In this document: positions 1 through 64,000 of the stretch, one piece after another | How the letters are laid out: the number at the start of each line of letters is the position of its first letter | Position numbering within the stretch: position 1 is the stretch's first letter | Assembly: GCA_965644495.1 (NCBI GenBank) | Contig: CBFFSA010000016.1 | Coordinates: 124,001-188,000 of the forward strand | Direction of reading: 5' to 3' | Length of the DNA stretch: 64,000 nt | Source: Perkinsela sp. CCAP 1560/9 | Lineage: Eukaryota; Protista; Euglenozoa: Kinetoplastea | Translations under genes and position numbers: made by a program | Notes under the pieces: generated by a model | What the model was told of the DNA's origin: nothing | Databases searched by the model: none | What the model saw: the letters and a program-made list of their open reading frames with translations, nothing else

Positions 1-441
1 GATGTGCGCACAGTGGATAACTACGCGCATTCGCCAACTCTCTGATCTGCTTTGGAATGCAGAATGCTTTCGGTGGAAATTTTGCAAGCGAGAATTGTAC
101 CGCGGCACGGTGGTTATGTTAGATGCTGAGTAGAAGTTTGTAAACGAGTGGAAATCTAGGCCAGATTGTTTGTGTACATTTTTTAAGGATGATGCTAGAG
201 ACAAAGAAGCAACAAAAGATTACCGCGACCGTATAAAGTGAGAACTTTACATTTCTGGGATCAGTAATGTAGGAAAGTGCCCAGCACATGCCAAGAAATC
301 GGATGTAACATATACAAAGCTAACGAAAAGTGAAATTCTGAGGAAAAATGAAAAGTTGAAACTCATACACGATGAAGAACAAACTTCCAAGAGAAAGTTT
401 CGCAAGTATTCCAATCAGATGGACAAGAAAATGTTTAATCA

Positions 442-1055
442 GAACGAATAATTTGGTGAAAGTGAAGCATTATTGCGCCAAAAAAATATTTTTCTCCAAT
501 TTTCAAATATTGGTTTGAAACAAGTATGTTTTCTTTTAGAGTGTCAGATTATTAAAAATACAAACTTTTTTCACGGTTTATCACTATGAACTGCGCACAA
601 TAACACAATTAATTAAGTTGTCTGCTGGAAGCCGAACCGTAACGCGCACTGATGGGTGGCGAGCGAGTCGCTCGCTGGGAAAAGACTTGCGGCATGAGAC
701 AGTTAATCGTCGACGATCTTTGGTGCACACCAACACTGTTGAACGCATGAGTGAGATACTCAAGAAGGCAGTACGATCCCGTGGGAATGGGACCCTTGGG
801 TGCTTTGATGAAGAAAGAAAAGATTGACCAAAGTTCAGCGGAGACGTCGTCAATGGTCTGAAGATCGGAAACAGCGAGGGAGATCCTTTAAAACAGCTGT
901 GCGAAGATCTCTAATTAATGTGAAGACTCATCTTTTTAGAAGCGAAATCAAAAGAAATAAGTAGTAGCGGCCCATAAACGTAAAAAGATATCTGCATTTA
1001 TTTTTTTCAAAAAAGGCGCAATAATGCTTCACTTTGACCAAAAATTTATTCGTTC
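442..1055. mobile_element. Degenerate inverted-repeat-bounded element (non-autonomous DNA transposon relic)
   Basis: Imperfect ~38-bp inverted repeats: GAACGAATAATTTGGTGAAAGTGAAGCATTATTGCGCC (442-479) vs GGCGCAATAATGCTTCACTTTGACCAAAAATTTATTCGTTC (1015-1055). Confidence 0.5.
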
Positions 1056-1425
1056 GTTATTATAATGTTATCAGAATCCGTGATACTATCCTCAGCGGTA
1101 AAAGAGTGGAGGAAGGCGGGTGTCCGCTAATTATTAGATAGGGTGATTTTTACTGAGAAAAAAGAATATCAGAATAATTTCAGTAAGGGCACGACGGAGG
1201 TCAAGTATTCTTCACTATTTCTGACTAAGTACTTTTCTTCACTACGTCAGAGTGGACTTCGCGGGTTTTGCCAGGTTTTGCCTTTCGTAGGTTTCAACCC
1301 TCTTAGTCAACTGAGGCAAGTCTAAAATAATTCGTAGTGGACACATCGTCCAAAGTTTATAATGATTAGAGGTCAAAGTTCTCATGGCCTCGAACAGGGG
1401 TCCGAATAACTTTATATAGTTTATA

Positions 1426-2179
1426 CAGTGGTTTCAGTTGATCTTGCCCCCCCCTCGGAATTTTGATTTTTTTGATCCGTTTTTGCTCATTGGAGTTTTT
1501 GCAGCATTGGAGAGATCTCATTCCCCTAGCGAAGAGCTTTGCCGCCTTTTTTTCATAGAGACCCCCTGGTGCCCCCTGGGTTCAAAAAGTACTGTTTTTA
1601 CGGAGTTTTTCTGTGTACACAACCATTTTTTGCCACATTTTCCCGATTTTCTGTGTATTTTGCACTTGTAAGTACGAGTGATAGCGTTCTAAATTGATAA
1701 TTTGAACGCTCTATGTCTAGTACCCTCTCTATTGCATAGTTCAATTTAGTCAACACCTCTACATTATGAAGATCAGACCCTCATACCCCAAACAGGGGGA
1801 GTACGTCGAACAAAGTAATGACAAAAGAGAAGACAACCCCACAATGTGTGCGACACAATTGAATTCGATCCCAAATAGACTTCGAAGCGTGTTGCAAAAC
1901 AATGGAAGCCATTCCGGACACTAGTTCTTTGCCTTCAGAGGTAACTTTTGGACATAAAATCCGTTTTTTGCTCTATTTTTCATAGGTAAAAAAATGTCAT
2001 TTGTTTTATTTTGGTCAACTTTCGGGTCACCCAGGGGGTGCCAGGGGGTCTCTATGAAAAAAAGGCGGCAAAGCTCTTCGCTAGGGGAACGAGATCTCTC
2101 CAATGCTGCAAAGATGAGCAAAAACGGATAAAAAAAATCAAAATTCCGAGGGGGGGGGCAAGATCAACTGAAACCACTG
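1426..2179. mobile_element. Non-autonomous Tc1/mariner-type element with ~155-bp TIRs
   Basis: TA|CAGTGGTTTCAGTTGATCTTGCCCC ... GGGGCAAGATCAACTGAAACCACTG|TA; long near-perfect inverted repeats (about 1426-1581 / 2029-2179); TA flanks; partial related sequence near 11060-11150. Confidence 0.85.
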
Positions 2180-2185
2180 TATATA

Positions 2186-2366
2186 CTGTCCCCCCCCTTT
2201 AAGCGCACCCGGTCAGACCCCCCCGTATAAGCGCACATAGAGTTGAAGGAAAGAGTCCGGCGCCGCGAATCGGCGCCAATTTTGTTTTTATGTAGTGATT
2301 CAGACCTCCCCCGTTTAAGCGCACTTTTCGCGGAAAACGAGGTGCGCTTAAACGGGGGGGGGACAG
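2186..2366. mobile_element. MITE (TA target)
   Basis: TA|CTGTCCCCCCCCCTTTAAGCGCACC ... GGTGCGCTTAAACGGGGGGGGGACAG|TA; internal TAAGCGCAC repeats. Confidence 0.8.
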
Positions 2367-2802
2367 TAGGTAGAAAAAATAAATATAGTTACTATAAAGT
2401 ACCTATACTACCTTTAAAGCTTTATGTACCTATATTTTTGGAGGTCGACTTTTTGTGAAATTTGGGTAGGAAATCTGTGCAATCTGGGTGCTCGGATCGG
2501 GGAGAGTAGGCCTTGTTGGAGGGAGTGGTTCTTCTGATTACCTAAAATACATATAGAAACAAATCTTGCAGAGTTATAGTTTTCAGGCAGAACATGAAGA
2601 GCAAGTTTCATCAGCATCAGATGTGGAAAACACTTCAGGCGTTCCAGGCCTGCTCTAATCATCGTTGACAAGCCATGCGCATCAAAAGTATAAAGAACGT
2701 GTAAGAAGAAAGTCAATGTTATCAAAACGAAGAGTAAAAAAATTATGATTATTGACTGGTCATCTAAAACAACAGCATTTCACCGAAAGCAACGATATAC
2801 GT

Positions 2803-3120
2803 TTATTTGCTGACGATAAGGTTAAAAACAGGTATACACGTATACCTCTTGTTGTATGGATGAATGACGAAATCTATTGAAGCGCAACATCTCAGGTTAC
2901 AATATGTGTCAACATCACAATTTGTGACGCCTACAGGTTGCTTTACACGACATCGAATGGCAGTTTCAGCCTCAACAGGTTCAAGCTTCAGTCTTGAGCG
3001 AAGATCAGAGTGCACAAAGCCTACTGAGCTAAATATGCGCTCGCAGGCTGCTTCAGAAGTAACTGCAACCGACCATTTTCGAGCAACGTGTGACAGAAGG
3101 GAAAACGTATGTCGGGTCAC
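2803..3120 (-). pseudogene. hAT transposase C-terminal dimerisation-domain fragment
   Basis: FSLLSHVARKWSVAVTSEAACERIFSSVGFVHSDLRSRL matches the hAT dimerisation motif (S..CER.FS....R.RL); no upstream transposase body. Confidence 0.75.
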
Positions 3121-3291
3121 AAGATCAATTTTCCGCTTTTCCGGTGCACTGCAGAGTTGGCATTCATGTTCATGTATGTCCGCTTCCCGGCCTCCACCTC
3201 CTTATAATGAGACTCAACAATTCAGCGCGACTTTCTGGGTTACTATCCGAGCGTCTAGGCATTGAAAAATTTCAAAAAAATAGTACGATTA

Positions 3292-4144
3292 CAGTGCAAA
3301 TCATTGACAAAAAAATAAAGGTAGATAAAGGTAGGGAAAAATTTCACACCAGCATTGGACCGTCCAAGACTGGAAGCGGGTACTTTGGACGGATGAAACC
3401 AAAGTACATCGTTTCGGTTCGGATGGGAGACGCTGGGTGTGGCGTCTGGTGAATGAGAAGCCCGATTCCCGGAACACGGAAGGGACGGTGAAGTATTGTG
3501 GCGGGAGCTTGATGGTATGGGCGTGCATTGCGCACGCAGGGGTAGGCAAGATACATCTAAGTGAGGGCAATTTAAACGCCCATCAGTACATTGAAATTCT
3601 GCACGAAAATATTGTCTCCTCCATTGAGCAAGTGGGGCTAGACCGGGGCGAGATCTTGTTTCAACAAGACAATGACTCCAAACACACTAGCAAGCTTGTC
3701 AAAGAGTGGTTGGCGAGCCATAGCTATGTGGTTTTGAAGTGGTCCCCGCAATCCACAGATCTTATTGAGAACATCTGGGGCCACTTAAAACGGCGTCTCC
3801 CTGCTTATAAAAAGGACCCCGAGGGAATAATTCAGCTTTGGGGCCGGGCCAAAGTTGTGTGGGATGTACTTCCCTGTGCCATGTGCGAGTCTACAGTGAG
3901 CAGCATGCCTTGCCGTATGAGAGCGGTGATTGTTGCAAAAGGGGGGCATACAAAATATTAGTTTTACCTTGTTTTAAACAAGGTTTAAACAGTTTACTAA
4001 TCAAGAAATTTTACCGTTTACTAATCAAGAAATAATGACTACATAACCCCCATATGATAACTACAGTACTTGTCTTTCAGTTCAAAGATAATCACTCAAA
4101 AAAATACTGTTTCATAACATTGAGACATTTTCTAACTTTCACTG
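3292..4144 (+). mobile_element. Internally deleted Tc1-family transposon carrying the DDE transposase domain (coding about 3344-3961)
   Basis: In-frame HWTVQDWKRVLWTDETK ... GGSLMVWACI ... FQQDNDSKHTS ... WSPQSTDLIENIWGHLKRRL ... SMPCRMRAVIVAKGGHTKY; possible ends TA|CAGTG (3292) and CACTG|TA (4144); N-terminal HTH missing. Confidence 0.85.
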
Positions 4145-4408
4145 TATCTTACAGATTGTTTTACTCAGAATGATGGTTACAGATTGTAACTCCAACGCCT
4201 GGACGAGGATTCGCCGACTGTTGTTCCCCAAATGCTGATTACATGACATACGTACGTACGTGGAATTTTTGTCTACGCTTCGCGGATGCACATAACACTG
4301 ATTTATTGGATCATTAACTCATCCGGTGTAATAGCAAGGCGCTAAATAACGAGGGAGAGCAATCGCGCGGACACAAATCTGTTGTGATTGGAAGAATATG
4401 GCAAAATA

Positions 4409-5484
4409 CCGTTACCCCCTTTACTTAGCCCCCACTTTTTGGTCCAAAACCCGTACTTTGTGGTGAAGTAAGGGGGGTGGTGAAGTAAGGGGGTGAATAA
4501 GTGATTCAAAGTTCGATCAATTTATAGTTCTCTCGGAAATCCTCAAATTATTGAAGTAAACTATGCTATCGACATTGAGCATAATTTCCTTTTCTTGAGT
4601 GCTGTAATCCCTCGTGTTGCATTCTATATTTTATGTTTCTTTTAACTTGTCTACGATGTCCCATGCGTTTTTAACTTTCCCCCCATGAAATTTTCTTACA
4701 TCGTAAAATTTAAATGAGGGGCTGCGGATATGATCTCGCGTGATCTCACGTGATCTCGCATGATTTCACGTGATCTCGCGTGATCTCATATTGGGTCTCA
4801 CCCGCAGCCCCGCAAATGATGTCGCAGAACATAACCTATTGAACACCAATTTAAATTTTAGAACTACAAGACGTTGTGGCGCAACTTTATGATCAAAGCG
4901 ATGATGAAACTCACATGGAAGAAAACCGTTCTGAATTAGAAATCGTTCAACGAATCTAAGTCATTTCGGACATCTTCCGATCGGTCACTGGCAGGACAGA
5001 CCCTTCACAGATAAATTTTGAAGTTTCGATGCCGAAGTCCTCTACCTGTTTTCGTTAGTACAAGGCGGCAACAACGTTCTGCTACCAACCCGTTGCGTCG
5101 ACGAACCCAAGACAATCTTCAAAAGTTATCATTCCTTCAGCTAAGTAGCATTCTTGTAGCCGTTAAATTTCCTCCTCGGAACGTTAAACCGGACTGTGGT
5201 TTAAAATTCCGGTATGACGGCGTCGTCTTCACCAAGAAATTTGCACCAAGAACCTTTGTGCATCGATCTTTGTGCGCCATCAGTGTCGCCCCCTTTGAAG
5301 ACCACTGGGCTTGGCTCTGCCTCGCCTTACCCCGATGCAACAGTCGGTTGCAGTGCACCCCTCCGGCTGTGTAAAGAGGTGGTAAGCTGTCTGGGGAAAA
5401 ATCTGACACCCCCCTTACTTCACCGCACGTCCAGTGACTAAATATGGTGAAGTAAGAGGGGAGGCGAAGTAAGGGGGGGAACGG
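4409..5484. mobile_element. Non-autonomous TIR element (TA target) with a nested small IR/minisatellite at about 4716-4811
   Basis: TA|CCGTTACCCCCTTTACTTAGCC ... GGCGAAGTAAGGGGGGGAACGG|TA; subterminal GGTGAAGTAAGGGG repeats; nested GGGGCTGCGG..(TGATCTCRCG)n..CCGCAGCCCC. Confidence 0.7.
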
Positions 5485-5590
5485 TATTGTCGTTTTGACG
5501 GTGCGCCCCCCCTCTGTGCAAGGCAAAACTAAAGGAGGTAAAAAATGTACCGTAAAATGACAATAAGAAATCTGTACTTAAGCATTTTCA

Positions 5591-6643
5591 CTACCACTTT
5601 TTAGATCGCAGCGAGCGTCGAACGCTTTCTGAAACTTCAACGAATATTTTTTCTGCACCGTCTACAGTTACCATTTTCATATTGTGCAGTATATCAGATA
5701 AAATGGACGAAAAGGATCGTGAAATTGATTTATGGGACTCGAATACCTCATTTAAATTAATGTTAGAAGTGTCTACTTCAAAGTCGTCTGTTTCGAAGTG
5801 TTTAAATTGCACATCAGTACATCGTGTGGCAGACTCCTATTTTGCCGAGTCTCCGTAATAACAAATAAAGTTTTTCGTTGCCTTGCGTAGGTAGAAGGCA
5901 TAAGTTCTGAACGCACAAGCGGGTACAACTCTTCCGTAACATGGGCGTGTTGTTGAAGGTACAAAAATCCCTCTATGGAGGATAGCATTTCTCGCCTTGC
6001 CACATGGAGCGACAGAGGGCACACGTGCAGCAACGCCAGTGCCCAGGCCGTGCCACTAACATGAACGAATTGCTCTTGATGAGGAATACAATACGTTACG
6101 TGGGAAACTCCATGAGACTTGTTCATTTCATTCTTCTTTGTGTCCGCATATTCCTGTAGAACTCTAGTGTCCACTGCATGTGCCACAGTCGCTGAGTCTG
6201 ATGGAAGACAGTCCAGGCAGACGACACAAAAACGTCCCCCATCTAGAATAAGAACAGCAGCGTCACAAGCGTGGGATCCGTGACGGCTGGATTTCTCTGC
6301 AATGGTTGTCGGGGCACACACAGCCCCCTGGGGTATTCCATATATCGGGTCGGAAGAGTGAAGATCCCAATGAAACGCGTGCAGCAACGCACAACAGAGT
6401 TGATACACCAGTTCATTCTTCTAAAGTAGGAAACGGGATTCCACTTTGCGACGGTGAAAAATTGCTTTCTTCGCTGGCACGTGTGGCACGTAAAATTACT
6501 TTAATAATCGGTTGACGAGCTGAAGTCGTCGTCTGAACATTCGTGCTCGGACGTTTATCTTTCTTTTCTTTTTTTCCTTGGCGTCTGTAACGACGTTGTA
6601 CTCTGTTTTCTGACTCGCTTGATACTACATCTTTTTTCCTCAT
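5591..6643 (-). CDS. Hypothetical protein region split over three ORFs (6413-6643, 5773-6408, 5591-5812); possibly one frameshifted or degenerate gene
   Basis: Adjacent or overlapping ORFs on the same strand as the gene cluster; no family recognised. Confidence 0.3.
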
Positions 6644-6944
6644 AACGGCGCATCGTTACCACGTGAACGAAACGACCTTGTACCTGTCAGAAAGTGACAT
6701 CTATGCAAGCCATGTACCTGTGTCAAAGGAAAATTCTGTTGGTTAACAATATGGCATAACAATGAACCATAATTTTATGTCAAATATTATGCGGAAAGAT
6801 GAATACGTTTGCCATGTGTACAAGTTCATAGGTCAAAAAACCTGTTTGCTTACCTGCGTCTAACACTAATAATGTGATTCAGGCAATATGTTATGGGAAA
6901 GCAGATTACAGAAAAAACTTTCTGTTCTGCGTGCCTCACGGAGG

Positions 6945-8072
6945 TCACACTTCCATTGCAATCTTGTCCACCGCAGACCGAAAGAACGCCTCCCCAAGTT
7001 GTTGTTTCGTAGTCAAGTGCTCTGTGCCGTACCGGCGAAGTGTCTCGTCCAGCACTTCCCACGTCATAATGGCATCCGTTAGTGCTCGGTGTGCCTTCGT
7101 CCCTCCAAGGGGTAAACCCAGCCAACGCTTTAAGTCAATTAGACCCCATGCCGGGGGTAGATGGTTGCTGGTCACGGGACGACGCCTGTGACGGTCCCGA
7201 ATTAACCCAGAGGTGTCACCAAAAGTAATCTCTGGAGGGACCGGGAGATCGCACTGCTTGCAATCCCATTTAAGCATACTCACATCTGCAAGCCTTCCCC
7301 CATGGGAGAGCAGTAAGAATTTTAAGGAGGAATTAAGTGAGGGGATGGCATCGGAGGTGGGAGAGATCTCCTTGTCATCTAATAGTGTATCTTCGCTGTT
7401 TTCTGTGCTTTCAGTCCCCGACGATGAAGTTTGCTCCAAACGCAAATAAGGTTCATTTGCACCGAGAGACAAGGGCAAAGGTAATTGAGTGAGCCAACGT
7501 AGGAAACTAATCCATACGGCGCGATAGGGTACTCCTTGCTTGGCGATATCTTTCTTTGTAATGCCTGTGAGGTCAACTGATTTTTGACTTATCTCCTGAC
7601 TTCGAGAATTCGAAACAAAACGCTGAAATTTCTTACCTGACTCGGGATGATATGCCCCAAATTCAACGATGCTAGCCGTGGGTCCCTCTTGTGTAAATCG
7701 GGGAATATCCGTGAATTCGAGATCAAAAGTGATAAGCTGAAACGGAACGGCGTAGAGCTTTTCGTAGTGCAGCTGCAACAGCAGCTTTGCTAGCTCGCGA
7801 GGGCCTTTGTCCAGGAGCTCACCCTCGGTTACACCTGTTTTACGAAGCTCCGGTTGGAATTTACACATAATTTCGGAGCGAGACTTAGATACTGAGGGAA
7901 CGTGTCCTTTGCGGAGACGTTGATACAGGACTTCCCACTTATCACCCGTACCCACTTTAAGGGATACAAGCGCCAGACAGGATCTTCTCATTAATGTCAA
8001 ATACGTATTACGAAAATAAGGATATAGAATAACAAGTGTATGTATTTCCCTTATGTTTTCATTCTCTCTCAT
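6945..8072 (-). CDS. DEDDh (RNase T/DnaQ-like) 3'-5' exonuclease; probable start ATG 7991 (MRRSCLAL, mitochondrial-targeting-like)
   Basis: ExoI ITFDLEFT, IVEFGA; ExoII LLSHGGRLADV; FGDT; ExoIII AHRALTDA. Confidence 0.85.
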   Translation of the reverse strand: MRENENIREIHTLVILYPYFRNTYLTLMRRSCLALVSLKVGTGDKWEVLYQRLRKGHVPSVSKSRSEIMCKFQPELRKTGVTEGELLDKGPRELAKLLLQLHYEKLYAVPFQLITFDLEFTDIPRFTQEGPTASIVEFGAYHPESGKKFQRFVSNSRSQEISQKSVDLTGITKKDIAKQGVPYRAVWISFLRWLTQLPLPLSLGANEPYLRLEQTSSSGTESTENSEDTLLDDKEISPTSDAIPSLNSSLKFLLLSHGGRLADVSMLKWDCKQCDLPVPPEITFGDTSGLIRDRHRRRPVTSNHLPPAWGLIDLKRWLGLPLGGTKAHRALTDAIMTWEVLDETLRRYGTEHLTTKQQLGEAFFRSAVDKIAMEV

Positions 8073-9239
8073 TCAAATACACGAATCTGCATTTTACGAT
8101 AAATACATGGTCATGGTCATGGTCAGCCGCCCATTTGGCCTCGAAAGGCTGTGGGCCCTCAACCATCCAGATGAGGTGGCTGACAGCTCAGGTATATTCC
8201 GAGCCGTCACCGCTCCTTTCGGAGCAGCTTGCATAGCCAATTGCAGCTCGCCGCGATTGACCTTCGTTCAGGATGGGAGCAAGAGACGCAGTGAGGCTAG
8301 GCCACACACTATCCAGCGATCCCCATGTAGGGGGGCAACCAAATCTCTTCGCGCCCCCACACGGGGGAGGTAGGAAGGTGGCGACGGTGTAGTCGCGCTT
8401 CCCATTAGTCCTAGAACTATTGACATCCGTAACCAGCTCGGGAGGCTGGGGTCGCTAAGCCCCATCATCCGACGTGAGTCGGACGCCCTTACCGTTGATG
8501 TATAATGGATACTACCCTAGTTTCTTAACGTCTTGTTGTGCTGACGCCGGGTAGCTCCATACTCGGAAAATGCGGTGGGTAGAGCTACGGGTAGCGCGGC
8601 TGGTGGTGCGGCGGGGAGCGCAGTGGTGAGCGTGGCGGGGAGAGCGGCGGGTCGCGCGGCGTGTGGGGAGAGCGGCGGGGAGCGTGGCTGAGAGAAGGGG
8701 CACATGGGGGGGTGTCAACAAGGTACAGAATAAAATACAAGCCAACGAGGTACAGTACTGTACATAAATACATGAACAATATACTCTCCCTCTCATTAAT
8801 TTTTATAAATGACCTTTGGTATTTTTTTGCAAAAATTTATGTTTCTACAAAAATTTACAATTTTTTTCAGAGTCATATCCTTTTATGTTTTTCTAAAGTA
8901 GATTATTTCTATATCCCCGAAACGTTTGGACCGCACTTCGGACAACGGTCTTGGCTTTTATTTTTCCCCGCAGCGCATCGCTGATTACGAAGAAATTCGT
9001 AGAAATCAGCGTACAATCACGTTTGTGGAGACGAAGGGACAGGAGGAATTTTCTCCAGAAAGTACAGATCTGCCTTTTGTACATTAGCCCTCCCTTCATT
9101 ACTCTATGGGCGCTTAAGCAAATATTTATAGTTAACATCTCATAATTATCCTCGCTTACCCGCAATCTATCCTTACAGCGAAACAAATTGGTTCATCCTA
9201 TCATCTAAAGTGTTGTATATCACCCTCCTTCCACCTACC

Positions 9240-9324
9240 CTCTCTCATTAATTTTTATAATTATAAATATAAATATATATTTACATTTTTGTTATAATTT
9301 ATATTTATAAAAATTAATGAGAGG
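9240..9324. repeat. AT-rich hairpin/MITE-like inverted repeat; one arm recurs at about 8789-8810
   Basis: CTCTCATTAATTTTTATAA ... TTATAAAAATTAATGAGAG. Confidence 0.55.
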
Positions 9325-9489
9325 GGGGGTAAAGACAAACCTTAACTGCAATAAAATACCTCTCGCTAAAATACCTATCCACCAGTGGACATTATTCAGC
9401 GGGGTTTACACTTAGAGAAGAGTGCCGATTCCAGAGTTTCAAGAATTTCCTGCACGACACTTCTTCGACCGCTCTGAGTCGAAATTGGT

Positions 9490-10506
9490 TCATCTCTTTA
9501 ATGAAACACAAAGATGAGATTGTGCACTACAGGCAGCCATCTTAACAACATCAAAAGCTGTCGGCCGTGCCGATGGGCTAGGATGGATCATTAATTCCAA
9601 AAAGATACGAAGGCCTTCGCTAAGATGGTGAATTCCTAGGAGTTTACCTTGCAGAAGTGAATTACAAATAGCTTCATCAATATCCTTTTCATGTCCAAGA
9701 GCCAACTCAAAGACACTGCTCCCTAGGGCGTAAATATCTGCCTCGCACCAGTGTGTGTTTTCTCTAAGGAATGTTGGACACAGATATCTCTTGTCTCCCT
9801 CTTCATCGCAAGGCATCTGGTAGTGACAGTTAGTCTCACGTTCCCCGTATGCTTCCACGTCAAAGCATCTCGCATGGCCGAAGTCACCAAGCTTAAAAAC
9901 ACGTTTTCCGCACAGATATCTGACATAAACATTATCCATTTTCACGTCGAGATGGCAATATCCCTTAGAATGAAGATATTGAAGTGCAAGGGCTACCTGA
10001 AACAAAATATCCCAAAGTTCTCGTTCGGACCAGTTATATTCTCCGCAAGGGTAGCGTTTCTTTACCGACCCCTCTTCACAGTACTCCGTGCGAATATGAA
10101 GCTGCGCATCTTCAAGCCAACTCTCATAATATCTAAGAATATGAGCATGTCCTTGGCACGCAGACAACGCATATACTTCCTGCATCCGTCTGAGACACTC
10201 GGAATTTCCACGAATCGTCGCTCGAATTTGCTTAATCGCGAATACCTTGCCTTCCAGCAAGTGATAAGCTTTCCACACAGTGGCGAAGTGCCCATTGTCA
10301 AGAATATCCACATCCGAATATTCCTTCCAAAGTTTCTTAATGCCTAGTGTGGAGTTCAGCTCGCTCATGTCTGAGCTTGATACTGATTCTCTAAGGCACG
10401 ACATTGTATGTGGTGGGCTTTCGCACAGCGCCTCCGTATCCTCGGGCAAGGATGTTCTCGACAGAAAGCGTTTTAAGGGATGTTGAATGGTCATGAACGT
10501 ACGCAA
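9490..10506 (-). CDS. WEE1: Wee1/Myt1-family protein kinase
   Basis: NGHFATV, FAIKQ, QEVYAL, HILRYYESW, HLDVKMDN, KLGDFG and the Wee1-type EEGDKRYL activation segment. Confidence 0.8.
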   Translation of the reverse strand: MRTFMTIQHPLKRFLSRTSLPEDTEALCESPPHTMSCLRESVSSSDMSELNSTLGIKKLWKEYSDVDILDNGHFATVWKAYHLLEGKVFAIKQIRATIRGNSECLRRMQEVYALSACQGHAHILRYYESWLEDAQLHIRTEYCEEGSVKKRYPCGEYNWSERELWDILFQVALALQYLHSKGYCHLDVKMDNVYVRYLCGKRVFKLGDFGHARCFDVEAYGERETNCHYQMPCDEEGDKRYLCPTFLRENTHWCEADIYALGSSVFELALGHEKDIDEAICNSLLQGKLLGIHHLSEGLRIFLELMIHPSPSARPTAFDVVKMAACSAQSHLCVSLKR

Positions 10507-11442
10507 GTGTGCTAACCGACAGTTCTGAAATTAAAAACATAACTTACCTTTTATGACAGTAAACCCGCTAAAGCATACAGTATATAGTAACATACAGTGT
10601 ATAGTAAGAAATAATCTTGTCTGTTGGCTATTTACATATTTATCGTACTGCTTAAAATTTGGCTACATGCTTAAATGGTACTCCGTATGAGGGGTGTGGG
10701 TGGTGTCGCGCGAAGCAGCGCGAAATCGAGGCTTACATTTGGCCCTCCAAGGTCTTGCTGGATATTAATGTGCGGTAGAAATATTCGTTTTTTTATATTT
10801 TCAAGTCACTTACGATGCGAAGGAAGTAATTTATACAATGGACTTACATCCGGTAAATACAAAACATTGTATAAAATGTACATCCAGTTTGCTTTCTCTA
10901 CCCTGATCGCAAAAACAGGAAAATGAAGAAAGAAATCAAAATGTAAGAAGAGTTTTTCTGGATTGCAAGTTATGATCTTGGCAGTACCGAATGTTATGAT
11001 CTTGGTAGTACCGAAAGTGAACATACACCCATGGACACAAGTGTGCCCCCTGCGAAGCAAATGTCGATTTTTCATCATTTTTTGCTCTTTTTGGTAGAAT
11101 TCGAGAGATCTCGTTCCCCTAGTGAAGATCTTTTTCGCCATTTTTTCAGTGAAAGGTACACAAGACTTGAAATCATTTCTTGAATGGAACCCACTGGACG
11201 TCCCTGCGAAAAGGAGAAGACTTTTTGCTCCGAGAACATGTATGGAGATCCCTTTCTGGAATCGCTCTGGGGACTCTAATGTTTATGGCAACTGAGACAG
11301 TGTCAAGACCGCACTGAATCCCGATCCCCATCACCTCATATTTTTACATGCGGCAAAAAGATTGTTTCTCGACTGTTCGACAAATTTCGAAGCACGAATA
11401 AATAAGGAAACAATAGTATGCATTTACTTGTCAAAGAGTATT

Positions 11443-12885
11443 TTAGAAGATACAGCTCTGGCTCATTGATCTTTTATTATTAGATTCTTTCTTTCGCACT
11501 CTATGCATTACAGCCATGACCAGTCGTTTCCAAGGCAACCCAAAGCTTAGGTACAGTAAAGCGTTTATCCAAAGCGCCATACCTACAATAAAAAGTGACG
11601 CAAAGCGAAAAACATTTTTGGTGAATCTGTTTTTTAGAGATGCATGCCAAAAAAATGCTCTGATCTGATGAAGATATATCCAAGCATCCGATTTGGGTTG
11701 AGAATGCTGATCACCGTATACCACGCCCTGAAGCACATGATTTTTCTTATAGGTCCTATGATTGAGGTGAGACGTTGAATTGGTATGCAAAGAGAGATCA
11801 ATAAAGGAAGCACTCCGCCGGAACTCCTTGGAGGAGAGAAGTAAGCCGTTGTTTTCGGGGCTTCTCGTAGTATATAATTTACAATACATACTGTTGTAAT
11901 TCATATTATGCAACACCTTGCTGGAATATATCAAGTCGGAAACTGTGTTTTGCTCATCTCGCATTAACCATGGATGACACAATAATCTTCGAGCGCTCCA
12001 GCGGGCCTCATGATTGACTTGAAGCATTGATTTCAACATGTCAACAAGATCACACTCAAGCGAAGACGGAAACTTGATAGCACCACTTTTAATCCTTGAA
12101 AACAATCTTTCAGTGTCTTCTGCTACAAATGGCATTGTGCCTGTAGTTAGCGCATAGATACACACACCCGCGCTCCAGATATCAGAGGCAACACATGGAG
12201 GCTTTCCTTCCAAAACCTCAGGAGCAACATAGTGGGGTGATCCACAAATTTCGGAAATTTCGGAGTGCTGTAGTACGTCAATAGCAAAGCTGAAATCTGA
12301 AATTTTAAGAGTATTTCGTTTATCAAGTAAGAGGTTCTCTAGCTTAATATCCCGATGAGCAATGTTCTCTCCGTGTAAAGCGTTCAACCCAAGAAGAAGA
12401 TGACGCACATAATGTCGAAGAATAGCGACACGTATCTGCGAACCTTTGCTGCGTCGAAGTAATGTGCCATTGGAAGCGTATTCCATAACAATGTAGAAGT
12501 TACGTGCGGACTGCAGAATCATAACTGGGTGTATCAAATGCCGAGAACGGGGAATACGTTTGAGCACCTCCACTTCTCGCATAAATGTTGTCTTTGCACC
12601 TAGCTGTTGTAACCTATTTTTACTTACTACTTTGATTGCATACGAGCCCGACGAATCTTGGTCTCCAATGTACCTACATTTGTACACAACACTGAAAGAG
12701 CCTGTGCCAATCGGGGCTCCTATTAAAAAATCGCCGATTCTTCTAAATTTCGCTGTACTCGCCGAACAACTCACGTCTGAAGAGCTCGCGCTGGACGAAC
12801 TCATGCTCTGCAGTTTCCTTCTTCGCGCACTAGTGGCAAGCTCAGCAGTCGGTAGGTAGTGCTCTACTTCAACTCCGTGCTTCAA
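11443..12885 (-). CDS. Ser/Thr protein kinase (CAMK/SNF1-like) with a C-terminal hydrophobic segment
   Basis: IGTGSFSVV, YAIKVV, HRDIKLENLLL, KISDFS, CGSPHYVAPE, DIWSAG; C-terminal FASLFIVGMALWINALLYLSFGL. Confidence 0.88.
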   Translation of the reverse strand: MKHGVEVEHYLPTAELATSARRRKLQSMSSSSASSSDVSCSASTAKFRRIGDFLIGAPIGTGSFSVVYKCRYIGDQDSSGSYAIKVVSKNRLQQLGAKTTFMREVEVLKRIPRSRHLIHPVMILQSARNFYIVMEYASNGTLLRRSKGSQIRVAILRHYVRHLLLGLNALHGENIAHRDIKLENLLLDKRNTLKISDFSFAIDVLQHSEISEICGSPHYVAPEVLEGKPPCVASDIWSAGVCIYALTTGTMPFVAEDTERLFSRIKSGAIKFPSSLECDLVDMLKSMLQVNHEARWSARRLLCHPWLMRDEQNTVSDLIYSSKVLHNMNYNSMYCKLYTTRSPENNGLLLSSKEFRRSASFIDLSLHTNSTSHLNHRTYKKNHVLQGVVYGDQHSQPKSDAWIYLHQIRAFFWHASLKNRFTKNVFRFASLFIVGMALWINALLYLSFGLPWKRLVMAVMHRVRKKESNNKRSMSQSCIF

Positions 12886-12996
12886 TAAATGTGTATAAGC
12901 ATCTTGTTGAGACTGATCTTATTTCGAAATAAAACGAAACAACATAATGCGATATTTTAGGTACCTCCGAAAAGCAGTATCTCATAAGTAGTATAC

Positions 12997-14385
12997 GGGG
13001 AACTTTACCCCTAAATGATATTTTAACCCCTTAATGACATTTTTACCCCTTAATGACATTTTTATCCCTTAATGATATTTCTAGGTGAAAAGGGACTTTT
13101 TTCCCCCAAAAAACAAAATTGTAAAATGTTTGTTTGCAGTAGTAATATGTTCTACAGTGTTCTACAGACTTTTCCATCATTATTTTTCGCTTACTAAGCA
13201 ATAAAACTGAATGAACTTTGATTGCGATGGATGCGAAACGTTTGATTGCGTTAATGGTCTAAAGGTCATGGAGTTAGGAAAAGTGAAAGATGCAATAATA
13301 AACAAGTGGGCCCGTCGACACGGTTTAACGTATGTATCACCACTTTGCCCGAAATGTAAAAATCATACCATGTCTTTAATGAAGGAAGGGGGACGCAAGT
13401 GCTTCCTATGCCCTTCTCGGTGTAGGAAAAGACTTCCTTTCGAAGGCCTGTACATACCATCTGGGCGAGGTCAACGATCATCCGTAAGGATCTGAATCAT
13501 CCGTTTAAGGAACTGATTTTCACCTTGATTGCGATGCATCGAGGGACCACGCGCAAAGCGATATGTGAAGAAGCAGGTGCTGACCCAAAGACTATTACAC
13601 GCCTCACGCAAACTTTGGATTATGGAATCGCCTTCGTCGCTTGGCTGCGCATGTCACTTCCCGAAAACTGGAGCGATGTCCAGGCCGATGAAGTCGCCGT
13701 GTCAAAGCGAAAGTATGAAAGAGGACATCGTGCAAGACGTGGCGGTGTCCAATGGAGTGAAAATGTGTGCAGGATTGAGGAAATCGATGGTAACAAGAAA
13801 ATTACGGACTTCTGTATCTCCACCCTTCCGAATCGGAAAGCAACAAGTGTAATTCCTGTGATCGACAAGACCTCCTCGCACAGTACCGTCACAACAGACA
13901 GTTTTCGTGCTTATAATGGCGTGAAAACAAGGTCTCGTATGCATCTAAAGGTGAACCACAAGACGGAAGGATTCAAGTCACAAGAAGGAATACATACGAA
14001 CCACGTGGAACGCGCAAACGGTCTTTGGAAAGACTCTATTCGAGTAGCGTGAAGTCGTCTCCCGATCAGGGGTCGCTCGCGCGAGCCCCGCTAAATAGGG
14101 GGGGAAGGTGGTAGTTGTGGGGTATGGAGGCCTTCACGCAACTCCGGGGCCTCACCGGGAACAAAAATGAGACACTGGCTCCAGTATTTTAGGCAAATTA
14201 AGTTTAGACTCAATTTTTCTCTTAAAACCACCTCTCTATCCTCGATTACCATTGGAAGGCGCTTTCGCAATTTTTTTTGCAAAACACTCCTTAGGTGATG
14301 AAAATGTCATTAAGGGGTAAACATGTCATTAATGGGGAAAAATGTCATTATGGGGTTAAAATGTCAATGTGGGGTAAAAATGGCC
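12997..14385 (+). mobile_element. Merlin (IS1595/ISXO2-like) DNA transposon with frameshifted transposase (13211-13495 + 13525-14052)
   Basis: Zn-ribbon CPKC...CPSRC; VQADEVAVSKRKYERG, TTDSFRAY, HLKVNH, HTNHVE; GG...CC ends; inverted subterminal ~19-bp tandem repeats (TTTTACCCCTTAATGACAT); 9-bp flanks GTAGTATAC / ATAGTATAC. Confidence 0.88.
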
Positions 14386-15050
14386 ATAGTATACTAATGT
14401 ACTATGGTAATAAAATGCATAATGTACTATAGTCATACGTTGTAGTTCCGGGAACCTACCTCTGGTTCTGTTCTGGGAACACAGGGAACACCGCTCCGGG
14501 AGGAGAGAGACACGGATATTTTATAAACTGCAGACTAACATTTCTAACTGTAAACTAGAGATTTCTCGCCTAACTATCGAGTTCCATACCCTGGACTACT
14601 ATAATAGTATAAAAGTTTATACTAAAACTAACTTCTAGACTCCTTCTCCACGACATGTCCCTATATCACTACTTATCATTACGTAATATGAAATTTGTCT
14701 GACCTTTATGTTGGCGAACTAATTCCTCATCAGAGAATCTAAGCTCTTGCCAATAGCCTTAGCATAGTGGCCGATATCAGTGAATATGAGACCGCATATG
14801 AAGGTTTGAACGAAGTGACAAGGAATTAATTACACAGTGGAGGAATATGACGACAGAAAGCGATCTAGCAAAATCATTTGCAGCCGCCTATAAATGCATT
14901 TGCAGACTATGTTGCTTTAGATAATGGCACCTTCGAATCACAAAGCAGTATTCCCACGGCAATCGCTCCTGGGAGCGAGTTTTCGGATGAAGAGGACACC
15001 TCAGAGGTACACGACTTCATAGAGAATGCAAATATGGTTCCAGCACAAGT

Positions 15051-16568
15051 TCAGTGATCCGCATGAATATATTTCCACAAATCATCGACTTTAGATGGCT
15101 GAGATCGGGTGCAATGAATGTGCAATTCAGAGTCCGTATGGCTAATGATGACGGTCACATACTCAGGATAGGTAAACTCGATCAATGAGTCATTGGATGA
15201 TAGTTTCATCGTTGTACAGATCCCTAATTTGGGGATATAAACATCGCATGTTTGATTTCCATGTATGCCGCACAATACCCCGGGTACAGAAAATTTATTT
15301 TTCTCACTTAACATAGATTTTCGAAACGTTTCGATCTGATCGAGTGCCTCAATGTGATCCGCAATGGCCGACAACTGCGTAACCCTGGCACTAAGAGGCG
15401 TAAGTGATTTCATGTTTATTGTTGGCATCCCACACAAATAACTACAGGCTTGATACAACGTAATAGCGTCCGAGAGAGTGTGTGAAGGCTCTGTGACGGA
15501 TAGAGAGTGGCCTTTGGGGGAATACAAAGTTGTACAAATCCCTTTTTGTTGTTGAAGCTTCTGATCTACGGCCTTAAGAAACGTGGAATGAAGTGAAGGA
15601 TATGTCCCGTTGGTGTGTCGTAGAAGCGTTGATATCTTCTTCGCACAGAACCAGGTGTATAATTGATGATTAAAAGCAGCTAACAAGAACGGAATCGCTT
15701 GTATCTTCCTGAACTGTAGATTTTTAGTTAGTTGTGAACTCACCACTTCGTTGGAAAATATCTTTGCTCGTTCGCCCATGGATTGAATTAAACGAAGCGC
15801 TCGTCTATCTGCATCACCAGCCCACAGGGGCGTCTGGGCTACTTCCTCATCATTAGAAGTGAGTGCTACCCATTCTGACGGTTTGAGAACAATGAAATTA
15901 CGTGTCTTGGCTACTTTAAGTTCAAAGTCGTGTACTCCTCCCTGCAGATCAATTGTAAACGAGGCCGCTAGAACATTTTGAAATGGGTTTTGATTGCAGA
16001 GTTCATTGGACCAAGAGCAATAATTGGGTATCATAGGCGTTATGGACGTGGCACGTCTTACAGACCGGCACGAATTGATCCATGGGAGTTTAACGTCGCC
16101 ATGGCAGATTGGTCCTTCTTTGTATTTTTTAAAAGGTGGACAACAAATTGCAATGGTAATTCGCGGGTTGGAGTATTTGCCAGATGGAGCGTGGGGAAGA
16201 CGAGTAGGACAAATGCTTACTCCAAAGTCAGAGGTATAAGTTCCATTGTTCACTGCGTATATCCGCTGTGTTAACTCAGATTTTACACGTTCATCAAATA
16301 CACCCCCACTAGCAGTGGAAATTGTCAAATCCGAAAGTAGTTCACCATCAGAAAATTGGGACGAAGGATCGCATATTTCTTCTTTTTTGTTTGTTCCTTG
16401 TGTTACCTTGTTCGGACGCGAAAACCCAGAGCAAGCCGTATCCAGCGTCTCTACAACTCCGTAAGGAGCGACTCGTCCATGTGGAAGTATGTGACCATAT
16501 TTCTTAAGTATGGACGCATCCAAAGAGATCCACCCAAGCCTGTAAGCAGCGAACAAAGCGGGATTCAT
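15051..16568 (-). CDS. Hypothetical protein, possibly a degenerate RNase II (RNB)-like fold
   Basis: 505-aa ATG ORF on the cluster strand; C-terminal SVTEPSHTLSDAITLYQ followed by a beta-rich tail loosely recalls an RNB end plus S1 (weak). Confidence 0.55.
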   Translation of the reverse strand: MNPALFAAYRLGWISLDASILKKYGHILPHGRVAPYGVVETLDTACSGFSRPNKVTQGTNKKEEICDPSSQFSDGELLSDLTISTASGGVFDERVKSELTQRIYAVNNGTYTSDFGVSICPTRLPHAPSGKYSNPRITIAICCPPFKKYKEGPICHGDVKLPWINSCRSVRRATSITPMIPNYCSWSNELCNQNPFQNVLAASFTIDLQGGVHDFELKVAKTRNFIVLKPSEWVALTSNDEEVAQTPLWAGDADRRALRLIQSMGERAKIFSNEVVSSQLTKNLQFRKIQAIPFLLAAFNHQLYTWFCAKKISTLLRHTNGTYPSLHSTFLKAVDQKLQQQKGICTTLYSPKGHSLSVTEPSHTLSDAITLYQACSYLCGMPTINMKSLTPLSARVTQLSAIADHIEALDQIETFRKSMLSEKNKFSVPGVLCGIHGNQTCDVYIPKLGICTTMKLSSNDSLIEFTYPEYVTVIISHTDSELHIHCTRSQPSKVDDLWKYIHADH

Positions 16569-16827
16569 ATATTCGTAAGGACAAGAAGTTCATGGATATT
16601 TTTTATGGATATTTATGGAATCGCAGACAATATTTTTCTAATTTATCTCAAAAAGAAGCGCACCTTTTTATAATTCGATGTGGAGATTTAAAATCTTGGA
16701 GACAAAGGAAATCATGAAAGCCACTTCGTAATGCCCCCTTTGCGAAATCGTTGACAAACACAAAACCAAATCGCCGTGTTCCGTATATTTTCGCATTTTA
16801 TTGGACCAAGCTCTTCCCCCTACTGGG

Positions 16828-17295
16828 TCACGCGTCACCCGTTTCTTCCCTATGGTGCCCTGTACTTCTGGATTCAGCTTCGAGTAAATCTAGATATTTG
16901 GTCTTGTACTTCCATGGCGCTTCACCTGTATTAACCTCACACCTCCTACGTCGAAATATTTTTTCTGCCGACTTCGCATCTCCTAGAACGGCGGCCTTTA
17001 GAAGAGTAATGAACGCTTCATGACAGTCAGCAGGCGTAGGATCTGCAAATCCGATGTAATGTATGTTTGTGCTTCTGAAAGTACACTTGACGAATTCTTT
17101 CAGACCTTTCGAAATCGATAATGTTTCGTCTAGTCTTTCTTCTTTAGTTCTTACAAAAGGATACGGACCGGGAAATTCGTAGCAACGAAGCCAACTGCCG
17201 CCATACATTATTTGTGGGGAGGAAGCATTGTAACTGTTTGTCGAATCAAAAATGTCAATGCTTAGACAGAATGGCTGTCCAATTCTACTAAACAC
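16828..17295 (-). CDS. Hypothetical protein
   Basis: 155-aa ORF (probable ATG at MYGGSWLR) on the cluster strand, protein-like composition. Confidence 0.5.
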   Translation of the reverse strand: MFSRIGQPFCLSIDIFDSTNSYNASSPQIMYGGSWLRCYEFPGPYPFVRTKEERLDETLSISKGLKEFVKCTFRSTNIHYIGFADPTPADCHEAFITLLKAAVLGDAKSAEKIFRRRRCEVNTGEAPWKYKTKYLDLLEAESRSTGHHREETGDA

Positions 17296-17457
17296 TAAAT
17301 AGGGGGAAGGTAATACTTTGCACTACATCGCTGATCTAAATTTTTTATTATAATAAGGATTAGGATCCAAATAAGAAATCCAGAATAAGGATCTGAAGTG
17401 AACAAGACGGGAAATAGAAATATCCTTTTAACATTGTTTTGTTTGATCAAAAAAAAC

Positions 17458-19488
17458 TTATATTTCAAAGTTAGTAAGAATGGAATTTGATTTTAATTCT
17501 TTTTCAGGTATAGATGAAGGCGCACCGGCTCGTGAGTTTGCACATATGGTAAGAAGATTTGAGTCCTCCCGGAAAGTGCAAGAAGGCATAATGTTCAGTA
17601 CAGAATCAAACGAAGAAGAGCCTGATGTCCATAGGGTTTCGATACCAAGACTCCGCCTTTGGGTATTTTTGCCTTGTTCAAATTGCTTCCAAGTAGAGAA
17701 CTCCAAGGAAGTTCCAATATTTCGACGAATAACTTCCAAAACGGAGTTTTTCTTTTTGGAAGGATACCTTCGATTTTCTGTATTCTCTGGCGCATTGTAT
17801 CGCTGGTGAAGAATATTTCCAAGTTGTCGTGCTGCATGTAGCAAAGGAAATGTTGAAATGGACCCAGAAAGCGTAGTACATGCCTGATGCAAAGATTGTT
17901 TTGTTTGGCAGAAGTCAGATACAGACGAATGACTTAAATCGTCAACAACTTCCATAACTTCAAGTGGTAAAATTGCGTGACTGCGTACAACAAGACAATA
18001 GTGCACCAGAGGATCGAGAGGGGGTTCCTCTGAAACAGGTGAGTATACGACCATTGCATTTGTGCAGTTGTTTGAAGTCATAGTTCGCTTTTTCCGTACC
18101 CCAAATAATAAGATATCTTCCACGCTAGGAGTGTACAATGCGGGAAGGAATTCAAACGAGGGGGAATACCCGTTTAATACAGTGGAAAAATACCACGCCA
18201 CTCCATTCAGATATACTTCAACGCTTTCTAATGAGACGGTCGATGATTTTTTCTCCATGGTTTTTATGAATGCTTCATGGGAAATCGAGATCGACTTGTC
18301 TAACGCATAGGCATACTTTTTCCTGCTCTTTCTTTCGTCTTTTAGAAGCAAACTGTGCTCTTTGCCAGTCTGAAGAAGCCACGATGAAAAGAAATCTAGT
18401 ATAGAATGTAATTTTACTCCCCATATTCGTCGTGGTGAAAACCATACCCATGTAGGAGGTTGACCCGAATCGATTTTGGAGGTTATAAACAGCGACTCTG
18501 TTTCATTGATCGCGGTCAGAGAACTGACGGAATCACTCAGACAACGATTTACGTACTCGAGGTAAAAAGTCCACATTGGAAGTATTGTTTGATCAAGTAC
18601 ACCACAGAGAATATCATTCGCACACATAGACATCAGGAATACGAAGTCAAGGCGAAGAATGCGTAATAGTTTGGTTTCCGGAACTGTGGGAACATTTTTA
18701 TTAATTCCTTCCATAGCTTTCGCTAGCCACGCCCGAAAAACGGATCCGACGCAAAGTAAGAGCTTTGACGATGTGTTCAATAATGTGAGATTATGCAGTG
18801 ATATGCTTGCTGCGCATATGATAAAAAGATCGCTATCTGAGCCCACGATTAAATGCTTTGCGTTTGATCCTCCGAGAATTTTAGACACGGAGCACTCGAA
18901 TAGTCTTTGGATAATTTTGTGTTCACCCTCCCCCGGAGAGTTAAAATCACTGACTACTGTGCACACGCTATTTTCAGTAGTTTCTCTACGCCGTTTTCTT
19001 GTTTTTCTGTGTGACGCCGTCCTCTCGTGCAAGAATATACTGACATGTTTACCGAGCCTTTTGGCAATCCAGTTCATCCATGGGCTTCCGGGACTAATGG
19101 TTTGTTTGACGATTGACTGCTTCAAGCGACGCATTCTCTGACTTGTAATTTTGGCCATAGCACCTGGCCCATCAAAGGCGAGCAACACGCTACATCTCGG
19201 AGGGTACTTCAATAAGATTTGTCGGATGTAATCCCATGTTTTGTTGAGCAACGTCATCATCAGTTGTGCGTCTCCATGCGACGATGAGTTCTCATCTCTA
19301 TCTATAAATATATTGTCCTTTAGAGAACACTTTGCATCTATAGATATCTCATTGAGCATTACATGGACCACCGCGTTCATATCAAAGTGGATGTGGTCGA
19401 ACCCCGTGCGAGTACTTTCCGGACCGAATGGAAGAGTACAGTGTTGGTACGTCCGGTACAAATACGCATTCAATCCGGGAATCCCCAT
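17458..19488 (-). CDS. XRN: XRN-family 5'-3' exoribonuclease
   Basis: MGIPGL, FDHIHFDMNAVVH, AFDGPGAMAKITSQRMRR, ISPGSPWM, SPGEGEHKI, GSDSDL, DFVFLMSMCANDIL. Confidence 0.9.
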   Translation of the reverse strand: MGIPGLNAYLYRTYQHCTLPFGPESTRTGFDHIHFDMNAVVHVMLNEISIDAKCSLKDNIFIDRDENSSSHGDAQLMMTLLNKTWDYIRQILLKYPPRCSVLLAFDGPGAMAKITSQRMRRLKQSIVKQTISPGSPWMNWIAKRLGKHVSIFLHERTASHRKTRKRRRETTENSVCTVVSDFNSPGEGEHKIIQRLFECSVSKILGGSNAKHLIVGSDSDLFIICAASISLHNLTLLNTSSKLLLCVGSVFRAWLAKAMEGINKNVPTVPETKLLRILRLDFVFLMSMCANDILCGVLDQTILPMWTFYLEYVNRCLSDSVSSLTAINETESLFITSKIDSGQPPTWVWFSPRRIWGVKLHSILDFFSSWLLQTGKEHSLLLKDERKSRKKYAYALDKSISISHEAFIKTMEKKSSTVSLESVEVYLNGVAWYFSTVLNGYSPSFEFLPALYTPSVEDILLFGVRKKRTMTSNNCTNAMVVYSPVSEEPPLDPLVHYCLVVRSHAILPLEVMEVVDDLSHSSVSDFCQTKQSLHQACTTLSGSISTFPLLHAARQLGNILHQRYNAPENTENRRYPSKKKNSVLEVIRRNIGTSLEFSTWKQFEQGKNTQRRSLGIETLWTSGSSSFDSVLNIMPSCTFREDSNLLTICANSRAGAPSSIPEKELKSNSILTNFEI

Positions 19489-19710
19489 TTCAAGTCTTCT
19501 TGCAGCAACTCACAAGGTGGAGTGACAGATTGTTTGCAGCGCGTTGGGCGTTTCTCTCGACCATGTAAAAATGTTGGTAAAGAACCTATTACGTGTAAAT
19601 ATTCTGTTGAGCAAGGATGTAGAAACTATTTCTTTTTTGTTTTAATTACTCCAAAATTTGCATCAGTACACGAACGCCACCTGTTTCACATGGACATGTA
19701 TTGTTTCACA

Positions 19711-21063
19711 TTACACAGTCAATAGCATACATAAAGGATTTTCCACGTATGCTTTGAATGAATTACAAAATCGCGTAAGACATGCACCATCCAAAACACG
19801 ATGATCTCCCACAAATGTTGCATTCAAGACGTGCGTCCTCGCGATGCGGCCTTTTGAGTTATATCTCGGAAGACACTGGATACGACTAAAGCTTGCCATA
19901 CAGACTTCGGAGGACGGAAGTCGGGGAAACGCCATTGTTGTTCCAATGGTTCCAATATTGGAGAGCGTCAGGGTGGTGTCATCCATATCCTCCCTGCGAA
20001 GCCTTTCCTCTTTTGCAAGTGTCACTAGCCGAGATACCTCCTGTGATATGGTATCCAACGATTTGCTTTCGACGTTCTTTATGTTTGGTACAACTAAGCC
20101 TGTGGGTCCATCGATCGCGATACCAATATTGTGATTCGGTTGAAGCTCAATGCAAGAATTCTTTAGAAGGCGACTGTTTATTATGGCGTGGTCTTTTATG
20201 GCTAACGAGATAGCTTTGACTAAGAAACTCATTAAAGTATAACGCCTCACAATCTCAGGAAGAATACTCGAAGAGCTTTCAAAAATGCGTGCGGCGCCTT
20301 TAATGTCCTTCCTAAATCGTATATAAGGATTCATTTCAATTTCATCCGTAATGCCGAAAGACGGAACCTTAAGACTTGCATTCATAGCTGTTAACATGGA
20401 ACGCTGTAGCACAGTCATGGGTACAACTCTTTTCCCCCTTCTATTCTCTTTAATCGAATTCTGTTCATCACATGTCAAACTAGTCGAGAAATCGGTTTCC
20501 CTTTTTATCTCAGATACGGTAGCATCGACATCTTTCATGGTAACATACCCCTTCGTTGAATAATTCGGAGTATCAAGTTTCACGCCTAGCTCTTGACACC
20601 TGCGTCTTGCGGCGGGAGTCGAAAGCACTTTTTGATAAGTGGTATCATGCTGGTCCTTTTCTGCTGTCAAGCACTTTGTTGAAAGGCTCTGGTTGCTGTT
20701 CTCTAGAACAACCTCCTCTGGCTGATCACTTACGGTCATATCGACTAATGGGCTACCAACTTTATGCCGGGACCCGGGGAAGGCATGTATTTGCTCGACA
20801 CGACCTGAATATTTAGCCGTTATCTCAACAGTGGCCTTGTCACTTCGGACCTCACAAAGGGGATCAAATTCCTTCACGTATTCATTAGGCTTTACATACC
20901 ACTTTAAGATCTCGACATCCGCAATGCCTTCCCCTATGTCGGTCAGTGGAACCGAAACTCGTTGTGCAGTGTCGAAACGAGTGTTTAGATGGCGCCGCTG
21001 ATGCCGTGCAACGAGCCTGTGCCCAATGCAGTACCATGTCAAGCTGGAAATTTGTTTTTTCAT
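19711..21063 (-). CDS. DBT: Dihydrolipoamide branched-chain acyltransferase (BCKDH E2)
   Basis: Lipoyl domain LTDIGEGI...EVRSDKATVEI; E3-binding STPAARR; catalytic TLSNIG and DHRVLDG; first ATG at 21063 (MKKQISS). Confidence 0.92.
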   Translation of the reverse strand: MKKQISSLTWYCIGHRLVARHQRRHLNTRFDTAQRVSVPLTDIGEGIADVEILKWYVKPNEYVKEFDPLCEVRSDKATVEITAKYSGRVEQIHAFPGSRHKVGSPLVDMTVSDQPEEVVLENSNQSLSTKCLTAEKDQHDTTYQKVLSTPAARRRCQELGVKLDTPNYSTKGYVTMKDVDATVSEIKRETDFSTSLTCDEQNSIKENRRGKRVVPMTVLQRSMLTAMNASLKVPSFGITDEIEMNPYIRFRKDIKGAARIFESSSSILPEIVRRYTLMSFLVKAISLAIKDHAIINSRLLKNSCIELQPNHNIGIAIDGPTGLVVPNIKNVESKSLDTISQEVSRLVTLAKEERLRREDMDDTTLTLSNIGTIGTTMAFPRLPSSEVCMASFSRIQCLPRYNSKGRIARTHVLNATFVGDHRVLDGACLTRFCNSFKAYVENPLCMLLTV

Positions 21064-21461
21064 TACGGTAGAACGAAAACCGAGTCGTCTAAAAACTAAT
21101 GTTAGTGACCTGTTAGATTTGCTGATAACTGAGTAACTATTATCGAATCTCCAAAGTACAATAAATCGGTGAGAAAAAGTTCTAAAAATGTATCGCAGTA
21201 CAACAAAGCAACTACAATTCTGTACAGCAAAAACAATGAAAAAAGAGACCAACAAACTGCTACATCCAGCATAACGAAATCCAGGGCATGTGTGAATTGA
21301 ACTTCTACATACGAAATAGATCAATTACATTCGCCGACGGATCGCTACACTACGGTCGCTCACCGTACTCGACAAAAAACCTCACATCCACACATCCCGT
21401 CAAAAAAGTTACTCGCCCCTCAACCGGTGTCTCACCCCAACCCCTCCCCCTCTCCCCCCCT

Positions 21462-22787
21462 TTACAAACTCGAAAACGACCAATCCAAATACGCCGGAGC
21501 CATGGACGGTGATCGTCCCTCCCTCCCCCCTATCCCCACCCCCCCTCCAGGGGTCCCCATCTCCCGCTCCCCGTACCCCACCCCGTTGGCCCCCGAGCCC
21601 CCCCGACACCCCGAGCCCCCCCTCCCCGCGGCCTCCACGCCCACAGGGGACCGCGAGGGGAGGCCGCGGAAGAAGTGCGGGGTGAGCACGCAGGGGCGGG
21701 AGAGGGCCATCTCGGGGGACATCGAGGACGGGAGGGGGAAGCCACTGAAGGGGGTCGGGGCACTGCCGTAGTAGGGCACGGTGCCGTGAGGGAACACCGA
21801 CTCGTGGGGGTAAGGGGTAGGGGGATACTCCGGGTGGGTACTCCTTGTTGTGGGGGTTGTCGCACGCAGAGGGAAGAGGGTCCCGGGGGCGTAGGGGAGG
21901 GGGGAGGCCGCGCGAGTCGTCGGGGTAGTCGTCGTAAGGAGAGGGGGGTAGGGGATAGGGCGGAGATAGGGTGGGGGGTGGGGGGGAGGAGGGGGGGCGT
22001 AGGGGTGTGTTCGTGAGGAGAGGGAGGCTCGACGACGTTGGGGGGTGAACCCGACGTCTTCGAGGGTGAAGGCATCCACGGGGTCGGGACAGGTCCCGAT
22101 GGGGGGTGGGGTGGGGGTGGGGGAGGGGTGGGATTTGGTTTCGGGGCGGGGAGGGGTGGGGGAGAGTGGGGAAAGGGTTTCGCTAGGAGACTCGTGGGAG
22201 GATCCCACGTTGTTGACTTGAATGAGTTCACGCATTTGTTGAATCTCGTGGAGGAGATTAGATTCGTTTTCCGCGGGATCGATGGAGGTGGCACTTCCCA
22301 ACTCTTTAAAGGTCAAGAAATTTTTATTTTGCATGAGAGTAGGGTCGGATACGGGGTCCCACAGGTGTAGAGTTCTTCTCCATTCCGCGACCCTCGTGTC
22401 CCATTTTCGTTTGCTAATCTTCATGTCGGGAGGCGGGGTGACCGGATGAAGAGGATTACCGAACTGCCGATCACTGGGAGGTACAAGCCTTCGGTAGTTT
22501 TCGTAGCCATGCGTAACTTTTCCGAAAGCTATCTGCTTTCTCCTTTGCTGCAGTCGACGCGCGTCGGTTTCAACGGCGTCCTCTTTATTCAAATGAGTTT
22601 CGCCAAACGTTTTCAGTCGTTTGGCCAGCAGTCCATTAGAAAAATTAGTCAGAAGGGGTGTAGGTTTTTTATCTTGGATGGGGTCTTTCTCCGTATTATC
22701 ACTTGGCTGCTCTGTTGTTTTTTCGACGATGCTAGTCGCAATTGGTTGATCAGCTTCTTCCATATTCTGAGTTTCATGATTGCTCAT
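21462..22787 (-). CDS. SLBP: Histone RNA hairpin (stem-loop)-binding protein domain with a long Pro/Gly-rich C-terminus
   Basis: ETDARRLQQRRKQIAFGKVTHGYENY...HPVTP...ISKRKWDTRVAEWRRTLHLWDP. Confidence 0.88.
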   Translation of the reverse strand: MSNHETQNMEEADQPIATSIVEKTTEQPSDNTEKDPIQDKKPTPLLTNFSNGLLAKRLKTFGETHLNKEDAVETDARRLQQRRKQIAFGKVTHGYENYRRLVPPSDRQFGNPLHPVTPPPDMKISKRKWDTRVAEWRRTLHLWDPVSDPTLMQNKNFLTFKELGSATSIDPAENESNLLHEIQQMRELIQVNNVGSSHESPSETLSPLSPTPPRPETKSHPSPTPTPPPIGTCPDPVDAFTLEDVGFTPQRRRASLSSRTHPYAPPPPPHPPPYLRPIPYPPLLTTTTPTTRAASPLPYAPGTLFPLRATTPTTRSTHPEYPPTPYPHESVFPHGTVPYYGSAPTPFSGFPLPSSMSPEMALSRPCVLTPHFFRGLPSRSPVGVEAAGRGGSGCRGGSGANGVGYGEREMGTPGGGVGIGGREGRSPSMAPAYLDWSFSSL

Positions 22788-22999
22788 GTGAGCGGGAAAT
22801 ATTCACAATAGTTTGAACGATATGTATAGAGGAAAAAGGCGATAAACAAAATATGAAATTGAGAAAAAAGAAACAGTTCCAAAGGTGCCACCCCCACATG
22901 CAGTGTCGCGCACACATGTATAGTGTCGCGAGTTTTTAAGAAACAGCGCTAGTCCACTTCATAGAGGGGGGTAACGCGTCGGAGGCAAATCGGCAGAAT

Positions 23000-23725
23000 A
23001 TGGCAGAAACATTCTGCGTGGGATATGGGCAGAAAGAAAAGCACGCTCACTTCTCGCGCTGTCGAAGCCACGTAACTCTGGAATCGCAGGTGGAATCTTC
23101 GATGGAGGAAACCGTGCAATTTACAATAAAGCAGGTTGCTTCCTACGTGCGAAGTCTCACCGGGGACAAATTTGTTGAGCAAAGCAAATGCGCCAGATTG
23201 CTGGACTCGAAGGCCGATAAAGAAAAATGGGTTTACGCGTCCTCTTGTTCAAGAAAAGAAGACATTACCTCCGTCTTGAGATACAGAAGTGGTAAGCTCC
23301 GAGCAGAAAGCACGTTTCCACACCTTAACATACGGCAATGTCGAGTCTGGAATGTCAATGAAACTGGACTCCTCGTTTCGCACGGAATGAAGTACTGCTA
23401 TTGCAAGAAAGGCACTGTTTCTCCGGAAGCCACGTCGAACATAAAATCTGAACACGGGTTTGTGCAAGTGGTTAAGCCACAAGTTGCACGAAACAATGAT
23501 TATTCATTTCATAGAGCGCATGGAAGAGAGCACCCTAGATACTTGGGCGGATTGGTTACTGAATCGTCATCAGCAGCTTCAAGGAGGATTAAAAACTTGT
23601 TTAAGACACTTTGCGAGATTCCTATCGATGAAACCATCCTACTTGAGACATTATTTTTGATGGCAAAGGCCCGTGACACGGGACACATGTTCTACAAAGA
23701 TACCATGAAAAATACAAAAATGTAG
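23000..23725 (+). CDS. Unknown 241-aa ORF on the strand opposite the gene cluster
   Basis: ATG-initiated ORF, no family recognised; followed 7 nt after its stop by a 16-nt SL-like fragment. Confidence 0.35.
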   Translation: MAETFCVGYGQKEKHAHFSRCRSHVTLESQVESSMEETVQFTIKQVASYVRSLTGDKFVEQSKCARLLDSKADKEKWVYASSCSRKEDITSVLRYRSGKLRAESTFPHLNIRQCRVWNVNETGLLVSHGMKYCYCKKGTVSPEATSNIKSEHGFVQVVKPQVARNNDYSFHRAHGREHPRYLGGLVTESSSAASRRIKNLFKTLCEIPIDETILLETLFLMAKARDTGHMFYKDTMKNTKM

Positions 23726-23732
23726 CATACTA

Positions 23733-23748
23733 TTTCTGTACCTTGTTG
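23733..23748 (+). other. 3' fragment of SL-like exon
   Basis: TTTCTGTACCTTGTTG identical to the last 16 nt of the 37-nt SL-like motif elsewhere in the window. Confidence 0.5.
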
Positions 23749-24114
23749 GGTCTTAACCTTACAGCTCGTCCTTTGTTTTTTACCTTGTAACTATTTGCCT
23801 TAGAAAAAGAACTCATAAGCGCACCAAAATTGGGAGAACTCATAAGCAGGGGGGCATAGTAATTTCACCGGTGGTCTAATTCGTTCAATGATTTGTGTGT
23901 ACATAGGAGGTGCCAATATGAGGCAAGTTAACATTATAGAAAGAACATCCCCAACGTAACAGCAAGTTTAGCAAGTTTGTTAAGGTTGGGGAAGGTACCA
24001 TTAATTAAAAATTTATCTAGCAAGTGCTTCACACAGTATACTGTAAGTCTCATGGATGTAGATCATGTACGCATATCACCTCTAAGCTTTGTACGACTAA
24101 TCAAGAGTCACAAC

Positions 24115-24873
24115 TCAGGACTTTCCTTCCAGCTTTTGCAAAATCTTACGCGCAGAAAAGAATTGTGGTGACGTAGATACAGGTATATTTTGGTTTCCTT
24201 TTTCTTCATGCTGTGTAAAAGAGGTATTTGGTTCAGAATCTTTCTTCAGCTCCGCGCCTTGTTCTATCTTTCTCTCATTTAGCCTCCGGAATTTTGTTTT
24301 TGGTACTTCTGCAGCAGTTCCAATAACGCGACACTTCGATTTCGTTATTGCAGTAGAATCCTGCGGAGCCCACTTTGGTTGTTGTAGCCCGGCGAATTGA
24401 TTAAAACATTTCGTGTGTAGGTGTATATTTGACATTCTGCAAATTTCATCCACATATGACGCACTTTTCGCATCAGTGGGTAGTATTCGGGGTTTACCTA
24501 TACAAATCAGACTCCCTAGCTCCCCTTGATCCCATCGGGTGCAACGATTTGCTTTGCTGCCGCTCTGTGCGCGAGAAACTCGGTGAAGGAGTTGGTCCCA
24601 AACTTTCTGCATTGTACTTATTTCGCTTACCAAATGATTGAAGTAGCCTCTTTGTTTTTCCAGTTTCCACTTTTTCTCCTCAAGCAAAATATCTAAATCA
24701 TGAATTTCCTTTTTTCCCGCATCGATTTGCAAGACATAGTCATGTACCTTGCAAGTCGTTTCCTTGAGTTGGGAGCTATGTTGCTGTAGGCTCTTCACTG
24801 TTGCCATCGTATCTTGCTCGCACTGTTGACTTTGAGCTTGTACTTCGCATAACAAGGAAAAGGTTTGATCCAT
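24115..24873 (-). CDS. Hypothetical coiled-coil protein
   Basis: ATG ORF (MDQTF) with a heptad-rich N-terminal half. Confidence 0.55.
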   Translation of the reverse strand: MDQTFSLLCEVQAQSQQCEQDTMATVKSLQQHSSQLKETTCKVHDYVLQIDAGKKEIHDLDILLEEKKWKLEKQRGYFNHLVSEISTMQKVWDQLLHRVSRAQSGSKANRCTRWDQGELGSLICIGKPRILPTDAKSASYVDEICRMSNIHLHTKCFNQFAGLQQPKWAPQDSTAITKSKCRVIGTAAEVPKTKFRRLNERKIEQGAELKKDSEPNTSFTQHEEKGNQNIPVSTSPQFFSARKILQKLEGKS

Positions 24874-25416
24874 TTTTGTATGAAAAATAAAGATAAAAAA
24901 GACAGAAATTCCCTTTTTCACTTTATAACCCACTAAAAGTAAATAAAAAAAATCATAGCTAATTCAGTACTACCGAGTAAAATGTATTGACAACGTCGGC
25001 CAGATCTAAATAGTTTTTAACATAGTTCAATGGCAAATATTTCTAAATGTGGTTCCTTTCATTGGTCGACCTTCCATGCCTAAAGAATTATTCAACCCTT
25101 CATAAAAAAAAGGTGCGGTAAATGTAAATTCAATAAACAAGACGTATTGACATATCGAATAAATTAGCACGGGTCTAGATACAATTAGCCATCAATTTGT
25201 GTTTTAAATCCCAAGCCAACAAATCTCCAATAAAAATCAGGAACTGTAGCCTGTTTATCGTTTTTCTTAATAAACCAATATGTACACACATAGTTTCCAA
25301 TCCATTTATTTTTTGTTTTATGAACAATGACACATAATCTTCTTCAAACCGTATTCCTTTGCAAACAATTACCAACCTGGGTTCACTTTTGCATTCACCC
25401 TATTTCCCCCCTCCAC

Positions 25417-25896
25417 TTAGCCATCCATTTCCTCCACCGTCATCGTGTACATCGGCGGGGTGAGATGAAAGAACGGTCTAAGAAATTTCCCATCCGCGGC
25501 CCATACCTCAGCGCCGTATACCTTCTTGGACCACTCCTTGCCGTACGTACTGTCGAGGTGCTCCGGCAGACGGTTAAATATCGGCAAATAGAGCACAATG
25601 TAGTTCAAATCCACAAACAGCACGACGACGAGAAACCACATGAAATTCATCATGATCCACACGAGTTTGGAGGTTCCGTAGTTCCACCGAACGAGGCCTA
25701 ACTCGTACACCCGGCGGTCATCCCACTGGACAGCCTCATAGGGGGCTTTGTGTAACCAGGTGAAAGGCAAGTCGTTGTAGCACGCGTACATGCGCTCGTA
25801 GGAGTCCATGTCCGCCGCCAGCAGAGGTTTGGACCGTTTCATGAGTAAATTGATGCTCGAGGGGTGAAAGGACACCGAGGGTCGGGTGCGCCGCAT
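25417..25896 (-). CDS. COXVIII: Kinetoplastid-type cytochrome c oxidase subunit VIII
   Basis: MRRT targeting peptide, PLLAADMDS.ER, one TM segment, and C-terminal VWAADGKFLRPFFHLTPPMYTMT as recalled for trypanosomatid COX VIII (not searched). Confidence 0.68.
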   Translation of the reverse strand: MRRTRPSVSFHPSSINLLMKRSKPLLAADMDSYERMYACYNDLPFTWLHKAPYEAVQWDDRRVYELGLVRWNYGTSKLVWIMMNFMWFLVVVLFVDLNYIVLYLPIFNRLPEHLDSTYGKEWSKKVYGAEVWAADGKFLRPFFHLTPPMYTMTVEEMDG

Positions 25897-26237
25897 GGGA
25901 GAGGAGCTTTACGTCCGGTGATGCAATAAAGGGAGCTGTCTTGTAGCAGAAAAAAGGAGTATAATTCTGAAGCAAACTAAAAATACGAATTCAACCTTTG
26001 TTTATGCAGTTCTTAATCCAAAAATTGATGAAACCAAAAGCCATCTTAAAACAACAACCAGAGTATTACAAATAGACTACAACTAACACGGGAAGGTTTT
26101 TATTTACACGCCATATGCAAATCATTTATACGAACTAGAGAAGGCTGTATCTCACCTCTTACGTACTACTACACAACCTTGCTCACTCAGATACACTACC
26201 TAGGTACGTTACCTACCCAAGCTTATCCACCTTTGGA

Positions 26238-28829
26238 CTAAACATCAAACAAGAGCAGACGCTTCCACTCCTCACTTTCCCGACACCCGCTCCCCGACGT
26301 ATCCTCCCCAAGTGAGGAATCCGTCGACGCGTCCGAAGTCTCCTGCGTGAGTCTGGCAACTTGCCTCGAGTACTCACCCCGTAACGTACTGTACCACTGC
26401 AGTATTTGCGCTCGAGAGATCGCATCCCCCGCGGCCATATCCCGCATCACAAAATGAGCACAACTGCACAGCAACTGCACATCATCCCCCACCCGCAGTG
26501 CCTCCACCATCCCCGCCTCATTCTCCCTCCGCGCCTCCTCCTCCTTCTTCTCCCTCGCATAGACCCAGGACTGCACACGATGAACCATCGCCGCCACATT
26601 CCCCGGCACCACCCCCCCCCTCCCCCTCAACACCTCCACCACCCCCCTCCCCGATCCCACCCCCCCACTCTCCGCCCCCCTCACCACCTCCACCACACGG
26701 CACCCCAGCGGCAACCCCTTCCACCTCTTCATCCTCACCCCCTCTTCCTCTTCCCCCTCCTCCCCCTCCCCTCCCCTCACCCACCGCTGCACGGCCCTGT
26801 ACCCCCTCTCCTGGCCCCCTGCGCTACTCTCCCGCACCGCCCTGCCGAGATGGGCCCCGCACCCCGCCCTCTCCCCCACCACCCACGCCACCGCCGCGAC
26901 CATCCCGTGGAGGCCCGCGCGGTGGGGGCCGTCCCCCCGGAGCCGCCCGCGGGGGTAGGCCGCGAGGAGGCGGGCGAGGGCGGAGAGGGCCGCGACGGCG
27001 GGGCAGAGCCGCAGCCGGGCGACGTCGCGGAGGAGGGCGTGGGCGGAGAGGACGAACTTGGCGGCGAGGAGGAGGGCGAGGTGGGCGGCGTGGGTGGGGG
27101 TGAGGGGGCGGCGGTGGGTGGCGTGGAGGGCGGCGTAGAGGCGGAGACGGGCGTGGAGGGCGGAGAGGTGGGCGGGGAGGTCGTGGGGGAGGGGGGGGTC
27201 TGGTTGAGAGGAGGAGAGCTCATGGGAGGGTTGTTGTGGTTGGGGTTGAGAGGAGGAGGAGAGCTCATGGGAGGGTTGTTGGGGTTGGGGTTGAGAGGAG
27301 GAGGAGAGCTCATGGGAGGGTTGTTGGGGTGGTTGAGAGGAGGAGAGCTCATGGGAGGGTTGTTGGGGTGGTTGAGAGGAGGAGGAGAGCTCATGGGAGA
27401 GTTGTTGTGGTGGTTGTTTAGAGGAGGAGGAGAGCTCGTGGGAGGGTTGTTGTGGTGGTTGTTTAGAGGAGGAGGAGAGCTCGTGGGAGGGTTGTTGGGG
27501 TTGGGGTTGAGAGGAGGAGGAGAGCTCGTGGGAGGGTTGTTGTGGTGGTTGTTTAGAGGAGGAGGAGAGCTCGTGGGAGGGTTGTTGGGGTGGTTGAGAG
27601 GAGGAGGAGAGCTCGTGGGAGGGTTGTTGTGGTGGTTGAGAGGAGGAGGAGAGCTCGTGGGAGGGTTGTTGGGGTGGTTGAGAGGAGGAGGAGAGCTCGT
27701 GGGAGGGTTGTTGGGGTTGGGGTTGAGAGGAGGAGGAGAGCTCATGGGAGGGTTGTTGTGGTGGTTGAGAGGAGGAGGAGAGCTCATAGGAGAGTTGTTG
27801 TGGTTGGGGTTGTTGTGGTTGTTGAGAGGAGGAAAAGGAAGAGGAGGAGGAGGAGAAAAATTGATAAAGGTGGTCCCGGAAAGGAGTGGATGCGGCAGCA
27901 GTGGTGGGATGGGATCCCCAGGCGTGTCGTAGCCACAGACGAAGGCAAAGGAGGATGGAGGTGGTGGTGAAATTTTGGGGTGGGGGGTGGGGTGGGGGGG
28001 TGTTTTGGAGGAGCATGCGATGTAAAGATGAGGTTTGAAACGGGTCTATGGGCCAGACATGGAGTGGGGGGGTTGCGCTCGGAACGGTAGGGTCGTCGGT
28101 GGAGGGGAGAATGGAAATCCAATGGGTTAACAGGTGTACAAGTCGTTGTGAACTTTCTTCACGTGGCGAGACATGAGGCTGTGGCTCTACCTCCCTACCA
28201 TCCACTCTGCTTTCGGATTGATCAGGAGAAAGGTTCATGTTTTTAAGCACTTCGAAAAAACTGACAGATTGAACAGGCCGCTTGGACCCTGTGATAGGCT
28301 CACTACCTGCAGCATGCCTCGAATGATCGCTACGGTCGGTTTGCGTAAGCATTTTCTCTAAATAAAGTCGCTGAGGAGCAACACGGTAATAGGTTTCTGA
28401 ACTAGAGCACGCGACGCAGCGCTCTCTTCGTTCGTTCATTTGCGACAACGCACGGGAAAAGTGCTCATGTGCGGACTTAAGATTTCCTCTTCTCTCTGCA
28501 ACGTGTCCTGAGAGCTCATCAAGTTGTGTAAGCAATACACAATCGGATCTCTGCTGTCGTAACGTTTCGAGAGGGCGTAGGATTCGCCTCACATCTTCAT
28601 AGTTCGTTGTGTAGCGCAACAGAATAAATCCAATACGCACTCGTGTCTCGAACTCCGCATGCCGCGAGCAGTGGTATTCTATGTCTCCCTGTTGTGAATT
28701 TGTCACACGGATGGTTTGTATTTGGCTGAGTACGCCGTGTAACACACGTACCCCCTCCAGGATGTAACCAGATGACACCAAAACGTCGCATACGGCCCAG
28801 TGGGCGTATAATACTTCTTGGGTGAGCAT
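26238..28829 (-). CDS. Helical-repeat protein, possibly MAU2/Scc4 cohesin-loader-like, with an internal S/Q/P tandem repeat
   Basis: EGVRVLHGVL...EFETRVRIGFILLRYTTNYEDVRRIL resembles the MAU2 N-terminus; first ATG 28829. Confidence 0.5.
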   Translation of the reverse strand: MLTQEVLYAHWAVCDVLVSSGYILEGVRVLHGVLSQIQTIRVTNSQQGDIEYHCSRHAEFETRVRIGFILLRYTTNYEDVRRILRPLETLRQQRSDCVLLTQLDELSGHVAERRGNLKSAHEHFSRALSQMNERRERCVACSSSETYYRVAPQRLYLEKMLTQTDRSDHSRHAAGSEPITGSKRPVQSVSFFEVLKNMNLSPDQSESRVDGREVEPQPHVSPREESSQRLVHLLTHWISILPSTDDPTVPSATPPLHVWPIDPFQTSSLHRMLLQNTPPPHPPPQNFTTTSILLCLRLWLRHAWGSHPTTAAASTPFRDHLYQFFSSSSSSFSSSQQPQQPQPQQLSYELSSSSQPPQQPSHELSSSSQPQPQQPSHELSSSSQPPQQPSHELSSSSQPPQQPSHELSSSSQPPQQPSHELSSSSKQPPQQPSHELSSSSQPQPQQPSHELSSSSKQPPQQPSHELSSSSKQPPQQLSHELSSSSQPPQQPSHELSSSQPPQQPSHELSSSSQPQPQQPSHELSSSSQPQPQQPSHELSSSQPDPPLPHDLPAHLSALHARLRLYAALHATHRRPLTPTHAAHLALLLAAKFVLSAHALLRDVARLRLCPAVAALSALARLLAAYPRGRLRGDGPHRAGLHGMVAAVAWVVGERAGCGAHLGRAVRESSAGGQERGYRAVQRWVRGGEGEEGEEEEGVRMKRWKGLPLGCRVVEVVRGAESGGVGSGRGVVEVLRGRGGVVPGNVAAMVHRVQSWVYAREKKEEEARRENEAGMVEALRVGDDVQLLCSCAHFVMRDMAAGDAISRAQILQWYSTLRGEYSRQVARLTQETSDASTDSSLGEDTSGSGCRESEEWKRLLLFDV
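27201..27830. repeat. Coding minisatellite, about 14 units of 39-45 bp (QPPQQPSHELSSSS)
   Basis: Repeated GAGAGGAGGAGGAGAGCTCRTGGGAGGGTTGTTG; unit length varies only in multiples of 3. Confidence 0.95.
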
Positions 28830-29131
28830 TCGGATAGGGGCACTAAGCACCGTAACCACGATCAGCAAAAACCACACCAGTTCATCGATCACAAAGGAGT
28901 CAGCGTTTCATTGTGGTAAGAAATAAAACAAGGTTACGTGGTTAGCTGATAAGCGTGGGTAGAGATTATTGTACAATGTCCAATCTAATTTATTGGGGCA
29001 AAAGCAATTTTTCGTTTCGCCACTATGAATATTCCGATAAACGAATAGAAAAATTCGCTTGATATCTACAAACTGTGAAGCAAGATTTCTTATTTCATTT
29101 ATAATTTAAGTTCTTTATTTGTGAAGATCCA

Positions 29132-30544
29132 TCATGTTTGCGCAGAATAATTTGCCTTTATGTCGGAAAGTAGTCGGGTGATGTCCCACTTGTTGCGGAA
29201 CCCAAAGCTAATGGTGGGGTGTGAACTGTGCTGATCATAACTACCACATAAAAGTTTCTTACAGATCTCATTCGTGGGATAAATGCTATGTTGAAAAACA
29301 CTAGGATCGATGCGCCCTGGCACATCTGCAAGAACTACTAATAAGAAATGTGTACATTTTTGGGAGGCAACTCCCGTATCTAAAAACTCAACGTGATGCA
29401 AGGATAGTATATTTTCAACTTCTAGGCGCAAGGAGACGTACTGGTCGCTCTCTGATGCGTTCGGTGATTCCTGCGACCATCGCCAACAATGAGACTCGAA
29501 CCGCAATTTGGTCACATGCGTGGTCCTAAATAAGCCTATGTGGACAAGTACAGGATTTCTCGTCATGATCTCATCAAAAACGCTCGTATTAAAGTTACAT
29601 GGAGACAAGGAGGTCAATATTTGAAAGTCCTGATCTTTTTTCTCTGTTTTATTCACAGAATTCTCGGTAGCAAAAATATTTTTCAGCGATGGAAGGGGTT
29701 TGAAGCTTGTATGAAAGGGAGATAGCGGGTCAGGTATGTCATCAACGTCGTTATCACATACACGTGATGTGGGACCTGCACCTTCCACGCAATACCCGAC
29801 TTTTCTACGCCCTAAAATGTTCGTCGGCCTGAATTCTAGATCACGGGGCCAAAAATCATTCTCCACACAAGTAGGTTGCATGTTATCAAAAATATTACGC
29901 AGCAGCTCCCCCCTGGGGTAAGATTCTATTCCTTGAAAGTCGTGACCAGACTTTGCTCTATTCGTGGTCGGATGGCTTGATAAGCCCACCGTTTCGAGTC
30001 GCGAAAATTGTGGAGTGAACGGGAGAAGCATAGACTCGCGAAGGCCTTCCGACCCGTCAGGCGACATTGCAGACTTCGAACGACTGCTTCTCTTGCCTAC
30101 AGGAGGCTCGGAGTTTTCTACAGCTATTCTATTCTTTCCGAACTCCGAAGCCGGATCCAACGACTCAAAGCGCCATACCTTGAGGAGTGGGTGACCGTAC
30201 TGCTGCATTGTCATTCGTTCACCGGGGCGTATGGACTGCCCCCCTCCGAAAACAATCTCATCGCGATCCACCAGTTGCACATCCTCAATACGTGCCCCAT
30301 TGACGAAGGTACCATTAGAACTATTTAAATCTTTCAAACGCACCTGACGCTCAGCAATGTTGAGATAGATCACCGCATGCCGTCTACTACAGCACGGCAA
30401 TGGTCCCGATTCAATAATAACATCACAGTCATTGCGTCCAATGGTACGTGATAACTCAGATTCCTTCTTCGGATCAAATTTAATCTCAATGCACTCAGAT
30501 GAAGTGTCCGAAGAGCTTCGAATGCAAGTCAGTTGGAATTTCAT
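29132..30544 (-). CDS. FHA-domain protein
   Basis: TIGRND...CSRRHAVI...LKDLNSSNGTFVNG...LVDRDEIVFG. Confidence 0.88.
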   Translation of the reverse strand: MKFQLTCIRSSSDTSSECIEIKFDPKKESELSRTIGRNDCDVIIESGPLPCCSRRHAVIYLNIAERQVRLKDLNSSNGTFVNGARIEDVQLVDRDEIVFGGGQSIRPGERMTMQQYGHPLLKVWRFESLDPASEFGKNRIAVENSEPPVGKRSSRSKSAMSPDGSEGLRESMLLPFTPQFSRLETVGLSSHPTTNRAKSGHDFQGIESYPRGELLRNIFDNMQPTCVENDFWPRDLEFRPTNILGRRKVGYCVEGAGPTSRVCDNDVDDIPDPLSPFHTSFKPLPSLKNIFATENSVNKTEKKDQDFQILTSLSPCNFNTSVFDEIMTRNPVLVHIGLFRTTHVTKLRFESHCWRWSQESPNASESDQYVSLRLEVENILSLHHVEFLDTGVASQKCTHFLLVVLADVPGRIDPSVFQHSIYPTNEICKKLLCGSYDQHSSHPTISFGFRNKWDITRLLSDIKANYSAQT

Positions 30545-30783
30545 AAGTACACAAAAAATAGTTAAGATAGATACACAAACACAACGGATTAAACTCGGCT
30601 AAAAATCATTAAATCTATATAGCCCACCGAAGGGTCTCTTACCCCCACCAGATACCACAAAACAACCGCAAAAACCCCAATACAATAACTCTCACACAAA
30701 CAAAATAGAGAAAACGGCTAAAAGTAGAATACACAAAAGGGGGCAACTTATGGCATACCCCTCCCTACACCACATAACCAACA

Positions 30784-31568
30784 CTACGGATCTGTAGTTT
30801 GCCTCCTCCGTGCCTCCCACCATTTCACCAGTTCCTCCGTCTGTTTTGTCCGTAACATACACAGCGCCTCGCTACCCAGTTTCCGTGTCTCCGGGGCGGA
30901 GAACATCATGTACTCCTCCAACGTAGGCGTGGACGGCCGACTACTTTTCTTCTGCCGCGCCCGCGTCTTTAACGTCTCCGCGTGGTCCTGCAAATCCGAC
31001 GGCATCTGCCCCTTCGCGTTCGCGGCCCATTTCGCACGGAGCCTCTCTGTTTGGTCGCCATACAAATTGGACTCGGATTTCACCAGCGCATCGATTTGCT
31101 TCGCCTCACGCTCCCACGAGGCGGAGTACCGTGTGACGTAGTGCTCCCACTCCCGGGGGGAGAGGGTGCGGTCCCAGCGGGGGGGGGCACCCTCTCCGTG
31201 CGCGTCTCCCCCGCGAACAGCCAGGGGTTCCACCCCCCCTGGACACTCCTGCGCTCGTAGTGCACAGTGTCCTGTTTGAAATATCGGATCTCGTCGTTTG
31301 CGGTGTGGAGTAACTGGAAGATCACCGACATGATGGCCTGGGCGGATTTCTTTGCAATGTCCACACAGCAGTGACTCCCGTCGCTGTAGACCCCCGTGAT
31401 GGCTTTCGTTGGACAAACGCGCGGACGTAAATCAATTTCAACTTGAGGAAATCGTCGTTTAAAGGCAGGGATTTCTCTCCCCAAGGCGTGACGAATACCA
31501 CTGGAGTTATCGATTAACCCGTACGGGATGATAAGGCGTTTTAAACAGAGCGTCCCGTTACGACTCAT
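30784..31568 (-). CDS. MRPL43: Mitochondrial ribosomal protein mL43 (kinetoplastid extended form), split by a frameshift in the G9 run at 31179-31187
   Basis: MSRNGTLCLKRLII...SSGIRH...IPAFKRRFPQVEIDLRPR...ITGVYSDG...SVQGGWNPWL; coding continues in another frame as PRWDRTLSPREW. Confidence 0.72.
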
Positions 31569-31659
31569 ATGAAATCTAGAGATGTAGGGTGTGCTAATCC
31601 TTTAATGATTTGCAGGTGAGTGCCTCACTAAAAATAAATTTGTCCAAGTTTATTGCTAA

Positions 31660-32443
31660 ATTGCGGTGGTTGTATAACTACCGCTCTACCCTCGATTAAT
31701 GAAAAAAGTGAACAAAAACAGTTAAAATATAAAGAGCAGCACAGCAATAAATACACAGCAATAAATTTAGTGGCTTCGCTAAACGCGGTGGTTGTTTTCA
31801 ACTTAGAAGTCACTCATGCTGCGCGCTACGCGTTGAAAACTACTACCGCGTTTAACGAAGAGCCTAAAAAAGAAAAATCGCCAAAAGATCATGAATAATC
31901 TATTTTTTTAGGTGAAAAAGCGCGATTTTTCGGCAAAAATTGCGATATTTCAACCCAAATTTGGACCGTTTTTGATGCCTTACCAGTAGGGGTAGGAAGC
32001 GAATTTGCCGAAAAAAACGTTGTAGAATGGTAGCTGAGGTCCAAAACTCGTAAAATACGTTTTAGTAGTCGATTTTGGAAAAATATTATTTTTACGTTTT
32101 TTTGGTCACCCCAAAAATTTCGGAAATTTTGACCTTGTCGGACCCTTCCTGCGCGTACCAGGGGGGGAGGGGGAAATTATCGCCGCGGCCCACTCTACCA
32201 CTTCCCTGCGCTCGATTTTGAAACGCAAAAAAATCGAAAAAAAAATCGAGACGTATGTCCCCCCCCTGGACCCCCCACATGGACACCCCTTTTTTTTTCA
32301 TTTTTTCATTTTTGGACCACCGGAGCCCCCTTTTATATTTTTTTTCTATTATATTACTGTGTTTCTCTTTATATTTTAACTGTTTTTGTTCACCTTTTTT
32401 TCAATAATCGAGGGTAGAGCGGTAGTTATACAACCACCGCAAT
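31660..32443. mobile_element. TIR element of a locally abundant repeat family (other partial copies at about 32775-33385, 34392-34670, 37201-37973, 42883-43214)
   Basis: ~90-bp inverted termini ATTGCGGTGGTTGTATAACTACCGCTCTACCCTCGATTA...; shared internal blocks. Confidence 0.8.
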
Positions 32444-32450
32444 GTTTATA

Positions 32451-32774
32451 CTGTACCCCCCCCCCTTTATAATAGCCTCGCTTTTGCCCAAATGAACCTA
32501 TAAAGGGGGGGGCGATGGACGATTAAAAATTAGCACAGAAACCGTCCTACATTTGGGAGCGAGGAACCAGAAATTATTCATTCGCTCAGTGGGCCCCGGC
32601 GATCTGCCAAATTAAAATGTCCAGCACCACCCCGTGCCATACCTCGAAGAACCATGTAAAAATATCAAAATATTTAAGACCGTGCAAGAAAATAAGAAAG
32701 AATCTTCCTCGGTTTGCCAAAAAAAGAACCTATAAAGGGGGGGGGGTCGAGGCTATTAGAAACAGGGGGTACAG
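32451..32774. mobile_element. MITE (TA target)
   Basis: TA|CTGTACCCCC...AATAGCCTCG ... CGAGGCTATT...GGGGGTACAG|TA. Confidence 0.75.
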
Positions 32775-33578
32775 TAATACAAGAAAAAAATATAAAAGGG
32801 GGGCCCAGTGGTCCAAAACTAAAAAAAAGGGGGGTCCAGCGGGGGGTCCAGGGGGGGATCCAGGAGGGAGGGCATACGCCGCGATTCTTTTTTTATATTT
32901 TTTGCTTTTCAAAATCGAGCGCGGGGAAGTGGTAGAGTATGCCTCCGCGATTATTTTCCACCCCGCCCCACCTGGGGGTGACTCCCCCCTGGTACGCGCA
33001 GGAGAGGTCCGACAAGGTCAAAATTTCCGAAATTTTTGGGATGAAAAAAAAATTGGTCAAAAAAAAAAATTATTTTTCCAAAATCGACTCCTAAAACGTA
33101 TTTTGAGAGCTTGGGACGTCATCTACCATTCTACGACGTTTTTTTCGACAGATTCGCCTCCTACCCCTACTGGTAACGCATCAAAAGCGGCCCAAATTTT
33201 GGAGAAAATTTCTTAATTTTCGCCTAAAAATCGAGCTCTTTCACCCCCAAAAAAAAAATTATTCACGATCTTTAGGCAATTTTTCTTTTTGTGGGTTCTT
33301 TAAACGCGGAGGTAGTTTTCAACTCGCAGCATGAGTGGCTTCTAAATTGAAAACAACCACTACGTTTAACGAAGCCACTGAAAAAGAAATTACAAATGTA
33401 AATATACATTTTTATGTCCCTGATAACTTGCGCGCACCTCTTGAGCTCCACACTTGTACTTCTTTTGTCCCATCTCAATGGGATGCCCCTCATATCGTCC
33501 CTTAAATACCCGTCCCGTAATTAAAGCGTCCCGTAATAAAACCAGACACTGTAATTATGATTTTGAGTATCACCGCAA

Positions 33579-34334
33579 CTATTCGTGACGTTCCTCCTCT
33601 TCGAAGGCACGAAATAAAGCTATTACTACCGAACAAATAGCAATATAGGCTACGCATCGAAGCCAGATATGGCTTTTGGATCTACGTATTTTTTGTCTAC
33701 GTTTCTTATCCGACTGATCGTGGCGCGGTTTCTCTATAGAGAGCGTCTTTGTACTAGTAATACTATGATGCGGAAGCCAAGAACGACCGAGCGCAATCTT
33801 TGGACTTTTATGTACCGATATTCGACGGAATTGGCTCCCCTTTTGTGAAGGTATTTCTCTAGTAATTCTCGTTTCCTGGCAGCAAATCGTACTTCCATTA
33901 TATGCACATTGGGCATCAATCTCATCCATAAGTTCTTCTGAAACGTCGGTATCTACAGTTTCCACGTTTACTATTCTTTTGTTCATTCGGGCAAGTTTCA
34001 GCAGGGCCTTTCCTGTCGAATCCCCTATCGGACTGTTATTTAAAGTTATCGAATTTATTCTAGGGTGATGCTTAAGTTGCTCACACAACCTTATAAATGA
34101 AGAATCACCTGCAACACTTCCCGACAGTATAATATTCCTAACACTAAAGTTAGATTCCATGGCGTCGGCCAGCGCATCAACTTCATCAGGACCAGAAATC
34201 GGAGAATCATCGTCCGAAATCAGAGCTACTGTATCGATACGCGATTCTAACACGTCCTCAAGCAGTATCGAGAATGATTTACCAGGTCTATACTTCGAAT
34301 ACGGACTTGTTTGTTCTGTGTTGTAATTCAGCAT
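33579..34334 (-). CDS. RNI-like leucine-rich-repeat protein with a C-terminal membrane anchor
   Basis: ALADAMESNFSVRNIILSG, LKHHPRINSITLNNSPIGD; terminal IWLRCVAYIAICSVVIALF. Confidence 0.7.
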   Translation of the reverse strand: MLNYNTEQTSPYSKYRPGKSFSILLEDVLESRIDTVALISDDDSPISGPDEVDALADAMESNFSVRNIILSGSVAGDSSFIRLCEQLKHHPRINSITLNNSPIGDSTGKALLKLARMNKRIVNVETVDTDVSEELMDEIDAQCAYNGSTICCQETRITREIPSQKGSQFRRISVHKSPKIALGRSWLPHHSITSTKTLSIEKPRHDQSDKKRRQKIRRSKSHIWLRCVAYIAICSVVIALFRAFEEEERHE

Positions 34335-34862
34335 ATTTCAATATAAAATGAGGCGTGAAAACCACACATTGAATAGTGAATATAAACCCTTATTGCGGTG
34401 GTTGTAAACCTACCGCTCTACCCTCGATTATTGAAAAAAAATTGAACAAAAACAGTGAAAATATAAATAGGAACACAGTAATATAATAGAAGAAAAAAAT
34501 ATAAAAGGGGGCCCCGGTGGTCCAAAACAGAAAAAAAAATCAAAAAAATGGGGTGTCCATGGGGGTGTCCATGTGGGGGGTCCAGGGGGGGGGGTCCAGG
34601 GGGGGGGTCCAGGGGGGGGTCCAGGGAGGGGTCCAGGGGGCGGGTCCAGGGGGGGGGTCCAGGGGGGGGGTCCTGTTCGATGAATGAAAACGCAATTTTT
34701 TTTTGTAAAAAAAAAGCTCGTTTCGGTCTGCATCATGCTCCTGGCTGCTACCTTGATCCGTAAGACAAAAACAAATCCGAAACGTTATCAAAAAGCGGAA
34801 GGATTCTTAAAACTATTGCCTCATAAGTTTACAAAGATAAAATCATAACTTACAAATACACA

Positions 34863-35913
34863 AACCTGCGGAAGTGGCAGACACAGGTCCTCAGTGCGCG
34901 ACCCAAAAAATATTGGGTTGGGGGTACGTTCGTTGTACTCAACGAACTGCCGGATTTTCGTTGAGTACTCAACGAACGGAAATTTACGGTGCAAGTCAAG
35001 GACTTTTGCATATGTCAAGGACTTTTGTGGAACACCCAAGAATTGTTTTTAATTTTCATTTTCCGTGCGTTCAGTATCCTACACTTCACTATATACGTTG
35101 ACAACGCCTGCGTAGCGAAAACTACGAAATTCAGTGAGCTTCGCAAATTGCTTCCCACTAACGACGCACAGGGGAATCCTACGCGGGGTACGGCTCAGGC
35201 CCGCTCACGCGGGGGCCCCCGCGCGGCCAAAATGGGTACTAAAATTTGTTATCAAGGTAGTTGGGCTTCGCAAATTGCTTCCCACGAATCTAGAGAGAAG
35301 CACACGTACAATAATCTTTAACGATAAAGATACAGTTTCTGTACCTTGTTGATTATTTACTTTCTTTACCTTTCATGGGAGTGTTCACACGCTCCAAAGC
35401 AAAAGAATCAGGAGTAGCTCCTGAGATTTTGCCGCTCCCTCGTGCCCGATGGAAAAAGAAGGCCGTGATGCCAACTCATCCGCCCGCCGTGCTAATATCC
35501 ACCACCTCCGCATGGAGCGCGCGGGTCGCCAAAAAATATAATTATGTCCCAGGGCTACGCTCACAGTTGGACCTTGCTCGAAAAGGAGGGCTTTTGCCTC
35601 CAGAAGCGGGCTACGCTCACAGTTGGGCCTTGCTCGCAGACGGGGGCCTTGCTTGCACACTTGGGCTTCGCTGACAGTTGGGCCTTGCCTCCAGACATGT
35701 AAACGAGATGGTAATGTTCAAATTCCCCCAAAAAAAATCGAGACGAAAAATTCGTGCAGCAGTGCCCGTTGGATGAATGATTCATCGAACGCACTGCCCG
35801 TTCGATGAATATTCATCGAACGGGACGCCTGGTCATCGAACGGGCCGCCGTTCAATGAATATTCATCGAACGCACCGTGCGTTCGATGAATTTTCATCGA
35901 ATGCCCCCCCTGG
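34863..35913 (+). mobile_element. Partial copy of the SL-exon-carrying, palindrome-rich element (paralogue of about 44453-45490)
   Basis: Near-identical to the array copies; contains the SL-like motif, the 99-aa ORF 35375-35674 and TTCGATGAATATTCATCGAA palindromes; ends CCCCCCCTGGC. Confidence 0.75.
35315..35351 (+). other. Spliced-leader-like exon without an SL intron
   Basis: TCTTTAACGATAAAGATACAGTTTCTGTACCTTGTTG contains the euglenozoan SL core ACAGTTTCTGTAC and ends in TTG; followed by ATT, not GT. Confidence 0.75.
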
Positions 35914-36920
35914 CTCGGAAACATGCGAAATATGTAAAATCAACTATGTTGCGAAATGATCAATTTCAATGCCTCCCTATATTGTCCTGCGGGGCTCTCC
36001 ACAATAACACAAAATCTCTACTACAGCTCCTGGCGGAAAAGGTCTACCGCGAACCCAAGGCGATTCTGAATGATTTTGTGCTTCTTCAACAGGAATTGAA
36101 TGGAGCGATAGTCCAGGGGCAATTGCGTAGCTACTTGCCGGATCCGAAAGATGAGTATGCTTATTAGAGTCGAGTCCGAGTCTGGACTTATTTGGTGGAT
36201 AAGGTAGTAATAGGAAGAAGTGGAAATGGTAGGAGGATAAATTAGGAATACGAAAAAAAAAGATATTTTATGTATAAAACGGGAAGAACACCAAAAAAAA
36301 AATCCCGAAAGTCTGAAGAATGACGGATCATATGTCCCACCAGTTTTGCTACGTCCAACATTTGATTGCGATAGCTCGTGGACGATGGTGAAATCGTAGT
36401 ATACATCTCCGCTTGCCCAATGAATCACGATATCTGGGCCCGAATGATAAAAAGATCCGGATCCGCAGGTTCTTTGGTGATGGGATTTGCCGTCGCCATC
36501 TACGCTTGCTCCACATTTTGCGCAAGTATAGGTGGAGAACTGTCTGGGTTCAAGCTCACAGGGCAGACCTGATTTTATGCATAATTCATAAATATTCCGA
36601 ACCATCCTGTTGTGCTTTGCCGTTGCGTTATTGCCTGAACATTTGACGCACCCGGACACGTGCGTGAGCGCTGTATGGGGGGTAAGTAATGCATGGCACC
36701 CTGGACACTGTAAATTGGAGGGGAGGCTCGGATGTGCAATCCCAATGCGTGGCATAACTGCTAACTTGAAAAGTCGCGTAGGTACAAGTCTAGAATTTGA
36801 GGTGAGCCATGAATAGTTACCTTTGGAGCTAGCTGCTCGTATTATGTGGGCTTGCGTTTTGTCTGTCATTAATTTGTCCCGTATGTCGTTGTGGTAGAGT
36901 TCCTCGGTGACTTCTTCTTT
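35914..36920. pseudogene. Rearranged 3' part of a CRE/SLACS-clade non-LTR retrotransposon: REL domain on the minus strand (about 36342-36920), extreme C-terminus on the plus strand (35914-36167)
   Basis: CPGCH...HVSGC, KHN, GPDIVIHWASGDVYYDFTIVHEL and FQCLPILSCGALH...QELNGA align with the 54633-57641 protein. Confidence 0.85.
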
Positions 36921-37000
36921 TTTTTTTTGCGGGTATGGCTGTTGTATATACGACATTCCTCATACTTTCGAAGGGGGGCGTATTCCATTATAATCTTCCT

Positions 37001-37200
37001 NNNNNNNNNNNNNNNNNNNNNNNNNNNNNNNNNNNNNNNNNNNNNNNNNNNNNNNNNNNNNNNNNNNNNNNNNNNNNNNNNNNNNNNNNNNNNNNNNNNN
37101 NNNNNNNNNNNNNNNNNNNNNNNNNNNNNNNNNNNNNNNNNNNNNNNNNNNNNNNNNNNNNNNNNNNNNNNNNNNNNNNNNNNNNNNNNNNNNNNNNNNN
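37001..37200. other. Assembly gap
   Basis: 200 N. Confidence 1.
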
Positions 37201-39419
37201 GGTCCAGAGGGCGGGTCCAGGGGGGGATCCCGGGGGGGGCATACGTCGTTGTTTGAAATTTTCAAAATCTTGATTTTCGAAACCGAGCCCCTGGACGCGC
37301 GGTAGCCCCTGGTACGCGCGGGAGGGGTCCGACAAAGTGAAAAATTCCGAAATTTTTGGGTGAGCAAAAAATTTTTTTTTAACCCAAAAAAAAGTAAGAA
37401 AATTATTTTTCCAAAATCGTGTCCTAAAACGTATTTAAAGAGTTTTGGACCTCAGCTACCATTCTACGGCGTTTGTTTCGACAGATAAGCCTCCTACCCC
37501 TACTGGTAAGGCATCAAAAACGGTCCAAATTTGGGTTGAAATTTCGCAATTTTTGCCGAAAAATCGCGCTTTTTCACCTAAAAAAATAGATTATTCATGA
37601 TCTTTTGGCGATTTTTCTTTTTTAGGCTCTTCGTTAAACGCGATAGTAGTTTTCAACGCGAAGCGCGCAGCATGAGTGACTAAGTTGAAAACAACCACCG
37701 CGTTTAACGAAGAGCCTAAAATTGCGATGGTTGTATAACAACCGCTCTACCCTCGATTATTGCAAAAAAAGTGAACAAAAACAGTGAAAATATAAAGAGA
37801 AACACAGTAATATAATAGGAGAAAAAAATATAAAAGGGGGCCCCGGTGGTCCAAAAATGAAAAAAAAGAATTGAAAAAAATGGCGGGTCTAGGGGGGAGT
37901 CCATGGGGGGGTACAGGGGGGGGGGTCCTTGGGGGTGGGCATACGTCAAGATTTTTTTTTGAATTTTTTGCTTGAAATCAACGGACCCTTTCTTCTGCCA
38001 TAAACTTCGTAAAATAAGGTAAACAAAGAAATCAATATTTCCCATGTATAAATAGAAGATTTATCCCGCTATACCCATTTCCTTTGTAATCAATAAAATA
38101 TACTAAGTATCACAAGTATCACAAAATAGAGCTCTTTAACCTAGCAAACATTCCCTGTAACTTACGAACGGGCGTTATGCCCACCACGTCGCGAAATGGT
38201 TGGGGGTTGGGTGGGTGGGCACGTTTTTGTTGTTTATAGGAGGAAATGTCACTAATATACAGTATATTTATAATTACCTCAATCTATCCCTGGTACATAG
38301 ATAAATAGTTTAGACCCATTTCGGGGTAGAATTTGAAAACAGTTTAGACCCCTTTCGGGGCACCATCTGCATATCAACAATATAAAGTCTCCTAAATTTC
38401 TTATCGTAAACTTATAGAAATCAACGGACCCTTTCTTCTGCCATAAACTTCGTAAAATAAGGTAAACAAAGAAATCAATATTTCCCATGTATAAATAGAA
38501 GATTTATCCCGCTATACCCATTTCCTTTGTAATCAATAAAATATACTAAGTATCACAAGTATCACAAAATAGAGCTCTTTAACCTAGCAAACATTCCCTG
38601 TAACTTACGAACGGGCGTTATGCCCACCACGTCGCGAACCAACCCGTTCGCATGTCACCACGCACACCAAGTCTCGTTACACACCTCCACTCTCCTCGCA
38701 CCCTTCACTCCCTCACTCTCCCTCCCATCCCCTCACGACAACCCAACGCAACTAACCACAGTACAGCACCCTTTCACTCGTCAAACACGTGTCCTCGTCG
38801 TACACGTGTGCATGAATAACTAAAGAACGTATATATAGTAGTTTTTTTTTTAGCAATTTCATATTTTGGAGCCCAAAACTAGCAATTCGATCTCCCGTAA
38901 GTATAATAACAATAATAATAATAATAATAAAAACAAGCAATCCACGCCCAATCCATTCGCGCGTTCCGGACCGGGTCTTTCGACCTCTCCACGGCCTGAC
39001 TTGTGAACCCTTCCCTTGTTATACGGGAGGGCGCAGGCGCGGGCCTGTGTCGACAGCGACACGGTCGCGAAACAGGATGCTGGTCGACGGGGAGGAGATT
39101 CACTTCCCGTGTGCTACCTCACTTGGGGTACCTAGCCCTCGCGGGCTAGGCGTGAGCATAGACTCTGTCGACTCGACCAACATCCAGGCCAGAAGTTTTC
39201 CTTACTCTTCTTTGCCATACCCCACAAGTGCAGGGCCTGTGTTCGCCGAGGGGAGGCGAAGAACGAGCATACGCGCCTGGGAGCGCATGAGGGTGACGTT
39301 CAGACTTGTTAGTATTTGCTGTAACGCCCCCCCTTGCGAAAGTGTTCCACCTGAGGTTTCTTTTTTTTTTTTTGGTAAAAACTATTTTCGGCAACAATCA
39401 GTCAGTGGCGGCTGACCAA

Positions 39420-40240
39420 TTATTGTAGATTATGAAATTTTGTATGGCTATCTAAACGACTCACGGGATCTGCTGGGTTGTCTTCGGACCGTATGTATCG
39501 CGCTTTGATGCAAATCCCTTGATTCTGATTCATCAGTAAAACTTTCTTCAGTTCGCTAGCGATATTATCGGAATTCGCCATACGTTTATTAATGGCGCCC
39601 TGACAAGACGTGTTATCTATGTATAAGTCAATACACGTCCCCTTCTCAAAGTGATGTTTGAAGTCCTTCAAAGCATTGGTTACGGCCATGGCCTCGGCAT
39701 GATTTACCTCATATTTAAATTCTTTGGGCCAAGAGTCACCTGTAATCTGTACCCCCCCGTCATCGAGATATAGCACTGCTCCCCACCCTTTGCTCGATGC
39801 GTCGGTATATAGGCGGTGCGTATGGGGCACGACGTCTGGGTGCGGAGGTGGTTCAATGGGTATATTCTTTAGCACTTCGTCCCGCCAATCGGCTAGGATG
39901 CATCTCGTGGGTTTAGGAAGAGGTACCGGCTTATCCGCTAGGTGAAGATTTCGGTTTAACATATTAATACGGCGCCTCGCAATTTTGAGCGTAAAATGAA
40001 AACGCGGAATAACATACCCAAGGACTACTGAGGCGTAGAGGAGACGCCCCACCGCCGTCTCCAATTGGGCGTACGTAATAGTGTTAAATCGATCACGACG
40101 TAACTTCAGTAGTACTCGAGGTCCCAGGCTGACCTTGTGCACTATATGATCGTAGTTTACGCCATTAAACACATACTCCAGTTCCGGGGGTGAGCCATGC
40201 TCCTTAAAGGCTCCATTAGCTTCTCTACAGCGGGAGAAAT
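39420..40240 (-). pseudogene. YR-1 RT C-terminus and DIRS-type RNase H
   Basis: YVFNGV, LYTDASSKGWG, VNHAEAMA, YIDNTS, SEDNPADPVSR; RT catalytic core missing at the junction near 40240-40260. Confidence 0.88.
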
Positions 40241-40489
40241 TCTACAGCGGGAATTTCCGCACTTTGGTGCAAAACATTTTATTCATAATGCGCTCTAGTC
40301 GGCTTCGCGTGTCATTCCTCATCCAAGACTTAACTTTATCCAGTTCTATAGTAGGAATTCCCGTCTTAAGATGTAAGGGGTGATGCATGTCCTGCGCCTT
40401 AGCTAAGCGCGAAGTTCTCCTTGCACAAATAATGCTATACCGCTTAACATGTGGGACCTGCTCGAGGCACTTATCTACATCAGCTTGTG

Positions 40490-41641
40490 TTATTGGAGTT
40501 GCAGGAGAGCCGAAGCTCGCTGTGTACCGAGCGCTCTCGCGGTGGTCACTAGGTTTGCGTTGTACCGTAATAGGGAGGTAATGTTCTGATGCTTTGCGAG
40601 ATTTTGAACGTCTGATATTGTTAGTCTTCCTAGAGCAACCTGCTGAAACAGGTACGTTACCGCTCCGCGCTTGATGGAATGTGTTCCGAATTTCGGGCCG
40701 AGAATCTTGCGTATTCGGAGATCCATCTCCCGTACTGTCGTGGCGCTTATGCGCTGCCCTGCAATCATATGCCTGACGTGTTGAGCTATCTCTGGAGTCC
40801 CTGGACCCACTATCGTTGTGCACATGGATAACCGATACGGGTTGAGTCGTGTGGTTTTCGTTTGCCGCCCCCTATACACAATTACTTCGTTGTCGTCCAC
40901 CTTGACAAACCGGTCTTTGGTCAATTCGGCTACTTCGGTCCATCGGCCCCCGGCTTTCCAACAGATCAACACCGCTATCGAATCCCTTGGTATGAGTTTG
41001 GCGCGCAACTTTCTGATATGCCATGGGGTTGCGGGCTCCATTTGGCGGGTTGGTTCTAGCGCTCCCTTTGCTTGCAATGCTTTCGCGTATAGCTGTAGAG
41101 GTCCTGTGGGTTTGTGGGCGAGGTTAAATATCGATTGGAGGCTTCGTGCATATGCGAGAAGTGTTGCGGGTGCAAGATTCAGCTGATCGAGGAACACTAC
41201 AGCGTGTAGGGGTTCGAGGGGGGCGTTTCCCGCGTTGCAAAAGCGGGCCAGTCGATCCCACAACCGACTTCGTGTCATCCAGGTGGCTGTCGTCCACATG
41301 GGGTCTATCGCGCGGCATATCGGTTCGACTACCGGCATTCTCGGTTCCAGTCCCAACAAAGTGCATGTCAGTCTGCGTTTTGCTTGCAGTTCGTTCATGT
41401 TTTCGCTTCCGACGACGTCGCGAGGATCGGGATTTGGACGCTCCCGCTTCGGCGCGTGGACTACAGACCGTATAATGGTCGGAACACTTACATCCGTATT
41501 CCCGGATGAAGGCCAAGAACTGTTTGAAAAGTTCACCCGCCGCGTTTTCGGCAGCTGGGCACGTGCAAAAAAGCCTGGTTTTTTCACCCTCCGTTTGACA
41601 AACGGTCGGGCACGAGCGAGATAAGGGGTGGGGGGCCTTCC
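40490..41641 (-). CDS. YR-1 tyrosine recombinase (open in the gag frame from the gag stop onward)
   Basis: WKAGGRWTE (catalytic R), TKT (K), HSIKRG (HxxR), LAKH, LLRY (Y). Confidence 0.9.
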   Translation of the reverse strand, partial: GRPPTPYLARARPFVKRRVKKPGFFARAQLPKTRRVNFSNSSWPSSGNTDVSVPTIIRSVVHAPKRERPNPDPRDVVGSENMNELQAKRRLTCTLLGLEPRMPVVEPICRAIDPMWTTATWMTRSRLWDRLARFCNAGNAPLEPLHAVVFLDQLNLAPATLLAYARSLQSIFNLAHKPTGPLQLYAKALQAKGALEPTRQMEPATPWHIRKLRAKLIPRDSIAVLICWKAGGRWTEVAELTKDRFVKVDDNEVIVYRGRQTKTTRLNPYRLSMCTTIVGPGTPEIAQHVRHMIAGQRISATTVREMDLRIRKILGPKFGTHSIKRGAVTYLFQQVALGRLTISDVQNLAKHQNITSLLRYNANLVTTARALGTQRASALLQLQ

Positions 41642-42679
41642 CTATTGGCCCCTCTTTGCACCAGCGGTGCCGCTCGTCACCCCCGAGCGAAAACCCGTGG
41701 CGAAGCTGCGTTGCTGGGCTTGATTTAAGGTCGGACAGTACGCACGGATGTGACCCGGCTTGTGGCATTTGTAGCAGAGTAATGCAGGCTTGGCCGGCCC
41801 CTTGGGAGTACGCAGCTGTCGAAGTTTCTCGTCTGCGACAGCCTTCGTATACGCGTCCTTAGCGTCGTCGTCCTTATGCAGCTTTAACTGGAGATTTTCA
41901 ATCGGAATGCCTTGAGATGCCCAGTAATGGTTCCGTAGTTCTTCGATTGCTGTTTGGACAATGCTCAGAAAATACTCCTCACGCCACATTGGGTACATAC
42001 GAGCGGCATACACCCAATCCTGAATAATCTTAAAGAGACGCTCGCGGATGGGCGGGGGGTGAAATAACAAGCCAAACTCCGGTGCCGCCCTAAGATCTCG
42101 GATGAGATCCCTCACGCGCAGCTCATCTTCGGATTTAAGCCAGGGCCCCCAGGTCAACGGTTCATAAGTCGTGAACTTGGCGGGGTCAGTCACAAGCTGC
42201 GGTGTTGCTTGCCCATCTTCAGTCTTCCGCCCCCCTGGCATGACTGCTCGGACACTAGAGATCTCTAGGGAATAGTAATTAATATCCGGGAAAGGGAAAT
42301 CGTATGTCATACCTGGCTCGTCAGACCACTTCGCCTCCAGGGACCCCGATCCATCGCCCTTAAGAGAAATGTTACCCTCTACCGTTTGACGATGAGTTTC
42401 CCCTACATGGCCCCACACGGCCTCAACAGATACCTGGTACCCTCGAGCTACTAAAGATTTAACTTTAGCAGCAAACTCCATCTTCGATTCCTCTGACATG
42501 GCCTCCGCGCCATCCCCACCTCGAAGCAAAGCCGCCACTTGCTCGGGGTTCAGGGTGTTTCTCTGGTCCCGTCCTTGTCGGAGAGATGGGCTCACAGGGT
42601 CTTTAGCATCAACTGGTGGAGGACTGTCCTGTCTGCCCATAGAGAGTGTTCGGCGCACGGTATTCAAAATACCTGCCAT
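41642..42679 (-). CDS. gag: YR-1 Gag-like protein with CCHC knuckle
   Basis: CYKCHKPGHIRAYC; ATG 42679 just downstream of repeat A1. Confidence 0.85.
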   Translation of the reverse strand: MAGILNTVRRTLSMGRQDSPPPVDAKDPVSPSLRQGRDQRNTLNPEQVAALLRGGDGAEAMSEESKMEFAAKVKSLVARGYQVSVEAVWGHVGETHRQTVEGNISLKGDGSGSLEAKWSDEPGMTYDFPFPDINYYSLEISSVRAVMPGGRKTEDGQATPQLVTDPAKFTTYEPLTWGPWLKSEDELRVRDLIRDLRAAPEFGLLFHPPPIRERLFKIIQDWVYAARMYPMWREEYFLSIVQTAIEELRNHYWASQGIPIENLQLKLHKDDDAKDAYTKAVADEKLRQLRTPKGPAKPALLCYKCHKPGHIRAYCPTLNQAQQRSFATGFRSGVTSGTAGAKRGQ

Positions 42680-43214
42680 GGAAAAAACGTTTTTGTTGTT
42701 TATAGGAGGAAATGTCACTAATATACAGTATATTTATAATTACCTCAATCTATCCCTGGTACATAGATAAATAGTTTAGACCCATTTCGGGGTAGAATTT
42801 GAAAACAGTTTAGACCCCTTTCGGGGCACCATCTGCATATCAACAATATAAAGTCTCCTAAATTTCTTATCGTAAACTTATATTCAAAATCGAGCGCAGG
42901 GAAGTGGTAGAGTAGGCCGCGGCGATAATTCCCCCCCCCCTAGGGGTACCCCCCCCCTGGTATGCGCACGAGGGGTCCGACAAGGTCAAAATTTCCGAAA
43001 TTCTTGTGGTGACCAAAAAAATAATAATCTTGACCTAAGAAAAGTAAAAGTATTATTTTTCCAAAATCGAGTACTAAAACGTAGTTTAAGAGTTTCGGAC
43101 CTCAGTTACCATTCTACAACGTGTTTCTTGTCAGATTCGCCTCCTACCCCTATTGGTAAGGCATCAAAAACGGCCCAAATTCAGGTTACAATTTCGCAAT
43201 TTTCGCCGAAAAAT

Positions 43215-44163
43215 TGGGCGACGGCCACGTGGGCCACAAGGGCGCGATTGTGGCTCGGTCTGAGCGAGTATTGCCAGGCGAAGGGAACCACCGCGAATCA
43301 CTTCACGGTTGTGGAGACCGATGATGAGGGCAATCAGCGCAGGTTTATTTCGTGGACACGGGACGACGATGACAGACTTAAAGGATATAAACCAAAGGTC
43401 CCTTTATATCATCCCTCCAAATACCGTATACCCCCCAGTAATAGAATCGATTTTGGACCCAAATGGCCAAATCTCTGTTACTGGGGGGTACGCTTTTTTG
43501 GTGAGAAAAGACCTTTTTTGCACATGGGTGCATTGATTTGCTGTCCAGACAACCCCGCAACTACGCCATTCGCTCCCGCGCAGCCACCCTCACCCAGCCC
43601 AGCGACCCCCACCCGCTCAAACACCCCCTCCCCCCTCCACCCACCCTCGAACCAAATCTATGTTACTGGGGGTCAGCCCAAAAAATGGTCAACTCTTTGT
43701 TACTGGGGGGGTCTATTACTGGGGGGGTATACAGTACCTTCATAAGGCGCACGAGCCGATGGCTGTGAAGCGGGACTTCACGTGTGGGTTTTACCAGATT
43801 GGTATCCCAAAGAGGGCGAGGCCCAAATTCCGCCTTAGAACGAACAGTGGAGACGTGTATGAGATGAACGTCCTCCCGATGGGCCATAGGTGTGCACCGG
43901 AGGTTATGCACACGGTTACCGCCGCGATTGCTGGCGAGGCGTCGATTTATTCTCAGCGCTACTCGTTTCACCGAGGCGCTATCGACGTTTATGTTGACGG
44001 AGTTCGGTTTGCAGGAACCGACTCCGAGGCCATCACGTACGCTCAGTTCATTGACGAGCGTTGCGACAAAGCGAACGGTCTTTTCAAAGATCGGGGTCAG
44101 CCCCCTGTAGCACAGTACGTGTTCAATGGGGTGGCGTTCGACCATAACGCGCATACGGTCTGC
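43215..44163 (+). pseudogene. Element YR-5: short YR fragment fused to a DIRS-type RT, interrupted by a MITE
   Basis: WATATWATRARLW; FTVVE...RRFISW; RDFTCGFYQI; LPMGHRCAP; VYVDGV. Confidence 0.85.
43424..43734. mobile_element. MITE inserted at TA in the YR-5 RT
   Basis: TA|CCGTATACCCCCCAGTAATAGA ... TCTATTACTGGGGGGGTATACAG|TA; removing it restores HPSKY-LHKAHEPMAVKRD. Confidence 0.88.
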
Positions 44164-45491
44164 CGGGTAGGGGGGACCTTCGATGAAGCTTCATCGAAAG
44201 TGTACAACTTTCGATGAAGCACATTGAAAGTTGTACACTTTCGATGAATCTTCATCGAAGGTGTTTTTGACTTTTTTTTATTTTTTCAAATCTTCACGCA
44301 AATGTTTTTCGCGGATCTATATAGACATTTTGACTTTTTTGGTGCTTCATCGAAGTGTTTTGTGAAGGCTCGTAGAGGAATTTCACCGTTTCTTCAGTTT
44401 ATCTTCATCGAAGAGTTTTTGACTGATCCATATACATATTTTGAGCGACAATCCTGCGGAAGGGGTAAACACAGGATTTTCGTTGAGTACTCAACGAAGT
44501 GCCGGATATTCGTTGAGTTCTCAACGAACGGAAATTTACGGTGGAAGTCAAGGACTTTTGTGGAACACCCAAGATTTTTTTTTGATTTTCCTTTTCCGTG
44601 CGTTCAGTATCCTACACTTCACTACATACGTTGACAACGCCTCCGTAGCGAAAACTACGAAATTCAGTGAGCTTCGCAAATTGCTTCCCACTAACGACGC
44701 ACAGGGGAATCCTACGCGGGGTACGGCTCAGGCCCGCTCACGCGGGCCCTCGCCGTTTCGCGGCCGCGCGCACCCCCGCTCACGCGGGGGCCCCCGCGCG
44801 GCCAAAATGGGTACTAAAATTTGTTATCAAGGTAGCTGGGCTTCGCAAATTGCTTCCCACGAATCTAGAGAGAAGCACACGTACAATAATCTTTAACGAT
44901 AAAGATACAGTTTCTGTACCTTGTTGATTATTTACTTTTTTTACCTTTCATGGGAGTGTTCACACGCTCCAAAGCAAAAGAATCAGGAGTAGCTCCTGAG
45001 ATTTTGCCGCTCCCTCGTGCCCGATGGAAAAAGAAGGCCGTGATGCCAACTCATCCGCCCGCCGTGCTAATATACACCACCTCCGCATGGAGCGCGCGGG
45101 TCGCCAAAAAATATAATTATGTCCCAGGGCTACGCTCACAGTTGGGCCTTGCTCGCAAAGGGGGGCTTTTGCCTCCAGAAGCGGGCTACGCTCACAGTTG
45201 GGCCTTGCTCGCAGACGGGGGCCTTGCTTGCACACTTGGGCTTCGCTGACAGTTGGGCCTTGCCTCCAGACATGTAAACGAGATGGTAATGTTCAAATTC
45301 CCCCCAAAAAAAATCGAGACGAAAAATTCGTGCAGCAGTGCCCGTTGGATGAATGATTCATCGAACGCACTGCCCGTTCGATGAATATTCATCGAACGGG
45401 ACGCCTGGTCATCGAACGGGACGCCGTTCAATGAATATTCATCGAACGCACGGTGCGTTCGATGAATTTTCATCGAATGCCCCCCCTGGCC
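44164..45491 (+). mobile_element. ~1.33-kb TIR-like element carrying an SL-like exon and a 99-aa ORF (second copy 47512-48859)
   Basis: Left end CGGGTAGGGGGGACCTTCGATGAA; right end TTCATCGAATGCCCCCCCTGGCC (imperfect inverted match); subterminal palindrome arrays. Confidence 0.6.
44890..44926 (+). other. Spliced-leader-like exon without an intron
   Basis: Same 37-mer; 23 nt upstream of ATG 44950. Confidence 0.75.
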
Positions 45492-45571
45492 TTTATTACC
45501 TTCGTAGTGACGAATTACAAAATAGCATATTATTTTTTTACAGAATATTTTTCTATTCTTTTTCCTTCTAG

Positions 45572-46300
45572 GTGGGTAGTTTTGTTCGCGAGGAAGAAGG
45601 GAAAAGTATTACCGTAAGTTATCTTTCTGGAAACTACAAGTTGCCGAATCCTAAAGTCAAGTACACACGTATTGAAATTGTTCAAAGTGAACCAGCGATG
45701 CCTGATCGGTTAGAGCAAGCTGTTGACAACACCGAATCAACTCCAAATGATCAAGATGACTTTAAGATTAGAGATGTTCGGACTTGGAACAAATATTTAA
45801 TGACAAACAGCGAATTTGGTGTTGATTTCTTGATTATACGCGTACAAACTGCTCTAGCGCTGCCTTCACCGTTGCCAAACAATTTGCGTCCAATGTGGGA
45901 AGTGCTTGTAGAGTGGATGAACGACATGAAAGGAAGAGGCGGAATCGACCAGGAAAACGTGCCCCAAGTCCGGACTGGACAACGTGCTCTCGACGACCTT
46001 CGTATGCAACAAGGAGTTTATCGTGGTGCGGACCCCAATTACCTCCGAATGATTTATCAAGCTCAAAACGATCCGGAAGACGTCATTGGAAATGGAATAC
46101 ACCACAGTATTAACGTGCAGAAACGTCGACAAGGACCCTACAGTCGGGGAACATCGCGCGGGCTTGGCTACTTTTCACGTTCTCGAGGTCGGAGTCAAGG
46201 GCGAAGCTATGGTACACCAAGTTCAGGCGCAGTTCCCAACGCCAGTAGTGCGTCAGCGTCCTCGGATTTTCCACGAGGGGGCGCTGGCCATCGAATGTGA
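45572..46300 (+). CDS. gag: Element YR-3 Gag-like protein, 5'-truncated (copy 2 at 48940-49668)
   Basis: Homologous to the 61320-62596 protein (VRTW...WE.L..WM...GQ..LD.LR); RG-rich tail instead of a zinc knuckle; followed in frame by a YR N-terminus. Confidence 0.7.
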   Translation: MGSFVREEEGKSITVSYLSGNYKLPNPKVKYTRIEIVQSEPAMPDRLEQAVDNTESTPNDQDDFKIRDVRTWNKYLMTNSEFGVDFLIIRVQTALALPSPLPNNLRPMWEVLVEWMNDMKGRGGIDQENVPQVRTGQRALDDLRMQQGVYRGADPNYLRMIYQAQNDPEDVIGNGIHHSINVQKRRQGPYSRGTSRGLGYFSRSRGRSQGRSYGTPSSGAVPNASSASASSDFPRGGAGHRM

Positions 46301-48257
46301 CTCAAAAGAGTCCACCCCCATATCAGCCAGTTACAAAAAAGCGTAAATCCAAAAGTACGTATTCCGTTTCCAATAAAAATAGCAATACAGAAAAAAATAG
46401 AAAAACAACAAAGCAAGTTAGTAGTAGTGCATTCATTGAAAACAAATCAAGTGGGCAAAGTGCAGAAGACGCAGACAAAAAAAGTCGTCCTCAAACAAAG
46501 TCCCTCAGTAAAAGCAAATTACGAAAGGGCCAGATCAGTAAAACTCAATCGAACAATGACAACAAAATCAAGTACGAATCGCCAGAACCAATCGATACAG
46601 CAAAAATTTTCAAACACGAGCATCCCATCGCATCAGAGACAACAGTGCCCATCTTCGACATCAGGAAGAGTTTCCAAACGTGGTATGATGAAGCTACCCG
46701 AAACATCGGCAAAAAATCATATTACAAAAAATATTTCGGATTACTCATCCGGAAATTATCACCAACCTACAGGGTATGTGGGAAAAATGCACTTGGGACA
46801 CGAGGGCACGATTGGTCTCGGATATGGTACGTCGGAAGTTGCCGTTAACCGACCAGGGCGTAGTCCTATATATAGTACGTATTCATACTACCATCCAGAC
46901 AAAACTGATCTATTTGCGTCACCTAATCGCCATTTTGCGCCGTATGAGACGATCAACTACGCAGACAGAAATGTATTCCAAAACTTTGATCCGCAGGGGG
47001 GCTACCATCCCGGGTCGACAAGCATCCCCTCTTACACGGGCTGCTTTGGAGAAGGTAACACGACAGATGTCCGAGGAAAAGGCTGCTATAGTCCATATTC
47101 GAGCCGATGGCTGTGAAGCGGGACTTCACGTGTGGGTTTTACCAGATTGGTATCCCAAAGAGGGCGAGGCCCAAATTCCGCCTTAGAACGAACAGTGGAG
47201 ACGTGTATGAGATGAACGTCCTCCCGATGGGCCATAGGTGTGCACCGGAGGTTATGCACACGGTTACCGCCGCGATTGCTGGCGAGGCGTCGATTTATTC
47301 TCAGCGCTACTCGTTTCACCGAGGCGCTATCGACGTTTATGTTGACGGAGTTCGGTTTGCAGGAACCGACTCCGAGGCCATCACGTACGCTCAGTTCATT
47401 GACGAGCGTTGCGACAAAGCGAACGGTCTTTTCAAAGATCGGGGTCAGCCCCCTGTAGCACAGTACGTGTTCAATGGGGTGGCGTTCGACCATAACGCGC
47501 ATACGGTCTGCCGGGTAGGGGGGACCTTCGATGAAGCTTCATCGAAAGTGTACAACTTTCGATGAAGCACATTGAAAGTTGTACACTTTCGATGAATCTT
47601 CATCGAAGGTGTTTTTGACTTTTTTTTTATTTTTTCAAATCTTCACGCAAATGTTTTTCGCGGATCTATATAGACATTTTGACTTTTTTGGTGCTTCATC
47701 GAAGTGTTTTGTGAAGGCTCGTAGAGGAATTTCACCGTTTCTTCAGTTTATCTTCATCGAAGAGTTTTTGACTGATCCATATACATATTTTGAGCGACAA
47801 TCCTGCGGAAGGGGTAAACACAGGATTTTCGTTGAGTACTCAACGAAGTGCCGGATATTCGTTGAGTACTCAACGACCGGAAATTTACGGTGGAAATCAA
47901 AGACTTTTGCATAAGTCAAGGACTTTTGTGGAACATCCAAGAATTCTTTTTGATTTCCATTTTCCGTGCGTTCAGTATCCTACACTTCGCTATATACGTT
48001 GACAACGCCTGCGTAGCGAAAACTACGAAATTCAGTGAGCTTCGCAAATTGCTTCCCACTAACGACGCACAGGGGAACCCTACGCGGGGTACGGCTCAGG
48101 CCCGCTCACGCGGGCCCTCGCCGTTTCGCGGCCGCGCGCACCCCCGCTCACGCGGGGGCCCCCGCGCGGCCAAAATGGGTACTAAAATTTGTTATCAAGG
48201 TAGCTGGGCTTCGCAAATTGCTTCCCACGAATCTAGAGAGAAGCACACGTACAATAA

Positions 48258-48294
48258 TCTTTAACGATAAAGATACAGTTTCTGTACCTTGTTG
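48258..48294 (+). other. Spliced-leader-like exon without an intron
   Basis: Same 37-mer; 23 nt upstream of ATG 48318. Confidence 0.75.
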
Positions 48295-49668
48295 ATTATT
48301 TACTTTTTTTACCTTTCATGGGAGTGTTCACACGCTCCAAAGCAAAAGAATCAGGAGTAGCTCCTGAGATTTTGCCGCTCCCTCGTGCCCGATGGAAAAA
48401 GAAGGCCGTGATGCCAACTCATCCGCCCGCCGTGCTAATATACACCACCTCCGCATGGAGCGCGCGGGTCGCCAAAAAATATAATTATGTCCCAGGGCTA
48501 CGCTCACAGTTGGGCCTTGCTCGCAAAGGGGGGCTTTTGCCTCCAGAAGCGGGCTACGCTCACAGTTGGGCCTTGCTCGCAGACGGGGGCCTTGCTTGCA
48601 CACTTGGGCTTCGCTGACAGTTGGGCCTTGCCTCCAGACATGTAAACGAGATGGTAATGTTCAAATTCCCCCCAAAAAAAATCGAGACGAAAAATTCGTG
48701 CAGCAGTGCCCGTTGGATGAATGATTCATCGAACGCACTGCCCGTTCGATGAATATTCATCGAACGGGACGCCTGGTCATCGAACGGGACGCCGTTCAAT
48801 GAATATTCATCGAACGCACGGTGCGTTCGATGAATTTTCATCGAATGCCCCCCCTGGCCTTTATTACCTTCGTAGTGACGAATTACAAAATAGCATATTA
48901 TTTTTTTACAGAATATTTTTCTATTCTTTTTCCTTCTAGGTGGGTAGTTTTGTTCGCGAGGAAGAAGGGAAAAGTATTACCGTAAGTTATCTTTCTGGAA
49001 ACTACAAGTTGCCGAATCCTAAAGTCAAGTACACACGTATTGAAATTGTTCAAAGTGAACCAGCGATGCCTGATCGGTTAGAGCAAGCTGTTGACAACAC
49101 CGAATCAACTCCAAATGATCAAGATGACTTTAAGATTAGAGATGTTCGGACTTGGAACAAATATTTAATGACAAACAGCGAATTTGGTGTTGATTTCTTG
49201 ATTATACGCGTACAAACTGCTCTAGCGCTGCCTTCACCGTTGCCAAACAATTTGCGTCCAATGTGGGAAGTGCTTGTAGAGTGGATGAACGACATGAAAG
49301 GAAGAGGCGGAATCGACCAGGAAAACGTGCCCCAAGTCCGGACTGGACAACGTGCTCTCGACGACCTTCGTATGCAACAAGGAGTTTATCGTGGTGCGGA
49401 CCCCAATTACCTCCGAATGATTTATCAAGCTCAAAACGATCCGGAAGACGTCATTGGAAATGGAATACACCACAGTATTAATGTGCAGAAACGTCGACAA
49501 GGACCCTACAGTCGGGGAACATCGCGCGGGCTTGGCTACTTTTCACGTTCTCGAGGTCGGAGTCAAGGGCGAAGCTATGGTACACCAAGTTCAGGCGCAG
49601 TTCCCAACGCCAGTAGTGCGTCAGCGTCCTCGGATTTTCCACGAGGGGGCGCTGGCCATCGAATGTGA

Positions 49669-50466
49669 CTCAAAAGAGTCCACCCCCATATCAGCCAGTT
49701 ACAAAAAAGCGTAAATCCAAAAGTACGTATTCCGTTTCCAATAAAAATAGCAATACAGAAAAAAATAGAAAAACAACAAAGCAAGTTAGTAGTAGTGCAT
49801 TCATTGAAAACAAATCAAGTGGGCAAAGTGCAGAAGACGCAGACAAAAAAAGTCGTCCTCAAACAAAGTCCCTCAGTAAAAGCAAATTACGAAAGGGCCA
49901 GATCAGTAAAACTCAATCGAACAATGACAACAAAATCAAGTACGAATCGCCAGAACCAATCGATACAGCAAAAATTTTCAAACACGAGCATCCCATCGCA
50001 TCAGAGACAACAGTGCCCATCTTCGACATCAGGAAGAGTTTCCAAACGTGGTATGATGAAGCTACCCGAAACATCGGCAAAATACATATTACAAAAAATA
50101 TTTCGGATTACTCATCCGGAAATTATCACCAACCTACAGGGTATGTGGGAAAAATGCACTTGGGACACGAGGGCACGATTGGTCTCGGATATGGTACGTC
50201 GGAAGTTGCCGTTAACCGACCAGGGCGTAGTCCTATATATAGTACGTATTCATACTACCATCCAGACAAAACTGATCTATTTGCGTCACCTAATCGCCAT
50301 TTTGCGCCGTATGAGACGATCAACTACGCAGACAGAAATGTATTCCAAAACTTTGATCCGCAGGGGGGCTACCATCCCGGGTCGACAAGCATCCCCTCTT
50401 ACACGGGCTGCTTTGGAGAAGGTAACACGACAGATGTCCGAGGAAAAGGCTGCTATAGTCCATATT
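49669..50466 (+). pseudogene. YR-3 recombinase N-terminal part, truncated by the array junction (copy 1 at 46301-47099 has a frameshift near 46715)
   Basis: GMWEKCTWDTRARL...YSKTLIRRGATIPGRQASPLT aligns with MWSNATWQSRARL...YIKSLLAEGATEPVRQMKPLT. Confidence 0.8.
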
Positions 50467-50878
50467 CGAGCCGATGGCTGTGAAGCGGGACTTCACGTGT
50501 GGGTTTTACCAGATTGGTATCCCAAAGAGGGCGAGGCCCAAATTCCGCCTTAGAACGAACAGTGGAGACGTGTATGAGATGAACGTCCTCCCGATGGGCC
50601 ATAGGTGTGCACCGGAGGTTATGCACACGGTTACCGCCGCGATTGCTGGCGAGGCGTCGATTTATTCTCAGCGCTACTCGTTTCACCGAGGCGCTATCGA
50701 CGTTTATGTTGACGGAGTTCGGTTTGCAGGAACCGACTCCGAGGCCATCACGTACGCTCAGTTCATTGACGAGCGTTGCGACAAAGCGAACGGTCTTTTC
50801 AAAGATCGGGGTCAGCCCCCTGTAGCACAGTACGTGTTCAATGGGGTGGCGTTCGACCATAACGCGCATACGGTCTGC

Positions 50879-51546
50879 CGGGTAGGGGGGACCTTCGATG
50901 AAGCTTCATCGAAAGTGTACAACTTTCGATGAAGCACATTGAAAGTTGTACACTTTCGATGAATCTTCATCGAAGGTGTTTTTGACTTTTTTTTTATTTT
51001 TTCAAATCTTCACGCAAATGTTTTTCGCGGATCTATATAGACATTTTGACTTTTTTGGTGCTTCATCGAAGTGTTTTGTGAAGGCTCGTAGAGGAATTTC
51101 ACCGTTTCTTCAGTTTATCTTCATCGAAGAGTTTTTGACTGATCCATATACATATTTTGAGCGACAATCCTGCGGAAGGGGTAAACACAGGATTTTCGTT
51201 GAGTACTCAACGAAGTGCCGGATATTCGTTGAGTACTCAACGACCGGAAATTTACGGTGGAAATCAAAGACTTTTGCATAAGTCAAGGACTTTTGTGGAA
51301 CATCCAAGAATTCTTTTTGATTTCCATTTTCCGTGCGTTCAGTATCCTACACTTCGCTATATACGTTGACAACGCCTGCGTAGCGAAAACTACGAAATTC
51401 AGTGAGCTTCGCAAATTGCTTCCCACTAACGACGCACAGGGGAACCCTACGCGGGGTACGGCTCAGGCCCGCTCACGCGGGCCCTCGCCGTTTCGCGAAA
51501 GTGTACAACTTTCGATGAAGATTCATCGAAGGTCCCCCCTAGCCCG
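50879..51546. mobile_element. TIR element with GTCTGC target duplication splitting the YR-5 RT from its RNase H
   Basis: GTCTGC|CGGGTAGGGGGGACCTTCGATGAA ... TTCATCGAAGGTCCCCCCTAGCCCG|GTCTGC. Confidence 0.85.
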
Positions 51547-52320
51547 GTCTGCCTGGGACCGCGAGTGATTAGGAAACTGCGAGCTGACTCTTTCTTCAAC
51601 ATTTCTTTTGTTGACCTAGAGGCGGTGGTGGGGCGCCTCATTTATGGCTCCGCAGTTCTCCGACTCAATATGCCGCGATTTTATTTCGCTTTGAAGGTGG
51701 CGCAACGGCGTATCAACTTGTTGAACCGTCGCCCGAAGTTATGTGACCGTCCGGTCGCACTCCCTGTCGTCACTCGCTCCATGCTAGCAGAGTGGAGAAA
51801 CGAGTTGTTGGAGAATGTTCCACGGTCTCCACCTCCCCATCCCGATGTTGTTCCACACAAGCATCGTCTCTACACCGATGCCTCGGTGAAAGGGTGGGGA
51901 GCGATTATGTATTTAGACAGCGGAGAGGTTTTGATTACGGGAGAGGCGTGGCCTGGGTCATCCTCGTATGAGGTGAATCGTGCGGAAGCTGCAGCAGTCC
52001 GCTTAGCCCTCGAGAAGTTTTCCGCGCATTGCCCCCGTGGAACCTGCTTGGATGTTTTTGTTGACAACACCTCCTGTCAGGCTGCACTGAACAGGAGGAT
52101 CTCCAAGTCAAAGGGGGTTTCAATGGAATTGCGCGAAGTCCTGCGACTGACAGAGGACAAAGGTATTTGTGTCAAGGCAGCGTATATATCCACGGATGAG
52201 AACCCGGCGGATGCTGTCAGTCGCGGGAAGGAGATTGAGATGGAGAAGGTCAAGAGATATGAAGGTAAGATCGAGAGAGACATTAGTGATGTAGACAGTC
52301 ATATTCAGAGAAAACCCTAA
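51547..52320 (+). pseudogene. YR-5 RT C-terminus and RNase H
   Basis: VCLGPRVIRKL, LYTDASVKGWG, VNRAEAAA, FVDNTS, ENPADAVSR; clearly homologous to 39420-40172. Confidence 0.9.
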
Positions 52321-53145
52321 GGGACAGGATCACCAAATACAAAAAAAAAAGACAAGAAAAAAAAAGAAAAAAAACAAAGACAAAAAAAACAAAGACAAAA
52401 AAAAAAAAGTCGAAGGACGGGCCGGTAGAGGCACCTGGGAAAGTCCTCGGGGGTTGATCGTGCTGACGGGGCTAATTCTCGCGCCTCGCTTTTACGAGTG
52501 AGGTTCCCAGTGCGAGGTAAGTGGGTTTCGAAGTTGTTTCCGGACCCGGCGATCTGCACCTTGCTTAGTGATCTTCTTGCGCGAATGACTTGGAGGTCGT
52601 GGGGAAGTGGAAAAGGAGAGGGGGTAGGGGAAAAAGTTAAGCGGAAAACGGGTAAAGGGAAAGTGGGTAAAGGGAAAGTCGTTAACGGGAAAGCGGGTAG
52701 GTGGAAACGCGTTAACGGGAAAAAGTGGGTAAGATACGGGAATGTTAAGAAATGAAGTAGGAAAGTCGTAGTAGTATAAAAGAAAAGTTAGAATTCGTAC
52801 TCTTCCCCCCAATTATTTGCAAAAAAAAAAAAACGGACGGGGTCCTGGGGTTTGGAGGTTGTCCCTATAATTTTGGAAGGTTATGGATGTTAATCGGTTA
52901 ACAGCTCTTTATTCTCACGCCTTGTTTTTTCGGAAGCAAGGTTCCCCAATGTGAGGTAGAGATGAGTAAAGGTTTCCTTTGCTCTGCGGTTAGCGCCTTA
53001 ATGTTTTTTAGCCGCGTCACTGTTGACACGGCCCTACGCATCACGCCTAGTTGCTCCACACTTCTAGGTACACAAGTTGGTCTAGGGCAGAGGTTAAAAG
53101 CGTAACCTGCGTAGCTCGTGTGAGCTTGTAAAGGGCGTGGCAGTG

Positions 53146-54440
53146 GACTGGTCATCTATTGCTATCGTTATCCTTTTGTGAGTTCTGGGATGGTATATGA
53201 AAAATTATTTTACTATGTGATTGGGCATTTCTTTGGTTATTTATATTGATTGTGTGACGTGTGTGTGGGCAGGTTGGCCGAGGGTTCCGGTGGGGGGGAA
53301 TCCCGTTAACAACGTGACACATGATTATTGGTTTTATGCAGGCTTTCTTTTGAACTATGTTTGTGCCTGTGAATTCTATCTATATATCGTATTATGTGTT
53401 CTTTGATTTTGGGACGATTTGGAAGTGTGATTATATTAGTCATAGGTATTTACTTATATTTGTTTGTTACTTATAAGTTTCATGGAGCCCCCTCGGCGTG
53501 GATTTCTAATAGTCCACGTTTTGAAATTTAGCCGAGGGGCTGCTATGTATTTGCCTGCTGGCCCTTCGGGGCACATAGTTTCTTCGAATTATGATTTGTA
53601 TTCAGAATTTTACATGGGATGGGTATTTACTATTATCTTATATATCCTTGTTAGGTTGTTATTTTACTTCGCTTTAAGTTTTTGTGCCCACCCACCAAGC
53701 CCCCAGCCATTTGGCCGAGGGTTCCGGTGGGGGGGAATCCCGTTAACAACGTGACACATGATTATTGATTTTATGCAGGCTTTCTTTTGAACTATGTTTG
53801 TGCATGTGGATTCTATCTATATATCGTATTATGTGTTCTTTGATTTTGGGACGATTTGGAAGTGTGATTATATTAGTCATAGGTATTTACTTATATTTGT
53901 TTGTTACTTATAAGTTTCATGGAGCCCCCTCGGCGTGGATTTCTGTATTAAGATCACTTTTTGTATTAAGATCACTTTTTGTATTAAGATCACTTTTTGT
54001 ATTAAGATCACTTTTTGTATTAAGATCACTTTTTGTATTAAGATCACTTTTTGTATTAAGATCACTTTTTGTATTGAAATCCACGCCGCGGGGCATAAAA
54101 AAATAACATGTATCGAATAGTAAACAAAGAAACAACTAAAATGTATCTGATTGCTCACAAGCCCTATTTCCGAATCTCAAAACATAACATCAACATTAAA
54201 CTGTAAATAATATGTTCTCACGACAATTTTAGGCCTGCAAACATATATGTCACTGTCACTCTGTTAACGGGGTTCCCCCCACCGGAACCCTCGACCAACC
54301 TGCCCGCACACACGTCACACAAAATAAAACCTGTATAAAATTGCCCGGACACATAGTAAATCATATATAGAAAAGAAATCATAATCAAACCTCACTTAGA
54401 GAACTCGTACAAGGATAACGATAGCAATAGATAACCAGTC
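53146..54440. mobile_element. Foldback-like element with long imperfect inverted ends, an internal ~230-bp direct duplication and an 18-bp minisatellite
   Basis: GACTGGTCATCTATTGCTATCGTTATCC (53146) vs its reverse complement ending at 54440; about 53273-53502 repeated at about 53711-53944. Confidence 0.6.
53945..54075. repeat. 18-bp tandem repeat x7 (GTATTAAGATCACTTTTT) between inverted CGGCGTGGATTTC / GAAATCCACGCCG arms
   Basis: Directly visible. Confidence 0.95.
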
Positions 54441-57400
54441 TTTTTTTTTATCTGAATTTGCTCTTATTTTGTTTTTTTTTGCCGTCTAAAGCTCAGTACA
54501 TCCACAGCCATCTCCATCCACAGAATCGAACTGAAAGGTCTTACAATAGGAAAATCTCGCTACATAGTTCACATGGAATTCCTCCCTTTAAGCAATTTTT
54601 TTTTTATTCATTACTAACAAAGGAAAAACCACTTAGAAAGCGAGAGCCATCTCACTCTCATCAGAAATAAACTTCTTCAACTGCGAAAAGGTCACAGCTC
54701 CGTTGAGTTCCTGTAAGTAGAGAGTAAATTCTTGGAGAGTGTTCTCTCTATTCTGGCCGGCGCTGTCCGCGAGTGTGAAAAGAAGCATCTTGAGATTGTC
54801 GTGCATCGCACCTCCGGACAAAATCGGAAGGCATTTAAACTTTTTGTCGGGGATCATTCCAGATTGCACATAAGTAATTTGCTTGCGTCGAATCGCATCC
54901 TTCATGAGCGCAGCACTCCGTTTCCCTAAATTGGAGGTCGCCAGTTCATGGATTACGGTAAAATCGTAATACACCTCACCAGATGCCCAGTAGATAGCAA
55001 TGTCAGGCCCAGATCGATGTAGGACAGCATTTCTACACGTTTGGATATGTTCACGTTTCCTTCCGCAGTCAAACGAGGCTCCACAAGAGGTGCATTTGTA
55101 GGAAGTGAACTGTCGGGGCTCGCGCTCACAGGGGATTCCAGCTTTCATACATAAATTATAAATCCGTCTGACTAAAGCATCGTGCTTTGTTGTCACGTTA
55201 CTCCCTGAACATTGCGCGCATCCGGATACATGGGCCATTGCAGCTTCGGCTGAAAGAAGAATGTGGCAACCAGGGCATTGTAAATTTTCTGGAAGACCCT
55301 TATGTGCGACCCCCAAGCGTGGTAGCAGTGCTAATGTGAATAGTTTTGACGGGAGCAATTTGACGGTCGAGTGTAGCCATCTCGAGTTCCCTTTTTCGCT
55401 TGTTGCACGAATGGTTGGAGCAATCCTGTTATTTTTTAGGAGTTCGTCGCGGATTCCTTTGCTCAACATAGCCTCTGTTGAAAATTCATCGGTTGGGGGG
55501 CGTGACTTTCCTTCCATATCCCCGATCGGCTGGGGAGGCATGGGGGCTACTGCTCGAACTGAAAATTTGTTTAAACGTTCAAGGGCAGCGTGCTGAGATG
55601 CCTCGTAAGCCGATTTGCGGAGGATAACAGAGGGAGTCAGACCAAGACCACCTTCCTTCACCGGTAACCGAGCCAACGCTTTTTGGTGTATGTCCAGCGG
55701 TCCGAACCAAGTATTTAAAACGTCATCTACCTGTTGATCGAACTGCTTAGTAAGTTCAAAACATTCTTGCGGCCGATGTACCCGGATGTGATATCTATGA
55801 CGAACATTCACGCATCTCGCAAGCAACAAGAGTGAAATATTATTGGCGCCCATTGCTTTGAGACGTCGAAAGATGGCTTCATGTTTCTTTAACTTTTCAA
55901 GGAGTAAACTGCTCACTTTGTTGGTTTCCCCGACGAAAGCACCTAGGAGTTTTATCGCCTCATTTTCTGTCCGTAACCCTTCCGTTGTCAGACGTTCAGG
56001 CATTACCAACTTATGAAGACCGCCAAACCAGATGCACTTTTCCGGGGCCATCGAAATTTTCTTTTGTGTGAGTAGATCATTCAGTCTGAGATATGCCTGT
56101 TGCAAGAGATTTGTATCAGAAGACGCAAGGCTGATATCGTCGACATAGGCGTAGATGCGAAGAGTGGGGAATTCCTGTGCCAGAGATTCAAGGATGGGTT
56201 GCAACATTGTGCAAAAGTACAGAGTTGATAAAGATGACCCTTGGCGTACTCCAGATGAGCTCTTGACAGTTCCAAATAGTTCTCCGTTCTGCCCAAAGAA
56301 AAGTAGTTCAGACGGTGTTCCGTATTCAGCTGCAAAGAAACGTTGAAATGGACGAAGGGTGTGAAAGGCGAAGAGTGACTTAGCAATTTCGTCTCGAGGT
56401 GGACAGTTGAAAGCGTTTTTTAGATCCACGGTGAGTATCGCATTTCCTTCCAGGTATCTGCGGATTATTTCGTGAATTATTGTCTCACATCCAGCCTTGC
56501 TCATCACCCCATGTTGCATAGGCAGGAAAAACTTTTCGAAAGCATGTTCGTGTCGTAAAAGGAGTATGAGCCCTGCAAGCTTAAGGAAAACCTCGCCGAC
56601 TGCAACTGGTCGAACTGCGTTATTATTTTTGGGAAGCGCAACCAGTCTCGCCCTGCGCAATCGCTTCATAACGTCTGGTGAAAGCAGGCCGTTAAGAAGA
56701 TCACAATACATGTGGCAAAGACTCATGCAACTAACTTCGTCGTCGAGGAGTAAGCGAAGAATTGTGTCGGTTGTGCCAGTCGGTCCTGGTGCAGAGCCTT
56801 TGGCAAGTCTTTTCCCAGACTCCCGAAGCTCTTCCGGAGAAATGCAAGCTATTTTGGGCGGATCTTGGGGAAGCTCGAACGTGACGGGGTTCTCAGGATG
56901 TAGTATTTCGAGCTTCTGAAGTTTTTCGGCGTCGCTGAGGTTAGTTTCCTTGAATTCTTGATCTAGCACATGTGTCGCTTTCGAAACGCAGCTTTCCAGA
57001 GCAAGTCTTGCGGCCTTTTTAATAGCTCTTAAGTCATGTTCTTTAGCCTCGTTGTGTTCTTGCGCGGACGAGTGCGCTTGTGTAGAGTTCGCTTCTTGTA
57101 TCGGGCGCCGCCGTCGCCTCCTCCCACCTAGATTGCGAATTGTGGCTAATGAATATTTCATTGCGGACAGAGTGCGATGCCAGATTCTATTGCGTTCCTC
57201 GTACGTAGAGTCAGCATACTCGCGTACGATGTCGCGATAAATTGCTACGACGCACGGAACGAACTCTGACGGGATTGTCCTCATTGTGGGCATGGGTTCG
57301 AAATCAAGATCGCAATCTGTGTAAGCGTTGTTGTGTAGTTCTTGCGGGGCCTCAGTGTGTGTGTAATTCTCGCGGTTTATCCAATGCAGTTGATGTACAC

Positions 57401-57560
57401 GAACGTTCGGGGGTGGAGGTATAAAACCATCAAAAGTGGTGTCGGCCTTGTGACCCGTTATTCCGTCATATTTAATTGATAGGCTACCAATACCGCCGCG
57501 CTTCCTCGTAGACTTTACATCCCCGCACGAAATATTGAGCAATTGTTGGTCATTGAAACT
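54441..57560 (-). mobile_element. CRE/SLACS-clade non-LTR retrotransposon (RT + restriction-like endonuclease; ORF 54633-57641, true 5' end disrupted)
   Basis: KGSAPGPTG, RPVAVGE, QHGV, VDLKNAFN, GVRQGSSLS, AYVDD, KLLG, LPVKEGGLG, CPGCH..HVSGC, KHD, PDI...YDFTV; A-rich tail near 54441. Confidence 0.92.
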
Positions 57561-57561
57561 C

Positions 57562-57629
57562 CTTCTTTTTGTTAAGACCCTTCTTTTTGTTAAGACCCTT
57601 CTTTTTGTTAAGACCCTTCTTTTTGTTAA
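57562..57629. repeat. 18-bp tandem repeat, about 3.7 copies (CTTCTTTTTGTTAAGACC)
   Basis: Directly visible; produces the artefactual TKRRVL N-terminus of the CRE ORF. Confidence 0.9.
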
Positions 57630-57899
57630 AGCAATTACCACGTGATGAATGAAAAAACCCCTCTGGTAAGTGCCTTAAAAAGAACGAAGGCCTCCGGTTT
57701 AATCAGTTTTGAAGCAATTGTGGAGAAGCTTGATTACGCCAGGTTGGGTCGGAGTAACTTGTTTCTACCATCGCCAAAACGATCGATGGAGCGAGTTGCT
57801 ACCAAACTTCGTCCGAAAGCACGCATGGAATAAGGTCAGGACTGATATTCCGAACGGTGGGTATCACTATTTTACACAAGTTTACATATTATAAAGGAA

Positions 57900-58219
57900 C
57901 CTAATATTCTGATCTGAGTATTAGGAGGAAGAGGAGGATGGGAGTAGCTCGGCTAGCGCATCGTCTTTGGCTAGGAAAGAGCAAGCAACTAGGTGGAAGA
58001 AGCAAAGTGAAAGAAGAAGCAAAGTGAGAGAAGACTGGGGGAGGGAGAGTATTCGAACACACTTAGTGACCTTCTAGAAGCGAAGTCCACCTATCCAGTT
58101 ATCCTTCGGAATGTACTCACGTAGTTGAGATACCACCGTGTATGCGGACATCTTTTCAATCTCAAGTTGAAATCCCTGTCGTACATTGTCGTAGTTCATT
58201 TTCGTTTCGGTAGTTTCGG
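57900..58219 (-). pseudogene. Probable 3'-terminal fragment of another CRE-like element
   Basis: RQGFQLEIEKMSAYTVVSQLREYIPKD resembles the CRE C-terminus LQEFTLYLQELNGAVTFSQLKKFISD; pyrimidine-rich 3' UTR follows. Confidence 0.5.
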
Positions 58220-58587
58220 TACTACATATTCCATCGTGGGACTTTTCGCTTCTTGTTCGCGTGATACCTTCGAAATAAAACTTGCGTCCACCAGCTCTGT
58301 AATATCTCTTGTATTCAAAAACGATTTGCTTTTTGGTGCCGGACTCGGACTTTCCGGCAATGCTGTCAATTTTGACCACGTGTCCTCGAAGCGCTGACGA
58401 GTCTGATTATTCATCATCTCCTTAACATCTCCGAACTCTATGTTAGGAATACCTTTCTTCACGTGTAACGGAAGCTTTAGCTCCTCCCCTTGTGCGACTC
58501 TCGAAGTTCTTCTCGATCTCGTAATCGTGTGTCTTACCTTTTCATGTGGCACGTCTTCCAAAAACTTGCAAAATAGCACTTCGGGGT

Positions 58588-59625
58588 CTAAATAATTCTT
58601 AATTTCTTTGTCGCATTTTGTGTCCCCAATGCTAATGCCGTCGTCACGGGATCTGCGTTGTAGCGTAGCAGGGATTCCAGGGCCTGGTGTTTGGCTAGGT
58701 GTTGTACCTCGTCTAGACGGAGAGTCCCTTTTACCACTTCGGCGAACAGTTGTGTTATTGCCCCCCTTTTCGCCGAGTGCGTTCCGTACCCCTTTCCTAG
58801 AATATCCCGAATTCTGCTGTCGACCTGGGATACTGGGGTCCGAGACATGGGTTCCCACTGCCCCAATCGGTTGATATACTCGTATAGTTGCCTGGTTCCC
58901 TGTCCCTCTATCACCGTGTACATGGAAGGGCGGAAAGGATTTAATCGAGACGTTTTCGTGTTCCTGCCCCACCAGATAACTATTCGGTGGGGTGTTACCT
59001 CGTGAAATTGCGTTTTTGTCAAACTTGCTGTTTCGGTCCACCGACTTGCTGCTTTCCAGGAGAGCAGTAAGGTATGTTTTTCGCTCCTTGGGAGATGTCG
59101 CCAAAGTCGATGGAGTAACTCGGGGGTCAACGGTTTCATTTGCCGCACTGGCTCGGTCGCCCCCTCCGCTAGGAGCGACTTTATATAGAATTTCAGCGGA
59201 TTCGTTTCCGTGCCCGCGAGGTTTAACAACGTAGCGAGACTTCGCGCGTATGTAATCTTTCCCTGCACTCTGATGTTCATACTCGCCAGAAACGTTACTG
59301 CGTGTATCGCGTTGAGCGTTATTCCCTTCCCCTTGCAAAATGCGTTCAGTCGCTCCCACAGCCTCGCGCGGCTCTGCCATGTCGCATTGCTCCACATTTC
59401 GGACATGGCATCCATAGCAGTCCGTATTTCGTCGGTCATATGTGTGACCCCCATCAATAGTCGCAATAATTCCATTCTTTCCGGTGTTGTTTGAACGCTT
59501 AGCGTTCTCCCGTAAACGCGCCCGGAGCGTAATATTCTCCCTTTCAAGTTTACAACACTGTGGACCTTCCCAGCTTGGCTGTTTGAATCTTCGGTTTGTA
59601 GTTTCCTCCTCTTTGATACTGGCAT
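58588..59625 (-). CDS. YR-2 tyrosine recombinase
   Basis: Complete R-K-HxxR-H-Y catalytic set; clear homology to the YR-1 recombinase. Confidence 0.9.
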   Translation of the reverse strand: MPVSKRRKLQTEDSNSQAGKVHSVVNLKGRILRSGRVYGRTLSVQTTPERMELLRLLMGVTHMTDEIRTAMDAMSEMWSNATWQSRARLWERLNAFCKGKGITLNAIHAVTFLASMNIRVQGKITYARSLATLLNLAGTETNPLKFYIKSLLAEGATEPVRQMKPLTPELLHRLWRHLPRSEKHTLLLSWKAASRWTETASLTKTQFHEVTPHRIVIWWGRNTKTSRLNPFRPSMYTVIEGQGTRQLYEYINRLGQWEPMSRTPVSQVDSRIRDILGKGYGTHSAKRGAITQLFAEVVKGTLRLDEVQHLAKHQALESLLRYNADPVTTALALGTQNATKKLRII

Positions 59626-59682
59626 TATTGTTATACTGCCTCTTTTGAAACTGATTGTACTGGCCGTTTGGGTGGGACTTTG

Positions 59683-60510
59683 TCAGAAGTTCTTGCCGCT
59701 GTGCGCAGGGCCAGCCACCCTTGAACGAAAATCCGGTTGTTGGAAGCGTTTTGGGCAGTTCCGCCACATGTGGTCAGGCGAGCGACATCCGAAGCAAAGC
59801 CCTCCTCTGCGAAATGTTGTAGGTGGTCGGGTAAACCCCAAATCTTGAGGATACGAACGAGCTGCCGTAGATTGCGCCGTGTAGGTCGTGTACGCGCGAG
59901 CATAGTGCTTCTGTCGTTCAGCAAGCTGATCGCTTACGTGATGGTAAAATTTATCGTTCGGCCGAACCTCCTTCTGTAATTTTTCGTGGACCAACTCTAC
60001 ATCAACACGACGTGCACGCCAGTATGCATCCCGAAGCATCTGAACAATGGCTCTTCCCATTTCTATAAAAGCCCCCTGATTCCATCCGGGCGTCTGACGG
60101 GCCAATACGATCCACTTGCAAAAGATCCCCGTAAAATTCCGCTCCTGTTGTTTCACAAAAGAACGATCCTGGAAGAACTGATTGACCCTTAATCCAAACT
60201 CGGGAGCGTCACGCAACTCGCGCATTAAGTCTCGGGTACGAAAGCCACCCTCATCCAATGTTAGAAGCCATGGTTCGTAAGTGATTGGTTCGTACGGGTC
60301 CAGTGCATTGGGATCAAGAATGGGGGGCGTCGTTTCACTAGCAGAAAGGTCTCCTGGCAATCCCTGTTCTCCATGGTCAGTAGTAGTCACCGGACGTGGA
60401 ACTCGAGATGTCATAGTCTGTGTTCGCGGTAATACCGCAGTCGGATCTCGCTCCCTCCAATCTTGCGACGAAATGCGCCCAGCTGTTTCGAGAGGCCAAA
60501 CACGACACAT
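59683..60510 (-). CDS. gag: YR-2 Gag-like protein
   Basis: YEPITYEPWL...LR.APEFGL shared with YR-1 Gag; CCHC knuckle. Confidence 0.85.
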   Translation of the reverse strand: MCRVWPLETAGRISSQDWRERDPTAVLPRTQTMTSRVPRPVTTTDHGEQGLPGDLSASETTPPILDPNALDPYEPITYEPWLLTLDEGGFRTRDLMRELRDAPEFGLRVNQFFQDRSFVKQQERNFTGIFCKWIVLARQTPGWNQGAFIEMGRAIVQMLRDAYWRARRVDVELVHEKLQKEVRPNDKFYHHVSDQLAERQKHYARAYTTYTAQSTAARSYPQDLGFTRPPTTFRRGGLCFGCRSPDHMWRNCPKRFQQPDFRSRVAGPAHSGKNF

Positions 60511-60554
60511 ACGTGAAATCTGGAAAAATATCGGAAAGCTCCTTTCAATGTACT

Positions 60555-60591
60555 TCTTTAACGATAAAGATACAGTTTCTGTACCTTGTTG
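60555..60591 (+). other. Spliced-leader-like exon without an intron, 34 nt upstream of ATG 60626
   Basis: Identical 37-mer in a different sequence context. Confidence 0.78.
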
Positions 60592-60759
60592 TCCTTGTTG
60601 TATTTCTACTAAGTTTTACATCTCAATGTCACAAGGGGGCTGGCGCCCCATCCGAGGTAGCGTAGGTGCAGGAGGTAGCTTAGGAGCATGGATTGATCGC
60701 TGCTTTCTTCGGTTATACCCCTCCGGCTTGGCATCGGTGAAAAAGATGACTACATGGAC

Positions 60760-61047
60760 CAATGGCCCTCGAGCGCCCAAAAACCCCATTCAGCTCGGGC
60801 CCCTCTTCCACGTAGTTTGCATTTTTCGGACCAGTTTCGAATGTGTGAAAAGTGGAATGAAACGGAGCAACGGCCCTCGAGCGCCCAAAAACCCCTTTCA
60901 GCTCGGGTCTTTATTCCACGAAGTTCGCCTTTTTCGCACCAGTTTCGTATGCATGAAAAGTAGAATGAAACGGAGCAATGGCTCTCGAGCGCCCAAAAAC
61001 CCCATTCAGCTCGAGCCCTTATTCCACGAAGTTCGACTTCACCGCAC
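60760..61047 (+). repeat. 108-bp tandem repeat, about 2.6 copies, inside ORF 60626-61135
   Basis: NGPRAPKNPIQL 36-aa periodicity. Confidence 0.9.
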
Positions 61048-61319
61048 GAAACCTAAAACTGGCGTGTGCATAGCCTCGGGGTTTACACGAGAGACATGCA
61101 GGAGCGGAAAGTTGAAGTTGTTTGGGGAATGTTGAGAATAGTTAAAGGCTGCAAGTTGCAGCTAAAAGGTTGTATGCCCTTCTAAAGCTGAAGGTGATTT
61201 TCCGGCATTATTGAAAGCATGCGAAAGTAATTTTGAAGACCATTGTATCGAATGAGAAAATGTACATAGAAGGTTATTTTGGAGACAGTCATAATTTAAA
61301 AATTCAATTGATCGAATTT

Positions 61320-62596
61320 ATGGTTTCAACACGTTCTCAACTGGCGGATTCGTCTCAAGCTGCACCTGAGTCGGGCCCGCTCTCTGAAGAACCTGTTATG
61401 GTTCAGCCTTGTGGTGGAGATAGCGTTACTGTGGGTACGGGGGAAGATTCGAACATTAATCAAACTTTACAGATAATATTACAGCAGATTTCCGAATTTC
61501 GTACGGACGTAAAGAAAGTTTCAACTGCGCAAGAAAATCTCCAAAAAGAGTTTGGAAAACGTGATGCGGAAGTACGGAATGAAATGAAGATATTGCGCTC
61601 CATGACGATGGAAGTGACCCAAAGGTTGAACGACCGTCAGAATCAAAAAGGGTCAAGCATAGGAACCTCTGATGCGGGTACTAGTGAAGTGCGCCACCAC
61701 GAACAAGTGAACCCGAATCATTGTATGAGCCCCGACGAGTTGAAAAAAGTTTTTTGCAAAGTTACTTCTCTTCTAGACAAGTACACCGTCGAGCTGGATG
61801 TTTCGTGGTACTATGAAGAATTAGGTCCAAGTGCTTTGCAAGTGTGGAAAGGAATAGCCTATCCCGGAATTGATGAAAATGGAAAACCCTTTTTACAAGT
61901 CGACTATGGCCAGGGCCTGTACGCTTTACCTGAGGAAGGTGTCATGTACAACAATATTAAGATCGTATCTAAGGTTCCGAAAGATGAGGAAACTTCAGAT
62001 ATCTCAGGATCCGAACTTCGTGGTCAATTCGAAGAGAGTTCATTTAAATGGCAGAAAGTACGAACCTGGTCTGGAATACTAAACTCTGGTGAACCGTTCT
62101 CTCTAGATATTTTGGAAAATCGGCTGAAAGAAGCATTGCAAATGCCAATTTATCTGAATGAAGAATTGAAATTTCTGTGGGAATTATTAAAACAATGGAT
62201 GCGAGCAACAGCAGATCGCCAGAATGAAGCTGAAGATTCAGAAAAACATTTTGAAGTTGGACAGTTGACACTTGATCGTTTACGCATTAAACTGGGGTCA
62301 TTAAAGGGCTCCGATACTAGTTATGTGCAATCTCATTATAATGCCCACCGAAATTCAGATGACGTCTTGGGGAATTTGATCAATACAAGCGTAAATTATA
62401 ACCGGGGCAGAGGACGAGGTTTCACGCCAATGCGGGGATACCGATCAGGACAACAGAATGTTTCCGCAACATATTCACAAACCGAAACTAATCAAAAAAA
62501 TCACTATGGTAGGGACATTCAACGGCCTTATTCACGGAATTTCAGGGCAGTAAATCGGGGGGGCTTAAACCCGGTTTTCTACGGACGGGGGTCCAC
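61320..62596 (+). CDS. gag: Element YR-4 Gag-like protein, cut off at its 3' end by a CRE-like insertion
   Basis: MVSTRS start, coiled coil, homology to YR-3 Gag, RG-rich tail; sequence after 62596 is an SL fragment plus the CRE 5' end. Confidence 0.72.
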
Positions 62597-64000
62597 TTTC
62601 TGTACCTTGTTGTTTTATTTTTACTCGTATGAACACGCAAAACGCCGAACAAATTATGAAGAGGGGATCAACGCTCGATAAGCCAAAGAAAACCCCCCGT
62701 GTGAGAGTTATTATGAGTGCAAAGGAATTATCGCCGAACTGGGCCGACCACGAGGTACATAGCGACTACCGACGGCCAAGGATAAAATTTTCTGATGCAA
62801 GGCCGACCTCACAAGAGTCCGAGAATGATTCCGATGAGGAGAGAGATTCATCCAAACATCCTGAAGATTGCGAAGGCGCCTCCGATGATACCACAGGCGA
62901 AGAATCTGATGTGATGTCGGTGGATGAGGAAGTGACGTCGATGGATGGGGAAGTGGGGCAACGCAAAAACGAAGAATTTCCGAAGGCTCCAGATCACATC
63001 AACACCATTATCCATGAATGGGGCAAAGGAACGACGTGCGAACTGAGATGGGGATTCAAAAAAGAGCAGAAATATGCCTCAAAAGGAGTAGTGGTGAAGA
63101 GGACTGTCCGAAAAGGTATTGTAAAGCTGAAGGTGGAATACAAGCCAAGCGACGGAGACAATGGACCCTCTGGTTTTATCTACCTTCCTCCATCTGCAAA
63201 AGTGAAAATTTGGTCCATTAAGGCACTGTGTCTAAATAAAGTAAAAAGCGTCGATGTGTCAATGGAAAACACTGGAAATTCAGAGAACAAGGAGGAGCGA
63301 GGCATTGACGGAACATCTGATTTGGAACCGCTGCCAAAGATGGCACAAATTGATCCAACGTTTGCCGTCCATGTAATCGCGATTTTTCGTTCCATTATTA
63401 AAGCGTACCCGAAGGCTCAGACAGAAGCAGAAAGAACTGTTATCTGGCACAAACTCCTCGATACACCACGGGACTCTTTGGCCACAATCCGTCTAAACTA
63501 CCTACGGCGCCAGAGCTCCGTACAGCGTCGAGGGAGACGTGAGTGGGAAACTATCGATACGAACATTACCGAGGAAGAACGACTTGTACAAGAAGTAGAC
63601 AAACGATCAATTCGAAATGCATTGCAAGCAGCAAAGGCAGGAAATCTTGGAAAAGCTACCCGCATACTCGACAATGTTTACAAGGACTCTGCTCTTCCAC
63701 TCTGGGAAAAGGTTGACAAACTTCGAGATCTACACCCCAAAGGCCCTACACCTCAAACTTCTGATCGAGACTTCCCGCGAATTGCGATATTGGAACCTTC
63801 TGAACTTCGTCTAGCGACTGAAAAATTGTCAAAAGGTGCAGCTCCTGGCCCGACAGGTCTGAGTGAAAGCATGATGCGAATTTTAGTGGAGGACGAAGAA
63901 TCCTGCCTTTCACTCTGCCACATGCTGAGAGACGTCATAAATGGGGAAGTTGCGAAAAGTGTCCGAGTAAGATTAACACGATGCAGAATGATAGCCCTTG
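62597..64000 (+). mobile_element. 5' part of a CRE/SLACS-clade non-LTR retrotransposon headed by a 16-nt SL fragment; ORF starts at ATG 62629 and runs off the window
   Basis: Manual translation is open from 62629 to 64000: ...LGKATRILD...LRDLHP...KLSKGAAPGPTG...EESCLSLCHML...RCRMIAL, collinear with the 54633-57641 protein; absent from the ORF track because it has no stop. Confidence 0.88.

Follow-up and report, generated by a model that had tools for sequence, protein, structure and literature searches.

The minus-strand sequence around the end of the gag-like gene of the element YR-1, within the window (the whole 64,000-nt stretch of DNA analyzed), is probably a cassette for translational recoding that belongs to a tyrosine recombinase (YR) retrotransposon with the gene order gag-YR-RT/RNase H. 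Comparison with other copies and with relatives suggests that the cassette most likely lets one mRNA make Gag and Gag-polymerase, and probably Gag-recombinase. We infer slippage and readthrough themselves, and their rates, from the anatomy of the cassette, its covariation and the statistics of the reading frames that run through it. An earlier reading of the letters of this DNA (the sequence-only reading) had proposed that one mRNA yields Gag, a Gag-YR protein by readthrough and a Gag-linker-RT/RH protein by a -1 shift. Our comparison strongly supports the -1 shift in this proposal, and supports readthrough indirectly.

The gag-like open frame of YR-1 (41642-42733, minus strand; first ATG at 42679) has no Pfam match and ends with a TAG at 41644-41642. 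Upstream of this stop lies the slippery heptamer G_GGT_TTT (41690-41696, minus strand). Direct reading places its codons G|GGT|TTT in phase with the gag frame (42733-41645), in the X_XXY_YYZ register claimed for it. The spacer that follows, CGCTCG (41684-41689, minus strand), had been put at about 6 nt; it is 6 nt long here and in all aligned cassettes of the genome, its length being constant and its sequence differing among families. At the aligned heptamer position the other families of the genome carry GGATTTT, GGTTTTT, GGTTTTC or GGGTTTC, and the register is kept in nearly all complete cassettes as well as in three relatives from other samples. This column holds a usable shift site in every case aligned, with a run of four or five T as its core; GGAUUUU and GGUUUUU would re-pair imperfectly in the P site, and the GAUUUUU family poorly. 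These variants resemble the shift sites of MMTV pro-pol (G_GAU_UUA), L-A (G_GGU_UUA), and cardiovirus and PRRSV (G_GUU_UUU). The distance from heptamer to stop ranges from 45 to 87 nt, yet the stop stays in phase; every loop expansion is a multiple of 3.

Two stems follow the spacer in pseudoknot order, at the minus-strand positions at which the sequence-only reading had located them. Stem 1 pairs GGGGTG (41678-41683) with CACCCC (41625-41630), the latter within an invariant CCCCACCCC block, and stem 2 pairs ACGAGCG (41671-41677), which abuts the 5' strand of stem 1, with CGCTCGT (41612-41618), which comes after the 6-nt loop TTATCT (41624-41619). Both of the hairpins that had been described in the middle loop are present: hairpin 1, GCACC-GCT-GGTGC (41658-41670, minus strand), and hairpin 2, GGGGCC-AATAGGGAA-GGCCCC (41632-41652, minus strand), whose loop encloses the gag TAG. 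The label H-type given to this fold holds for the order of its strands but not for its geometry. A classical H-type pseudoknot has a loop 1 of at least 1 nt, a loop 2 of 0-1 nt and coaxial stems, whereas the YR-1 fold lacks such stacking because its loop 1 is 0 nt and its loop 2, with the two hairpins, is 43 nt. The extent first noted, 41588-41696, covers most of the cassette, but the conserved element reaches further 3', through an extended hairpin 3 that abuts stem 2 (41587-41610, minus strand; outer stem CCC/GGG, inner stem CCGTTT/AAACGG) to a conserved ACCAGG block at its 3' edge (41574-41579, minus strand).

The pseudoknot class outscored 300/300 dinucleotide shuffles for YR-1, YR-2, YR-3 and the relative L064, and the score of the relative L061 was matched by 3/300 shuffles. 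Nested minimum-free-energy z-scores for the single YR-1 sequence are modest (-0.8 to -2.7), and therefore the case stands on comparison between copies and not on folding energy; nested folds containing stem 1 and those containing stem 2 are nearly iso-energetic. We rejected a pairing of the spacer CGCTCG with CGAGCG, which is not conserved, and a pairing of CACCCC with a downstream GGGTG, which varies uncompensated in that pairing and covaries with GCCC as the outer stem of hairpin 3. The same GGGTG/GCCC covariation led us to reject a GGGU-GCCC pairing that would lengthen stem 2 in a 100-nt fold. Over 37.5-52.5 kb of the window, no Rfam family fits the cassette at E<=1. Rfam returned weak miRNA-like matches there, on unrelated long hairpins only.

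The covariance model R1 recovers 103 cassettes across the genome. Over 30 distinct sequences, pairing is kept in 87% of cells, as against 37-55% when the partners are slid, and 19/29 base pairs are changed on both sides. Covariation is seen in four of the five helices, the exception within the genome being stem 1, which is 98% paired and invariant. Relatives carry compensatory variants of stem 1 (GGGGGA/TCCCCC and GCGGGG/CCCCGC; these are few and were parsed by hand). Aligning genome copies and relatives for covariation, as the sequence-only reading had proposed, thus shows that the fold covaries, stem 1 doing so in the relatives only. Stem 2 is 99% paired with both-side changes in 4/7 pairs, and hairpin 1 covaries in 4/4 modelled pairs and is expanded by multiples of 3 nt in some families. 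The stem of hairpin 2 also covaries (e.g. GGAGCC/GGTTCC, GCAC/GTGC), with the gag stop in or adjoining its loop in all families. In hairpin 3 the inner stem covaries in the model, and the outer stem does so by eye (GCCC/GGGT versus CTCC/GGAG, GCTC/GAGC and GTTTG/CGAAC).

The same layout with other stem sequences, both times with a TGA stop, recurs in YR-2 and YR-3, as had been noticed before. In YR-2 (59625-59737, minus strand) the heptamer GGATTTT (59734-59728) is followed by stem 1 GGGTGG/CCACCC and stem 2 CTGGCC/GGCCAG, and a hairpin loop contains the TGA (59685-59683). Past this stop the 0 frame continues as 364 recombinase codons, and the -1 frame is open at 59773-58196. The YR-3 cassette (46264-46331, plus strand; second copy at 49632-49699) has GGATTTT, a 6-nt spacer, GGGGG/CCCCC, GCTGGC/GCCAGT and a TGA (46298-46300) at a hairpin. 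Its 0-frame continuation, at 15% identity to the recombinases, fails to align with them and was excluded from the protein analyses. The comparison is extended by three relatives from other samples: L061 (RT 38% identical, GGATTTT, TGA at +51), L064 (RT 30-31% identical, GGGAAAC, TGA at +45) and L066 (RT 28% identical, AAAAAAC, TGA at +66), the fold of the last being different. In each of them the 0 frame encodes the recombinase, with hhalign probabilities of 100, 99.6 and 90%. The loci L062, L063 and L065, also examined, are without the cassette layout. A metagenome scan with the recombinase alignment gave 296 pattern matches and 0 confirmed cases, and a scan with the RT alignment gave 12 loci, the layout being found only in L066. 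Only one relative is named, a Papus ankaliazontas protein deduced from a transcript, with 41-42% identity. In P0016 and P0018, a gag-like gene overlaps a gene of 826-851 aa by 4 nt, a gene layout that looks alike.

The behavior of the -1 frame changes at the cassette. It contains 13-28 stops in 900 nt of gag, opens 15-162 nt upstream of the heptamer in a stretch where an AUG is not conserved, and has 0 stops across the 1.15-1.23 kb overlap with the recombinase, versus 23-31 in the +1 frame. In three families it is without an AUG for 329-382 codons past the heptamer. Altogether the -1 frame is free of stops for ~2.7-2.9 kb with no conserved AUG, and it runs on to RT/RNase H in the four elements of the genome that retain an intact frame, as it does in the three relatives from other samples. 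Within the overlap no amino-acid selection was detected on the -1 frame, whose identity equals that of the non-coding +1 frame. With its heptamer in register, a spacer in the range of ~5-9 nt, a covarying downstream fold and an overlapping -1 ORF, the cassette has the makeup of a predicted -1 frameshift signal, and we consider it very probable that -1 frameshifting occurs there.

The YR-1 copy in the window has an intact cassette and is a defective element. The -1 open stretch flanking its heptamer (41127-41858, minus strand) is closed by the first of three stops in that frame (TAA 41126-41124, TAG 40874-40872 and TAG 40244-40242), so that a -1-shifted ribosome on this copy would stop after 190 codons. 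Comparison by blastn with L034 and L035 places the loss of the RT core, ~555-580 nt, between 40261 and 40235. The leftover -1-frame piece (39423-40241, minus strand) encodes RNase H (Pfam RT_RNaseH, 2.9e-8), and the copy keeps only RNase H and recombinase domains. The sister copy L034, which matches YR-1 at 97.0% identity in gag-YR and at 99.4% in the RNase H part, keeps its -1 frame open for 949 codons, from the heptamer through to RT/RNase H. The earlier statement that RT is encoded further downstream in the -1 frame is thus borne out by the sister copy and fails for the YR-1 copy itself. In the -1 product of the sister copy, Pfam places RT_RNaseH above and RVT_1 below its cut-off; Phage_integrase is also below cut-off in this copy. 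Pfam showed no protease or integrase domain in YR-1 or the sister copy. The combination of RT, RNase H and tyrosine recombinase without a protease or DDE integrase is that of a YR (DIRS-order) retrotransposon, to which the element is assigned on its predicted domains.

Beyond the TAG the 0 frame of YR-1 stays open into the recombinase, as had been claimed, for 383 codons (41641-40493; 40490-41641 with its TAA end, minus strand). The match to Phage_integrase is weak (E=2e-4, under the Pfam cut-off), and the codon-position pattern of the stretch is that of 0-frame coding. Alignments divide the frame into a linker (approximately codons 26-85) and a conserved core that starts at about codon 90. 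In all families and relatives a lone stop separates gag from the recombinase in the same frame, and 363-586 open codons follow the stop in elements with an unbroken 0 frame. Such an arrangement lends readthrough indirect support. It is to be weighed against frameshifting as the sole recoding event, in which the cassette would yield Gag-Pol and the stop would be a plain gag terminator, placed in a hairpin loop because loops are the only A/U-tolerant sites in a G+C-rich fold. The recombinase would then come from internal or non-AUG initiation, from reinitiation, or from a separately trans-spliced mRNA. We regard this as a real but rather unlikely alternative. Kinetoplastid-type genomes can trans-splice internal sites, which leaves room for separate recombinase or RT mRNAs. 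In one family an ATG stands two codons past the stop, and the PMW motif of the recombinase contains a conserved Met. However, the conserved block of the recombinase begins upstream of this sole conserved Met, the alignments contain no conserved AUG ahead of the first conserved recombinase block, and the first ATG past the stop wanders among families from codon 2 to codon 95. The linker also speaks against a stop that always terminates. Its 60 codons evolve without codon-position bias, and a 0-frame stop occurs in them in 0/8 elements; the chance of an open linker is 0.03-0.14 per family, and the product over 7 families is ~3e-8. An unconstrained linker that is open in all families therefore argues for readthrough.

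The stop contexts among cassettes are CAA-UAG-G, CAC-UAG-G or UGA-C, which we take to be leaky. A reassigned stop codon was rejected, as TAG is a normal stop for host ORFs, which end in TAG with only short open stretches after it. No MuLV-type structure is conserved ~8 nt 3' of the stop, in keeping with frameshifting alone; hairpin 3, ~33 nt downstream, is the only conserved self-contained structure on that side. With the stop in the A site, the 5' strands of stems 1 and 2 are already behind the ribosome. Taken together, these observations leave readthrough of the gag stop, in our judgment, about evenly balanced between occurring and not.

Another possibility is that the fold serves a different RNA function, such as packaging or dimerization, a reverse-transcription signal, a nuclease-resistant knot or a ribozyme. 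In that case RT would be translated independently, and the heptamer would be a mere conserved Gly/Asp/Val-Phe dipeptide. Most frameshift stimulators are indeed smaller and less branched than this fold, which reaches past stem 2 and whose invariant CCCCACCCC block could bind a protein. In nuclease-resistant RNAs a pseudoknot joins the 5' flank to the junction over a three-way junction, and the pseudoknot of the cassette, itself over a three-way junction, resembles them. Such a function would not explain why a -1 frame opens at the heptamer and runs stop-free for kilobases without a conserved AUG, or why relatives have, in the same register, other canonical shift sites, GGGAAAC and AAAAAAC, whose dipeptides differ. 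The spacer is moreover constant at 6 nt, and the Rfam families that fail to fit the cassette include the ribozymes. We therefore consider a different function improbable. A frame change in the RNA itself, through slippage of the polymerase on the conserved run of four or five T, is more improbable still, since known transcriptional slippage sites need longer homopolymer runs, the L064 site GGGAAAC has runs of three only, and a covarying fold at a constant 6-nt spacing is a signature of ribosomal slippage.

Under the favored reading, in which ribosomes shift at the cassette and may also read through the stop, a ribosome translating gag would meet G_GGU_UUU while a compact fold 6 nt downstream, made of stems 1 and 2 in pseudoknot order, the two inner hairpins and the abutting third hairpin, resists unwinding. 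Some ribosomes would slip by -1 base and cross the whole recombinase gene in the -1 frame into RT/RNase H, producing a Gag-spacer-Pol protein in which the crossed gene acts as a spacer with no conservation at the amino-acid level. Ribosomes that do not slip would come to the gag stop, in the hairpin 2 loop, after another 17 codons; most would terminate there and release Gag. A minority would probably decode the stop as sense and continue through the variable linker into the recombinase, giving Gag-YR. Because the stop lies inside the frameshift-stimulating fold, the two recoding events might be coupled, one ~120-nt cassette splitting ribosomes three ways into Gag, Gag-recombinase and Gag-spacer-RT/RNase H. 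We offer this as a tentative possibility. If the events are coupled, the folding state of one structure would set the stoichiometry of all three retrotransposition proteins, and if the scheme is true, the long-noted YR/pol ORF overlap of DIRS-like elements would arise as a side effect of translating pol across the recombinase gene.

YR-1 resembles DIRS1-like, VIPER and TATE elements in having a gag-like ORF, a recombinase and RT/RNase H, a likeness by gene content and overlap. Long YR/pol overlaps have been reported for such elements, and frameshifts are mentioned in these reports only as mutations or ORF phase (PMC6681497, PMC3266345, PMC3783388). In the literature searched, no paper pairs 'ribosomal frameshifting' with DIRS1-like, VIPER or TATE elements; how RT is expressed from an ORF that overlaps the recombinase is left unexplained there, the overlap being merely described. 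A covarying -1 cassette at the gag end would be a concrete and directly testable answer, of a size suited to reporter assays, and would add a class of retroelements to those that use frameshifting. With a stop in the same fold and the recombinase in frame behind it, one signal would compactly serve two recoding events. The covariance model also provides a sequence-and-structure marker that can be used to annotate these elements in protist genomes and in metagenomes.

Among known systems, the cassette is like HIV-1, RSV, MMTV and yeast L-A in having an X_XXY_YYZ site at the gag end, a spacer in the range of 5-9 nt and a downstream structure or pseudoknot, and in having a pol frame that lacks a start of its own and overlaps the end of gag. 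Unlike the retroviral, LTR and totivirus signals, it sits in a YR retrotransposon that lacks a protease and a DDE integrase, shifted ribosomes would have to pass in another frame through a whole recombinase gene of ~380 codons, and, in YR-1, the gag stop is within the stimulatory fold. Like MuLV, YR-1 has a gag UAG followed by G (UAG-GGA), an in-frame enzyme gene downstream and a pseudoknotted RNA. The MuLV pseudoknot begins ~8 nt after the stop and is wholly downstream, whereas the YR-1 stop is in a loop inside the fold, with the 5' strands of its stems already passed by the ribosome, and the downstream gene is a recombinase, not pol. As a pseudoknot with extra internal helices, set 6 nt past the slip site, the cassette is like the three-stemmed pseudoknot of coronaviruses and other elaborated pseudoknots. 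In YR-1, by contrast, the extra hairpins occupy loop 2, from the 5' strand of stem 2 to the 3' strand of stem 1; there is also another hairpin next to stem 2, and loop 1 has 0 nt. In alphaviruses and luteoviruses, readthrough and -1 frameshifting in one genome set protein ratios. The elements described here would likewise use both types of recoding, but whereas those viruses place the two signals at separate sites that serve different genes, the slip site and the stop are here 45-87 nt apart and belong to one conserved fold.

The slippery heptamer GGGTTTT of YR-1 (41696-41690; all YR-1 features are on the minus strand) lies near the end of a gag-like frame, read directly from the sequence, that runs from 42733 to 41645 and closes with the stop TAG at 41644-41642; the gag codons split it as G_GGT_TTT, the X_XXY_YYZ register. 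After a 6-nt spacer (41689-41684) comes the 5' strand of stem 1 (S1a, GGGGTG, 41683-41678), which adjoins that of stem 2 (S2a, ACGAGCG, 41677-41671). There follow hairpin 1 (41670-41658), hairpin 2 with the gag TAG within its loop (41652-41632), the 3' strand of stem 1 (S1b, CACCCC, 41630-41625) and, six bases later, that of stem 2 (S2b, CGCTCGT, 41618-41612), of which hairpin 3 is the immediate neighbor. The sequence-only reading had placed heptamer, spacer, stems, hairpins and TAG correctly, and the strand order S1a-S2a-S1b-S2b on which it based an H-type pseudoknot also stands, but with a loop 1 of 0 nt and a loop 2 of 43 nt that contains two hairpins, a classical coaxially stacked H-type pseudoknot is impossible. 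A more fitting description is that stem 2, hairpin 1 and hairpin 2 meet in a three-way junction; stem 1 arises where the junction's 3' strand pairs with the 5' flank, and hairpin 3 adjoins stem 2. YR-1 outscored 300 of 300 dinucleotide shuffles in a scan for this pseudoknot class placed 5-7 nt past the heptamer. In nested minimum-free-energy folding, stem 1 and stem 2 are alternatives of almost the same energy, and the z-scores are just -0.8 to -2.7, so folding energy alone is insufficient for the pseudoknot claim.

We counted stops per frame in five elements of different families, in each of which the -1 frame is open. This frame contains 13-28 stops in the final 900 nt of gag and none across the 1.15-1.23 kb recombinase overlap, where the +1 frame has 23-31. 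It opens just 15-162 nt upstream of the heptamer (this short stretch has an AUG in two families and none in two others), is AUG-free for 329-382 codons past the heptamer in three families, and in four of the five elements continues over 915-949 codons as far as RT/RNase H; in the fifth, YR-2, it closes after ~510 codons. The heptamer column reads GGGTTTT, GGATTTT, GGTTTTT, GGTTTTC or GGGTTTC, and the stop follows at 45-87 nt in constant phase, which means that all hairpin 1 expansions are multiples of three. Taken together, these sequence patterns make -1 frameshifting at the cassette very probable. Substitutions in the overlap show the codon periodicity of the recombinase frame, and amino-acid identity in the -1 frame is not above that of the non-coding +1 frame, indicating that -1 reading across the recombinase gene is a spacer merely kept open. 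A small family (L050/L051; G000:C74:21583-21794 and G000:C1:3312513-3312724) has GATTTTT at the heptamer position, a poor site for P-site re-pairing.

Of 22 related places located with blastn, some give matches that start exactly at the heptamer, and the cassette is conserved far above the flanking coding sequence. A covariance model built from 14 cassettes and searched against the 21-Mb genome gave 103 matches spread over many score classes. With at least 103 such matches, YR retrotransposons are therefore abundant in this genome; ~45 belong to a single 137-nt class and are almost identical, and some families appear to be recent. One locus, L026 (G000:C23:57500-65500), carries two cassettes of different families on the same strand, 1.6 kb apart (heptamers at 6131 and 4551 of the locus), suggesting that YR elements inserted in tandem or one within another.

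Pairing statistics were taken on 30 distinct sequences aligned to the covariance model, a procedure that favors stem 2 and the hairpins, which the model contains, and leaves stem 1 outside it. In this alignment 87% of cells are paired, versus 37-55% with partners slid; both-sided changes occur in 19 of 29 pairs, and a covariation score as high as the observed one occurred in 0 of 500 shuffles. The covariation by which the proposed structure was to be judged is present in stem 2 (99% paired, four of seven pairs covarying) and in each of hairpins 1, 2 and 3, but stem 1, although 98% paired, is invariant within the genome. Covariation of the outer stem of hairpin 3 (GCCC/GGGT), judged by eye, excludes rival pairings of these G-rich and C-rich blocks.

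The compensatory changes in stem 1 that the genome lacks, parsed by hand and with a pseudoknot scan, are supplied by L061 and L064, two of three contigs from other samples that retain the whole layout. When the RT part was used as query in a protein search, the relatives returned from other sources included a protein of the prokinetoplastid Papus ankaliazontas that derives from a transcript. L061 (RT 38% identical) has GGATTTT, a 6-nt spacer, stems GGGGGA/TCCCCC and ACCGG/TCGGT, and, within a hairpin loop, a TGA at +51; its 0 frame continues for 355 codons past the stop and its -1 (RT) frame for 949 codons from the heptamer. L064 (30-31%) has GGGAAAC, stems GCGGGG/CCCCGC and CAGGAG/CTCCTG, a TGA at +45 that also lies in a loop, 586 post-stop codons and ~1290 open codons in the RT frame. 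The third contig, L066 (28%), has AAAAAAC and a branched fold of another kind, in which the stop hairpin is still enclosed (TGA at +66), with 403 and 1034 codons, respectively. Past the stop, the 0 frame of each of the three contigs encodes a recombinase homologue (hhalign probabilities of 100, 99.6 and 90%). Replacement of the heptamer by other canonical shift sites, with the register unchanged, is strong evidence against a mere dipeptide constraint. A more distant RT relative, L063 (ENA ERZ24900291 ctg3930l), has a perfect CCCAAAC at locus position 2989, exactly at the opening of the RT frame. Its 0 frame stops 12 nt further on, a recombinase overlap is absent, and just 75 codons are open upstream; this may be the same principle arranged differently.

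Within the window, the reported recurrence of the layout was borne out on the minus strand in YR-2 (59737-59625) and on the plus strand in YR-3 (46264-46331, repeated at 49632-49699), with different stems and TGA stops. Both YR-3 cassettes belong to a repeated composite array that includes two identical long hairpins (45342-45480 and 48710-48848, 3368 bp apart), whose weak, miRNA-precursor-like Rfam matches are far under gathering scores. Just downstream of truncated YR-2 (-1 frame end 58196), in a different frame, a 1002-aa minus-strand ORF (54633-57641) with a strong RVT_1 match (3e-20) probably belongs to another retroelement, not of the YR type, that either adjoins YR-2 or is interrupted by it.

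The case for readthrough of the gag stop is indirect. In each family and relative, a single stop separates gag from the recombinase in a common frame. As had been claimed, the 0 frame of YR-1 is open beyond the TAG, for 383 codons with a weak Phage_integrase match. All three codon positions are conserved in the first 25 codons past the stop, which is the RNA fold. Codons 26-85 show no codon-position bias at ~56% pairwise difference, and are stop-free in the 0 and -1 frames of all eight elements (+1 frame, 0-5 stops); base composition gives this a chance of 0.03-0.14 per family, or ~3e-8 over seven families if independent. The first post-stop ATG varies from codon 2 to codon 95, and conserved recombinase residues start upstream of the sole conserved Met. 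The gag stop contexts, CAA-UAG-G and UGA-C, are presumably of the leaky kind. TAG is an ordinary stop in this genome, since the window's host ORFs close with TAA, TGA or TAG and have just short open stretches beyond. Speaking against readthrough, with the stop in the A site both pseudoknot 5' strands are already behind the ribosome, and the conserved cassette fold has no structure starting ~8 nt past the stop, hairpin 3 beginning ~33 nt away. We therefore rate readthrough below frameshifting; from sequence, the chances that it would yield a Gag-recombinase are about even. In cassette copy L048 (G000:C19:168582-168790) TAC replaces TAG, and gag and recombinase would form one open frame through the cassette.

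That the -1 frame encodes RT downstream holds for L034, one of two genomic copies 97-99% identical to YR-1 (949 codons from the heptamer to RVT_1 and RT_RNaseH domains), but not for YR-1 itself. There the frame is interrupted by TAA 41126-41124, TAG 40874-40872 and TAG 40244-40242, and ~555-580 nt that cover the RT core and are present in those two copies are absent between 40261 and 40235; an RNase H domain lies further downstream in the -1 frame class. YR-1 is thus a defective, non-autonomous copy with an intact cassette. Upstream of the deletion (overlap region 41126-40490), two nonsense changes affect the -1 frame alone, and the gag and recombinase 0 frames are still fully open (363 and 383 codons). 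Just past the YR-1 3' end, a run of 200 N (37001-37200) marks either a masked stretch or a gap in the assembly.

In DIRS-like, VIPER and TATE elements the YR and RT/RNase H ORFs often overlap extensively, and frameshifts are mentioned solely as mutations or ORF phase (PMC6681497, PMC3266345, PMC3783388). No paper pairing ribosomal frameshifting with these elements was found in the literature searched, and the DIRS-1 mechanism paper does not address frameshifting. By analogy, the cassette signal would work like the gag-pol frameshift sites of retroviruses and LTR elements, and possibly also like MuLV readthrough.
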